Source of the DNA: Salpingoeca rosetta
Lineage: Eukaryota > Protista > Choanoflagellata
Direction of reading: 5' to 3'
DNA: 54,875 bases
NCBI GenBank assembly: GCA_033442325.1
Contig: JAWQFM010000004.1
Span: 1,104,431 to 1,159,305, forward strand
Shown here one piece after another: positions 1 to 54,875 of the stretch; position 1 is the stretch's first letter, and every line of letters starts with the position of its first letter. A model generated the notes under the pieces. It saw nothing but the letters and a program-made list of their open reading frames with translations. It did no database searches and was not told the origin of the DNA. The translations under genes and the position numbers were made by a program.

Positions 1-392
1 CGCCAGGGTTTGCTGCTGCAGCAAGGTACTGGCATGACAATTCTTCTTCGCTGCCACAGCAGCAGCACAAGCTGCAACGTGGTCTGCGAGTCGAGCGGTT
101 TCCTGCAGCTGACTTTGCATTTGCTCCACATCGACCCATTCACCAGCACACGAGGTTGGTGCTTGTCGTCGCTGTCGTTGCTGCCATTGCTGGCTGTGGT
201 GGTGCTGATGTGCAGGGTGCCCCACTCGTCCTCCTCAATCACCGCTGCATGTGCGAACAGCGTATTGTTGCTGCTGCTGCTGTTGTTGTTGTTGTTGCTG
301 GGGATGGTGGTGTACAGCATGCACAGCAGCGCAAGGAGGGAATTGAGTGTGCTGAGTGTGAGGCAAGCGAAAGAGGAAGGACATCGCCTCAT
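1..392 (-). CDS. 5' part of a secreted protein, paralog of the beta-propeller family at 752 and 13534 (runs off window; apparent 1-nt frameshift near 136)
   Basis: Manual translation from the ATG at 392 gives MRRCPSSFACLTLSTLNSLLALLCMLYTT...AVIEEDEWGTLHIST...PRVLVNG. Adding one G to the GGG run near 136 restores VDVEQMQSQLQETARLA. This matches VMEEDEYGALHINT...PVFVNGVDV of the divergent neighbour. Confidence 0.7.
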   Translation of the reverse strand, partial: MRRCPSSFACLTLSTLNSLLALLCMLYTTIPSNNNNNSSSSNNTLFAHAAVIEEDEWGTLHISTTTASNGSNDSDDKHQPRVLVNGSMWSKCKVSCRKPLDSQTTLQLVLLLWQRRRIVMPVPCCSSKPW

Positions 393-751
393 GACTGTAG
401 GACTGTGAGAGGAGGGGGAGACAGAGGGAGACAGATAGGTGACCTCGTTCTCTCTGCGAGGACCGGGGTCATGGGAAGATGAAGGGGGAGAGATGGTCTG
501 GGGTGTACGCACCAAGCACAAACAAAAGAACAAAAGAACAAGCACAAACACAGCACAGCCAAACGCCTTCTTCTCTGCTTCACTTCTTCCTGCCGTCTGT
601 GCAGAAGGATGATGTACGATTTCCATCACTTCTCCACACCCACACCGAGAACAACAGCAAGGAAAGAAGGAAAGAAGCAGGCATCCAGCAAGCAACAAGC
701 AACAAGCCTACAAGCAAGCCTGCCATCACCAGCTCGCCGTTCACAGTCATA

Positions 752-2067
752 ATGATGATGATGGCTGCCCGCTTCCAACCCCTCCTGCTGTTGCTGGTGC
801 TGGTCGTCGTCGCACGCGTGTGTGGGGGTGTGGTGATGGAAGAGGATGAGTATGGCGCCCTGCACATCAACACCAGCGATCCAGAGAAGGAACCCGTCTT
901 TGTGAACGGCGTGGACGTGGGGAAGATGTTCGAGGTGGTGCAGCAACAGGCCAGCATGTTGGAGGAGCAGATGGGTGTCAACGATGAGCAAGCTGGCAGG
1001 CTGATGGCTCAACAAAGCGTCAATGATGTGCTGAAGGACAAGAATCGAGCCCTTCAACACAGGATCGAGGGATACGTTGCGGCGTTTTGCTGGCGGTTTC
1101 CCGTGTCGCCGTCAACAGACACAACAACAATGGCAAACGTCGGAAAGGCAAATGAGGATTGGATTGGTGGCGTTTCAGCCAGCACCGGGCTCATCTTTGG
1201 TATCCCGTTTCATTCCTCATCTGTGCTGATCATTGATCCTGCAACCAACACGGCCGACACAACCACCATCAGCGGCTTGCCCGAAGGAGGCGCAAAATGG
1301 GGTGGTGGTGTTCTCGGGGGCAACGGTCTCATCTTCGGATTTCCAGCCCATGCGACGTCTGTGCTCATCATTAATCCGTACACTAATGCAGTTGACAGCA
1401 GTTCTCTTGGCGAATTCTCGTCCGGTGGAGGGAGGTGGATCAGTGGCGTGGCTGCCATGAACGGGCTCATCTTCGGCATCCCGTGGCAGACTTCCTTGGT
1501 TCTCGTCATCAATCCAGCCGTCAATGTGACCGACACAATTACCGTCACAGAAACAAGTGCAGTGTCTCGGTGGTTTGGTGGCGTGCAAGCAGGCAATGGG
1601 CTGATATATTGCCTTCCCTATTTGGAAACAAGTGTGCTTATCATCAATCCGACCTCAAAAACAGTGGATACCACCACCATCTCTGGGTTTGCTTCGGGAG
1701 CCAAGTGGCACGGCACTGCATTGGCAGAAATGGCCTCATTTATGGAGTCCCCGACAGTGCCACCTTTGTCCTGATCGTTGATCCAACAGATAACACGACT
1801 GACGCAAGTTCCATTACCGGGCTCTCAAGTAGCAACCGGAAGTGGCGTGGTGCAGTGCTGGCTCGAAACGGAAACATCATTGGCATTCCGCGCAGCACGG
1901 GGTCCGCACTCATCATTAACCCAACGTCCAACACGGTGGATGACACGTCACTGGAAACCCAAGCTAGTGGCGAACAATGGCATGGGGGTGTGCTTGCCAC
2001 CAACGGCCTCATCTATGGCATCCCACACAGCTCATCAGATGTCCTCATCATTGATCCAGGCTGCTGA
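752..2067 (+). CDS. Secreted, intronless 7-repeat beta-propeller protein with N-terminal coiled coil; frameshift near 1728 (pseudogene or homopolymer error)
   Basis: Signal peptide ([19 protein letters not shown]), Q/E-rich helix, then seven ~45-aa repeats W.GGV.A.NGLI(F/Y)GIP....VLII(D/N)P.TN. The repeats are split between ORFs 479..1774 and 1435..2067. 'gcagaaatggc' needs one more A to read AENG. Ends IIDPGC*. Confidence 0.85.
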
Positions 2068-2707
2068 TTGTCTTGAGTTGCTGTGTGTGCGTGCGTGTGT
2101 GTGGTGCGTGCGTGTGTGTGATTTCGTTTGTGGAAAGGGGGGGGGTCGATGAGGCTTCACAAAACTGTATGGTTGCTGGGTGCAGTTCTTGTCATCGAGT
2201 CCGAGGCTGTGAGCCCGCAGGAGTGCAATTGTAAGCTCGGAGTGTATGTTCAGATAAGAACAAGAATAAACAAGGACACTCAGCTCGCAGAGCATAAGTT
2301 GTGGCACAACACACAAAACGACTTGCAACGACTGATGATACGTGAACACAGTGAACAACAATCGGAACACAGATGAAGTGAGCAGTGATAGGAGTAGACC
2401 GGCTGCACCGATTGCTACAATCGTGAACAATGAGCCTGCTGCTGCTGCTGTCAGCACTCCAGCTCCTCGTCTCCTCAGCGCGTGAAAGCGTTTTTCTCTT
2501 GGCAAGCACTGCTGGGTGTAGCGGTGTGGGGTTGTGTGTTACGCGGGTCTCACTGAGTCAGCAGGTAAATGTGGTCAGAGTCAACAGAGTCAAGGCTTGA
2601 TTGTTTTGTCCCAGTTGGGCAGGGATTCAAATTTCAAATCACGTCATTTCTTGCGTCCACCTTTCAGCCCTTCCAACGTCAACAACAACAACAACAACCA
2701 TAGAACC

Positions 2708-3456
2708 ATGCCCAAGGGAAACAACGAAGAGGAACAACTGGAACAACCTACAGAGCTGCAGCGCCTGTGCAGCCAAGATGAAGCGTTCAAGCCTCTCCAC
2801 CCATTTCTCAAGACCTACCGCAGCGCTGACGTTGCCTTTGCTGATCCGGAGTCACTTGCTGATCCGTTTTCACCACGCCCGCATTTGCACGATGTGGCTT
2901 TGCGGTTCTTCCAGCTCTACTGCTCAGAGCACGACGAGATTGCCGACTTGGACAAGGATCGAAAGCAAGCACTGTCACCAACGAACACTGTGCCGCGGTG
3001 GAATACGCTCGACGTCTCAGCCCGCTACATATCATCCAAGATCAACCTTCGCGGGGAGAAGCAAATCTCTTCTCTCAAGGATGACATCGTGGACTGGCTG
3101 CAGGACATCCCCGACAAGAGCGTCAGGTGCTTGAACATTGCCTTATGCAATCTTCTCGACGGCCCAACTTCTTCAAGACAAGGGCAAGGTGCATGATGAA
3201 GGTCTCATCGTCACGCTCCGTAGTTCCCGCTTCCATGCCGACTTTGATGGGCTCAGAACACTTGTCCAGCACTGCCAGCTCGTGGACATCTGCAGCACAT
3301 CCATGGCCTCCGTCGACAACAAGGACCAGTTTGCGCAGTTGTGCAACGATGGGCTGCTCAGCAAAGTGCTCTTCATATCGGTCCACTTCCGTCGCGATGC
3401 TGCGGTCCTGGACATGTTTGGCGAACGCGATGCGGAGGAATTGTGTTGCTGCGCGC

Positions 3457-3510
<54 letters not shown>

Positions 3511-3528
3511 TTTTTTTTAGTCAAGTGA
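2708..3528 (+). pseudogene. Unknown protein with degenerate LRR-like segments; frameshift/deletion near 3162; 3' end uncertain
   Basis: Coding-like ORF MPKGNNEEEQ...VRCLNIALCNLLD continues in another frame as AQLLQDKGKV...LVDICSTSMASVDNKDQF...LSKVLFIS and runs into a (GC)n(GT)n tract. Confidence 0.5.
3451..3509. repeat. (GC)~10(GT)~20 alternating purine-pyrimidine tract, potential Z-DNA
   Basis: Directly visible gcgcgc... followed by gtgtgt... Confidence 0.9.
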
Positions 3529-3989
3529 ACTCGTCAGAAGTTTTAATATGCGGCCCGACGGTTCACTTAAGTTTTTAATATTAAGAATCCTAGCGCAGAA
3601 CTTTGGTTCTTGCTAGGGAAGCGCCTATAAACAATTCATGCTCGACCCAGGATGACGTGTATCATTTGGTAGGAAGAGTTGTACTATTTGCTACAAAACT
3701 AACTTCTCTTGAATGTAACTCTGTAATCTACAATACCTGGGGGAGCGAGCCGGCTTAGTTTCTGCATGATAGTACCGATAGTGTCCTAGGTATTTGTTGG
3801 TTACGAGCGTCGCATAGACCGTCATTAAAGCCATTAGGTTCAGCCGGCCCTGTCTGGCGGCGCAAAAGAGAAGTGAACCTCCGAGGTTTAACCATCACGT
3901 TACGGAGCTTAAGTAGGTGCGTCTAGTACCCCCATCATATAATTACTAAGATTGTTACGTAACTTTACGTTATCTTAAAATCTTCGCAA

Positions 3990-3990
<1 letters not shown>
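3510..3990. ncRNA. Candidate structured RNA or foreign non-coding insertion of unknown family
   Basis: ~44% GC by hand count of 3541-3960, TA/TAG/TAA-rich unlike the host sequence, no long ORF. Consecutive stems: AAGTGAAC-T-CGTC/GACG-GTTCACTT (3523-3568); CCTAGC..AGAAC/GTTCT.GCTAGG (3589-3617); GCTC..CCCAGG/CCTGGG.GAGC (3640-3746); AGGTTCA/TGAACCT (3836-3880); CTCCG/CGGAG (3879-3907); TAAGAT..ACGTA/TACGT.ATCTTA (3947-3977). Confidence 0.5.
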
Positions 3991-4030
<40 letters not shown>

Positions 4031-4282
4031 AGGCGAGTGTGCTTCCACTTGCCGTGAGAACCGTGTACTGGGATGTGCAAACTCTCCATCACGGCGACCG
4101 GAGTGGTGGAACCACACTGCTCATTCCAGGGCATAGAGGAGGACGACGTTGATGTGCTCTGCGCGTTGCGTCTGCGCTGTTGGCGTCGTCGTCTCCGACT
4201 GCGTCTGTTCTTGGCACCTCGTGCATGGTGCAGCGCAATCTGCCACGATGCCGAGTGCTGCTGTTGCTGGATCTGCTGGTGG

Positions 4283-6909
<2,627 letters not shown>

Positions 6910-7199
6910 CCAACCAGTGTGCCTTTGTTTTCTGTGTCTTGTTGGCGAAAAGTGGCGCTCACATCAACAAAACGCACCGCGCTGTTTGTTTCCTTCTCTG
7001 CTTGCCATGCTGACAGAGAAGGATTCCTTCTTTGCTTGCCTTGTTGTTGACAGAGAAGGAAAATCCTTGCGTTTCTGGCAACACCTGCCACCCGATTTGG
7101 AATTGTGCCCTCACACACAAGCAAGACGATTGGTGGGTGTAATTGTCACTTTTCGTTCGGGCACCTTCAGCAGAAACAAACCACAACACAACAACAGTG

Positions 7200-10100
7200 A
7201 TGGATGAAGTGGATGTGCGGACAGCAGTTGGGGCGGCTTTGACGGCCGTGGTGGGGGTGTCTCTTCTGTGGCTGATGTTTCTGTTGGGGCGCAGAAAGTC
7301 GCGTGAGCAGTTCCAGCACATCACCACCAACCACCCATCATCACTTCTTCTTGACAGTGTTGTGGCACTCACACAGACACAAAGCAGTGATGAGACTGTG
7401 GAAGAGGACACGAGTGATGGTGAAGCAGTGCGGTGGAGGTGGTGGCAGCGGCAGGACAACCAGCTGGACGTGATGGAGCAGTTGATGCAAGAGGCAGGCT
7501 TGCAACATCACATCAAGGAACTCCTTCGATCTATCGCATGCGATGAACCTGCGAGAGATATAGAGTGTGTTGCAATGTGACTTGCCGGGTTTGCATCATC
7601 ACCGTTGTGCACATGCAAGCAGTCCTGCATGACATCTCCTGCAAGCGGTCCAATCATGTAATCAATGCTGTAGCTCGTCACTGGCCTATTCCGCGCCTTG
7701 CACGTTTGAGAACTGACTGGTTTCAACCAAACGCCTATTTTGCAGGCTGGTCGGAACGACATTGGGAACCAAAGGCGCACAAAGCTTGGCAATTGCATTC
7801 GACAGGAGAAACAACAAAAACATCGAGGTTCTGAGGTGAGCACGCCCACAGGCGTGTTGTGAGTGTTGCGATTCCAAGATATGACGCTTGCGATGTGTTT
7901 CCTGGGCCATCTCCAGTGTGCAGTGTGTGGTGGTTCGTGCCTGTAGTATTCATGTGCGCGCACGCTTGCACGTCCGGACACACGGACACGGACATGGGCA
8001 CACACACACGGACACACATACGCACACACGCACGCACGGACACACACACGCACACCCACACACACACGCACGGACACACACACGCACACACGCACACACA
8101 CACACACACACACGGACACTTGCGTTCCTGTCGTGTTCAGGTTGTACGATAACCTGATTGGATCTGAGGACTGCGTCATGTTGGCTGACGCCTTGCAAGG
8201 ATACACCGATCTACGAGAGCTGCAGTCAGTCAATTGAGTGCAGTGCATACGTCGCAGTCATCCCAAGTGTGATCAGTGAGGGAACAAGGCACGCGACACG
8301 GTGATGGGCTTTCTTGTTGAGATTCTTTCCCGACCACCGGCCATTCTCCTTCTCACGCCTTCGTGTATATTGCCATTGGTGTCACTCTTTGCAGCATTGG
8401 GAACAACCCGATTGGACCTCAAGGCTGTCAAGCGTTGGCCACGGCTCTGCGTGACCACTCAGGACTGCAGGAGCTTCTGTGGGTTTCACCCGTGTGTCAA
8501 AATCATGCGTGGGTCATGCTTGTGATTTGCTCTCCCTGCTTCTCTGGCGCCTTACGTGTTGTTGTGGTGCATCACAAATTCCATCACAATCACCATGCAA
8601 GCGGCTCATCATAACTACATCTCGGCCGCCTCGCCTGCTTTTGTCTTGAATCCACGCGCATGTTCTCTCGACTTAGGCTGATCAACGTTGGCGTTCCTGC
8701 TGCCCACGCAGTTGGTGCAGGGTGGCCAGAAGCACGGGACGTCCAGTGGTACATGTGCGTTCACAGCTGCGGCGCTTCTTCATGCTCTGTCGTGTGTTGT
8801 ACCTGCATTCCTCGCCCTTATGTGGATGAACTCAATTTTCTTTGGTCTGGGCTGGCACTTCTAGGTCGGAGGAACGAGAATTGACACGCGGCGTTGAACG
8901 GGAAAAGCAAGGTAAACCCTCACAAGTTGGTGTTGGTGTTTGTTTTGTGAGCGGCCTTGTACACTGCTCTCATGAGCTCGTGACACGGTAAATACGTGAA
9001 CGTCACTGTGTCCCCCTTGTGTGGGAAAGGAACTGGTCAGGCCCTGTCATGGTCTGCACATGCTGACGAGGACGCACATCCGATCGCTGCCTACACGTTC
9101 TGTTTCAGCTCTGCCTGGGGTGACTTGTTTTAATCGCCTCGGACAATGTGTGCCCACTCAGCAAACCTGCTTCTTCACCGCTCTTGTTTCATGTGCGCTG
9201 CTTCAGGCGACCAGCTCGCAGGACATGCGGATGCTATGAACTCGAAGGACGAAACAATCAGGCAGCTCCGTGAGTGCCGATGCATGCTGCGAATTGCCTG
9301 TGCCCTCTGAGTGACCTCGAGTGACTCTGTGGCACCACTCACACGCCTGTGTTTCATGTGCGCTGCTTCAGGCGACCAGCTCGCAGGACATGCAGATGCT
9401 ATGAGCACGAAGGAAGAAACAATCAGGCAGCTCTGTGAGTGCCGATGCATGCTGCGAATTGCCTGTGCCCTCTGAGTGATCTCGAGTGACTCTGTGGCAC
9501 CACTCACACGCCTGTGTTCTGTGTCTGCTTTGCTTCAGGCGACCAGCTCGCAGAACATGCAGATGCTATGCGCACGAAGGACGAAACAATCAGGCAGCTC
9601 CGTGAGTGCCGATGCATGCTGCGAATTGCCTGTGCCCTCTGAGTGATCTCGAGTGACTCTGTGGCACCGCTCACACGCCTGTGTTTCATCTGCATTGCTT
9701 CAGGCAACCAGCTCGCAGAACATGCAGATGCTATGAGCACGAAGGACGCAACAATCAGGCAGCTCAGTGAGTGCTGATACATGCTGCGAATTGCCTGTGC
9801 CCTCTGAGTGACCTCGAGTGACTCTGTGGCACCACTCACACGCCTGTGTTTCGTCTGCATTGCTTCAGGTGACCAGCTCGCAGAGCATGCAGATGCTATG
9901 CGCACGAAGGACGAAACAATCAGGCGGCTCCGTGAGTGCCGATGCATGCTGCGAATTGCCTGTGCCCTCTGAGTGACCTCGAGTGACTCTGTGGCACCAC
10001 TCACACGCCTGTGTTTCGTCTGCATTGCTTCAGGTGACCAGCTCGCAGAGCATGTAGATGCTATGAGCACGAAGGACGAAACAATCACACAGCTCCGTGA

Positions 10101-11817
10101 GTGCCGATACATGCTGCGAATTGCCTGTGCCCTCTGAGTGATCTCGAGTGACTCTGTGGCACCACTCACACGCCTGTGTTTCGTCTGCATTGCTTCAGAC
10201 GACCAGCTCGCAGAGCATGCAAATGCTGCGAACACGAAGGACGAAACAATCAGGCAGCTCCGTGAGTGCTGATACATGCTGCAAATTGCCTGTTCGCTCT
10301 GAGTGATCTCGAGTGACTCTGTGACATCACTCACACGCCTGTGTTCTGTGTCTGCTTGGTCTGGAAGAACACCAAGTGCAGGAGAGCACGGAAAAGCTTG
10401 CGCGAGCAACAGGTACTTTTTTTTTTTTCATCTCCTCTGCCTACATATTTGCCTGCCTGTGTTGTCCTTGTTCATAATTCTCTCACGCCTGGCTGTGTTT
10501 CCCTTCTTTTCGTAGAGTCCCTCTTCAATCTCGACCTGAATCCAGCCCGCTTCGAGGAGAAGAAACGCGCAAAAGACCACGAAGGCAAGCCCATCAAGGG
10601 CGCATTTGGCAAGCTATATCGCAGCACGTTTGCTGGGCACGACGTGGCGCTGAAGGAAGTTGACGATGTTGAAGAGCGACCACGACTGCAGCACCTGCTG
10701 GAAGCAATGAGCGACACAGCAACTTCAACATCAACAGCAGCACAGTCGCGTGTACCTGACAAGCGTGTGCTGAGAGAGGTGGCCGTCCTTGCCTCACTTC
10801 GCCATCCAAACATCGTGCCTTTTCTCGGGCTGTGTCATGACAGCGATCGCAGCACGCTTGCCTTCGTGCTGAGCTGGGCAGAGAACGGGTCCCTGTACGA
10901 CTACATCCACGTACACAAGAAACACATCAGCAACGTCGAGAAGCTGCGCATCTTGAGCGAGGTGGCGGCTGCGATGGAGTTCCTGCACGCCCACGACGTC
11001 GTGCACCGCGACCTCAAGTCGCCCAACGTGCTGCTGGACGCATCGCTCTCCGCCAAGGTGGCGGATTTCGGCCTGAGCGCGTTCGTGCCAGAATGCGTCT
11101 GTGGTGTCGAAGGTGGTCGGCACACCGCTGTGGGCATCACCGGAGCAGTTGTTGGAGCAGCCATTGCGAGCTGACACGGACGTGTTCTCATTTGGCTGCA
11201 TTATGTGGGAGGTGTGGTTTAACACCAAACCCTGGCACCACGGGGAGTACAGCGGGGAACGCATCTCCGGACGAACGCTTGGCGACAAGTACGACAAACA
11301 TGAGTACCTGCCGCTTGATGTTGAGGAGGGGCGGAAAATGGAAGGCGCATTTAAGGCGCTGCTCCGTGGGTGCTTCCAGTCGAGCGGCAATCGTGTTGGG
11401 TTCTGTCAGTTGCACACGGCCCTGAAGGCGCAACACGACGCTGGCGACCGGCTTTCTCAAATTGGCGAGAAGAAACAGCAGGAGCTGCTTCACGGACCAC
11501 CAGATGCGGTGTGGAAGTTTCCACAGCAGCTGCTGGCCGCGGTGCAAGCGACGGAGCTGTCGACGCGCCAATCCGTCCACATTGCACCACTTCAACCTGA
11601 CGAGGACGCCGTCACTGAGGTTTGTGTTTGTGTGTGTGTGTGGGGGGGGGAGTTGTCATGTGTTCTTCGTGTTCTTTGTGTTCTTCGTGTTCTTTGTGTG
11701 CTTTGTGTGCTCGGTGTGCGTGCGTGCGCGTGTCTTGCTTCTTCACAGTGCACTCAACGACCCCATCTCAGCTTGGTGCTGGCATCTTGCTCTTCGCCCT
11801 TCTCACTTTGGAATCCA

Positions 11818-11887
<70 letters not shown>

Positions 11888-12811
11888 TCACTCGCACACA
11901 CACTCACTCGCACACACACACATATGTGCACCCTGCAGCTCCTTCACGCTGCTGGTGGCCGGACCGCCCAGCAGAATCCGCTTTGCCCTTTCGGCCGCAC
12001 GTTGTGCTGCGTCGCCATCACGTGGTGCGAGCAGAAGCTCGTCGCCTTCAACGGCGCCCTGCACCGCAACAACACCCGCTATCGTGGCCACCTCACCAGC
12101 GCCGGCCACCCGTTTGCGCCCAAATACGCCCACGACACGTTAACGGGCCAGGCAACAGATGCCGAGGAGCGGGCGGTGCTGGAGCGCGTCACCCGTTCTG
12201 GCCGTCCTGGCGTTTACAACGTGCTTGACACGTCGCGCCTGTACAACATGCTTGACGCGAACTGCGTGGACAAAGATCCGCCCATTCGCCTCCAGCGCGT
12301 GTTCCATGGTGTGAGATCCCTTGAGGCCGTTGTTGGCATCCTGGGCGGTGACTTTGCACAACTGCAGACCCAAGGTGCGAAGTTTGGTGCGGGCTGTTAC
12401 TTCACGCCAGACCTTGACTACGCCCTCGCTTACACTTCGCGCTGCCGGCCCAGGCACTCTTCTCCACCTGAACTGCACTGCCTCAAGCTTGAGCCAGGCA
12501 AAGCCTACCGCGTTGTTCTGGCGTGCGATGTCATGTACGGCAACCCGTATCCTGTGACGCACAAGAGCCTTCACCCCACCCGACGACATGACCCGGAACG
12601 GAAATGGCGGTCGTTCCGTGATCAGCCCCTCATCTCCAGACACGACGCTCACGTGGCAGTCATTGATTTCACCAGTGGCGACATTCGACATTCACAGCCG
12701 TTCCACCCACACACGCAGTGGGACCAGGGCGGCAATGTGTCGGCTGCGGAGATCGTAGTGACAGACCCTTCGTGCGTCCTTGTTCGAGCCGTCCTTGTGT
12801 TTGAGGCGTGA
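7200..12811 (+). CDS. Membrane-anchored LRR (RI-like) - coiled coil - TKL-group Ser/Thr kinase - PARP-like ADP-ribosyltransferase fusion; frameshift near 11091
   Basis: Exon 1 has a TM ([25 protein letters not shown]). LRR exons at ~7746 ([18 protein letters not shown]), ~8141 ([18 protein letters not shown]) and ~8395 ([18 protein letters not shown]). Seven 63-nt coiled-coil exons follow. Kinase exon has [23 protein letters not shown], then GTPLWASPE and DVFSFG in a shifted frame. A phase-0 intron 11620-11938 joins a final exon with FHG, GAGCYFT and AEIVV (H-Y-E triad). Confidence 0.85.
9170..10345 (+). repeat. Tandem array of seven ~165-bp exon+intron units (63-nt exon, ~102-nt intron)
   Basis: Exons start at 9207, 9372, 9539, 9704, 9869, 10034 and 10199, each flanked by CTTCAG| and |GTGAGT. 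Consensus peptide is [20 protein letters not shown]. Confidence 0.93.
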
Positions 12812-12886
12812 GTGTTTCGAGTACGCGAATGTGTGCTTGAAGTCTTTGGGCGTGTGTATTGCTTCTGTCTGTGTGTGGGGGTGTGC

Positions 12887-12937
<51 letters not shown>

Positions 12938-13533
12938 TGCGTGTGCGTGTGCGTGTGCGTGTGCGTGTGTCAATGCTGTAATTTGTAGGTCATTGCTGTG
13001 CGTGCTTTGCATCCTGTCCGCCACTGAAGTTCGTTCATTTCCATCAGTCCTCGTCTGTTCTGCTTGTTTGTTTGTGTGGACACCATTCCCATCTCCACTG
13101 TCCCCGCATACGCTGCTTTTTCGGTGCCACCGCAATCTCTTTTCCATCCCATCCCCTCCCCTCCCTTCACTTTGCTTCGTATTTCTTCTTCCGTCTTTGA
13201 GAATCCACTTCATCTCCATCGCATTTCGTTGACGCGCGCGTTTCTTCCTCTTGTTCCCGTGTTTAGTTGCTTGTCGTCTACCCATAGAATGTGTGGTGTT
13301 TGTTACATGTGGCGTGTTCTGTTTTACTTTGCTTGCCTGGTTTGATTAAACAATGAGTGAGAAGCGATGTCTCATCCCACCACCATGCCAGAACCACACA
13401 AAGTCCTGGTTCAGGATCATTGAACGAAACATGCGTGAGGTTGTCGTTGCGCACTGTTGCCTTTGGCTTGAAAAGTCGTGCAATTCTTTCGCAACTCTTC
13501 CCGACTTCACAAACAACAACCCACTGCAACAAA

Positions 13534-14881
13534 ATGGCGGCGGGTGTCCTCCCTCTCCTCCCACCGCTCCCACAGCTCCATCATGCTGCCGTTTTGTTGG
13601 CTGTGTTCTTCCTGGTTGTGTGCGCGTGCCGCGTCGAGGCTATCGCCACACCACCAACACCAAACAGGGCCAAGCTGGCGCAAGATGACAGCGGCGCTGT
13701 GCACGTCAACTCGAGTGACCCAGCGACCCAGCCCGTGTTCCTGAATGGCGTCAACGTCGTTTCGGAGATGCAAACGCTGCGTGGAACCGTGGTGGCACAG
13801 CAGAGCATCTTGCAGGCGTACCAGTCAACGGTTCAAGCACAGCAGAGCATGATCGCAGCACAGAACTGCACGCTTCAATCCCAGCAGAGCATGATCGCCG
13901 CTCTTCGAGGCAGGGTGTGTGAGGCGACTGCCAGCACATTTGGGCAGCTTGGCTTGTCTTCATACAAGTGGCGTGGCGGGGTTTTGGCCAACAACGGTCT
14001 CATCTATGCGGCACCTCACAACTCACCTTCCGTCCTCATCATCGATCCCAGAACCAGCACCGCTGACACAACCACAATCTCCGGACTCGGACCGGATCCA
14101 GCCAAGTGGGCGGGTGCCGTGCTGGCACACAACGGCCTCATCTACATGTTCCCATCAAACAGGGAGACGATGCTCATTATCGACCCCGACACCAATACGG
14201 CTGACACCACAAGCATCCACTCGCTTGGCTCGACGAACAGCAAGTGGCTGAGTGGTGTGGTGGCTGACAACAGCCTCATCTTCGGTATTCCATTCGCTGC
14301 GGGCTCTGTGCTGATCATTGATCCCAACACCAACACAGCCGACACCACAACATTGGCTGGGCTGTCGACCCAGGATGCCAAATGGTATGGCGGAGTGCAA
14401 GCAGACAACGGGCTGATCTACTGCATCCCATTGGCCGCATCTTCCGTCCTCATCATCAATCCAGAGTCCTTCACAATGGACCTCACAACCATCAGTGGCT
14501 TCAGTGCAAGCGCCAAGTGGTATGTATGGGGGCGTGCTTGCGCAAAATGGGCTCATCTACACCATCCCATACAGTTCCACGACCACACTCGTCATCAACC
14601 CGACCACCAACACTGCAGAAACCCTCGCCGTGCCCGATTCCGCGGGTTCAGGAAAGTGGGTCGGCGGTGTGCTGGCACCCAACGCCAACATTATCGGCAT
14701 CCCACACGGCTCACCATCAGTCCTTGTCCTCGATCCAGCCACCAACGCAACCGACACAACAACCAGCACCAACTTTGGCGGATCTTCCGAGTGGTTCGAT
14801 GGCGTGCTCGCTGACAATGGCCTTGTCTATGGCATTCCATACACGGCAGATGCAGTGCTCGTCATCGACCCCGGGTGCTGA
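13534..14881 (+). CDS. Secreted, intronless 7-repeat beta-propeller protein, paralog of 752..2067; frameshift from a 4-bp TATG duplication near 14521
   Basis: Signal peptide, then QDDSGAVHVNSSDPATQPVFLNGVNV, heptad repeats (V.AQQS..), and seven KW.GGV.A.NGLIY..P repeats across ORFs 13357..14814 and 14495..14881. Ends VIDPGC*. Confidence 0.85.
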
Positions 14882-15696
14882 TCTGCCCATGCGTTCTCTC
14901 TTTTGTTGGTGACCTAAGGACCCTGCTTCTCTTCCGTTCAGCCGTTCGTGTGCGCGTTCGTTTGCTTGTTTGTTGGTCTTTTTCTGCGTGTCGTGCCGTG
15001 TGCGGATGCGCTTTCCACCCTCGTGTTGCTTTTACTTGGTGCCACGTTTGGCACGATTCTGTTGGATCGCGGTTACGGCCAACACTCCCGTCCCTCGTGT
15101 GTTCTTCCGTTCACCTTGTTTCCTTCCGCTCTTCTTGCTTCTCTCCGATCCCTCGTACTCCTTTCCGTTCCTTCCTGTTCCTTTCCGCTCCTTCCGTTCC
15201 CTGTTTTTCTCGTATTCCCTTGTGTTCTTCGTGTCCTCCTCCACTCACTGTCGCTATCCCAGCTCACGTTCTTCACTCACGTTGCTTTCCGTTGATTCAC
15301 GTTCAGTCACCTCACACACATACATATCCACGGAGTTTGCCACTAACACTTGGACACTGACGACATGCAAACACAGCAGTGTCACCTCATCACCCTCGTT
15401 TTCTTCATGTCAATCAAGCAACAAGCAAGCCTGCAAGCAAGCAAAAGAAGCAAGGTTCACTCGACTTGCCTGCAAGCAACAAAGCGACTGAACTCAGTCG
15501 TTTTCTCCGGACACAATTCCCTTGGTGTTTTGCCGCACACTTCCATTTTGGTGCCGTCCTCTGTCCGACTGTGCCACCGCCCCTCCAAGCTTCCACAACA
15601 CCCGCGTCTTCATCTTCCTACTTCAATCTTCTTGCAGCTCTCTGTTTCATCTGCACCCGGTTCCGTCAAGCAGCCTTGGGCGGCGATACCAACACC

Positions 15697-16693
15697 ATGT
15701 CGACCATGGCTTGGTTCGTATTCTTGCATGAAACGGAGCCTTCCCTGACCGACATTGTCCTCTTGTCCTTAGGTCCTTTGACGAGACAATGGCTGCGTTT
15801 TCCTCGTTCAGTCACTTGTTTGCTTGTTTGCTGCAACACCAGTCATTTCCTGCCTCAGCACCTCACCTCCTCTGTATGCCCTGTGTTGCTTATCACTCTG
15901 CTTTCTGCTTCCCCCTTGTGACTGCCATCATCAGCTGCTTTGGCGGCAAGCGAGGGTCCAGGAGCATCAGACACCATCAAACCTTCCCAAGTGACGGTCA
16001 AGAGAGACAGCAGCCAATTGAAATGGTACGTGAAGGACCCCATTGGGCCAATGTCCTGATGTCACTGTGTTAGGAAAGAAGGAAAGAACATGCAGGCACG
16101 CAGGTGCAGACACAAACCACGCGCACGTACACAAACACACGCACGTACACAAACACGCGCACACACAAACACGCGTACACACATGTACGCACACAGACAC
16201 ACGTTGTGTGAGCATTCTTGTGAACCTTCTTTTGCTGAAATTAATGCACTTGTCACGTTCCGCGCTCTCACATCTCACCCGTGCCCAACGTGCTTACCTG
16301 CTCCTCCCATGCTCGCCCTTGGCAGACACACAAGCAGAGCGAGTCTGTCCTCGACAGGTGAGACGTTTTAACTTGTGGTGAGCTCGCCGGCAGCAGTAGA
16401 TATCTATTCTGCCCTTCTTGTCGTTAGTGCAGCGCTTGCACCGCAAACTTCTCCGCTCACGCAAGCACATGCACCCTGCTCGCAATTCAGGTTCCACTTG
16501 CACGACACAACTGATCCGACGATCACAGAAACCTCTCGAGCATACGGCACTCTTCATTTCTCATCAAACGACAACAAGGTGTCTGCCTGTTTTGTTTGTG
16601 CCTCTGAGTTTGTGTGTTTGTGTGTGTTGTGTTGTGTTGAGTGATTGTGGTTGTGTTGTGTGTTGTGTTGAGTGATTGTGGTTGTGTTGAGTG

Positions 16694-16792
<99 letters not shown>

Positions 16793-17551
16793 TGGGTGGG
16801 TGGGTGTGATTGTGTTGTGTATTGTGTTGAGTGATTGTGATTGTGGTTGTGTTGTGTGCATGTGCATGTGCCAGCCTATTGCGAATCCGTCCGCGTGTTG
16901 TGTTCGACCACCCTTCATGTTCTTCCTTTCCCAAGGCCATCACAGACATGTGCGCGCTGGTTCACCTCTCTCCCTCGTCCTTCCTCTTCACTTGGTCCCA
17001 CATTTCCGTGAACACCAACAGGCACCCTTCCTCTGCCTCTCCAAGGATGATTCGCCGACGGATGCCCTTGAGTTTGTTGAGGCGATGATGAATGCTGGTG
17101 CTCAGCACCGCTTCGTCAAGCCAAACCTGGTTCTGAGCGTTACAGGGGGTGCAACCTCCTTCGCGCTGTCGCGTCACCTGGAAGAAGCGCTGACCAAAGG
17201 CATTTCAAACGTCGTGCGCCGCACAAACGCTTGGGTTGTCACCGGTGGAACACACACAGGTCAGCCAGCTGCTGCAAAGTTGTGTTGTGCTGTGTGTCGT
17301 GTTTCGTATGCTGATTTGCGTCCCATACGTGCACTCATGCATGACGTTGAGCGTGTGCGCTCTATGCGACCGAGCGCCTGCGTGGAGCTTACCCGATTGC
17401 TTGCCAACCCTTCAAATGACGCAGGTGTAATGCGGCTCACTGGCTCCATCATGGACAGCCTCTACAAGAGCCAGAAGAACATTGCATCCCCCACCATCGG
17501 GATCGGTGCGTGTGTACATGCGTGTGTATGTGCACGTGTGCTTTTTGTTTT

Positions 17552-17640
<89 letters not shown>

Positions 17641-17721
17641 TGGGTGTGTGGGTGTGTGGGTGTGGGTGCGTGCGTGCGTGCGTGCGTGCGTGTATATGTA
17701 CACGTGTGCTTTTTGTGTGTG

Positions 17722-17776
<55 letters not shown>

Positions 17777-20170
17777 GTGTGGAGAGGTGCATAATGTGCT
17801 AATGTGTGTGCATGCATGCATAGATCTCTTTCCTTCTCACTTTCCTCACCTTGGCTTAACGTCTCCAATCGTCCGCCTCGACTTGTTATTCTTGCAGCCA
17901 CACTCGGAGTGCTGGCACAGCAAGAGGCGCTGCTGAAGGTGGGTGGCCATGGCTCTGTTAACCTATTTGTTGAAGCATCGGCATGTGTGCGTGCTGCCAA
18001 AGCAAGCCATATTCCCTGACCGCTTGCCTTTTTGCCCAACCGCCACTACTGTCCTCTCACATCTGCTTGTTTGTTGTACTTATCCTGTTGCACGCCCGCA
18101 TGCTCGCATGGACTGGTTCGTTTTGCACACAGGGCGCTACTGTCAACCACGACCTTGCTGGAAAGTCAAAGGGTGTCAACTTGGATCCGAATCACACTTG
18201 CTTCCTCCTCGTTGACGATGGCTCGCGCGGCAAGTTTGGTGTTGAAATCCCCTTCCGCGCCAAGTTGGAAAAGGTACCGCGTCAGAATCATACCTGCACA
18301 TCTGGGCTTGCACACGTAGACACGTGCTTTGTCGTCGATCTCCTGGGTGTTCCGGATTCATGGCAATGTAATGCAATGCCCTCAACTTGATGAGTCAATC
18401 ACACTCTTACCCTCCTCATGTGTGGTTGCAGGCCATCTTCGACAAGTGTCAGGCATCCATAATATCCATCGTGATTCAAGGGGGCGTCGGCACGCTGGAC
18501 ACCGCATTCAACGCCGGTGAGGAACGCGCTGGTGTGCCCCTGACGCGAGAGCTTGCAATACACCTCTTCCTTCTCCCCTCTCCCCTTGCCCTTGTTGAAT
18601 GCCCAACGCCTCAGCTTATCATCGTGCGTGGCGTGACGTGACGATACACCCGCAGTCAAGGAACGCACGCCGCTTGTTGTTGTGAATCATTCTGGGGGAG
18701 CCGCAGACGTGATCGCATACGCCTACTACCTCTTCCACGGCGAAGGGTGATGACGGAGTTTTGCAATGCACCCTGCTTTTGTTGCACGTGTTGTATAGAA
18801 GTGCTCTGTCTGCTGTACGCCCTTTCATTTTCCTGCGCTCACGTTTTATCCTGGGGCTGTGCTCCTTTCTCCCGCGTGCAGCTCTGAGCACTCCTCTCTC
18901 AGCGGCAAGGCATTGGTGGGTCTTGTGAAGAAGGCGTTCAAGCCAAAAACTCAAGCGGACCTGAACAAGATACTCCAGCGCGTCTTCGACTGCGTGCTTG
19001 ACCGCAAAGCTGTGCGTGATCTTGTCCTTCGCATTGCTTCGCCTGCATGCTTGCATGCAGGTGTTTACACTCCCAAGCCAGCAGCTACCCAAGCGAGCCA
19101 GCAAGCAATGCTGTCGCGACTTGCACCTGCTCATTCAACTCTCTTGGCTGTGATGCCTCCTGTGAACCTGTTGCAGGTGTTTGTGTTTGATCTGCACCAA
19201 GGCGGCCCAGAGGAGTTTGAGAACCAGATCTTCGAGGTTTGTCGTGGCGTTCATGGATAGGCGGGATGACTGTGCGCGAGTGGGAGAGGGAGGGAACTGC
19301 GAAGACAATGGAGTTAAGTGTACGTGAACAATGGCACCACATTCCCGCCTTGTTGTTGATGTGCAGCTTCATAGCTCTACCTCGAGACTGACACCAACTC
19401 ACTTCACCCACACCTTGTGACATACTCTCACTCATGCGCACACTCTGTCACGTCGACTGGCTCCCTTTCCCTTTCCGTCTTCATTACTTTCCCGCGCACT
19501 CTTTCGCTTCACTCACTCACTCACTCACTCACTCACACACGCACTCACTCACTCACTCACTCACGTACTCGCACACAAACACGCTCACTCGCACACAAAC
19601 ACGCTCACACACACAAACACACATTGTCGTACCGCACGTGTCAGGCCATCATTTCCACAAATCCCAGTCTCAAAACAACGCTTACCACAGGTGATGTGAT
19701 CTGATCATTGCACAGTGTTCTCATTGTTCTAAACACGCTTGAGTTTTGCTGCCTTACTTGCTTGGTCGGCAGTTCCAGTTGCTCTCAAGTTAACACACTG
19801 CCAACTCTTGAACTTGACTTACTTGCACTTCCAACGACAGCTATGCTGTTTGACCGAATGGACGTCGTGACGCGTCGCCTTAACGAGCAGCACGTCACCG
19901 TGAGTCAAACGCAGACGTGCTCCGCTCTTGCGTGTTTGTCGTGGCAGTGACTGCTGTTGAGCTCAAGCATGAACTGATGGTGTGGTGTCTGTGCGTGCTT
20001 GCAGGAAGAGGAAACAAAAGTGCTCTCGGAACTGCTCAGAACAGCGCTGTCGAGCAACAAGCCCGAATTTGCCAAGCTCCTCCTCAATGCCGGCGCATCT
20101 GTCACAAATGTAAATTACACATGTGTGTGTGAAAGTGTGTGTGTGTGAGAGAGTGTGTGTGAGTGAATGA

Positions 20171-20205
<35 letters not shown>

Positions 20206-21635
20206 AGTGTGTGTCAGTGTGTGTCAGTGCACATATGTGCGCGGAGGTAGGAGTCAGTGTATGTATCTGTGCGAGGAGGTGTGCGTCAATGCATTTGTGT
20301 GTGCGCACTTCACACGCATCATAAGCGGTTCACATGCGACGGTGTCATCACCAAACACTCGCTTTCTCCCTCCCCGATGGGGCTGCAGGTAAACCCCAAG
20401 AAATCGCCAGTGGCTGGCTTCCTCAAGGCCATTGAAGAACTTTACGAGGTGCGTACAAGCTTGGCGTCTGAACATACGCACAACACAGATGCTGTTGAGC
20501 ACGCGTGCGCGCGGGTACACGGCTGACAGCACCCTAGCACCCACACAGTGATTGAGCCCCCTGATCCAAGCCACTTATTTCTTTATTTAACACGCTCACT
20601 CATCTGCAACACACGGCATGCGTTACTTGCTTGCATTGCTGCTTGCGGTGGGTTGCAGGAAGAAGCCGAGCACAACTCGGAAACGCACTTGGTGCGGCTG
20701 GTGCAACTGTCGTACACAAACACGCGCGGCCGGGCACTGTCCTGCCTGAGCATTCTTGGACTCGTTGACGATGCTGAAGAGCGCTCAAACGACGGCGAGT
20801 ACAATGTTGCTCGCATGAGCGAAATCTTGTGGTCCCTCGTTGGCTACAGTGATGAGGATCTCAAGGCCGAAGTGACTTCACATCTCGCCATCAAGTACGT
20901 GTCTGTATGAGTGCGTGTGAGTGCGTAAGTGTGCGTGTGGGAGCTCGAACTTTTTCGTGTTTGTTTATTTGCTTGATATGATTGTCTCTCTTGCTGTGCG
21001 TGTTCTTCTTGCATTCCTCCTGCATTGATTCCGTTGCGCGCTTCATGATAACCGTATCAATTTGACCACCACCAGTTCATTGCGCTGCATTCACGCAAGA
21101 CACTCGCTATGCATGTCCGATGAACACAGGGGCATCATTCACGAGGAGGCTGTCAGGGAGAAGCTTGCACTCAACCTGCTATTTGTACGTGAGGAAAAAG
21201 ATGGGATGAGCTAGGCTGTGCAACAACACTTGGTTTTGCACCCTGGGACTCGCCAAGGCGACCTTACTCTGGCTACACTGCGTGGTTGAGTGGTTTGCCC
21301 GCTCACGCACTCAGTGACTCACGCACTCAGTGACTCGCACACTCAGTGACTCAACCATTCACCTATTTACCTGCCCACATGCTCACCACCTCACTCGCAC
21401 ACGAACACACTCCCTCTCCCTTGCCTATCCCTACCATTGCAGCTGTGGGCCGTCTGTCTGGACCGGTTTGACCTTGCCCGCACGCTTTGGCTGCGCATTG
21501 ACCGGCCCGTCATGAAGGCGTTGGTCGCCAGCCGCATCCTCGCTGCCATGAGCGCACATGCTGCTCTTTCCGGCACGTACTTGGCAGAGGAACGCAAGAT
21601 CATGACCGCCGACTCGAGGTGTGTGTCTGAGTGTG

Positions 21636-21679
<44 letters not shown>

Positions 21680-22583
21680 TGTATGTGTGTATTTGTGTGT
21701 TTGTGTGTATGTGTGTGTTTGTGTGTTTGTGTGTGTGTGTGTGTGCGTGTGCGTGTGTGCATGCATGTGCTTGTGTGTTTGTGTATATGTGTGTTTGTGG
21801 GTGCGTGTGCGTGTGTGTGCGTGCATGTGTGTATGTTGAAACGCACACATGCACACACACACACGCACGCTCACTCACGCTCACTCACGCACTCACGCAC
21901 TCACTCACGCACTCACTCCCTCACGTTCCACACCAGGCGCTTTGAGGACCTTGCTGTTGGAGTGCTGGACCAGGGCTTTAACGACGACACGGACAAGACT
22001 GAGAAGATTCTGAAACCAGACGACGATGAAGGCACCAGCCCCGTACACGTGCGTTTTGCTCCTCAGTATGTACTTTGTACCTCAAACACATGCTGGGTCT
22101 TTGTTGTTGCTGCTACTGCTGTTGCTGTTACATGGCCAACTGCCAGTCTTCTCTTGGGTGCATGCGTTCATGTGGTTGTGACGGCTTTGTTTGCGGGTTT
22201 CATGTCAGGTGGCATACGTGGTCAGCTCGCTTCGCTTCCTGGCGCACCCGGCAACCCAAAAGCTTCTTCAGCGCGAATGGACGGGCAACATCGGCAAGAG
22301 TCTTCCTTTCTTTGCGGTGCGTGTTCGAGTGAGGCTGTCTGCACGCTTGATTTGCAACGTTTATCATTTGCACCGTGTATCATTTGCAACGTGCACGGTC
22401 CTGAGCATGCTTCTCTTGCAACACTGTGTTCCCTCATCTAATGCCCCGCGCGCTGTTGTATGCCGCGATCGCGTTCCTCTCAGGTGGCGTTGGGGCTGCT
22501 CGTGCCGTGCAGTGTGCCACTGTACCTCTACATTTTCCAACCACCCGCTGACATTCAGGTACAACTTTTGTTGAAGAGAGATC

Positions 22584-22618
<35 letters not shown>

Positions 22619-23814
22619 TCTCTGCGTGTGTGTGTCTGTGTGTGTGTCTGCGTGTGTATGTGACAGACAGGGGAGCGATAAACACACACATACACATACG
22701 CGCGCACACATACGCACATATACACAAACGCACACATACGCACGCATACACAAACGCACATATACAAATACGCACACATACACACATGCATATGCACACA
22801 CACGCGCAGTCGCTCATCCTTGTGCTTTGCTCACGTATTAGGAAAAGGGGGCAGAGAGGACTGATGACAAAGACGGAATTCTCAATGACAGCCGCTTCGA
22901 CAAGTTTATGCGCGAAGGCGCGCGCGTGGCCGATACTGCCAAGAAGGCGGTGAAACGACCCATTTCCCTGGGCAGCTTCGTGTACCGCTTCTACATGGCC
23001 CCATCTACCAGGTGCCCTCACGATATCCATTGCCGTTCATGTCGCATGCTGCTACATGTAATGTTCTGGTGTGTAATGGCTTCGCCTGTGTGTCGTTTGT
23101 CTGGCAACCGGCAGATGTCACTCGTTAACGCGAGCCTCAGCTGTGCTTCATGCAGTGTTCATGACTTCCGCACAACTCATTCACGACTGACCCCTGCTGT
23201 TTGCTGTTGCGCCGCAGTTTTGTCTCTGATGCGCTGTCGCACATTGCGCTGTGCCTGCTCTTCTCCTTCTATGTGATGGACGAGATTGCCACGAGCATCA
23301 CCGCTGTTGATGGCGTGCTGATAGCCTGGTTCCTTGCATTCGTGTGCGAGGAGATTCGTCAGGTAAGCGCGCCACATGTTTGTTTACACGAAAGCCACAG
23401 ACATGTTGTTTGGTTTGCTCGTTCATGTCTCTGTGTGTATGTGTGTGTGCTTGTGCTTGTTGTGTTGTGTTGTGTGTGTGTTTGTGTTTGTTGTGTTGTG
23501 TGTGTTTGTGTTTGTTGCGTTATGTGTGTTTGTGTTTGTTGTGTTGTGTGTGTTTGTGTTTGTTGCGTTGTGTGTGTGTGTGTGTGTTGTGCGCGCGCGC
23601 TGAAGAGTTCACGAGAATCACGCATCTCCAATATATTCTTCACACTCTTGTGTTTAGATGTACGACTATGGGATACGCAACTATGTTTCCATCCTCTGGA
23701 ACCAGCTGGACTTGACCTTGCTTGGCCTGTACATCTCCGGGCTCGTTGTTCGTGTCGTTAACCTCGATGACATCTCCCTACAAGTGAGCATCTGTTGGCT
23801 ATTAATGCAAGCTC

Positions 23815-23870
<56 letters not shown>

Positions 23871-26800
23871 ATATGGCAGGTCGTCTGAGTGCTGTGTCTA
23901 GATATTTGACACCATTGGCAAATTCCCTGCCTCGTGGGGACTGTGCCAATGCTGTCGGTTTTGTGCTCGCTGGTGCGCAGCGCACACACAACCTGTTTGT
24001 TATTCTACTCTTTCACCGTCACTCACATTTCACATGCATACACACACACACACACTTTAACATACAAACACACTCACACACTTTCTCTCACACCCGCACA
24101 ATCTCACGCACACACACTTTCTCTCACACTCACACACTCACACTCATTCTGATATGTCGGATGCTTGTTCCTTTTTTCTCTGACAACAGCTTGCAAGCCG
24201 TGGTATCCACACGTTTGTGGCGGTTGCCCTTTGGGTGCGCCTCATGCGCTACTATGCCGTCAGCGCCACGCTGGGCCCGAAACTCATCATGATTGCAGAG
24301 ATGACGAAGGACATCCTCGCGTTTGTCTGTTTCCTCGTCGTGTTCATTCTGGGTTGGTCATCACTGCATACCGTGCGTGTGTTCTGGACACTACGATCTG
24401 AAGGGAGCGTGGCATGTCCCTAACGTGTTGCCAACTGCCGAGTGCTGTCCCTCTCTTCGCTTCAGGCGTAGTTTCGGTATGGCTTCTCACAACACGTCAA
24501 ATTATGTTGCGCGGCATTGCACATGTACGCTGTTCGTTGTCAGCATACGGCGTGGCAGCACAGGCACTGCTGTTTCCTGCGGTCCCCTTTTCTGCAGAGA
24601 AGGTTATCAACGTGCTGTATCGCCCATACTTTCAAATGTATGGCGAGCTTGATCTGGAAGGCCTGCAAGCAGACTCGGGCTGTATGGGCGATTTGGCATT
24701 TTCTCAGTGTCCCCGTGAGGTGTGTGTGCTTTTTTGTGTGCTTTTGTATGTATGTGTGTGTGTGCGTGCCTGTGTGTGTCTGTGCTTTTGTGTGTATATG
24801 CGTATGTGTGGTGTGTGTATTTGTGTATGTGTGCGGTGTGTGTGTGTGCTTTTGTGTTCGTACGTGAGTGTGCGTATGTGTGTGTGTGCATGTGTGTCGT
24901 GCTTGTCGTCGGCGTGTATTGCAATTTGCCTTCTTGCTTGTATTGTGCTCACTCTGGGCGTTTGTCAGCCCCCTCCCTCCATGCTGATACACCTGCCTAG
25001 CTGCCCATCCGCTCCCCTGTCGCCTAACACACGATCATCTCCTTCAACCCCAACAGGAAGTGCGCCTCCTTCCTGTGTTCTTCGCCGTGTACATGCTCAT
25101 CGCCAACATCCTTCTCATCAATTTGCTCATTGGTGAGAGATATGCACATCATGTCTGTCACTGCGTCGCCAACGTACATCCTGACCTGGACCGCAACTCA
25201 CCTGTGCAGTTCAATACACTTGCAGTCTTCACCACACACGTGCATGTAGTGTACATGTGCACACACGCGCGCACGCCCTCACGTAATGTACAAACACGCA
25301 CGCTCACTTGACTCACACCCGACTACAATGCCTCACACACCCCTCCAAACGCGTGCGCGCATACCGCACGCTCACCAACTTGCTTTCTTCTTTGCCGTTG
25401 TGCAGCCATGTTCAATGACACGTACGCCAGAGTGAAGGAAGAGGCGGAGACGCTGTGGCGCAAACAGAACTACGGTTGGTCGCCCTTCGTCTGTTGGATG
25501 CTGTGCGTGACTGTGCACGGTGCACCATGTCGGGTTTTGTCTCATTGCACAAAAGGTGAACTCCATGCACGCCTTCTGTGCCCTACTCACGTCCTCCCAT
25601 TCTCTGCCCGTTTGTATGACCTCGCGGTTGCAGAACTGCTGGACGAGTACCGGCACAAGCCGCTGCTGCCGGCCCCGCTGAGTCTGATCGCCTATGTGGT
25701 GCGCCTTGCTCTGTGGGCCGGAAAGCACGTGCACAAATGCACCTCTTGCTGTGGCCCCACAGAAACCACTGTCGTTGTGCAGCCCAAACGCAACGAATTT
25801 GAGGCCACGTGTGCGGAGCGGCATGTGGAACAGACCGACAAGCAGGCCCGAGAGGCGATCCAGACATGCGTTCTGGACACGAACCGGCGTGTTGCCGGCG
25901 TGCAGGACGGCATCCACGCGATCCTGGACCGCTTGGCGGCGTTTCAGGCGGTGCACGAGCGACATATGACACACCTGCGAAATGCCACCGGCCCCAACCA
26001 CAACGAGCCTGATTTGGGCTTGTCACGCTCGAACAGCGTTTCCTCCCTTCAAGACACCCCGTCCACTGTACGTTTCGACGGCACGTTGCTTGTTCTTTTC
26101 ATCACATGCAACGCACACTTGCGCGCACACGCACACTTGCGCACACACGTTCACACAAATGCACATAAGCGCAATACATACACTCACGCCCATACCCACA
26201 CACAGAACGCACACAACGACACACAGACACACGCACACACACACATACACACATACACACACGCACAAACGCACAAACGCACAAACGCACAAACGCAAAC
26301 GCACAAACGCAAACGCAAACGCACTCACTCAAACACACACGCAAACGCACTCACACACAATACAACGCACAGCGTACATTCATTGACGATGTACCACAAG
26401 CGCATCTATATACACCGGCAAACGTACCTGTGTGTCACAACATAGCTCTTGCATACTTGTCCACGATCTCTCACCATCTTGCCGTCCTTCTGCTCGTTGT
26501 CGGTTGTGTCCCCTGTGGCAACAGAACAAGCGCTTCGGGCCGCCGCCTCCTGTGTTTATTCCCAGTCGCAAATACCCGGTTGCTGATGATGATGTGACAC
26601 GCTGCTCCGTCGACCTCGATTGCGTGCCATGGATTCATGTCTTCCCCGATTATTCGCCAGTCGAGTACACGCATTCGTCCGTGCTGCTGAACCCTAATTG
26701 GGCAGACCCAACGGATCCGAAGGGGATTGGCTTCAACGAGAAGATGAACGGCGTGGACCGCACCTCGTGTGGAGGGGAGTACGAGGTTGACCGGCTGACG

Positions 26801-27376
26801 GGCCGACCCAGACACCCACGCGGACGCACGGGCATGACCGGGCGCGGCCTGCTTGGCAAGTGGGGCGTGAACCAGGCCGGGGACACGGTGGTGACGCGGT
26901 GGCGGCGCGCTTGCGACGGCAGCATCATGGAGCGCGACGGCAAGCGCGTGCTGGAGTTCCTTGCCATCCGCCGCCCAGACAATGGCATGTGGGCCATCCC
27001 TGGCGGCTTCGTGGACAATGGAGAGGAGGTGATCGAGACACTGGGCCGCAAGTTTCTGGAAGAGACCATGGACAAGGCCACGACGGAGCTGACAGATGAC
27101 GAGCGCCACGCGGTGCAGCAGCTGCTCTCTGGTGGCGTGCCTGTGGCGCGCATCTACAGCGAGGACGAACGCAACACGGATAACGCATGGGTCGAGACCA
27201 CCTGCATCAACTTCCACGACGCGACGGGCCACCTCTCGTCCAAGCTGGAATTCAAGCGCAGTGATGAAAATCTGCTAAACGTGGCATGGCTGCCCGTCTT
27301 GGAGCAGCTGGGCCTCTTTGCGTCCCACAGCGAGCTTCTCCGTCGAGTCGCTCGTCACCACGATGCCTACTTCTGA
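15697..27376 (+). CDS. TRPM2: TRPM2-like cation channel with MHR1-4, 6 TM, TRP helix and C-terminal NUDT9-homology (Nudix) domain; more than 25 exons
   Basis: The first four exons join in phase (MSTMACCFGGK...RFHLHD). MHR1/2: [53 protein letters not shown]4: [39 protein letters not shown] region: [18 protein letters not shown], pore [38 protein letters not shown]. Last exon: [44 protein letters not shown]. Probably a paralog rather than the strict ortholog. Confidence 0.95.
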
Positions 27377-28210
27377 ACGCCGCCGCACCTTCACGCACTC
27401 TTGCACCGACAGCGTGTAGTGGGCCTGTGTATTACTGCCCGTGCCTGTGCCTGTGCCTGTGTCTGCTTCGTTCTGCTTTCCCTCTTTTTGCATCTTCTTC
27501 GTTCCTTGACGTTACACGAACACCCATCCAAGTGTCCCTCCCTTTCTTTCTTCCCGTTCACACCAACAAGATGTGGGCATGCGATGTCACGCTCTGCTAC
27601 CCAACATTGCGCTTCTGTTTCCATCCTAATGAAGTCCACGTAGAATCACGATGTGTGTGTGTATGTGCGTTTGTGTACTGAGGTGGGGGCTTGATGAACA
27701 GAATCACACGTCACAAGGGAACTCGACGAGTTGGCAAGCACGTGGGTCGAGTGCTGACGAGCAAAGAGTTACAACAGAACAACACATGAACAGATGAACG
27801 GCTTGCGCAGGAACACAAGCAAACCACAAGGCATGGCCGAGGCTGACCAGAACATCGTTTGTGTACTCAACTCATCCCCTGTTTCTATGTGAACCGCATC
27901 GTTTATGGCTCAATTCCTACAATGTTGTGCCCTTGCTCCTCATGTCATGTAGGATGGCATCCACAACATCTTGTGCAACCACCACTTCAGAAACGTGCCC
28001 CACCTCTTGGAGATCCCTTGCTTTGAAGATCAGCACACAACCCGAATAAAAGTGCGTGCACAACACAAGAGAAGTCATAAGCATTTATGTTCATTCCAAC
28101 CCCATTACAATGTCAAATACGTGATACAAAGTCAACCGACAAAGCTGCACTACCTAATGAACACAAGAACTCATGTCATTCATATCCTGCTTCATCACTC
28201 CAGTCCACAG

Positions 28211-28880
28211 TCAGCGTGGACATTCTTGTATCGTCGTCCTTCCTCCTGCAAGGGTCCGCTGGCTGTCCACACCGGAGTCAGCAGACGTGGTGCGGTCGTT
28301 TAAAGAAGGAGCAGCATCCGCCTCTGTTTCCTCTGTAATGGAAGCCAAGTTGATAGAATGTATTCACAGGGACACACAAATGTGGTACACGAGCAATGTA
28401 AGCGACAGTCGGAAGGTGGAAAAGGATTGCATCTGCATTCAGAGCCCGGTCACCGCGTCGTGCTGCTCCTCTCCCTCACGCCACACCATGTGTCATCTCA
28501 CCGCTGTTTGAAGGTGCTGGTGACATGCGGCCACTTGTTTTGGTCACTTTCCAATGCCCATACACAACGACGCCCACGGCAACCGCACCTCCCAGCACGC
28601 CAGACAGGGCCGCAGTGGTACCTGGTAGCATGAATGGGGGAATGAATCACCACAACATCGCCAGCGTGCATTATTGAGAATCTTCGTTAGAACGAGCGTT
28701 CTGCCTGCACACCAACAAGCAACGGTATGGCACGAAACGTCAAAGCGATGGTGATACATGACATGACGCACGGTGATAGGGCGGCGACGATGTTTCAGAG
28801 GTCGCAGCTGCCGGATACATGAGTGAGGGACTGGCACCCATTGCGTTGAACGCGATGACTACCAGCGTCGATGGGTCCTA

Positions 28881-28937
<57 letters not shown>

Positions 28938-29423
28938 TGTGTGTGTGTAAATGTGTTGTGTGTGTATGTGTGTATTTGTGTGTGTGTGTGTGAGTGTGTG
29001 TGTAAATGTGTATGTGTGTGTTTGTGTGTTGTGTGTGTATGTGTGTGTGTCGGGTCTATATGTGCAGCGCGACCTCTGAACAGCACAGCCTTGTAACCTT
29101 CACGTCTCCCCAGTTCTGTTTCACTGCACGGGTTGCTGACATGTGCAGAGCAGCACACCAGTTGGGGTCGAGCGGGAACGGTGACTTGCAAGGTGTGTCC
29201 TGGGTGGCCGGCGTAGAGCAAGGTGCCGCCGTCGTTGTCCTTGTTGATATGCCACAGCTCGTACCGGGTGATGTTTCCGTTTGGCGTTACAGGCTGGGTC
29301 CACCGCACCACTTGCTCCTCGCGCGCCACCCACGTGCCGTTGGCAGCATCGCGATAGTGGTTGGTGCACACCTCGACCGAGGGTGTCCCGGGAAATGATG
29401 GCGCTGTGGTGATTGTGCGTGTG

Positions 29424-29516
<93 letters not shown>

Positions 29517-30405
29517 ATGTGAGTACATCCCAGTCACAGTCACAGCCACAGCCACAGCCCACAAACAAATCACAAGGCACAATGCACAGCAACCACACCC
29601 CAACAACACAAACACGCACCACCCGTCCTCCCACACGCACACGCACACGCACACGCACACGCACACGCAGTTGTGCAGCAGGTACGTACGTGCATCTGCG
29701 GTCGTGAGGTTGACGGGCAGGCGTGTGTCTGATCCGCCGTACTTGTTGAACGCGCGCACAACCAGCGAATATGTGGTGGCGGGGCGAAGACCACTCAATA
29801 CCAGTCCCGTCACATTCCCAGGCACGATTCCCACCAGAAGTGTCGTGTTGTCCTGAGCAAGGTGTGTGTGTGTGTGTGTTTGCATGCGAGCACGTATGAG
29901 AGCGCGTGTGTGTATGTGTTTGTGTGCAAGCCAGGAACACCAACACAAACGCCAATGCATAACACAAGTGCACAACACCAACACACCACACCAACACCAA
30001 CACAACAACGCGTACATCAACACACCAACACACACACACACCAACAACAACGCAGCATGTGCACACCTGTATGGTCGGGTAGTAGGGAATGTGCTGTAGC
30101 ACGCTGGTGCGGAAGACGAGGTAAGATTGCACTGGCGCCGCACACGATGACGCAGGCGTCCAGGTCACATTGAGCGTGTACGCTGTTGCGTTCAGCGCCA
30201 TCACACCATCCACTGCATCGGGGACTGCCGTTCGTGTTGTGCGCGAAGGGCCATGAGCAGTCATGCGAGACAAGTGGCAAAGAGCAAGCAATCGACAACA
30301 TGTACATGACATAAATGTACTGTCGCCACATATGCACACACACGCACAACATGCGCATGAACATACCATGCATAGCACACGAAAGCACAAGTGCACACAG
30401 CATAC

Positions 30406-30440
<35 letters not shown>

Positions 30441-31900
30441 CACACATACAGCACACATACAGCACATACAACACACACACACACACAGCATACATGCGCA
30501 CCTCCACTGGGCATGGTCACGTTGGCTGGCACGCTTGGTTCGCTTGGCAGCGCTGCGTGGGCAATGACAAAGAAGGAGACAGCTGCGCCCGGCACAAGGT
30601 CCGCCACAACAGCACTCGTCTCTGCACCCGCGTACACACGCGCCCCAGTGTCGCCGCGATACAGCTCGTAGCGGTCAACAACGTCAACACTCCGCTCAGC
30701 CGGCGGCTGCCACGACACGCGCACGCGGTCCGCGCACAGCACATCAATGGTCGGTGGCAGTGGGCGTGGCGGGGGTGTGGGGTTGGGCACGCACGTGTAC
30801 GGCAAAGACAGCGGGCCTTCGCCGGCGGTTGTGTTGGCTGAAAGCACCACCGCATACGTGCTGTTGGTCTCCAGCATCGTCCACACATACACGTTGTCGG
30901 CAGTGTTGGTGGTGTTGGTGGCGGTGGTGTTCGGCTTGAATGTGTTGGTGTTGGTGGTTGTTGTGTTGATGGTGGCGAGCACCTGCGGTGTTGCCAGCTG
31001 CACCCCTTCCACCACGACAGCGTACACCGTGTACACTGGCGCCTGGCCGTACGTGTCGTTCCTGGCGAGCGGCAGCCACTCAAAGAGGCACGCCGTCGCG
31101 TTCACGCGCACATGCACCACACTTGGCGCTGTCGCCGGTGCAGCCGGCAGCGTCGTCACCAGCGCAGGTGCACTGAACGGCCCGGCCCCTGCACTCGTCA
31201 CACCGCGCACGCTCACGTTGTACGGCGTGGCCGGGCGAAGGTCACTGATCGTGTATTCCCTGGCGTTGGCGTTGGTGTTGCTGGTGGTGTTGATGTTGTT
31301 GTTGTTGTTGTTGGTGTTGGTGTTGGTGTTGGTGCCATTGGTGGTGAGTGTGATGACGCGGTTGAGGGGCCGGCGACCAGGGGTTTCCATGCGCGTCTCC
31401 ACGATGCGAACATCGTACGCCACGATGCGGCCGTTGGCGGGGGTCGGGGCGCTGATGTTCACCCGCACGGCGCGCTGCCGCACCTCCAGCACCAGCGGAG
31501 CGGCGGGTCTGCTCGGCACATCCTCCGCAGTCACAACACCTGCTGTTGTAAACCCGCTCACCCCGCGACCGTGCACAGCGCGCACACGCACGTCGTAGGC
31601 GGTGAACGGAAGCAGGCCCGTGATTGTGGCGTGCAGCGGTGTTGCCAGCTCGTCCATACTCGCGGGCTCGTGATCAAGATAGCGACTGCACATGGGGGGG
31701 GGAGGCGTGGCGTGCGCGGGCGTGATTTTGGGGGAAGGGAGGCGTGTGAGGCCAATAGGAGAGAGTGAGAGAGAGAGCAAAGATGGAGGAGGTGCACGCT
31801 GTGCATGGATCATGTTTGGTGTGGACGTGCACAGCAGAAACGACGCACACGGGAAGTGCACACATGAACGTTGAGATTCGAATGGGATATGGTCGTGCTG

Positions 31901-31960
<60 letters not shown>

Positions 31961-32095
31961 TCGCACATACACACAACGCACGCAAAGACGCAGACGCAAG
32001 CACGCACAGACGCAGACGCAAGCACGCGCAAACGCACACACACACATACACACACACACACATACACACAACACACACATACACACAACACACAC

Positions 32096-32130
<35 letters not shown>

Positions 32131-32420
32131 AGCCTTTCGTCACACGCTCACCACTGGTTGTGCGGGAGCGGTGCGCGCGTGTCGCCAGGAGGGAACGAGG
32201 TATTGGTGCAGGTGACGGGAAGCCACGCGTCCGTGGTGTTGTGCAGGCGAACATCGAGCGTGTAGTAGTCGATGGGAGCAAAGTTGCCGTGGGGCCGCGG
32301 CCACGCAGCGGTGGCACTCGTCGGTGCTGCCGATGTCACGTTGAGTGTGGATGGCGCATCAGGATCAACTGCACGTCGGGGCATGTATATGTGTGCATGT
32401 GTGTGTGCATGTGTGTGTGT

Positions 32421-32466
<46 letters not shown>

Positions 32467-32474
32467 ATGTGTGT

Positions 32475-32508
<34 letters not shown>

Positions 32509-33102
32509 TGTGTAGTGTGTGTACGTGTCAATGTGTGTACGTGTCAATGTGTGCACGTGTCAATGTGTGCACGTGTCAATGCACGTGTCAATGCGCGTAT
32601 CTGTGAAGAGATGGGTGATGCTGGTGCTCGCAAGGACAAAGCCCATGAGTAAAGGCGTGTGCGGGCACAGACAATAGTACACGCATCATGTGTTTGTGCA
32701 ATGTGTGTGTACTGTCTCTCATATGGGCAGGCATACCACACCTCGGGTGCAGATGGTGATTGGCCCTGTTGTGTCTGCGATGAGGTGACCAGCCACCCTT
32801 TGCGGGGCGGCGCATGCGACAAAGGGGAGGTCTTGCACAATGGAAACAGCGTCCCGGAACCACTCCATGCCGCAGCAGTACCACGGGTTGTCGCGCAAGT
32901 ACCTGCAGCGTTGCAAGCAGCCAGCCATCATCGTGTCCACATGCGTGCGAGTATGTGAGTGGCTGGCAAAGCAAGACAACTTCGCAATGGCGGAGTGATC
33001 CAGGCACGAAAACTGTCGAGGTGCAACGTACAGTTGTGTGAGGTTGGCCCAGCGCGTGTCGTTGTTGTACGCCAGCGTCTCCAGCGTGTTGTTGTTCAGT
33101 CG

Positions 33103-33177
<75 letters not shown>

Positions 33178-36100
33178 TGGCCATGATATGAACGCAGATA
33201 GGATGAGCAAGAAAACTTGGTGCAAGGGTGCGTTTGTGGACGTGGATGTGGATGTGTATTGTCGGTGTATAGGGGGTGTGCACGCACGTGTGCCATGTGT
33301 GTGTGTGTGTGTGCGTGTGCGTGTGTGTATGTGTGTGTGTGTTCAGTGAGAGGTGGTTTCGTTCTTGTCGTCTTCATGTGCGCGTACAGGATGCTGAGTG
33401 GATTGTTGCCGATGACGTCAATGGAAAACGATGCCAGCCGGTTGTCGGCCAGTCTCCTGTCATTTGTCACGCAGGCGCAGGCGTCACGCAGGTGCAGGTG
33501 CGTCAGCATACACGAGCAAGCAAGTGTCACCGAAGGCACACACGCAAAGGCACACAACACAGAAAGTAACAAGCGTAATTGAACAGACACACGCACACAC
33601 GCACACATACACACACGCACACGCACACGCACGCACGCACACACACACAGACAGACAGACAGACAGACATTGGTGTACGCACAGGGAGGCGAGTCGCGTT
33701 TGGGTATCAAACAGTGTCGGTGGCAGCTCCGTCAAATCGTTGGCAGACAGGTCACTGCGAGCCACACCAAGGGTTGCAGACACACACGCTAGTGAGGTGA
33801 CGCGTGCTCACGTGATGCACAGATGACAAGGGGTCGCCACGTAAATATAAATGTGTACACACACGCACACAGGCACGCATCGAGTGTGCACGAAATACAA
33901 GCACAAAGGCAAGAAAGAAACGCACAGGTGTGTGAGGTTATGCAAGGCATCAAGCACGCTTGGGGCCAGCACTGAAATGCGATTGGAGCTCAGGTCCCTG
34001 CATGCATGCATGCAAACGAGTAAGTGAGTCAAAGAGTGAGTGGGAGGGTATGTGCGTGCATGCGTGCGTGTGTGTGTACGTGCATGTGTGTACATGCGTG
34101 TGTGTGTGCAAGTGTGTGTGCGTGTGTGTGCGTGTGTGCATGTGCGTGTGTGTACAAATGTGCGTACAAATGTGTGCGTGTGTGTGTCACGCGAGGAAAC
34201 GCACAACATCCATTACGCAGCACACACAACAGCTTACAACAGTACACAATAGCAGACAGCACAACGCACACGCACACGCACGTGCACACGCACACGCACG
34301 TGCACACGCACACGCACAAACGCACAAACGCACAATTCGCTGAGATGTGGTGCATCCGAAAATGCAAGCGGGGCAATGAACGACAGGTCGTTGTGGGACA
34401 AGTCACTGGTGTTGGCGGTGTTGGTGAATGGTGGTCGTGGTGGTGGTGACAATGAGAGCAAGCATTGCACGCGAGCATACACAGGAATTCGGATGTATGC
34501 ATGTGAGTGTGCATTTGTTCTACGAACGCAGAAGCATCGACACACGCTACACGCATGCACAGACACAAAGCGAATACCACACACGTCGTGCACACACGCA
34601 GATTGCACCCATATACGTTCGCACATACACGCACGCACGCACACACAATATACACAGCAACATACACGGCACGATGCAAAGCAGTGATCATACAGGGCAC
34701 GGAGGTTGGCGTGGTCGAACGCCATATCGTCCAGGCCTGTGATGCGGTTGTGCCCGAGGTTGCTGTACGAGAGAATGCAGAAGCAGTGGAGCAGTGCGCA
34801 TGTGCACACGCAGTAAGTTGAATGTTTGTGTATGTGTGTGTGTGTGCGTGCGTGCGTGCATGTGTGTGTGTGTGTGCGTGTCTACGCTTGTAGCTTTCTA
34901 CGTTGTGTGCGTGTGCGTGTGTGTGCGTGTGTGTGCGTGCGTGTGTGTGTGTGTGTGTGCACATGTGTGCGTACATGTATGTGTAGGTGTGTAAGTGGTT
35001 GTGTGTGCGTGCCCGATTCAAGCCCATGCAGTCACACAGAGCGACAGAGATTCAAGCACAGCGTCGTCCTTGCTAACGTACAGGGTGGCCAGGGTGAACA
35101 TGTCGGTGAACTGGCCCATGTCAACAAAGGTGAGGCGGTTGTGCTCAAGATCACTGTCAGCCATGCCCGATGAACAACAATGCATACACAGCCACACAAG
35201 CAGCGTTTTGTACACACACAGAGATGTGTGAGCGCTCGGGACCAGATACGTCTATACGTACATGTGCAGAGAGGGTGTACGTGCACAGATACATGCACGC
35301 ATGCACACACACGCGTGTGTACTGAATTGAATGTGCTCGAAGATACACGAGGACGACTGACAGAGTGCGGAGGGGCAGCAGCTCAGCCAAGAACGGCAGC
35401 TTGCTCAGGGCGTTGTCCACAATGGAGCTGAAGGCGCACCCGCACGCATGTAGCAGGTGGTCATGTCAGGTTTGAGGGAATCAGAATGCGGGAGCGTCGA
35501 TAAGAGAGCGCACGAGAGAAGGGAAAAGCGCAACTGCGGGAGTCGTATGACCAGTGTTGTCTGCACGTGCACACACAAGCAAACACACGTGCACACACAA
35601 ACACACACACAGACACACACGTGCACACACAAGTGCACACACACGTGCACACACAAACACACACACAGACACACACACACACACACACAAACATGTGCAC
35701 ACACAGTCACACACAGACAGACAGACACACACACACACACACAACCACACACATACACACGTGCGCACACACACCACACCTGCCCACAGACTCGCGCGCA
35801 ATAACGATTTCAGACGAGACATCAAACGTACAGGATGGCAAGGTTGTGCAAGCCAGCAAATGCGCCGGCATCCACCGTCTCAAGCCCGTTGTCATCCAAA
35901 TAGCTGTGAGGGTGGCAAGCGTTGGAGGTGGTGGGCAGACAGAACGGGGGGGGAGGGGGTTATGTGACAATACATCATGATCGGGAGAACAAATCGTGGT
36001 CACAAACAGGCAGTGGAACATAGCAGCACAGCACCAGTTCCTGCAACCCTTGCAGCTACAAACACCCAAGCACCGAATCACACCACCGACACGATCACTG

Positions 36101-36792
36101 CAGAGCTGCATGCATGCGCCGCCGTGAGCAACAAACACACAGGGTGTGGAGGTTGGTGAGGTTCTGCATGGCGCGCCCCGGCAAGGACGTGATCTTGTTG
36201 TTTGACAAGCTCCTGTTGCAGAGAGAAGAGCAAGGGGTGGGAGGATGGAGAAGGGAAATGGGAGTTGAGAGGGAAATGTGAAATATCACACATGGGCACA
36301 TGAGCACACATGGGTACATGGGCATGGGTACATTGGCACATGGGCACATGGACACGCTCATGAGTCCACGTAGGCACACACGGACACATGGGCACACATG
36401 GACACATGAGCACCCACACACACACACACACACACACACTCACTCACTCACACACTCACACACACACACACACATGCACGCACACACATGCACACACACA
36501 CACTCTCTCTCACTTACAGGATTGTGGTATTGATGGGTATGTGTGCGGGCACGGCAGCAAGTCCATGACTTCTGCAGTCAACGACAAAGTCTTGGCCATC
36601 CTCGTAGCACGTGCACAATGCGCTCTTGCCCTGCACAGTGCACGCACCTTGGCCCCGCACCGGCACCGAGCCAGCTGCAAGGACGGTAAGAACAAACACC
36701 ACAGCAAAGAGGCGGCGGACGACATGATGGCGGCGGGAGTGGCAGTGCAAGGCAGCCCCGCTGCATCGTCCACGCACACAGTCGTCCGGCAT
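28211..36792 (-). CDS. Single-pass receptor A: signal peptide, LRRNT, ~10 LRRs (one per exon), LRRCT, several FN3 domains, TM and short cytoplasmic tail
   Basis: Exon 1 has [14 protein letters not shown]...[16 protein letters not shown]. ~72-nt LRR exons ([33 protein letters not shown] and others), then [16 protein letters not shown]3 motifs [48 protein letters not shown]. Exon ~28878-28770 ([17 protein letters not shown]), TM exon ~28621-28503 ([22 protein letters not shown]), stop near 28211. The 3' exons are inferred by eye. Confidence 0.8.
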
Positions 36793-37440
36793 GGTTGTGG
36801 TCTGCAGTGTGGGGGAGCAGTGTGGGGAGCGGCGTGCAGGCGTGTCCCTGAGCAACTGATGGTCAAAGGTTGGTCAACCTCGGTTCTTCTTCATCAAGCA
36901 AATTGTTAGTTCGACGAAGAGTCGAGCAGCCTGCAGACAGCGAGGGAGAGTGAGCGAGGGAGAGCTGGTGTGTGGTGTTGTCGTGACACTATCCAGCGTG
37001 TTTGTGTGGGTGGTTGGGAAGCATGGTGTGATTATTGTGTATGGCTTCCATTGATCTTCTGCACTCGCCGATGCCTCGCTCGTTTGCGTGCTTGGGTATT
37101 GCGCACTTGCGCGTCGTGCGTGTGTGTGTTGTTTGCCCTTTTTTTGTTTGTTCGTTCTTCTCAGCAACCACCACCACACACACGCACGCGAGTGAGGTGT
37201 CCACACGTCGAACAAACACAACCAAACACAACCAAACACAACCAAACATACCAACTTATTACAAGCTCATCAACAGACGACGACGACCGACGGGAGGGAG
37301 CCGCAAGACCAAGCACGCACTTGCAGGCACGCACATATATACACGGGCGAGGCGTAGGGCTCTTGGTTTGTCTGTTGCTGCTTGCTGGGGGGCTGCTGGG
37401 TGGCTGGGGTAGTTGGGGTGGCTTTGTTTGGGGTGTGCGG
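29174..37440. repeat. Left arm of a large inverted segmental duplication (partner 39772-47511)
   Basis: The reverse complement matches the partner in exons, introns and upstream region. For example, ORFs 36874..37254(-) and 39958..40338(+) are nearly identical. Confidence 0.95.
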
Positions 37441-37571
37441 CTGCGGTCACAGCTCACGACTCACAACCAACGTCTCCTTCATTTTGTGCTCGTAATCGTT
37501 TGCACTCTTGCAGGGAGCTGTTGCTGTGTTTATTGTGAACCGAAGGAGAGCGAAAGTGTCGCAGTGCCAGT

Positions 37572-39216
37572 ATGTCTTCCGCCGTGAACGCTGTCGCCAT
37601 TGTCTGCGCGTGCGCAGCATTCCTGTTTGCGACAACAACACCTACTGCTGAGGGCGCAGGGGGGCCCGCGCCCGACCAAGCTGTTGAGCTTACGGATGGC
37701 GACATTCAAGGCGGGTACATCGAGTCTCCGTTTGAGGTTGAGTTCTGGTCCATTGCCGTATGCGCCAAGGGCCAAGTTGAAGTCACGGTCACCTCACTGG
37801 ATGGCAACGCGAACGCGCAGCTCTACGACAACGCCGACGTCCTACAAGGCTTCAGCTACGAAGGCGAAGGTGTTGAGGACATCATCACCTACGGCAACAG
37901 CGATTCTAGTGACACCACCATCAGCATCGCCGTGCTGGCCCCATCCGGCAATGCACGATACCGCATTCGCGTGGCCCTTGTCGGCTGTCCGCTTGCCAGC
38001 GCGACTTCAACCACGGTCAATCCAGGCGCATTGAATGGAACAGACACGGAAGGCTCCAGCGCTTGCGCCGTTGATCCGAACAAGGACCTGTACATCGTCA
38101 TTGGCGCGGTCCTTGCGTTCCTCACACTTGTGCAGAGCATTGTGGTGACCGTGCTGTGCAAGCGCCGCAACAGCTCAGACTCGACTGTTTTCCCGAGCCT
38201 GAACGGCATGAAGGACGCTGTTGGCGCGAACATCATGGAGGTGACACAAGAGGCGCGATCCGCGCTTGCGGAAGGGGTTGACACGCTTAGTGTTGAGCTC
38301 GAGCATTGCATTCGCAAGGCGGCCAAGCTGGCCATGCACGACGTCGAGGACGCCGTCGCCGGCGTGTCCTCGACCCTCACCGGCTCCTTGCGCACAGCAG
38401 GGCAGGATATGGCCGAGGAAGTGCAGCGGCAAATCAACCACGCACGCGACACGCTTGACACCAACGTCCGAGAAGCGGCCAGCAGTGCCGCAACGGCTGC
38501 ATTGTCGTCATTTGAGGACGTGCGTTCTGGATTTGAGGCAAACATCCGCGCAGCTGTCGCCGACTCCAGGAAGAGCATGGAGGCGCACATCCTCGCCCTC
38601 GGCAGCACCCTCAAGGAGGAGCTGCGTGACGCCGCACAGGACAACGCGGACATCGACAGGCACGTGGCGCGCATCACAACAGCCATCACGCGTGCACGGG
38701 AGGACATGGGTGTGCAGCTGCAGAGCTCGGCCGAGTCGACGCTGGCTAAAGCAACGCTCAAGCTGGCGGAGGCGAAAGGCGACGTTGATGCGCAGTTGCG
38801 ACGCGGGGTGAGCACTGCGCTGGGGGAGGTCGACGCCATTCTCCGCAACACGAAGACCGACTTCACCCAGCTCGTACACAGCACAGTTGGGGATGCGATG
38901 GACAGCTTGGGGGAGGTTGTCGCGATTGGGGAAGGGTTGGAAGCATCGCTGCGGGCCGCAACAGAAAGCGCTCTCTCGACGGTGGAGGAGCACATCCAAG
39001 CTGCACGTGAGATGCTGTTGGAGGGTGTGGAGCAAGTCAAGTCCAGGGTGGCAGAGGAGATTGAGGGCTTCACCGACCGCCTGCCCTCAGCAGCTACAAG
39101 CGTGCTACGCTCAGTTGTGACAGGGTTTGGCAGTGATTCTGACACAGATGATGAGGAAGTGCCGTTGGTCAACCAGCCGCGTGCCCACAATGGCAGCGGC
39201 GACACAGGGGCCCTTG

Positions 39217-39256
<40 letters not shown>

Positions 39257-39371
39257 ATATAGTAACAGCACGGGCACTGACGACGTTGCAGCTGCTACGA
39301 GCATGACAGCATTCAGTGAGAATGCACTTGTTGAAGAGACCGCCCTCTCCCTACCCAACTCAGTCCCCTGA
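37572..39371 (+). CDS. Intronless type I membrane protein: signal peptide, PPC-like beta-sandwich, TM, ~300-aa amphipathic helical cytoplasmic region
   Basis: 599-aa ORF with strong coding bias. N-terminal hydrophobic leader; VTVTSLDGNANAQLY...ISIAVLAPSGNARYRIRV resembles a pre-peptidase C-terminal domain; TM LYIVIGAVLAFLTLVQSIVVTVLC-KRR; Ala/Glu/Leu-rich, Pro-poor helical tract. Confidence 0.85.
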
Positions 39372-39771
39372 AGGTGATAACAATTGCAGCAAGTGCGCAT
39401 GAGATGAATTCTTTATTGTTGCTTCGTCAAAGGTTCGAATGGTGCATTTATCGTGTGGCATGATGTCATGTCACTCGTCCAAATCGAGTTTCCTTGTGTG
39501 TGTGTGAGTGTGTTTTGCCTTTTTGCATGAGGATGGGCCCACAAGTTGAGATACTTGCGTGCTTGGTTGCAAGCTCAGCTAGTTTGGCGTCGCGGTGGAT
39601 GCGTGCATTGCCCCCTGAGAGTTGTTTGACTGTCATCGGAGTGCAACGACCATGTATGGGAGTATGGGCATGTAAGCGCTTATAAAATTTTGTACTTGAG
39701 TTCCAATTCAGCTTGTTGATCGGAGGTATGATAGTATGGATGTACAAGTAGATGAGAGGTTAAGAGAGGAC

Positions 39772-42351
39772 CCGCACACCCCAAACAAAGCCACCCCAAC
39801 TACCCCAGCCACCCAGCAGCCCCCCAGCAAGCAGCAACAGACAAACCAAGAGCCCTACGCCTCGCCCGTGTATATATGTGCGTGCCTGCAAGTGCGTGCT
39901 TGGTCTTGCGGCTCCCTCCCGTCGGTCGTCGTCGTCTGTTGATGAGCTTGTAATAAGTTGGTATGTTTGGTTGTGTTTGGTTGTGTTTGGTTGTGTTTGT
40001 TCGACGTGTGGACACCTCACTCGCGTGCGTGTGTGTGGTGGTGGTTGCTGAGAAGAACGAACAAACAAAAAAAGGGCAAACAACACACACACGCACGACG
40101 CGCAAGTGCGCAATACCCAAGCACGCAAACGAGCGAGGCATCGGCGAGTGCAGAAGATCAATGGAAGCCATACACAATAATCACACCATGCTTCCCAACC
40201 ACCCACACAAACACGCTCGATAGTGTCACGACAACACCACACACCAGCTCTCCCTCGCTCACTCTCCCTCGCTGTCTGCAGGCTGCTCGACTCTTCGTCG
40301 AACTAACAATTTGCTTGATGAAGAAGACCCGAGGTTGACCAACCTTTGACACCATCAGTTGCTCAGGAACACGCCTACACACCTACACACCACTCCCCAC
40401 ACAGCCACACCCGTCCACAACACAACCATGCTGCTGGACGAGGGTGTGCGTGGACGATGCAGCGGGGCTGCCTTGCACTGCCACTCCCGCCGCCATCATG
40501 TCGTCCGCCGCCTCTTTGCTGTGGTGTTTGTTCTTACCGTCCTTGCAGCTGGCTCGGTGCCGGTGCGGGGCCAAGGTGCGTGCACTGTGCAGGGCAAGAG
40601 CGCATTGTGCACGTGCTACGAGGATGGCCAAGACTTTGTCGTTGACTGCAGAAGTCATGGACTTGCTGCCGTGCCCGCACACATACCCATCAATACCACA
40701 ATCCTGTAAGTGAGAGAGAGTGTGTGTGTGTGTGCATGTGTGTGCGTGCATGTGTGTGTGTGTGTGTGAGTGTGTGAGTGAGTGAGTGTGTGTGTGTGTG
40801 TGTGTGTGTGGGTGCTCATGTGTCCATGTGTGCCCATGTGTCCGTGTGTGCCTACGTGGACTCATGAGCGTGTCCATGTGCCCATGTGCCAATGTACCCA
40901 TGCCCATGTACCCATGTGTGCTCATGTGCCCATGTGTGATATTTCACATTTCCCTCTCAACTCCCATTTCCCTTCTCCATCCTCCCACCCCTTGCTCTTC
41001 TCTCTGCAACAGGAGCTTGTCAAACAACAAGATCACGTCCTTGCCGGGGCGCGCCATGCAGAACCTCACCAACCTCCACACCCTGTGTGTTTGTTGCTCA
41101 CGGCGGCGCATGCATGCAGCTCTGCAGTGATCGTGTCGGTGGTGTGATTCGGTGCTTGGGTGCTTGTAGCTGCAAGGGTTGCAGGAACTGGTGCTGTGCT
41201 GCTATGTTCCACTGCCTGTTTGTGACCACGATTTGTTCTCCCCATCATGATGTATTGTCACATAACCCCCTCCCCCGCCGTTCTGTCTGCCCACCACCTC
41301 CAACGCTTGCCACCCTCACAGCTATTTGGATGACAACGGGCTTGAGACGGTGGATGCCGGCGCATTTGCTGGCTTGCACAACCTTGCCATCCTGTACGTT
41401 TGATGTCTCGTCTACAATCGTTATTGTGCGCGAGTCTGTGTGCATGTGTCAGTGTGTGCATGGGTGCATGTGTGTGTGCACGTGTGTGTGCACGTGTGTG
41501 TGCACGTGTGTGTCTGTGTGTGTGCACGTGTGTGTCTGTGTGCGTGTTTGTGTGTGCACGTGTGTTTGCTTGTGTGTGCACGTGCAGACAACACTGGTCA
41601 TACGACACCCGCAGTTGCGTTTTCCCCTTCTCTCGTTCGCTCACTTGTCCACCCTCTGTGATTCCCTCAAACCTGACATGACCACCTGCTACATGCGTGC
41701 GGGTGCGCCTTCAGCTCCATTGTGGACAACGCCCTGAGCAAGCTGCCGTTCTTGGCTGAGCTGCTGCCCCTCCGCACTCTGTCAGTCGTCCTCGTGTATC
41801 TTCGAGCACATTCAATTCAGTACACACGCGTGTGTGTGCATGGGTGCATGTGCATGTGCATGTGCATGTGTATGTGTGTGTATGTGTGTGTGTGCATGTA
41901 CATGTGTGTGTGTTGGTGGGTGCGCAGCGTACATGTATCTGTGCAAATACACGCTCTGCACATGTACGTATAGACGTATCTGGTCCCGAGCGCTCACACA
42001 TCTCTGTGTGTGTACAAAACGCTGCTTGTGTGGCTGTGTATGCATTGTTGTTCATCGGGCATGGCTGACAGTGATCTTGAGCACAACCGCCTCACCTTTG
42101 TTGACATGGGCCAGTTCACCGACATGTTCACCCTGGCCACCCTGTACGTTAGCAAGGACGACGCTGTGCTTAAATCTCTGTCGCTCTGTGTGACTGCATG
42201 GGTTTGATTCGGGCACGCACACACAACCGCTTACACACACACACACACACACACGCACGCACGCACGCACACACGCACGCACGCACACACACACGCACGC
42301 ACGCACACACACACGCACACACGCACACAACGTAGAAAGCTACAAGCGTAG

Positions 42352-42424
<73 letters not shown>

Positions 42425-44685
42425 TTCAACTTACTGCGTGTGCACATGCACACTGCTCCACTGCTTCTGCTCCACGGCTGCAGCAACCTCGGGCACAACC
42501 GCATCACAGGCCTGGACGATATGGCGTTCGACCACGCCAACCTCCGTGCCCTGTATGATCACTGCTTTGCATCGTGCCGTGTATGTTGTGCTGTGTATAT
42601 ATATTGTGTGTGTGTGTGTGTGTGTGCGTGCGTGCGTGTATGTGCGAACGTATATGGGTGCAATCTGCGTGTGTGCACGACGTGTGTGGTATTCGCTTTG
42701 TGTCTGTGCATGCGTGTAGCGTGTGTCGATGCTTCTGCGTTCGTAGAACAAATGCACACTCACATGCATACATCCGAATTCCTGTGTATGCTCGCGTGCA
42801 ATGCTTGCTCTCATTGTCACCACCACCACGACCACCATTCACCAACACCGCCAACACCAGTGACTTGTCCCACAACGACCTGTCGTTCATTGCCCCGCTT
42901 GCATTTTCGGATGCACCACATCTCAGCGAATTGTGCGTTTGTGCGTTTGTGCGTGTGCGTGTGCACGTGCGTGTGCGTGTGCGTTGTGCTGTCTGCTATT
43001 GTGTACTGTTGTAAGCTGTTGTGTGTGCTGCGTAATGGATGTTGTGCGTTTCCTCGCGTGACACACACACGCACACATTTGTACGCACATTTGTACACAC
43101 ACGCACATGCACACACGCACACACACGCACACACACATGCACACACACACGCATGTACACACATGCACGTACACACACACACGCGCATGCACGCACATAC
43201 CCTCCCACTCACTCTTTGACTCACTTACTCGTTTGCATGCATGCATGCATGCAGGGACCTGAGCTCCAATCGCATTTCAGTGCTGGCCCCAAGCGTGCTT
43301 GATGCCTTGCATAACCTCACACATCTGTGCGTTTCTTTCTTGCCTTTGTGCTTGTATTTCGTGCACACTCGATGCGTGCCTGTGTGCGTGTGTGTACACA
43401 TGTATATTTACGTGGCGACCCCTTGTCATCTGTGCATCACGTGAGCACGCGTCACCTCACTAGCGTGTGTGTCTGCAACCCTTGGTGTGGCTCGCAGTGA
43501 CCTGTCTGACAACGATTTGACCGAGCTGCCACCGACACTGTTTGATACCCAAACGCGACTCGCCTCCCTGTGCGTACACCAATGTCTGTCTGTCTGTCTG
43601 TGTGTGTGTGTGTGCGTGCGTGCGTGTGCGTGTGCGTGTGTGTATGTGTGCGTGTGTGCGTGTGTCTGTTCAATTACGCTTGTTACTTTCTGTGTTGTGT
43701 GCCTTTGCGTGTGTGCCTTCGGTGACACTTGCTTGCTCGTGTATGCTGACGCACCTGCGCCTGCGTGACGCCTGCGCCTGCGTGACAAATGACAGGAGAC
43801 TGGCCGACAACCGGCTGGCATCGTTTTCCATTGACGTCATCGGCAACAATCCACTCAGCATCCTGTACGCGCACATGAAGACGACAAGAACGAAACCACC
43901 TCTCACTGAACACACACACACACATACACACACGCACGCACGCACACACACACATGGCACACGTGCGTGCACCCCCTATACACCGACAATACACATCCAC
44001 ATCCACGTCCACAAACGCACCCTTGCACCAAGTTTTTTTGCTCATCCTATCTGCATTCATATCATGGCCACCACACACACACACACACAGGCGACTGAAC
44101 AACAACACGTTGGAGACGCTGGCGTATAACAACGACACGCGCTGGGCCAACCTCACACAACTGTACGTTGCACCTCGACAGTTTTCGTGCCTGGATTACT
44201 CCGCCATTGCGAAGTTGTCTTGCTTTGCCAGCCACTCACATACTCGCACGCATGTGGACACGATGATGGCTGGCTGCTTGCAACCTTGCAGGTACTTGCG
44301 CGACAACCCGTGGTACTGCTGCGGCATGGAGTGGTTCCGGGACGCTGTTTCCATTGTGCAAGACCTCCCCTTTGTCGCATGCGCCGCCCCGCAAAGGGTG
44401 GCTGGTCACCTCATCGCAGACACAACAGGGCCAATCACCATCTGCACCCGAGGTGTGGTATGCCTGCCCATATGAGAGACAGTACACACACATTGCACAA
44501 ACACATGATGCGTGTACTATTGTCTGTGCCCGCACACGCCTTTACTCATGGGCTTTGTCCTTGCGAGCACCAGCATCACCCATCTCTTCACAGATACGCG
44601 CATTGACACGTGCATTGACACGTGCACACATTGACACGTGCACACATTGACACGTACACACATTGACACGTACACACACTACACA

Positions 44686-44719
<34 letters not shown>

Positions 44720-44727
44720 ACACACAT

Positions 44728-44773
<46 letters not shown>

Positions 44774-45063
44774 ACACACACACATGCACACACACATGCA
44801 CACATATACATGCCCCGACGTGCAGTTGATCCTGATGCGCCATCCACACTCAACGTGACATCGGCAGCACCGACGAGTGCCACCGCTGCGTGGCCGCGGC
44901 CCCACGGCAACTTTGCTCCCATCGACTACTACACGCTCGATGTTCGCCTGCACAACACCACGGACGCGTGGCTTCCCGTCACCTGCACCAATACCTCGTT
45001 CCCTCCTGGCGACACGCGCGCACCGCTCCCGCACAACCAGTGGTGAGCGTGTGACGAAAGGCT

Positions 45064-45100
<37 letters not shown>

Positions 45101-45233
45101 GTGTGTGTTGTGTGTATGTGTGTGTTGTGTGTATGTGTGTGTGTGTATGTGTGTGTGTGCGTTTGCGCGTGCTTGCGTCTGCGTCTGTGCGTGCTTGCGT
45201 CTGCGTCTTTGCGTGCGTTGTGTGTATGTGCGA

Positions 45234-45297
<64 letters not shown>

Positions 45298-47180
45298 CAG
45301 CACGACCATATCCCATTCGAATCTCAACGTTCATGTGTGCACTTCCCGTGTGCGTCGTTTCTGCTGTGCACGTCCACACCAAACATGATCCATGCACAGC
45401 GTGCACCTCCTCCATCTTTGCTCTCTCTCTCACTCTCTCCTATTGGCCTCACACGCCTCCCTTCCCCCAAAATCACGCCCGCGCACGCCTCCCCCCCCCC
45501 CCCACATGTGCAGTCGCTATCTTGATCACGAGCCCGCGAGTAGGGGTGCAGCTGGCAACACCGCAGGTGCTCGCCACCATCAACACAACAACCACCAACA
45601 CAACACATTCAAGCCGAACACCACCGCCACCAACACCACCAACACTGCCGACAACGTGTATGTGTGGACGATGCTGGAGACCAACAGCACGTATGCGGTG
45701 GTGCTTTCAGCCAACACAACCGCCGGCGAAGGCCCGCTGTCTTTGCCGTACACGTGCGTGCCCAACCCCACACCCCCCGCCACGCCCACTGCCACCGACC
45801 ATTGATGTGCTGTGCGCGGACCGCGTGCGCGTGTCGTGGCAGCCGCCGGCTGAGCGGAGTGTTGACGTTGTTGACCGCTACGAGCTGTATCGCGGCGACA
45901 CTGGGGCGCGTGTGTACGCGGGTGCAGAGACGAGTGCTGTTGTGGCGGACCTTGTGCCGGGCGCAGCTGTCTCCTTCTTTGTCATTGCCCACGCAGCGCT
46001 GCCAAGCGAACCAAGCGTGCCAGCCAACGTGACCATGCCCAGTGGAGGTGCGTATGTGTTGCATGTGTGTATTGTGGGTGTTGTGTGTTGTGTGTGTGTG
46101 TGTGTGTGTTGTGTGCATTGTGGGTGCTGTGTATTGTGTGTGTGTGTGCTGTGCACATGTACTTTCCTGTGCTGTGCTGTGCTGTGCACATGTACTTTCC
46201 TGTGCTGTGCTGTGCACATGTACTTTCCTGTGCTGTGCTGTGCTGTGCTGTGCACATGTACTTTCCTGTGCTGTGCTGTGCTGTGCTGCGCACATGTACT
46301 TTCGTGTGCTGTGCTGTGCTGTGCACATGTACTTTCGTGTGCTGTGCTGTGCGTGTTCATGTGCGCGTTTCTGCTCGTGTGTACATGTGGCGGGAGTGCA
46401 TTTGCATTGTGTACATGTTGTCGATTGCTCGTTCTTTGCCACGCGGCATGAGTGCTCACCACCTTTCGCCCCAACACGAACGGCAGTCCCCGATGCGGTG
46501 GATGGTGTGATGGCGCTGAACGCAACAGCGTACACGCTCAATGTGACCTGGACGCCTGCGTCATCGTGTGCGGCGCCAGTGCAAACTTACCTCGTCTTCC
46601 GCACCAGCGTGCTACAGCACATTCCCAACTACCCGACCATACAGGTGTGCACATGCTGCGTTGTTGTTGGTGTGTGTGTGTTGGTGTGTTGATGTACGCG
46701 TTGTTGTGTTGGTGTTGGTTTGGTGTGTTGGTGTTGTGCACTTGTGTTATGCATTGGCGTTTGTGTTGGTGTTCCTGGCTTGCACACAAACACATACACA
46801 CACACGCTCTCATACGTGCTCACATGCAAACACACACTCACACACACACCTTGCTCAGGACAACACGACACTGCTGGTTGGAATCGTGGCTGGGAATGTG
46901 ACGGGACTGGTATTGAGTGGCCTTCGCCCCGCCACCACATATTCGCTGGTTGTGCGCGCGTTCAACAAGTACGGCGGATCAGACACACGCCTGCCCGTCA
47001 ACCTCACGACCGCAGATGCACGTACGTACCTGCTGCACAACTGCGTGTGCGTGTGCGTGTGCGTGTGCGTGTGCGTGTGGGAGGACGGGTGGTGCGTGTT
47101 TGTGTTGTTGGGGTGTAGTTGCTATGGCTGTGACTGTGGCTGCGACTGGGACTGGGACTGGGACTGGGATGTACTCACAT

Positions 47181-47271
<91 letters not shown>

Positions 47272-47511
47272 ATCACCACAGCGCCATCATTTCCCGGGAC
47301 ACCCTCGGTCGAGGTGTGCACCAACCACTATCGCGATGCTGCCAACGGCACGTGGGTGGCGCGCGAGGAGCAAGTGGTGCGGTGGACCCAGCCTGTAACG
47401 CCAAACGGAAACATCACCCGGTACGAGCTGTGGCATATCAACAGGGACAACGACGGCGGCACCTTGCTCTACGCCGGCCACCCAGGACACACCTTGCAAG
47501 TCACCGTTCCC
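39772..47511. repeat. Right arm of the inverted segmental duplication
   Basis: Begins ccgcacaccccaaacaaag (reverse complement of the sequence ending at 37440). Identity ends after caagtcaccgttccc. Confidence 0.95.
46146..46352. repeat. Intronic minisatellite, about six copies of (GTGCT)n-GTGCACATGTACTTTC
   Basis: Directly visible; the left arm has only a single related unit (~30370-30400). Confidence 0.85.
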
Positions 47512-48228
47512 CTCAATCCAGAGCTGGTACGTGAGCTGGGATGTTGTGCCATCCAATCTCTCACTGTTCCATGTATTCAATGTCTGCTGTAATGACGGTG
47601 TCGCTATCTCATTCCTGATTTGCCCTGCTCGTGTGCAATCATTGTTGTGTTTGCTCTCTGCGTTGATTGTCTTTGCGTTGGACAAGGATGAGCAAGATTT
47701 GACAGTGATCGCGTTCACGACTGCCGGAGCTACGCCATCATTGCGATTTACACAAACAACCAGTACCTCATCGTCCACATTTTCCCTGCCTACACTCCCG
47801 TCAATCACGATGGGTGAGCAGTTTGCTTCGCGTTCAAACGTGTTCACCCTTTCGCTTGTGTGTGACTTGGACTTGTTGTGCCTTTACGTATGCTACGCCA
47901 TCATTTCGTATTTTGTTTTGTTTATCAATGGCAGTGCCCCCTCATGCCCATATCGCGTTACCTCACTGGTTCATTCCTCGACGCTCCGTTTATATTCCCA
48001 GCTCCTGAGTCCCAGCGCTCCATTATTCGATTTCAGTATGGCCAACGTGAAACTTTCCTTGTTGCTGCCATCGCTGTGGCCGGGGTGCTGCTGTTCAGTA
48101 CTGGCTTTTACTTCTTATGGACATACTGGAAGGGGCGCAACACTATCCGAACACGATATGTGTGGTGGTATCAAGTTGTGAGGCGGAACCGAACCAAGCC
48201 GGTACCATGGACATGGGCCAAGAGCATC

Positions 48229-49612
48229 ACACGAACGCCTTCACCACCTCCACAACCACGGACACCTTCACCCCCTCCTCCACAACCACGGACACCTTCA
48301 CCCCCACCTCCACAACCACGGACACCTTCGCCTCCGCCTCCACAACCACGAACGCCTTCCCCGCCTCCACAACCACGGACACCTTCACCTCCGCCTCCAC
48401 AACCACGGACACCTTCACCCCCACCTCCACAACCACGGACACCTTCGCCTCCGCCTCCACAGCCACGGACACCTTCACCTCCGCCTCCACAGCCACGGAC
48501 ACCTTCACCTACGCCTCCACAACCACGGACACCTTCTCCGCCTCCACAACCACGGACACCTTCGCCTCCGCCTCCACAACCACGAACGCCTTCCCCGCCT
48601 CCACAACCACGTCACCGTCTTCTGCTCCTTCCACAGCATCAACATCATCTACCGCAACTTNNNNNNNNNNNNNNNNNNNNNNNNNNNNNNNNNNNNNNNN
48701 NNNNNNNNNNNNNNNNNNNNNNNNNNNNNNNNNNNNNNNNNNNNNNNNNNNNNNNNNNNNNNNNNNNNNNNNNNNNNNNNNNNNNNNNNNNNNNNNNNNN
48801 NNNNNNNNNNNNNNNNNNNNNNNNNNNNNNNNNNNNNNNNNNNNNNNNNNNNNNNNNNNNNNNNNNNNNNNNNNNNNNNNNNNNNNNNNNNNNNNNNNNN
48901 NNNNNNNNNNNNNNNNNNNNNNNNNNNNNNNNNNNNNNNNNNNNNNNNNNNNNNNNNNNNNNNNNNNNNNNNNNNNNNNNNNNNNNNNNNNNNNNNNNNN
49001 NNNNNNNNNNNNNNNNNNNNNNNNNNNNNNNNNNNNNNNNNNNNNNNNNNNNNNNNNNNNNNNNNNNNNNNNNACCACAACCACGGACACCTTCACCACC
49101 GCCTCCACAGCCACAGCCACGAACACCTTCACCACCGCCACAATCACCACCAACCCCGCCTCCACAACCACGGACACCTTCACCACCTCCACAACCACAA
49201 CCACGAACGCCTTCACCGCCTCCACAATCACCACGAACCCCGCCTCCACAACCACGGACACCTTCACCTCCGCCTCCACAACCTCAGACACCTTCACCTA
49301 CGCCTCCACAGCCACGGACACCTTCGCCTCCGCCTCCACAACCTCAGACACCTTCACCTACGCCTCCACAACCACGGACACCTTCACCTCCGCCTCCACA
49401 ACCACGGACACCTTCACCTCCACCTCCACAACCACGGACACCTTCACCTCCACCTCCACAACCACGGACACCTTCACCTCCGCCTCCACAGCCACGGACA
49501 CCTTCCCCGCCTCCACAATCACCACGCCCTCCACCTCCACAGCCACGGACACCTTCCCCGCCTCCACCTCCACAGCCACGAACACCTTCATCACCTCCAC
49601 AACCACCACGAG
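48229..49612 (+). repeat. Coding 27-30-bp tandem repeat encoding PRTPSPPPPQ
   Basis: ccacaaccacggacaccttcacctccgcct-type units on both sides of the N gap. Confidence 0.95.
48661..49073. other. Assembly gap (N run)
   Basis: Run of n characters. Confidence 1.
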
Positions 49613-50152
49613 CACCTATTCGTGATCCATGGATTCCACGAGTCGCAAGCGTCGCTATTGATCGAACGCCTCGCAAACGCCGACATATTCCAAAGGACTA
49701 CTTGGTGGGTCTGAGTTGCACGCGCTGCTTTCTACGCTTCAAACGCCACTCACAATCACACAACACAACACACACACACACTCACTCACACAAAACACAC
49801 GTGCGCGCACCTCGCATGCCAATGACTCACGAATCGTGTGGCTGTTGAATTGAATTGTGCAGGTTCGCGTTGGTGGAGGATGGGTCGTACGTGAAGAGCT
49901 TCGCGATCGATACAACCTTCTAAACAAAGACAGACACTTGTCTTGGTCTGAGAACCGCTTCAAAGCCCAGATTGAGGATGAGTACAGCACGGACGAGGAC
50001 CATGAGGATGACGATGATGATTACGATGACAGTGACGACATCCAATCTTCAGATGCTCAGTCAACGAGTGACGATGGTGACGAAGCATGAACAGGTGTTG
50101 TCGCGGTGTTTGGAGTGGGCCCCAGCCCCTCCGTGTAAGTCGTGTGTGTGTG

Positions 50153-50208
<56 letters not shown>

Positions 50209-50403
50209 TTAAGGACAAGAACCAGTGATGATGATGATGATGATCATGAAGATGAAGATGGTATGGTGATGATGATGATGCTGCTGATGATGATGATCCT
50301 TTGTGTCAAATCCACCAGCTCGCAAACTATTGTAACAAAAGGAATGAATGCAATGAATGATTGTTTTAGTGCAAATAAATGGAACATGAAGACGCCACAA
50401 AAT

Positions 50404-51550
50404 TGTTTGAAAGGTAATAAACCAAGGTGGAGACATACAGCAATGTGTCCATCAAGACTGAACAGAGGTGTGTCTGTTTATATGTGTGTTTACTGTAGGC
50501 AAACGCAACAAACAAGAACACAAGGAGAATGAACAAACACAGCAAGCTGCTGCCAAATCAACTCGGGCAGCACGCTCAAACAAACACTAGACAAGTACGC
50601 ACACAGTCCACAACGCTGTCAAGGCGACATGGGCAGCGTGTGCACAAACACGAACAATCTAAACAACGAACAGCATGCATACATGCGCGCAGAGCAATGC
50701 TAGGCATGGCATGAATGCTTGCAGGCAAGCATACACAACAGACAACACTTCACAACACTGCATGGCACGAACACATGGCATTTTCCAAGCACGACGGGCA
50801 TGCACACGGCACACATGGCACACAACTCACGTGTGCAGGGGAAGGAGGAGAGGAGAGGCAGTTGGCACACATGCATGCCAGCAGAGAGGAAGGAATGTTT
50901 GCCAACGGAAAAACCACAAAGCAGGTGTTGTTGGCAAACAAGACAAAACCACATGAGAAGGCAAATTAGGAAGGACTCAACACAAAACAGAAACTCACTG
51001 ACTCTCAACACTCCCCCTCAACTGCCTTCCTCTGCTCCGTCTCAGCCGCCGAGGTTCCCACCAGTCGTGGCAGGTGCTGCTCGAAGGTGTGCTTGTCCAG
51101 TGCCTTGGTCAGCGCGTCGGCAACCATCTGCGTGCCGGGACAGTGCTGCAGCACAATGGTTCCGTCGGCGATGAGCTCCCGCACGAAGTGATGGCGTACC
51201 CGGATGTGCTTCGTGCGGCTTGGTGACGTGGTCGTTGCCGATGGCGATGGCCGCCTGGTTATCTGTCAGCATCTTGGTGGCTCCAGCCTCGGGCTCGTCG
51301 AGGTCCATGAGCAGCTGCCGCAGGAAGACAACGTCCTGCGCTGCAGCGGAGATGGCCATGTACTCGGCCTCAGCGGTGCTCAACGCAACCGTGGGTTGCA
51401 GCCGGCTGCTCCAAGACACAAGACAGCCGTTGATGTAGCAGGTGAAGCCCGTCGTGGAGCGGCCCGTCAGCTGGTCTGTGCCGAAGCTGGCGTCGCTGTA
51501 GCACACAAAGTCCAGCGGCTGGTGTTGCAAGTTCATGGTGGTGGTGCTGT
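50404..51550 (-). mobile_element. 3' end of an older Ty1/copia element: RNase H (frameshifted), PPT and 3' LTR (~50404-51010)
   Basis: YSDASFG...RSTTGF...LVSWSSRLQPTVALSTAEAEYMA...TDNQAAI, then a 2-nt loss near 51215 before TKHIRVRHHFVRE...MVADALTKAL. On the minus strand GAGGGGGAG is followed directly by TGTTGAGAG at 51010. The distal LTR end (CTTTCAAACA, ~50404) is tentative. Confidence 0.8.
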
Positions 51551-51969
51551 TGTTGGAGACTTGTGTGTGTGTGTGTGTGTGTGTGTGCTGTGTGTGCTGT
51601 GTGTGCTGTGTGTTGTGTGGGAGATTGTCTTGGCAAGAGAGAGTTGTGTGTGTTTACTTGAGTTGTGAAGCAAACAAGGATGTAGGATGAATGAACACTC
51701 CAACAGAAAGAAACAGAGCAGAAGACAAGAATTGTCGACAACGCAAAGTGGTGACGTGGCAGTGTTTGTTGAGAGTTGTGTGGTTATGTGGTGTGTTATG
51801 CAAGAGCATGTAACATCGAGCAACCACACAAGCTAAACACTGCACGTGCAACAGGTTGGAGGGAAATCACGTGAACATTCCAGAACACAAGAGAGGTGAA
51901 TGTGAATTTGTGGTGTCGTGAAGAAGGGAGGTCAATGATGACTCAGCAGGCAGGACTTGCCTGTCAACA
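51551..51969 (-). mobile_element. 3' LTR (~419 bp) of the younger copia element
   Basis: On the minus strand PPT GCGGGGGAG is followed by TGTTGACAG at 51969, and the LTR ends ...CTCCAACA at 51551 (TGTTG...CAACA termini). Confidence 0.8.
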
Positions 51970-52192
51970 CTCCCCCGCATTGACCTACCTCTCTGCTGCG
52001 TTGACGTTCTGAAACGCGATTGATGGTGATGGTGATGTCATGCATGTAGGAATGGCATGGGCAGATGTAGGTGAGATGTGAGTAAGGACGTGTGTTGTGG
52101 AACACGTTTAGGAAAATGGTTGGTGCCTGTGGTGCGCAGCCTGTTGTGGAAGGCTGGCCCGAGTGAAGGCGTGTCCTGTGGTGCGCGGCCAC

Positions 52193-54875
52193 TCAGAGGT
52201 CCTGACGCGGAGTCGAAGGACGTGGCGACCGGCCCGAATGAGGACGGGCCCGTGGCTGGCAGCCTGGCAGAGGACGCTGGTCGAACAGCATCGTGCAGAA
52301 CTGAGCCGTCTTGGGCCGAGGGAGGATCTTCGTGAGGAGATCTGCGATCATGTGCTCCGTGGCGAGGTAGCTCAGCACAATCCTCTTGGTGTCGACGCAC
52401 TCGCGGATGTAGTGGTACTTGACGAGGATGTGCCGCATGCGCGAGGCGGCGTGTTCGGCAACGCGCTGCGCCGGCTGGTTGTCCGTGTGGACGAGCGTGG
52501 GCTCGCACAGGACGGCGCCAGTGAGCTCCTCCTGGAGTTGGCGAAGGAACATGAGCTCCTGTGCGGTGGCTGCGAGAGCCATGTACTCCGCGTCGGCGGA
52601 GGCTGTGGCTACGGTGGCCTGCAGCTTGGAGTTCCAGGACACGGGGCCCGTGGAACAGAAGACGACGAAGCCCGTGCGGGAACGTCGCGTGTCAACGTCG
52701 GAGGCAAAGGACGCATCCGAGTACGCTGAGAGCACGCCGTCGGCAGTGCTGCCGTTGCTGGCGTCGCCAGTGGCGGCGTACTTGATGGTGTAGGACAAGG
52801 TGCCCTTGATGTAGCGAAGAAGGTGCTTGGCAGCCTTCCAGTGGTCCATGCCGAAGTGCTGCATACGGCGAGACAGGATGGAGACAGCTGCCGAGATGTC
52901 TGGGCGCGTCATCGTCGCAGCATAGAGGAGGGAGCCAAGTAGCTCGCGGAACGGCACGTCCGGGAGTGGCTCCTCCTTGTCGGCTGGCTTGTCGACGTAG
53001 CCCGTGCAGAGCGGCGTGCCGACAGGCTTGCAGTCAGCCATGCCGAAGGTCTCCAGCACGTTGCGCAGGTAGTGCTCCTGGCTCATGGTGACGGTCCTGG
53101 CCTTACGGTCGTGTTGCACCTTGATGCCGAGACATATGTCTGGGCTGCCCAGGTCCTTCATCTTGAAGCGCTTGGAGATGGCCTTCTTGAACGCGGCCAT
53201 GTCGCTGTCGCTGTCGGCGAAGATGAGCAGGTCGTCCACGTAGACGGCAACCCACATCATCTTGCCACCCTTGCAGGTGCGGCGGTAGATGCAGGCGTCC
53301 GTGGCTGTGGCGACGAAGTCCTGCTCGCGCATCCAGGTGTCCAGCGTGTGGTTCCACAGGCGCGGGCTCTGCTTCAGCCCATACAGCCCACGCTTGAGGC
53401 GCAGCACCGTATTCGGCGAGAAGATGCCGTCGACGGCCGGTGGCTGGACGTAGATCTCGTGATCCACGGGCGCGTTGAGGAACGCCGTGTTGACGTCCAT
53501 CTGCTGGATGTCCATGCCACGCGCGACGGCCATGGCGAGCATGGTGCGGATGGCTGCGATGGTAGCCGTCGGGGCAAAGGTGTCCGTGTAGTTGACACCG
53601 TGGACCTGGGAGTAGCCTTTGGCAACCCAGCGCGCCTTGTACTTGATCACCTTGCCCTGGTCATCGCGCTTCCTCCGAAAGATAACCATGCTGCGGAGCA
53701 GCTTGTGGCCCTTGGGAAGGTCAGCGCGAGGCACGACGTCATAGACGTCATTGGCCTGCATTGCCGCAAACTCGTCCAGAATGGCTTGGCGCCACTCCTC
53801 AGAGTCTGGCGAGGCAAGCGCCTCCTTGACGGTGGCTGGCTCAGCTGACGTGGCAACACTGCCAGCAGCGATGTCTGGTAGATGACCACCCACTGCTGAT
53901 ATCTTCTCCCCCGTACCAGCAGCGCTGGTGGCAACGTGACACGTGGTGGTTGAGCCACCAGAGGTGTCCTTGTCGCCGAGGGTCTCGGACACCAGAAGCT
54001 GGTCCCAGACGGAGCCGCCAAGGGCGCGTGGCTGGAGCTGCGGCTCCCCCGCACGTGGTGCAGTGGGAGCGCCAGTGGCACTGTCCTCGGTTGAACGCTG
54101 AGCGATCTTGTTGGCATGCGAAGCAGAGGCTCCGCTGTTGTCCTGCTCTTGCTGCTGCTGAGAGGAGGCGGCATGCTTGTTCTTGATGGCGCCGAAGCGA
54201 GCGTGGATGGTGTGGACAACGCGTCGCGTGTCCGGCATCCAGACGACGTGGGCCTGGTCCTCCTCGGCGAAGCCGACGTAGACGCCAACGCGTGAGCGTG
54301 GGTCAAGCTTGTGCCGCGTGCTGCTCTTCTCCACATGCACGTAGGCCGGCGAGCCGAAGACGCGCAGCAGGCTGACGTCAAAGGCGTGCCCAGTCAGGGC
54401 CTCGAACGGTGACTTGTCCTTGAGGCTCCTGCGTGGCGCGATGTTGTGCAGCAGCGTGGCGTGCTGCACGGCGAAGCCCCAGAACGGCTTGTCCAGGTCC
54501 GCAGCAAACAGCATCGTACGCGCCGTCTCGAAGAGGGTGCGGAAGCTGCGCTCCGCGGATCCGTTCTTGGCCTGCGAGTGCGGTGGCGAGAAGCGCTGCT
54601 TGATGTCGAAGGCCAGGCACAGGTCGGTGAAGTCCTGGCTCTTGAAGACGGCGTCGCTGTCCGTCTGCAGCGTGGCGCCTCGGAGCGCGTTGACGACGTG
54701 ACGGTCCTTGCGCAGCTGCTCCAGGGCCGCACCGACGTCGTTTTTGTGCCGGATGAGGAACGTCCAGGCAAAGCGCGTGCAGTCGTCGATGAAGGTCAGC
54801 GCGTAGCGTGCACCTCGCAGCGACGTCTCCTCCAGCGGACCGGCGATGTCTGCGTAGAGCAGCTGGCATGGCCCA
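52193..54875 (-). CDS. pol: Ty1/copia Pol polyprotein (integrase - reverse transcriptase - RNase H), open frame running off the window
   Basis: Integrase YADIAGP, FIDD, LQTDSD, QAKNGSAER in frame upstream of the listed ORF. RT motifs YKARWVAKGYSQ, QMDVNTAFLN, LYGLKQSPRLW, VYVDDLL. RNase H motifs YSDAS, AEYMAL, TDNQ, ADLLTK. The INT-RT-RH order defines copia. Confidence 0.97.
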   Translation of the reverse strand, partial: GPCQLLYADIAGPLEETSLRGARYALTFIDDCTRFAWTFLIRHKNDVGAALEQLRKDRHVVNALRGATLQTDSDAVFKSQDFTDLCLAFDIKQRFSPPHSQAKNGSAERSFRTLFETARTMLFAADLDKPFWGFAVQHATLLHNIAPRRSLKDKSPFEALTGHAFDVSLLRVFGSPAYVHVEKSSTRHKLDPRSRVGVYVGFAEEDQAHVVWMPDTRRVVHTIHARFGAIKNKHAASSQQQQEQDNSGASASHANKIAQRSTEDSATGAPTAPRAGEPQLQPRALGGSVWDQLLVSETLGDKDTSGGSTTTCHVATSAAGTGEKISAVGGHLPDIAAGSVATSAEPATVKEALASPDSEEWRQAILDEFAAMQANDVYDVVPRADLPKGHKLLRSMVIFRRKRDDQGKVIKYKARWVAKGYSQVHGVNYTDTFAPTATIAAIRTMLAMAVARGMDIQQMDVNTAFLNAPVDHEIYVQPPAVDGIFSPNTVLRLKRGLYGLKQSPRLWNHTLDTWMREQDFVATATDACIYRRTCKGGKMMWVAVYVDDLLIFADSDSDMAAFKKAISKRFKMKDLGSPDICLGIKVQHDRKARTVTMSQEHYLRNVLETFGMADCKPVGTPLCTGYVDKPADKEEPLPDVPFRELLGSLLYAATMTRPDISAAVSILSRRMQHFGMDHWKAAKHLLRYIKGTLSYTIKYAATGDASNGSTADGVLSAYSDASFASDVDTRRSRTGFVVFCSTGPVSWNSKLQATVATASADAEYMALAATAQELMFLRQLQEELTGAVLCEPTLVHTDNQPAQRVAEHAASRMRHILVKYHYIRECVDTKRIVLSYLATEHMIADLLTKILPRPKTAQFCTMLFDQRPLPGCQPRARPHSGRSPRPSTPRQDL

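Follow-up and report, generated by a model that had tools for sequence, protein, structure and literature searches.

What is a short, non-coding block of DNA with the look of a foreign insert doing between two inverted microsatellites of the choanoflagellate Salpingoeca rosetta? The block, here called the island, could be a structured RNA, a mobile element, a private insertion or a product of the assembly itself. These readings make different demands on its composition, its folding, its copy number and its presence in independent sequence data. The window referred to below is the whole stretch of DNA that was analysed, 54,875 nucleotides of GenBank assembly GCA_033442325.1 (contig JAWQFM010000004.1, positions 1,104,431 to 1,159,305 of the forward strand), and coordinates are positions within it unless a longer name is given. 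The features around the island are as follows.

2900-3441: left flank, genuine host sequence with coding-like open reading frames on the plus strand (contigs of four sequencing runs with 0 differences; host-like composition)
3442-3509: compound microsatellite (GC)14(GT)19.5, to the left of the island
3510-3990: the island, a 481-bp block with sharp edges
3991-4030: (CA)20 microsatellite, to the right of the island and inverted with respect to the left-hand (GT)n
4038-4400: right flank, likewise genuine host sequence; several contig variants, whose depth is raised from 4073 onwards, suggest that part of it is multi-copy

Composition and genomic context of the island

From the letters alone the island had been described as a sharply bounded, foreign-looking block of lower GC content, and its composition bears this out. 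The GC content is approximately 43-46%, against 52-58% in the surrounding sequence and 54.5% in the whole window, with base frequencies of 0.27 (A), 0.21 (C), 0.22 (G) and 0.31 (T). The enrichment in TA relative to the rest of the window is equally real: the odds of this dinucleotide are 1.17 in the island and 0.40 in the host, which strongly avoids it. Conversely, the odds of CA are 0.79 in the island and 1.72 in the host, where CA and TG are over-used (1.7). All 16 dinucleotide odds in the island fall between 0.74 and 1.20. Scored with a 5-mer model trained on the window minus the island, the island is the lowest-scoring stretch of the entire window; its scores are -0.52 to -0.70, where the background is 0.35 (standard deviation 0.27-0.36).

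The island had also been said to hold neither a microsatellite nor a long open reading frame. Indeed, no tandem repeats were found within it, its internal repeats do not go beyond chance 8-12-mers, and its longest open reading frame encodes 51 amino acids. Its position between inverted microsatellites is confirmed as well; the microsatellites and the adjoining GGTT/AACC make up a pair of 42-nt inverted arms with 98% complementarity. These are the sole inverted arms at the locus, no terminal repeats of the island's own having been found. A search of the host genome for further copies, which the earlier reading had proposed, found the island once only in the 55.4-Mb S. rosetta genome. One copy in 55 Mb, with inverted arms consisting of microsatellites only, is not the pattern of a mobile element.

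The island lies downstream of coding-like plus-strand open reading frames (2534-3440) and upstream of the 3' end of a minus-strand open reading frame (4283-5020); no Pfam matches were obtained for the open reading frames of the flanks. Either intron or spacer would be an admissible annotation of the island, and GT at 3443 or 3445 together with AG at 4031-4032 would permit a plus-strand intron.

Other parts of the window have features of their own. The segment 4073-4400 is represented by several short-read contig variants with fixed differences, their depth being 3-8 times that over the left flank, which suggests that it is multi-copy or paralogous. Positions 4406-4683 are occupied by (TGT)92, corresponding to a long poly-Asn tract in the 245-residue product of the minus-strand frame at 4283-5020, for which Pfam was blank. 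A plus-strand open reading frame at 479-2067 has a signal-like hydrophobic start followed by many propeller-like 'NGLIFGIP...SVLIINP' repeats, and gave no Pfam match over 479-1774. A 165-bp unit is present seven times in tandem at 9185-10345, the copies being 93% alike. Finally, a sized assembly gap of 413 N is located at 48661-49073 within a proline-rich tandem array (PPPQPRTPSP-like units, 48220-49400).

Letter statistics

The island behaves like a series of independent random letters. The chi2 of its dinucleotide contingency table is 10.2 (9 df, p 0.34), and independence is likewise retained at lag 2 and lag 3 (p 0.80 and 0.62, respectively). The corresponding dinucleotide chi2 values of 12 host windows range from 41 to 197. 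Phage lambda served as a comparison natural genome of balanced composition: its 465-bp windows have a median chi2 of 20.1, and only 9% of them are as low as the island. In a simulated set of random sequences the value of the island falls at the 66th percentile. The longest stop-free frame tells the same story, with 67 codons in the island, a median of 66 in random sequence and a median of 141 in lambda. There is a local departure at the left edge, where a run of eight T residues occupies 3511-3518; by our own arithmetic approximately 0.03 such runs would be expected under independence. This run, together with the low global minimum free energy (MFE) of folding considered below, counts against purely random letters.

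Folding and the question of a structured RNA

Compared with dinucleotide shuffles, the MFE of the island has a z-score of -2.28 on the plus strand and -2.83 on the minus strand when folded as RNA, and of -1.76 with DNA parameters. In 12 ordinary segments of host DNA matched in length, the z-scores span +1.9 to -2.7, in addition to one microsatellite palindrome at -8.8. The stems named in the sequence-only reading do exist in the sequence. The shuffle-based check which that reading had called for gave a divided result, since the global MFE is modestly low while the paired fraction, the hairpins and the stem count are roughly those of chance. The statement that the island folds almost end to end is not upheld: 62% of its bases are paired in the MFE structure against 61% in the shuffles, and its best 60-nt hairpin has an energy of -19.4 kcal/mol against -18.3 kcal/mol (z -0.5). 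Strongly folding windows number 15 against 10.4 in the shuffles (z 1.4), and there are four perfect stems of at least 7 bp where 1.2 are expected (P = 0.08). Furthermore, the MFE structure carries negligible ensemble weight and does not coincide with the centroid structure. The hairpins are those to be expected of a 465-nt random sequence, this case lying in the lower tail.

The island had also not been recognised as any of several known classes of RNA, and Rfam agrees. No match was found in a gathering-level scan of the whole window. In an Rfam 15 E-value scan of 3300-4200 the best island matches scored 15.4-15.5 bits (E 3.8-4.9), where the gathering scores are 45 and 103. The larger proposal, that the island is a sizeable structured non-coding RNA, an RNA element captured from elsewhere or a mobile element of the non-autonomous kind, is not supported; there is no Rfam match, the folding barely beats that of shuffles, the island is present in one copy, and no relative appeared in the collections searched. 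With folding so near to that of shuffles, and no homologue on which covariation could be assessed, the island does not present itself as a novel structured RNA.

Absence of the island from independent sequencing runs

Public sequencing runs were searched with the 31-mer words of 3300-4250, and contigs from four runs, belonging to four studies, were placed on 2900-4400. The data are Logan contigs instead of raw reads, and a filter drops some records and can leave holes, so that a gap in coverage is no proof by itself. Among the runs listed, the 16 richest in these words are all from S. rosetta and represent at least seven studies (2013-2025); their shares of the sampled words are 0.36-0.39, and none is higher. 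Contigs that reach 3469-3478 on the left and start at 4006 on the right would be expected to contain 355-364 of the 921 31-mers, or 0.385-0.395 by our own arithmetic. The observed word share is thus the one expected from the flanks alone, and so none of the approximately 450 island words occurs in these 16 runs.

The contigs aligned to the locus give the same picture at the level of position. Those of runs X1, X7, X15 and X17 show 0 differences over 2900-3441, as do those of X1, X7 and X15 over 4038-4373, while the right-flank contig of X17 (4042-4271) has 19 differences. Depth in the flanks is 100-240, and in all four runs it is 0 in every bin across 3461-4021. On the left, the short-read contigs enter (GC)14(GT)19.5 by 28-37 letters and then stop, giving an apparent cut at 3442-3521; on the right, they start approximately 32 letters inside the microsatellite, at about 4006. 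No contig bridging both microsatellites was found in these four runs. A unique stretch of 470 bp with 44% GC would assemble trivially at the depth of the flanks. The sample behind the assembly itself is represented by 454 runs from 2010, which have word shares of 0.00-0.03 and are too thin to judge the island.

A check of the junctions had been named beforehand as one that could refute a biological reading of the island. In the contigs of the four runs both flanks are covered and the island has no coverage. At the level of contigs, therefore, the island is absent from runs of the same organism in which its flanks are present, as would be expected of an artefact.

Candidate sources of the sequence

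A number of possible origins for the letters themselves were considered and set aside. A vector, control DNA or a contaminant finds no support in the databases: the island has no blastn match (word size 11) in plasmids, phages or E. coli genomes, and the exact 26-30-mers tried from it were absent from contigs of bacterial and archaeal genomes, of metagenomes and of viruses. Organelle or prey DNA, whether NUMT-like or bacterial, can be dismissed since its source would be in the same runs, which contain no island words, and there is no coding frame. A repeat or mobile element was rejected on the grounds of the single copy, of internal repeats no greater than chance and of the lack of likeness to other blocks. 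A weak negative comes from the public assemblies, in which no gene with the product of an island open reading frame is on record.

Origins in the reading process were tried in the same way. Mixed-bead or flow-order noise of 454 sequencing finds no support; flow distances of 131/112/97 against an expected 114/112/114 give a weak trend in the island, and the two further blocks described below are flat. If the island consisted of two read tails running against each other, their base bias mirrored, its halves would mirror one another, and they do not. The island is also not a garbled copy of its flanks, to which its local similarity is not above that of shuffles.

Similar blocks on the same scaffold

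When the same scan was extended over 200 kb more of the scaffold, two further random-like blocks came to light.

L015:4645-5040 (G000:C4:964645-965040): a block of approximately 400 bp with a (CT)n tract on either side; chi2 5.9; base frequencies compatible with uniformity (p 0.48); fold z +0.93
L016:88-310 (G000:C4:980088-980310): (GT)n, then a 223-bp block, a 100-N gap and (GT)n again; chi2 7.1; fold z -1.83

The chi2 values of the three blocks sum to 23.2 on 27 df (our own sum). No similarity was found of the three blocks to one another or to their flanks, and L015:4645-5040 has no match in Rfam. Folding is inconsistent across the blocks, given the z-scores of +0.93 and -1.83 of the two sisters. 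The block at L016:88-310, which includes a run of seven T residues, looks like a junk tail at the end of a contig. The island shares with these blocks a repeat-bounded site, and one of them stands beside an N gap, both being features expected of an assembly artefact. Ordinary gaps have been kept in the assembly, in the form of 100-N runs and sized gaps. A 356-bp stretch at L010:3613-3968 was also noted in the scan; it is AT-richer and low-scoring, its chi2 of 27 is not random-like, and it is probably a genuine spacer or intron, in contrast to the junk blocks.

Probable assembly filler as the best explanation

The island is most probably unsupported filler of a draft assembly, situated at a contig join bounded by microsatellites and absent from the S. 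rosetta genome. An assembly or inserted artefact had been the fallback of the sequence-only reading, and it is this fallback that the zero depth of the island beside covered flanks favours. On this reading the island has no function. For the published genome, 454 reads were assembled in Newbler; ARACHNE HybridAssemble then brought in Sanger reads from plasmids and fosmids, and manual gap closure followed (PMC4054682). The assembly analysed here consists of 68 pieces, against 154 scaffolds in that report (PMC4054682), and may not be the deposited ACSY assembly.

A plausible course of events can be outlined. Two contigs, each ending in a dinucleotide microsatellite, would have been joined at this locus. 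Long dinucleotide tracts cause slippage of the polymerase, which throws a read out of phase, and the (GT)n/(CA)n pair, a potential 40-bp palindrome, can snap back on itself. A few hundred base calls of noise past the microsatellite, or a chimeric tail, could then have been left untrimmed, and such a tail would have entered the consensus where no better read competed with it. The sizes of the blocks, 200-600 bp, fit the remainder of a read after the microsatellite. One tail of noise has no way of running back into correct sequence, and a second step is therefore needed to account for the seamless join on both sides; the candidates for this step would be two abutted tails or manual closure. The excess of T runs might, speculatively, reflect the behaviour of a base-caller on broad peaks.

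Among the competing explanations, the one closest to assembly filler is that random or placeholder letters were added after assembly, through data handling or deliberately as a control. It would account for statistics that match those of independent random letters and for the lack of any island word in the listed public runs or the collections searched. However, N gaps persist in the assembly, one of them directly beside a block, so that gaps have not simply been overwritten, and the location of the blocks at microsatellites resembles contig ends, which random planting would not give. Nor does a plain uniform generator fit the excess of T runs and the unequal base frequencies, and this explanation is considered unlikely. 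Slightly less likely again is a genuine insertion confined to the DNA prepared for the reference, for example filler captured when a break in the (GT)n/(CA)n palindrome was repaired; later laboratory lines would have lost it or never carried it. The inverted arms, 98% complementary over 42 nt, are a plausible fragile site, and an insertion of this kind accords with the absence data from the later runs (2013-2025). Against it, the flanks are 100% identical in later runs, the sequenced strain is the deposited ATCC culture (PMC4054682), and multiple such blocks would need to share the same history. Moreover, captured natural DNA would be unlike a random-like sequence for which no source was found in the collections searched.

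Readings in which the sequence is biologically meaningful fare worse still. The least probable of all is that an intron or intergenic spacer harbours a true structured non-coding RNA of large size, or else a mobile element of the non-autonomous type. The MFE z-scores of -2.28 and -2.83, several interrupted hairpins of 10-12 bp and the lack of an open reading frame speak for it, but Rfam offered no match better than E ~4 and no relative for covariation, and the single copy is without terminal repeats of its own. The paired fraction and local hairpins equal those of shuffles, the sister blocks fold at z-scores of +0.93 and -1.83, and the sequence is absent from the independent runs, among them some presumed to be of RNA. 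Only marginally better placed, and still very improbable, is the idea that the blocks form a real class of unique 200-600-bp sequences, carried in microsatellites and genes of the reference DNA and missing from later cultures. Were this true, a choanoflagellate would have to excise such sequences in a programmed or recurrent fashion, or capture non-templated filler at fragile microsatellites. The random-like composition of the blocks and their link to gaps conflict with such excisable sequences. Assembly filler remains the explanation preferred here.

Implications

Studies of the origin of animals draw widely on the S. rosetta reference. The island itself is of no biological importance and is a matter of assembly hygiene. 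Nevertheless, if a few hundred unsupported blocks of this kind sit in introns, they could corrupt gene models, the design of guides and primers, and any search for new RNAs or mobile elements. Where 'foreign structured inserts' are encountered in microsatellites of this genome, a check against independent reads should come first, and the blocks are best treated together.

Comparison with known systems

The island invites comparison with several established classes of sequence. Like MITEs and other non-autonomous DNA transposons it is short, non-coding, flanked by inverted repeats and placed in an intron or spacer. It differs from them in having one copy, 'repeats' that are host microsatellites, no target-site duplication and no support in independent reads. 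In its size of approximately 500 nt and its many predicted stems it is similar to the large bacterial RNAs OLE, GOLLD, ROOL and HEARO and to other Rfam families, whereas it lacks a covariance-model match and homologues, and its folding is only marginally above that of shuffles. The blocks as a group bear a resemblance, and a resemblance only, to the internal eliminated sequences of ciliates, in being unique, non-coding, gene-interrupting and missing from some DNA preparations. Unlike those sequences, the blocks are random-like and unbiased in composition, and they adjoin assembly gaps; germline/soma dualism is not known in choanoflagellates.

Untrimmed low-quality or chimeric tails at contig ends are a recognised artefact of draft assemblies. 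Although the island departs from such tails in being joined seamlessly on both sides without an N gap, it is like the untrimmed or chimeric read tails of Sanger/454 hybrid drafts in its place at repeat-bounded contig ends or gaps, its size of a few hundred bases, its uniqueness, its random-like letters and its lack of independent read support.

Follow-up and report, generated by a model that had tools for sequence, protein, structure and literature searches.

A Salpingoeca rosetta gene family joining repeat heads, a TKL kinase and a predicted PARP-type ART domain, with one copy broken as sequenced

The locus and its N-terminal modules

The window analysed here is a stretch of 54,875 nucleotides from Salpingoeca rosetta. 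Positions 7200–12811 on its forward strand match the public protein model XP_004996223.1 (978 aa; P0029) exon by exon, and a second public sequence (P0012) also maps onto the window. The locus is a previously annotated S. rosetta gene whose annotation lacks the ART domain; its public name is only "serine/threonine protein kinase". The model runs from an N-terminal membrane anchor through four RI-type LRR exons, 63-nt coiled-coil exons and a TKL kinase to a C-terminal exon of 290 aa (Table 1). The span proposed in an earlier note on this DNA equals that of the public model, and the five modules the note placed in one gene are found together both there and in paralogues. Exons were searched singly, and the full-length sequences used were the public models.

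Table 1. Features of the gene, in window coordinates
Feature	Position	Strand	Remarks
Exon 1	7200–7564	+	ATG at 7200; TM anchor, RRKSR, acidic linker, conserved N-terminal helix
LRR exon 1	7746–7835	+	RI-type, phase 2
LRR exon 2	8141–8224	+	RI-type, 84 nt, phase 2
LRR exon 3	8395–8478	+	RI-type, 84 nt, phase 2
Fourth LRR (degenerate) or cap exon	8677–8748	+	phase 2
Charged linker exon	8865–8911	+	47 nt, entering coiled coil
Tandem array	9185–10345	+	seven 165-bp units (63-nt exon + 102-nt intron)
Coiled-coil exons	9207–9269, 9372–9434, 9539–9601, 9704–9766, 9869–9931, 10034–10096, 10199–10261	+
Kinase (TKL type) and linker, single exon	10516–11619	+	VALK, HRDLK, DFG in frame 0; from ~11092 frame +1
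34-nt GT..AG stretch	11058–11091	+	"intron" in public models
Site of 2-bp deletion	11089–11091	+	relative to all compared paralogues
Last intron	11620–11938	+	phase 0; (AC)n inside
ART exon	11939–12811	+	290 codons plus TGA; PARP-type fold predicted
Candidate triad	His123 12305–12307; Tyr154 12398–12400; Glu271 12749–12751	+

The TM segment comprises residues 8–31 (about 7221–7292; Kyte-Doolittle 2.25) and is directly followed by the basic residues that the earlier note had taken to suggest that all domains are cytosolic. That placement is most likely, since the LRRs are of RI type, there is no second TM segment, other family members lack a TM segment altogether and the flanking charges fit an N-out/C-in orientation. 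The description of the gene as receptor-like was overstated or unsupported: the anchor was gained at the N-terminus of a young branch of three copies on one scaffold and is no receptor feature of the family. Exon 1 has another possible donor at 7577.

The predicted RI-like LRRs were borne out, with one repeat per exon in phase 2. Three LRR exons carry the L..L.L..N.IG..G pattern in repeats of ~28 residues, and these exons share 55–68% identity with the P0006 array of LRRs (Pfam LRR_6, 62.7 bits); P0029 itself scores 22.3 bits, slightly below the 23.4 cut-off. In an AF2 model of the whole protein, in which the kinase and the ART are also seen, residues 120–222 form four strand/helix LRR units. 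Another possible donor, at 8755, was noted for the exon at 8677–8748. The long coiled coil was likewise recovered. Each of its seven exons is phase 1-1 and lies between an AG acceptor and a GTGAGT donor; its 63 nt encode 21 residues, or three heptads. The RefSeq model takes four of the seven, and these four were predicted by AF2 as a single uninterrupted helix of 73 residues. A small exon considered at ~10368–10411 was rejected, as it is absent from both public isoforms, in which the kinase exon comes straight after the final repeat exon, with a phase 1 junction.

The C-terminal ART domain

An AF2 prediction of the ART exon, with 21 paralogues in the input, reached a pLDDT of 84.8 and a pTM of 0.88. 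A Foldseek search with this model gave 272 matches at E ≤ 0.001, and all 40 of the matches listed were PARPs. Structural comparison by VIA returned 378 chains at Z ≥ 8, including PARP14 at Z 14.2 (rmsd 2.4 Å, 155 of 180 residues aligned); the catalytic domains of human PARP14, PARP10, PARP12 and PARP15, and also tankyrase, resemble the predicted fold at Z 13–14 and rmsd 2.4–2.9 Å over ~155 residues. On these results, the predicted fold of the C-terminal exon is that of a PARP catalytic domain, in keeping with the ART assignment of the earlier note.

The H-Y-E motifs named in that note (FHG, GCYFT and AEIVV) occur in this exon and are kept throughout the family. His123 and Tyr154 are invariant in 21 copies and Glu271 is found in 20 of 21; the Gly after the His and a second aromatic residue are also conserved among ART paralogues. 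The His and Tyr regions align with PARP13, PARP12 and PARP16 in HMMER, and the His-Gly and Gly-x-Tyr-Phe motifs correspond to those of PARP catalytic domains. Assignment of the Glu depends on the model. Glu271 lies within the strand formed by residues 268–274, at an offset of 19 residues from the end of the aligned region as judged solely from the residue ranges given by VIA. In those ranges TNKS2 E1138, PARP10 I987 and PARP14 L1782 have the same 19-residue offset. Searched against the PDB, a profile built on the last 110 residues of the ART found no PARP, and only chance WD40 matches came up (E ~0.4). The equivalence of Glu271 to the catalytic Glu of PARPs is thus a prediction that rests on the modelled fold.

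Sequence divergence is considerable. The family ART is 12–17% identical to human PARPs and has an extra conserved N-terminal extension of ~55 residues. Against Pfam PF00644 (cut-off 26.7), the ART exon scores 22.8 bits, P0029 20.0 and the paralogues 16–21, and it is because these scores fall under the cut-off that the PARP domain is invisible in public records; the more distant relatives P0048 and P0060 exceed it. Such divergence would suit a family-wide pseudo-PARP that, like PARP13/ZAP, binds NAD+/ADP-ribose or protein and leaves the kinase as the sole enzyme, and the top PDB sequence match is indeed the inactive PARP13 (E 0.012). We consider this improbable: the His and Tyr are invariant and 20 of 21 copies retain the Glu, as well as the Gly after the His and the second aromatic residue, although copies can be only 47–60% identical; PARP13 has no His at the aligned position. 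The H-Y-E triad also sets the family apart from PARP10, PARP12, PARP14 and PARP15, in which the third triad residue is hydrophobic. As the earlier note had judged from the animal PARPs known to its author, the architecture is not one of that family; macro, WWE, zinc-finger and SAM partners are absent and a protein kinase is fused instead. In layout the family resembles tankyrase, whose H-Y-E ART likewise follows a repeat head together with an element for oligomerisation.

The kinase reading frame and the state of this copy

The kinase region matches Pfam Pkinase and PK_Tyr_Ser-Thr (E 1e-28 to 1e-32), and its best named PDB relatives are the TKL kinases CTR1, RAF and TNNI3K. The earlier note had described a kinase with intact VALK, HRD and DFG motifs. 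These motifs are present in the DNA, but 2 bp are missing and no single reading frame spans the kinase: DFG is in frame 0, whereas the sequence from GTPLWASPE on, with the C-lobe and linker, is read in frame +1. At the deletion site the window reads CCAGAATG against CCAGAGAATG in L011 and L043, the closest copies (95–97%), and the 2 bp are also missing from the window in an alignment with L011, L014 and L012. Frame 0 read straight through meets a stop at 11172–11174, 27 codons past the frameshift, so that neither the kinase C-lobe nor the ART would be translated. Of 17 kinase-bearing loci of the family, 15 (14 of them entirely stop-free) keep the two kinase halves in a single frame, and the catalytic Lys, HRD, DFG and APE lie in one frame in 14 of 17 paralogues; neither is true of the window copy. 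As sequenced, this copy is unable to make the full fusion protein.

Public models carry the gene across the break by means of the 34-nt "intron", which deletes 12 codons containing DFG. Were this stretch truly spliced out, the product would be anchored in the membrane and would combine a working ART with a pseudokinase scaffold that lacks DFG. The GT..AG ends, the AAG just before the stretch and the exact restoration of frame all fit such an event, and both public isoforms use the intron; public S. rosetta models were refined by RNA-seq (PMC4054682). We nevertheless regard genuine splicing as very unlikely. The stretch is one third the length of the gene's next-shortest intron (102 nt), its donor, GTGGCG, is unlike the GTGAGT-type donors elsewhere in the gene, and the equivalent sequence in all paralogues is conserved, DFG-bearing coding sequence. 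Moreover, a similar pipeline patch covers a 1-bp deletion in L020 (29 nt) and a nonsense codon in L011. The 34-nt "intron" is probably an annotation patch. An alternative frame-restoring GT..AG stretch of 28 nt (11085–11112) was discarded as too short and as leaving an activation loop of ~15 residues.

The window copy has most likely become a pseudogene only recently. In comparison with L011, the ART has pN 0.012 and pS 0.056 (Fisher p 0.0008); for the first half of the kinase the values are pN 0.002 and pS 0.029 (p 0.013). These values point to purifying selection on both segments since duplication, and the lesion is therefore either very recent or not disabling. A rival reading takes the 2-bp gap as an assembly or consensus error in an intact gene encoding an active TM-LRR-CC-kinase-ART protein like its paralogues. 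Besides the selection on the ART and first kinase half, this reading draws on the fact that the deletion is seen in a single assembly, in a three-copy segmental duplication whose members are 94–97% identical, with N gaps (scaffold gaps) close by. We judge an error unlikely, however. Homopolymers are the usual site of 454 error and the deletion site is not one. The deletion occurs in neither close paralogue, so mixed reads could not have created it. The assembly combined Sanger and 454 reads at 33x coverage (PMC4054682). Finally, private lesions elsewhere, the nonsense codon of L011 and the independent 1-bp deletion of L020, fit birth-and-death decay of a multigene family. Taken together as one claim, the identity of the gene as XP_004996223.1, the ART fold of its last exon and the broken state of the window copy are likely to be correct.

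The family and its possible role

The earlier note called the architecture unusual, which overstated its rarity within the S. rosetta genome. A genome search with the ART exon gave 24 matches with no internal stops. The family has at least 22 copies, counted as ART exons, on at least 13 scaffolds, and the kinase lies just upstream of the ART in 17 retrieved loci, so that the pairing occurs at at least 17 loci. A third copy, at C4:2.20 Mb, that was considered an ART-less truncation really enters an assembly gap. The heads are LRR or Ank, with 4 to at least 14 LRRs across the family, and LRR, Ank and WD40 are exchanged among relatives. One S. rosetta ART paralogue, PTSG_11903 (P0031), has the order LRR-Roc-COR-(weak TIR)-ART and is the only one with Roc and COR. 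Relatives of the family were found in Microstomoeca and in marine metagenomes and, more remotely, in other protists. A literature search for the kinase-ART architecture found none; coverage was incomplete, and this is weak evidence of absence. A functional tie to a neighbouring TRPM2-like ADP-ribose-gated channel was set aside, the adjacency being probably coincidental because the ART family is spread over so many scaffolds.

Choanoflagellates have lineage-specific 'Kinase TLRs' as well as 'Kinase TIRs', LRR-TM-kinase-TIR proteins with extracellular LRRs that were proposed to be streamlined sensing pathways (Richter et al. 2018, PMC6040629); PARPs and ADP-ribosylation are not mentioned in that study. 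The present family resembles them in combining LRRs, a kinase and a C-terminal domain of an NAD+-using immune type in one chain, but ends in a PARP-type ART, has cytosolic RI-type LRRs and places a coiled coil before the kinase. Like ROCO/LRRK2, it unites a TKL-type kinase with an LRR or ankyrin head in a single large protein of the cytosol, whereas the window gene has neither a Roc-COR GTPase nor WD40 (Pfam, P0029) and ROCO kinases have no ART. Variable-length arrays of RI-type LRRs, an oligomerisation element, a putative effector enzyme at the C- or N-terminus and the size of the family, which is lineage-specific and includes pseudogenes, recall NLR/STAND proteins. This is an analogy of logic and not membership, as the family lacks the NACHT/NB-ARC NTPase; Pfam found no NACHT/NB-ARC or death-fold domain in P0029 or its paralogues.

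In intact members, the repeat head may bind a ligand or partner, after which the coiled coil could bring kinases together for trans-phosphorylation; the kinase would then switch on or target the ART, which would ADP-ribosylate substrates or consume NAD+. An innate-immune-type sensor-effector role, as the earlier note had suggested, is put forward tentatively; it is helped by the expansion of the family, the variable LRR/Ank heads and the sister LRR-Roc-COR-(weak TIR)-ART protein. The more specific proposal of a pre-metazoan, NLR-like cytosolic immune repertoire, in which ligands bound by the variable LRR or ankyrin heads would trigger oligomerisation through the coiled coil and trans-activation of the kinase, releasing an H-Y-E ART effector that modifies targets of the invader or the host or else drains NAD+, is somewhat more doubtful. 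Ordinary cell signalling (life-stage, cytoskeletal or stress) is a real possibility that also falls short of being probable. Most TKL kinases that carry an LRR or ankyrin head, such as the LRRK/ROCO, MLK and ILK types, are signalling proteins, and the lack of NACHT/NB-ARC or death-fold domains points the same way. Less easily reconciled with signalling are the more than 20 copies, the range in LRR number and the pseudogenes, which are typical of immune-receptor families, as is the swapping of LRR, Ank and WD40 heads in relatives, and the occurrence of the same ART at the end of the LRR-Roc-COR-(weak TIR) protein.

The family, with its more than 20 genes leading from LRR/ankyrin heads via a kinase to a predicted PARP-type enzyme, is publicly labelled just "TKL protein kinase", and micro-introns of 29–34 nt in public models mask gene breaks. 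Intact paralogues are better suited to experiments than the broken window copy. Provided that the ART is active and under the control of the kinase, the family would represent a new coupling of phosphorylation to ADP-ribosylation and a candidate for an early version of innate immunity based on PARPs. Should the NLR-like proposal be true, the repertoire would parallel the TIR-ending 'Kinase TLRs', the TM-anchored trio would be a young branch already decaying, and PARP-based immunity would predate animals.

Exon layout, domain order and repeat array

The window is eukaryotic DNA whose GT-AG introns contain much (CA)n, and S. rosetta proteins mapped onto it with 98-100% identity in a word search and cluster look-up. 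A run of N, either a gap in the assembly or sequence that was withheld, lies at window 48661-49073, with the surrounding GC down to 0.39. The gene at 7200-12811 (+) corresponds to a public gene for which two isoforms are recorded, XP_004996223.1 (978 aa; P0029) and XP_004996222.1 (778 aa; P0012), both named only "serine/threonine protein kinase". Exons were searched individually; for full-length sequence, the analysis drew on these public models alone. A hand-derived exon model (see table) agrees with P0029. The AF2 model of whole P0029 (pLDDT 65) contains four strand/helix units at residues 120-222 and a 73-residue helix at 262-334, followed by the kinase and the PARP-type ADP-ribosyltransferase (ART) domain. 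The exon model, the mapping of P0029 and its predicted structure bear out the order proposed in the earlier note: TM segment, LRRs, coiled coil, kinase and ART in one gene.

Table. Exons of the gene, in window positions
Feature	Position	Strand	Remarks
Exon 1	7200-7564	+	Hydrophobic segment at residues 8-31, then RRKSR
RI-type LRR exons (n=4)	7746-7835, 8141-8224, 8395-8478, 8677-8748	+	One LRR each; 72-90 nt; all phase 2
Linker exon	8865-8911	+	47 nt
63-nt exons (n=7)	within 9185-10345	+	Phase 1-1; AG acceptor and GTGAGT donor each
Kinase exon	10516-11619	+	Single exon, 1104 nt
Last exon	11939-12811	+	873 nt

The 63-nt exons belong to a tandem array with a unit of 165 bp (63-nt exon and 102-nt intron) and 93% conservation between units. 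In the encoded 21-residue repeat, Leu, Met, and Ile are spaced strictly seven residues apart, a pattern compatible with a putative coiled coil. The array comprises seven units in the window gene versus two (L011:6068-6426) in L011, its 97% paralogue and one of its two closest copies. Exon and intron were amplified together as one unit, and all seven window copies are open. Public mRNA models take in only four of the seven exons, possibly because the repeats collapsed in transcript assembly.

Frameshift in the kinase exon and the young three-copy branch

The kinase motifs had been described in the earlier note as intact. This holds for VALK, HRDLK, and DFG, which lie in frame 0; from GTPLWASPE onward the sequence is in frame +1, a shift that was missed, and the frame +1 part takes in the phase-0 junction with the ART exon. 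Alignment with three paralogues revealed that the window lacks 2 bp, a deletion known from one assembly: both closest copies have CCAGAGAATG and the window has CCAGAATG there. When read straight through, frame 0 meets a stop at 11172-11174. The kinase halves share a common frame in 15 of 17 kinase-bearing loci, 14 of these without any stop. Judged by its sequence, the window locus is a broken family member.

The public models excise 11058-11091 (34 nt, GT..AG), with loss of the 12 residues holding DFG. We regard this stretch as a probable annotation patch because the donor is atypical and the other introns of the gene are all at least 102 nt long, because every paralogue has conserved coding sequence at this stretch, and because the same pipeline bridged a nonsense codon in L011 and an unrelated lesion in another family copy, L020 (G000:C23:782727-792500). 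The latter has lost a base within its DFG codons (minus strand, ~2600), and its public model, P0002, bridges the 1-bp deletion by a 29-nt "intron" that removes DFG. In L011 (G000:C4:1813236-1823108), a nonsense codon at L011:7524, equivalent to window 11458, lies in the kinase-ART linker, and the public model omits 33 codons there. Frameshifts in S. rosetta RefSeq models may in general be flagged by micro-introns of 29-34 nt.

A segmental duplication, at least 8 kb long and about 95% identical at the DNA level, holds both the window gene and L011 (C4:1.82 Mb; XP_004996409.1). L043 (C4:2.20 Mb; G000:C4:2201000-2210999) is a third copy. It has the LRRs, the repeats, the kinase, and the same TM exon, which is 98-99% identical; in protein sequence the first half of its kinase is 100% identical, and its kinase junction is in frame. 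Runs of N occupy L043 positions 1-507, 4660-4759, and 8118-10000, and the ART end is absent from the assembly. The lesions are private to each copy: the 2-bp deletion occurs in the window gene, and L011 carries CAA to TAA, at a codon that is CAA in the window and L043. Since the split from L011, purifying selection has acted on both the first half of the kinase (pN 0.002, pS 0.029, p 0.013) and the ART (pN 0.012, pS 0.056, p 0.0008), so the breaks are recent events. The TM anchor is confined to this branch: an N-terminal hydrophobic segment was absent from the 18 other family proteins examined, with a weak internal one in only two. The flanking charges suggest an N-out/C-in topology, in which the anchor would tether a cytosolic machine to the membrane. 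Just 3' of the gene, a 485-codon open frame at window 13357-14811 (+) contains repeats of ~47 residues, with matches to DUF5074 (E 2e-9) and DUF6923; it starts within the segment duplicated with L011.

The C-terminal ART domain

The Pfam PARP match to the ART was weak (22.8 bits versus a cut-off of 26.7). A PDB search with a profile of 21 paralogues returned only PARPs, again weakly (PARP13, E 0.012), with the FHG and G-x-YF motifs aligned with the PARP His and Tyr sites. When the C-terminal half of the ART was searched as a sequence profile, no match was obtained. AF2 with the paralogue alignment gave a model with pLDDT 84.8 and pTM 0.88. Foldseek returned 272 matches to this model at E<=0.001, and all 40 among the matches listed were PARPs; VIA-align found 378 chains at Z>=8, and all 50 among the matches listed were likewise PARPs. 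In VIA-align, 155 of 180 PARP14 residues were superimposed (Z 14.2, rmsd 2.4 Å). The ART fold assigned to the C-terminal domain in the earlier note is thus upheld at the level of predicted structure.

The proposed H-Y-E triad also agrees with conservation across the copies: neither His123 nor Tyr154 varies, and 20 of 21 retain Glu271, with the equivalence of the Glu drawn from the predicted fold. In that structure, Glu271 opens the penultimate strand and precedes the last aligned residue by 19 positions. The third triad residue of TNKS2, PARP10, and PARP14 has the same offset. This supports, but does not prove, that Glu271 is the equivalent residue in the model.

The family, its relatives and a putative immune-type role

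The ART exon gave 24 matches in the S. rosetta genome, none with internal stops. There are at least 22 copies of the exon, at least 17 of them with a kinase; these numbers are lower bounds, as only the best genome-search candidates were scored. In 17 of the fetched loci, both kinase halves lie directly upstream of the ART with their order kept, and the catalytic motifs of both enzymes are conserved in intact copies. The heads vary, with LRR exon numbers between 4 and at least 14. One member, PTSG_11903 (P0031; L027, G000:C4:884518-894288), is a 1728-aa protein with the architecture LRR-Roc-COR-A-(TIR)-ART, in which the TIR match, at 25.8 bits, falls short of the 28-bit cut-off. All family members are publicly labeled as kinases or hypothetical proteins.

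When the ART profile was run in a full HMMER scan, 648 proteins reached E<=0.001, and 23 of them E<=1e-30. In the close set checked, the named members belong to S. rosetta, to another choanoflagellate, Microstomoeca roanoka (Ank-kinase-ART and Ank-ART), or to marine metagenome contigs. Among the distant matches are kinase-ART proteins in Didymoeca costata, WD40-kinase-ART in Apiculatamorpha, one Cryptomonas protein, and SidE_PDE-kinase-PARP in Paulinella chromatophora (P0048/P0170; EukProt transcriptome). The last has a SidE-type phosphodiesterase (E 1e-29) and a PARP domain that passes the Pfam cut-off, a pairing reminiscent of the Legionella SidE enzymes. A kinase is present in 23 of 140 further representatives; together with the distant kinase-ART proteins, this indicates that kinase-to-PARP-type fusions are recurrent in protists. 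By these predicted architectures, the fusion is not unique to the window gene.

Of the choanoflagellate proteins described so far, the closest are the "Kinase TLRs" and "Kinase TIRs" (Richter et al. 2018, PMC6040629), which end in TIR, whereas the family here ends in ART; PARP is not mentioned in that paper. Kinase fusions are absent from the PARP surveys PMC4245714 and PMC2964712, and accession and keyword searches of the literature, with incomplete coverage, did not find the family. On these grounds, we class it as a PARP-fold ART in an undescribed partnership.

In the proposed mechanism, the LRR or Ank head would bind ligand as a sensor, the coiled coil would oligomerize the protein, and the kinase would trans-activate; the ART, as output, would ADP-ribosylate targets or consume NAD+. 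The expansion of the family, the variability of its heads, its pseudogenes, and the ROCO/TIR sister architecture suggest a putative immune-type role.
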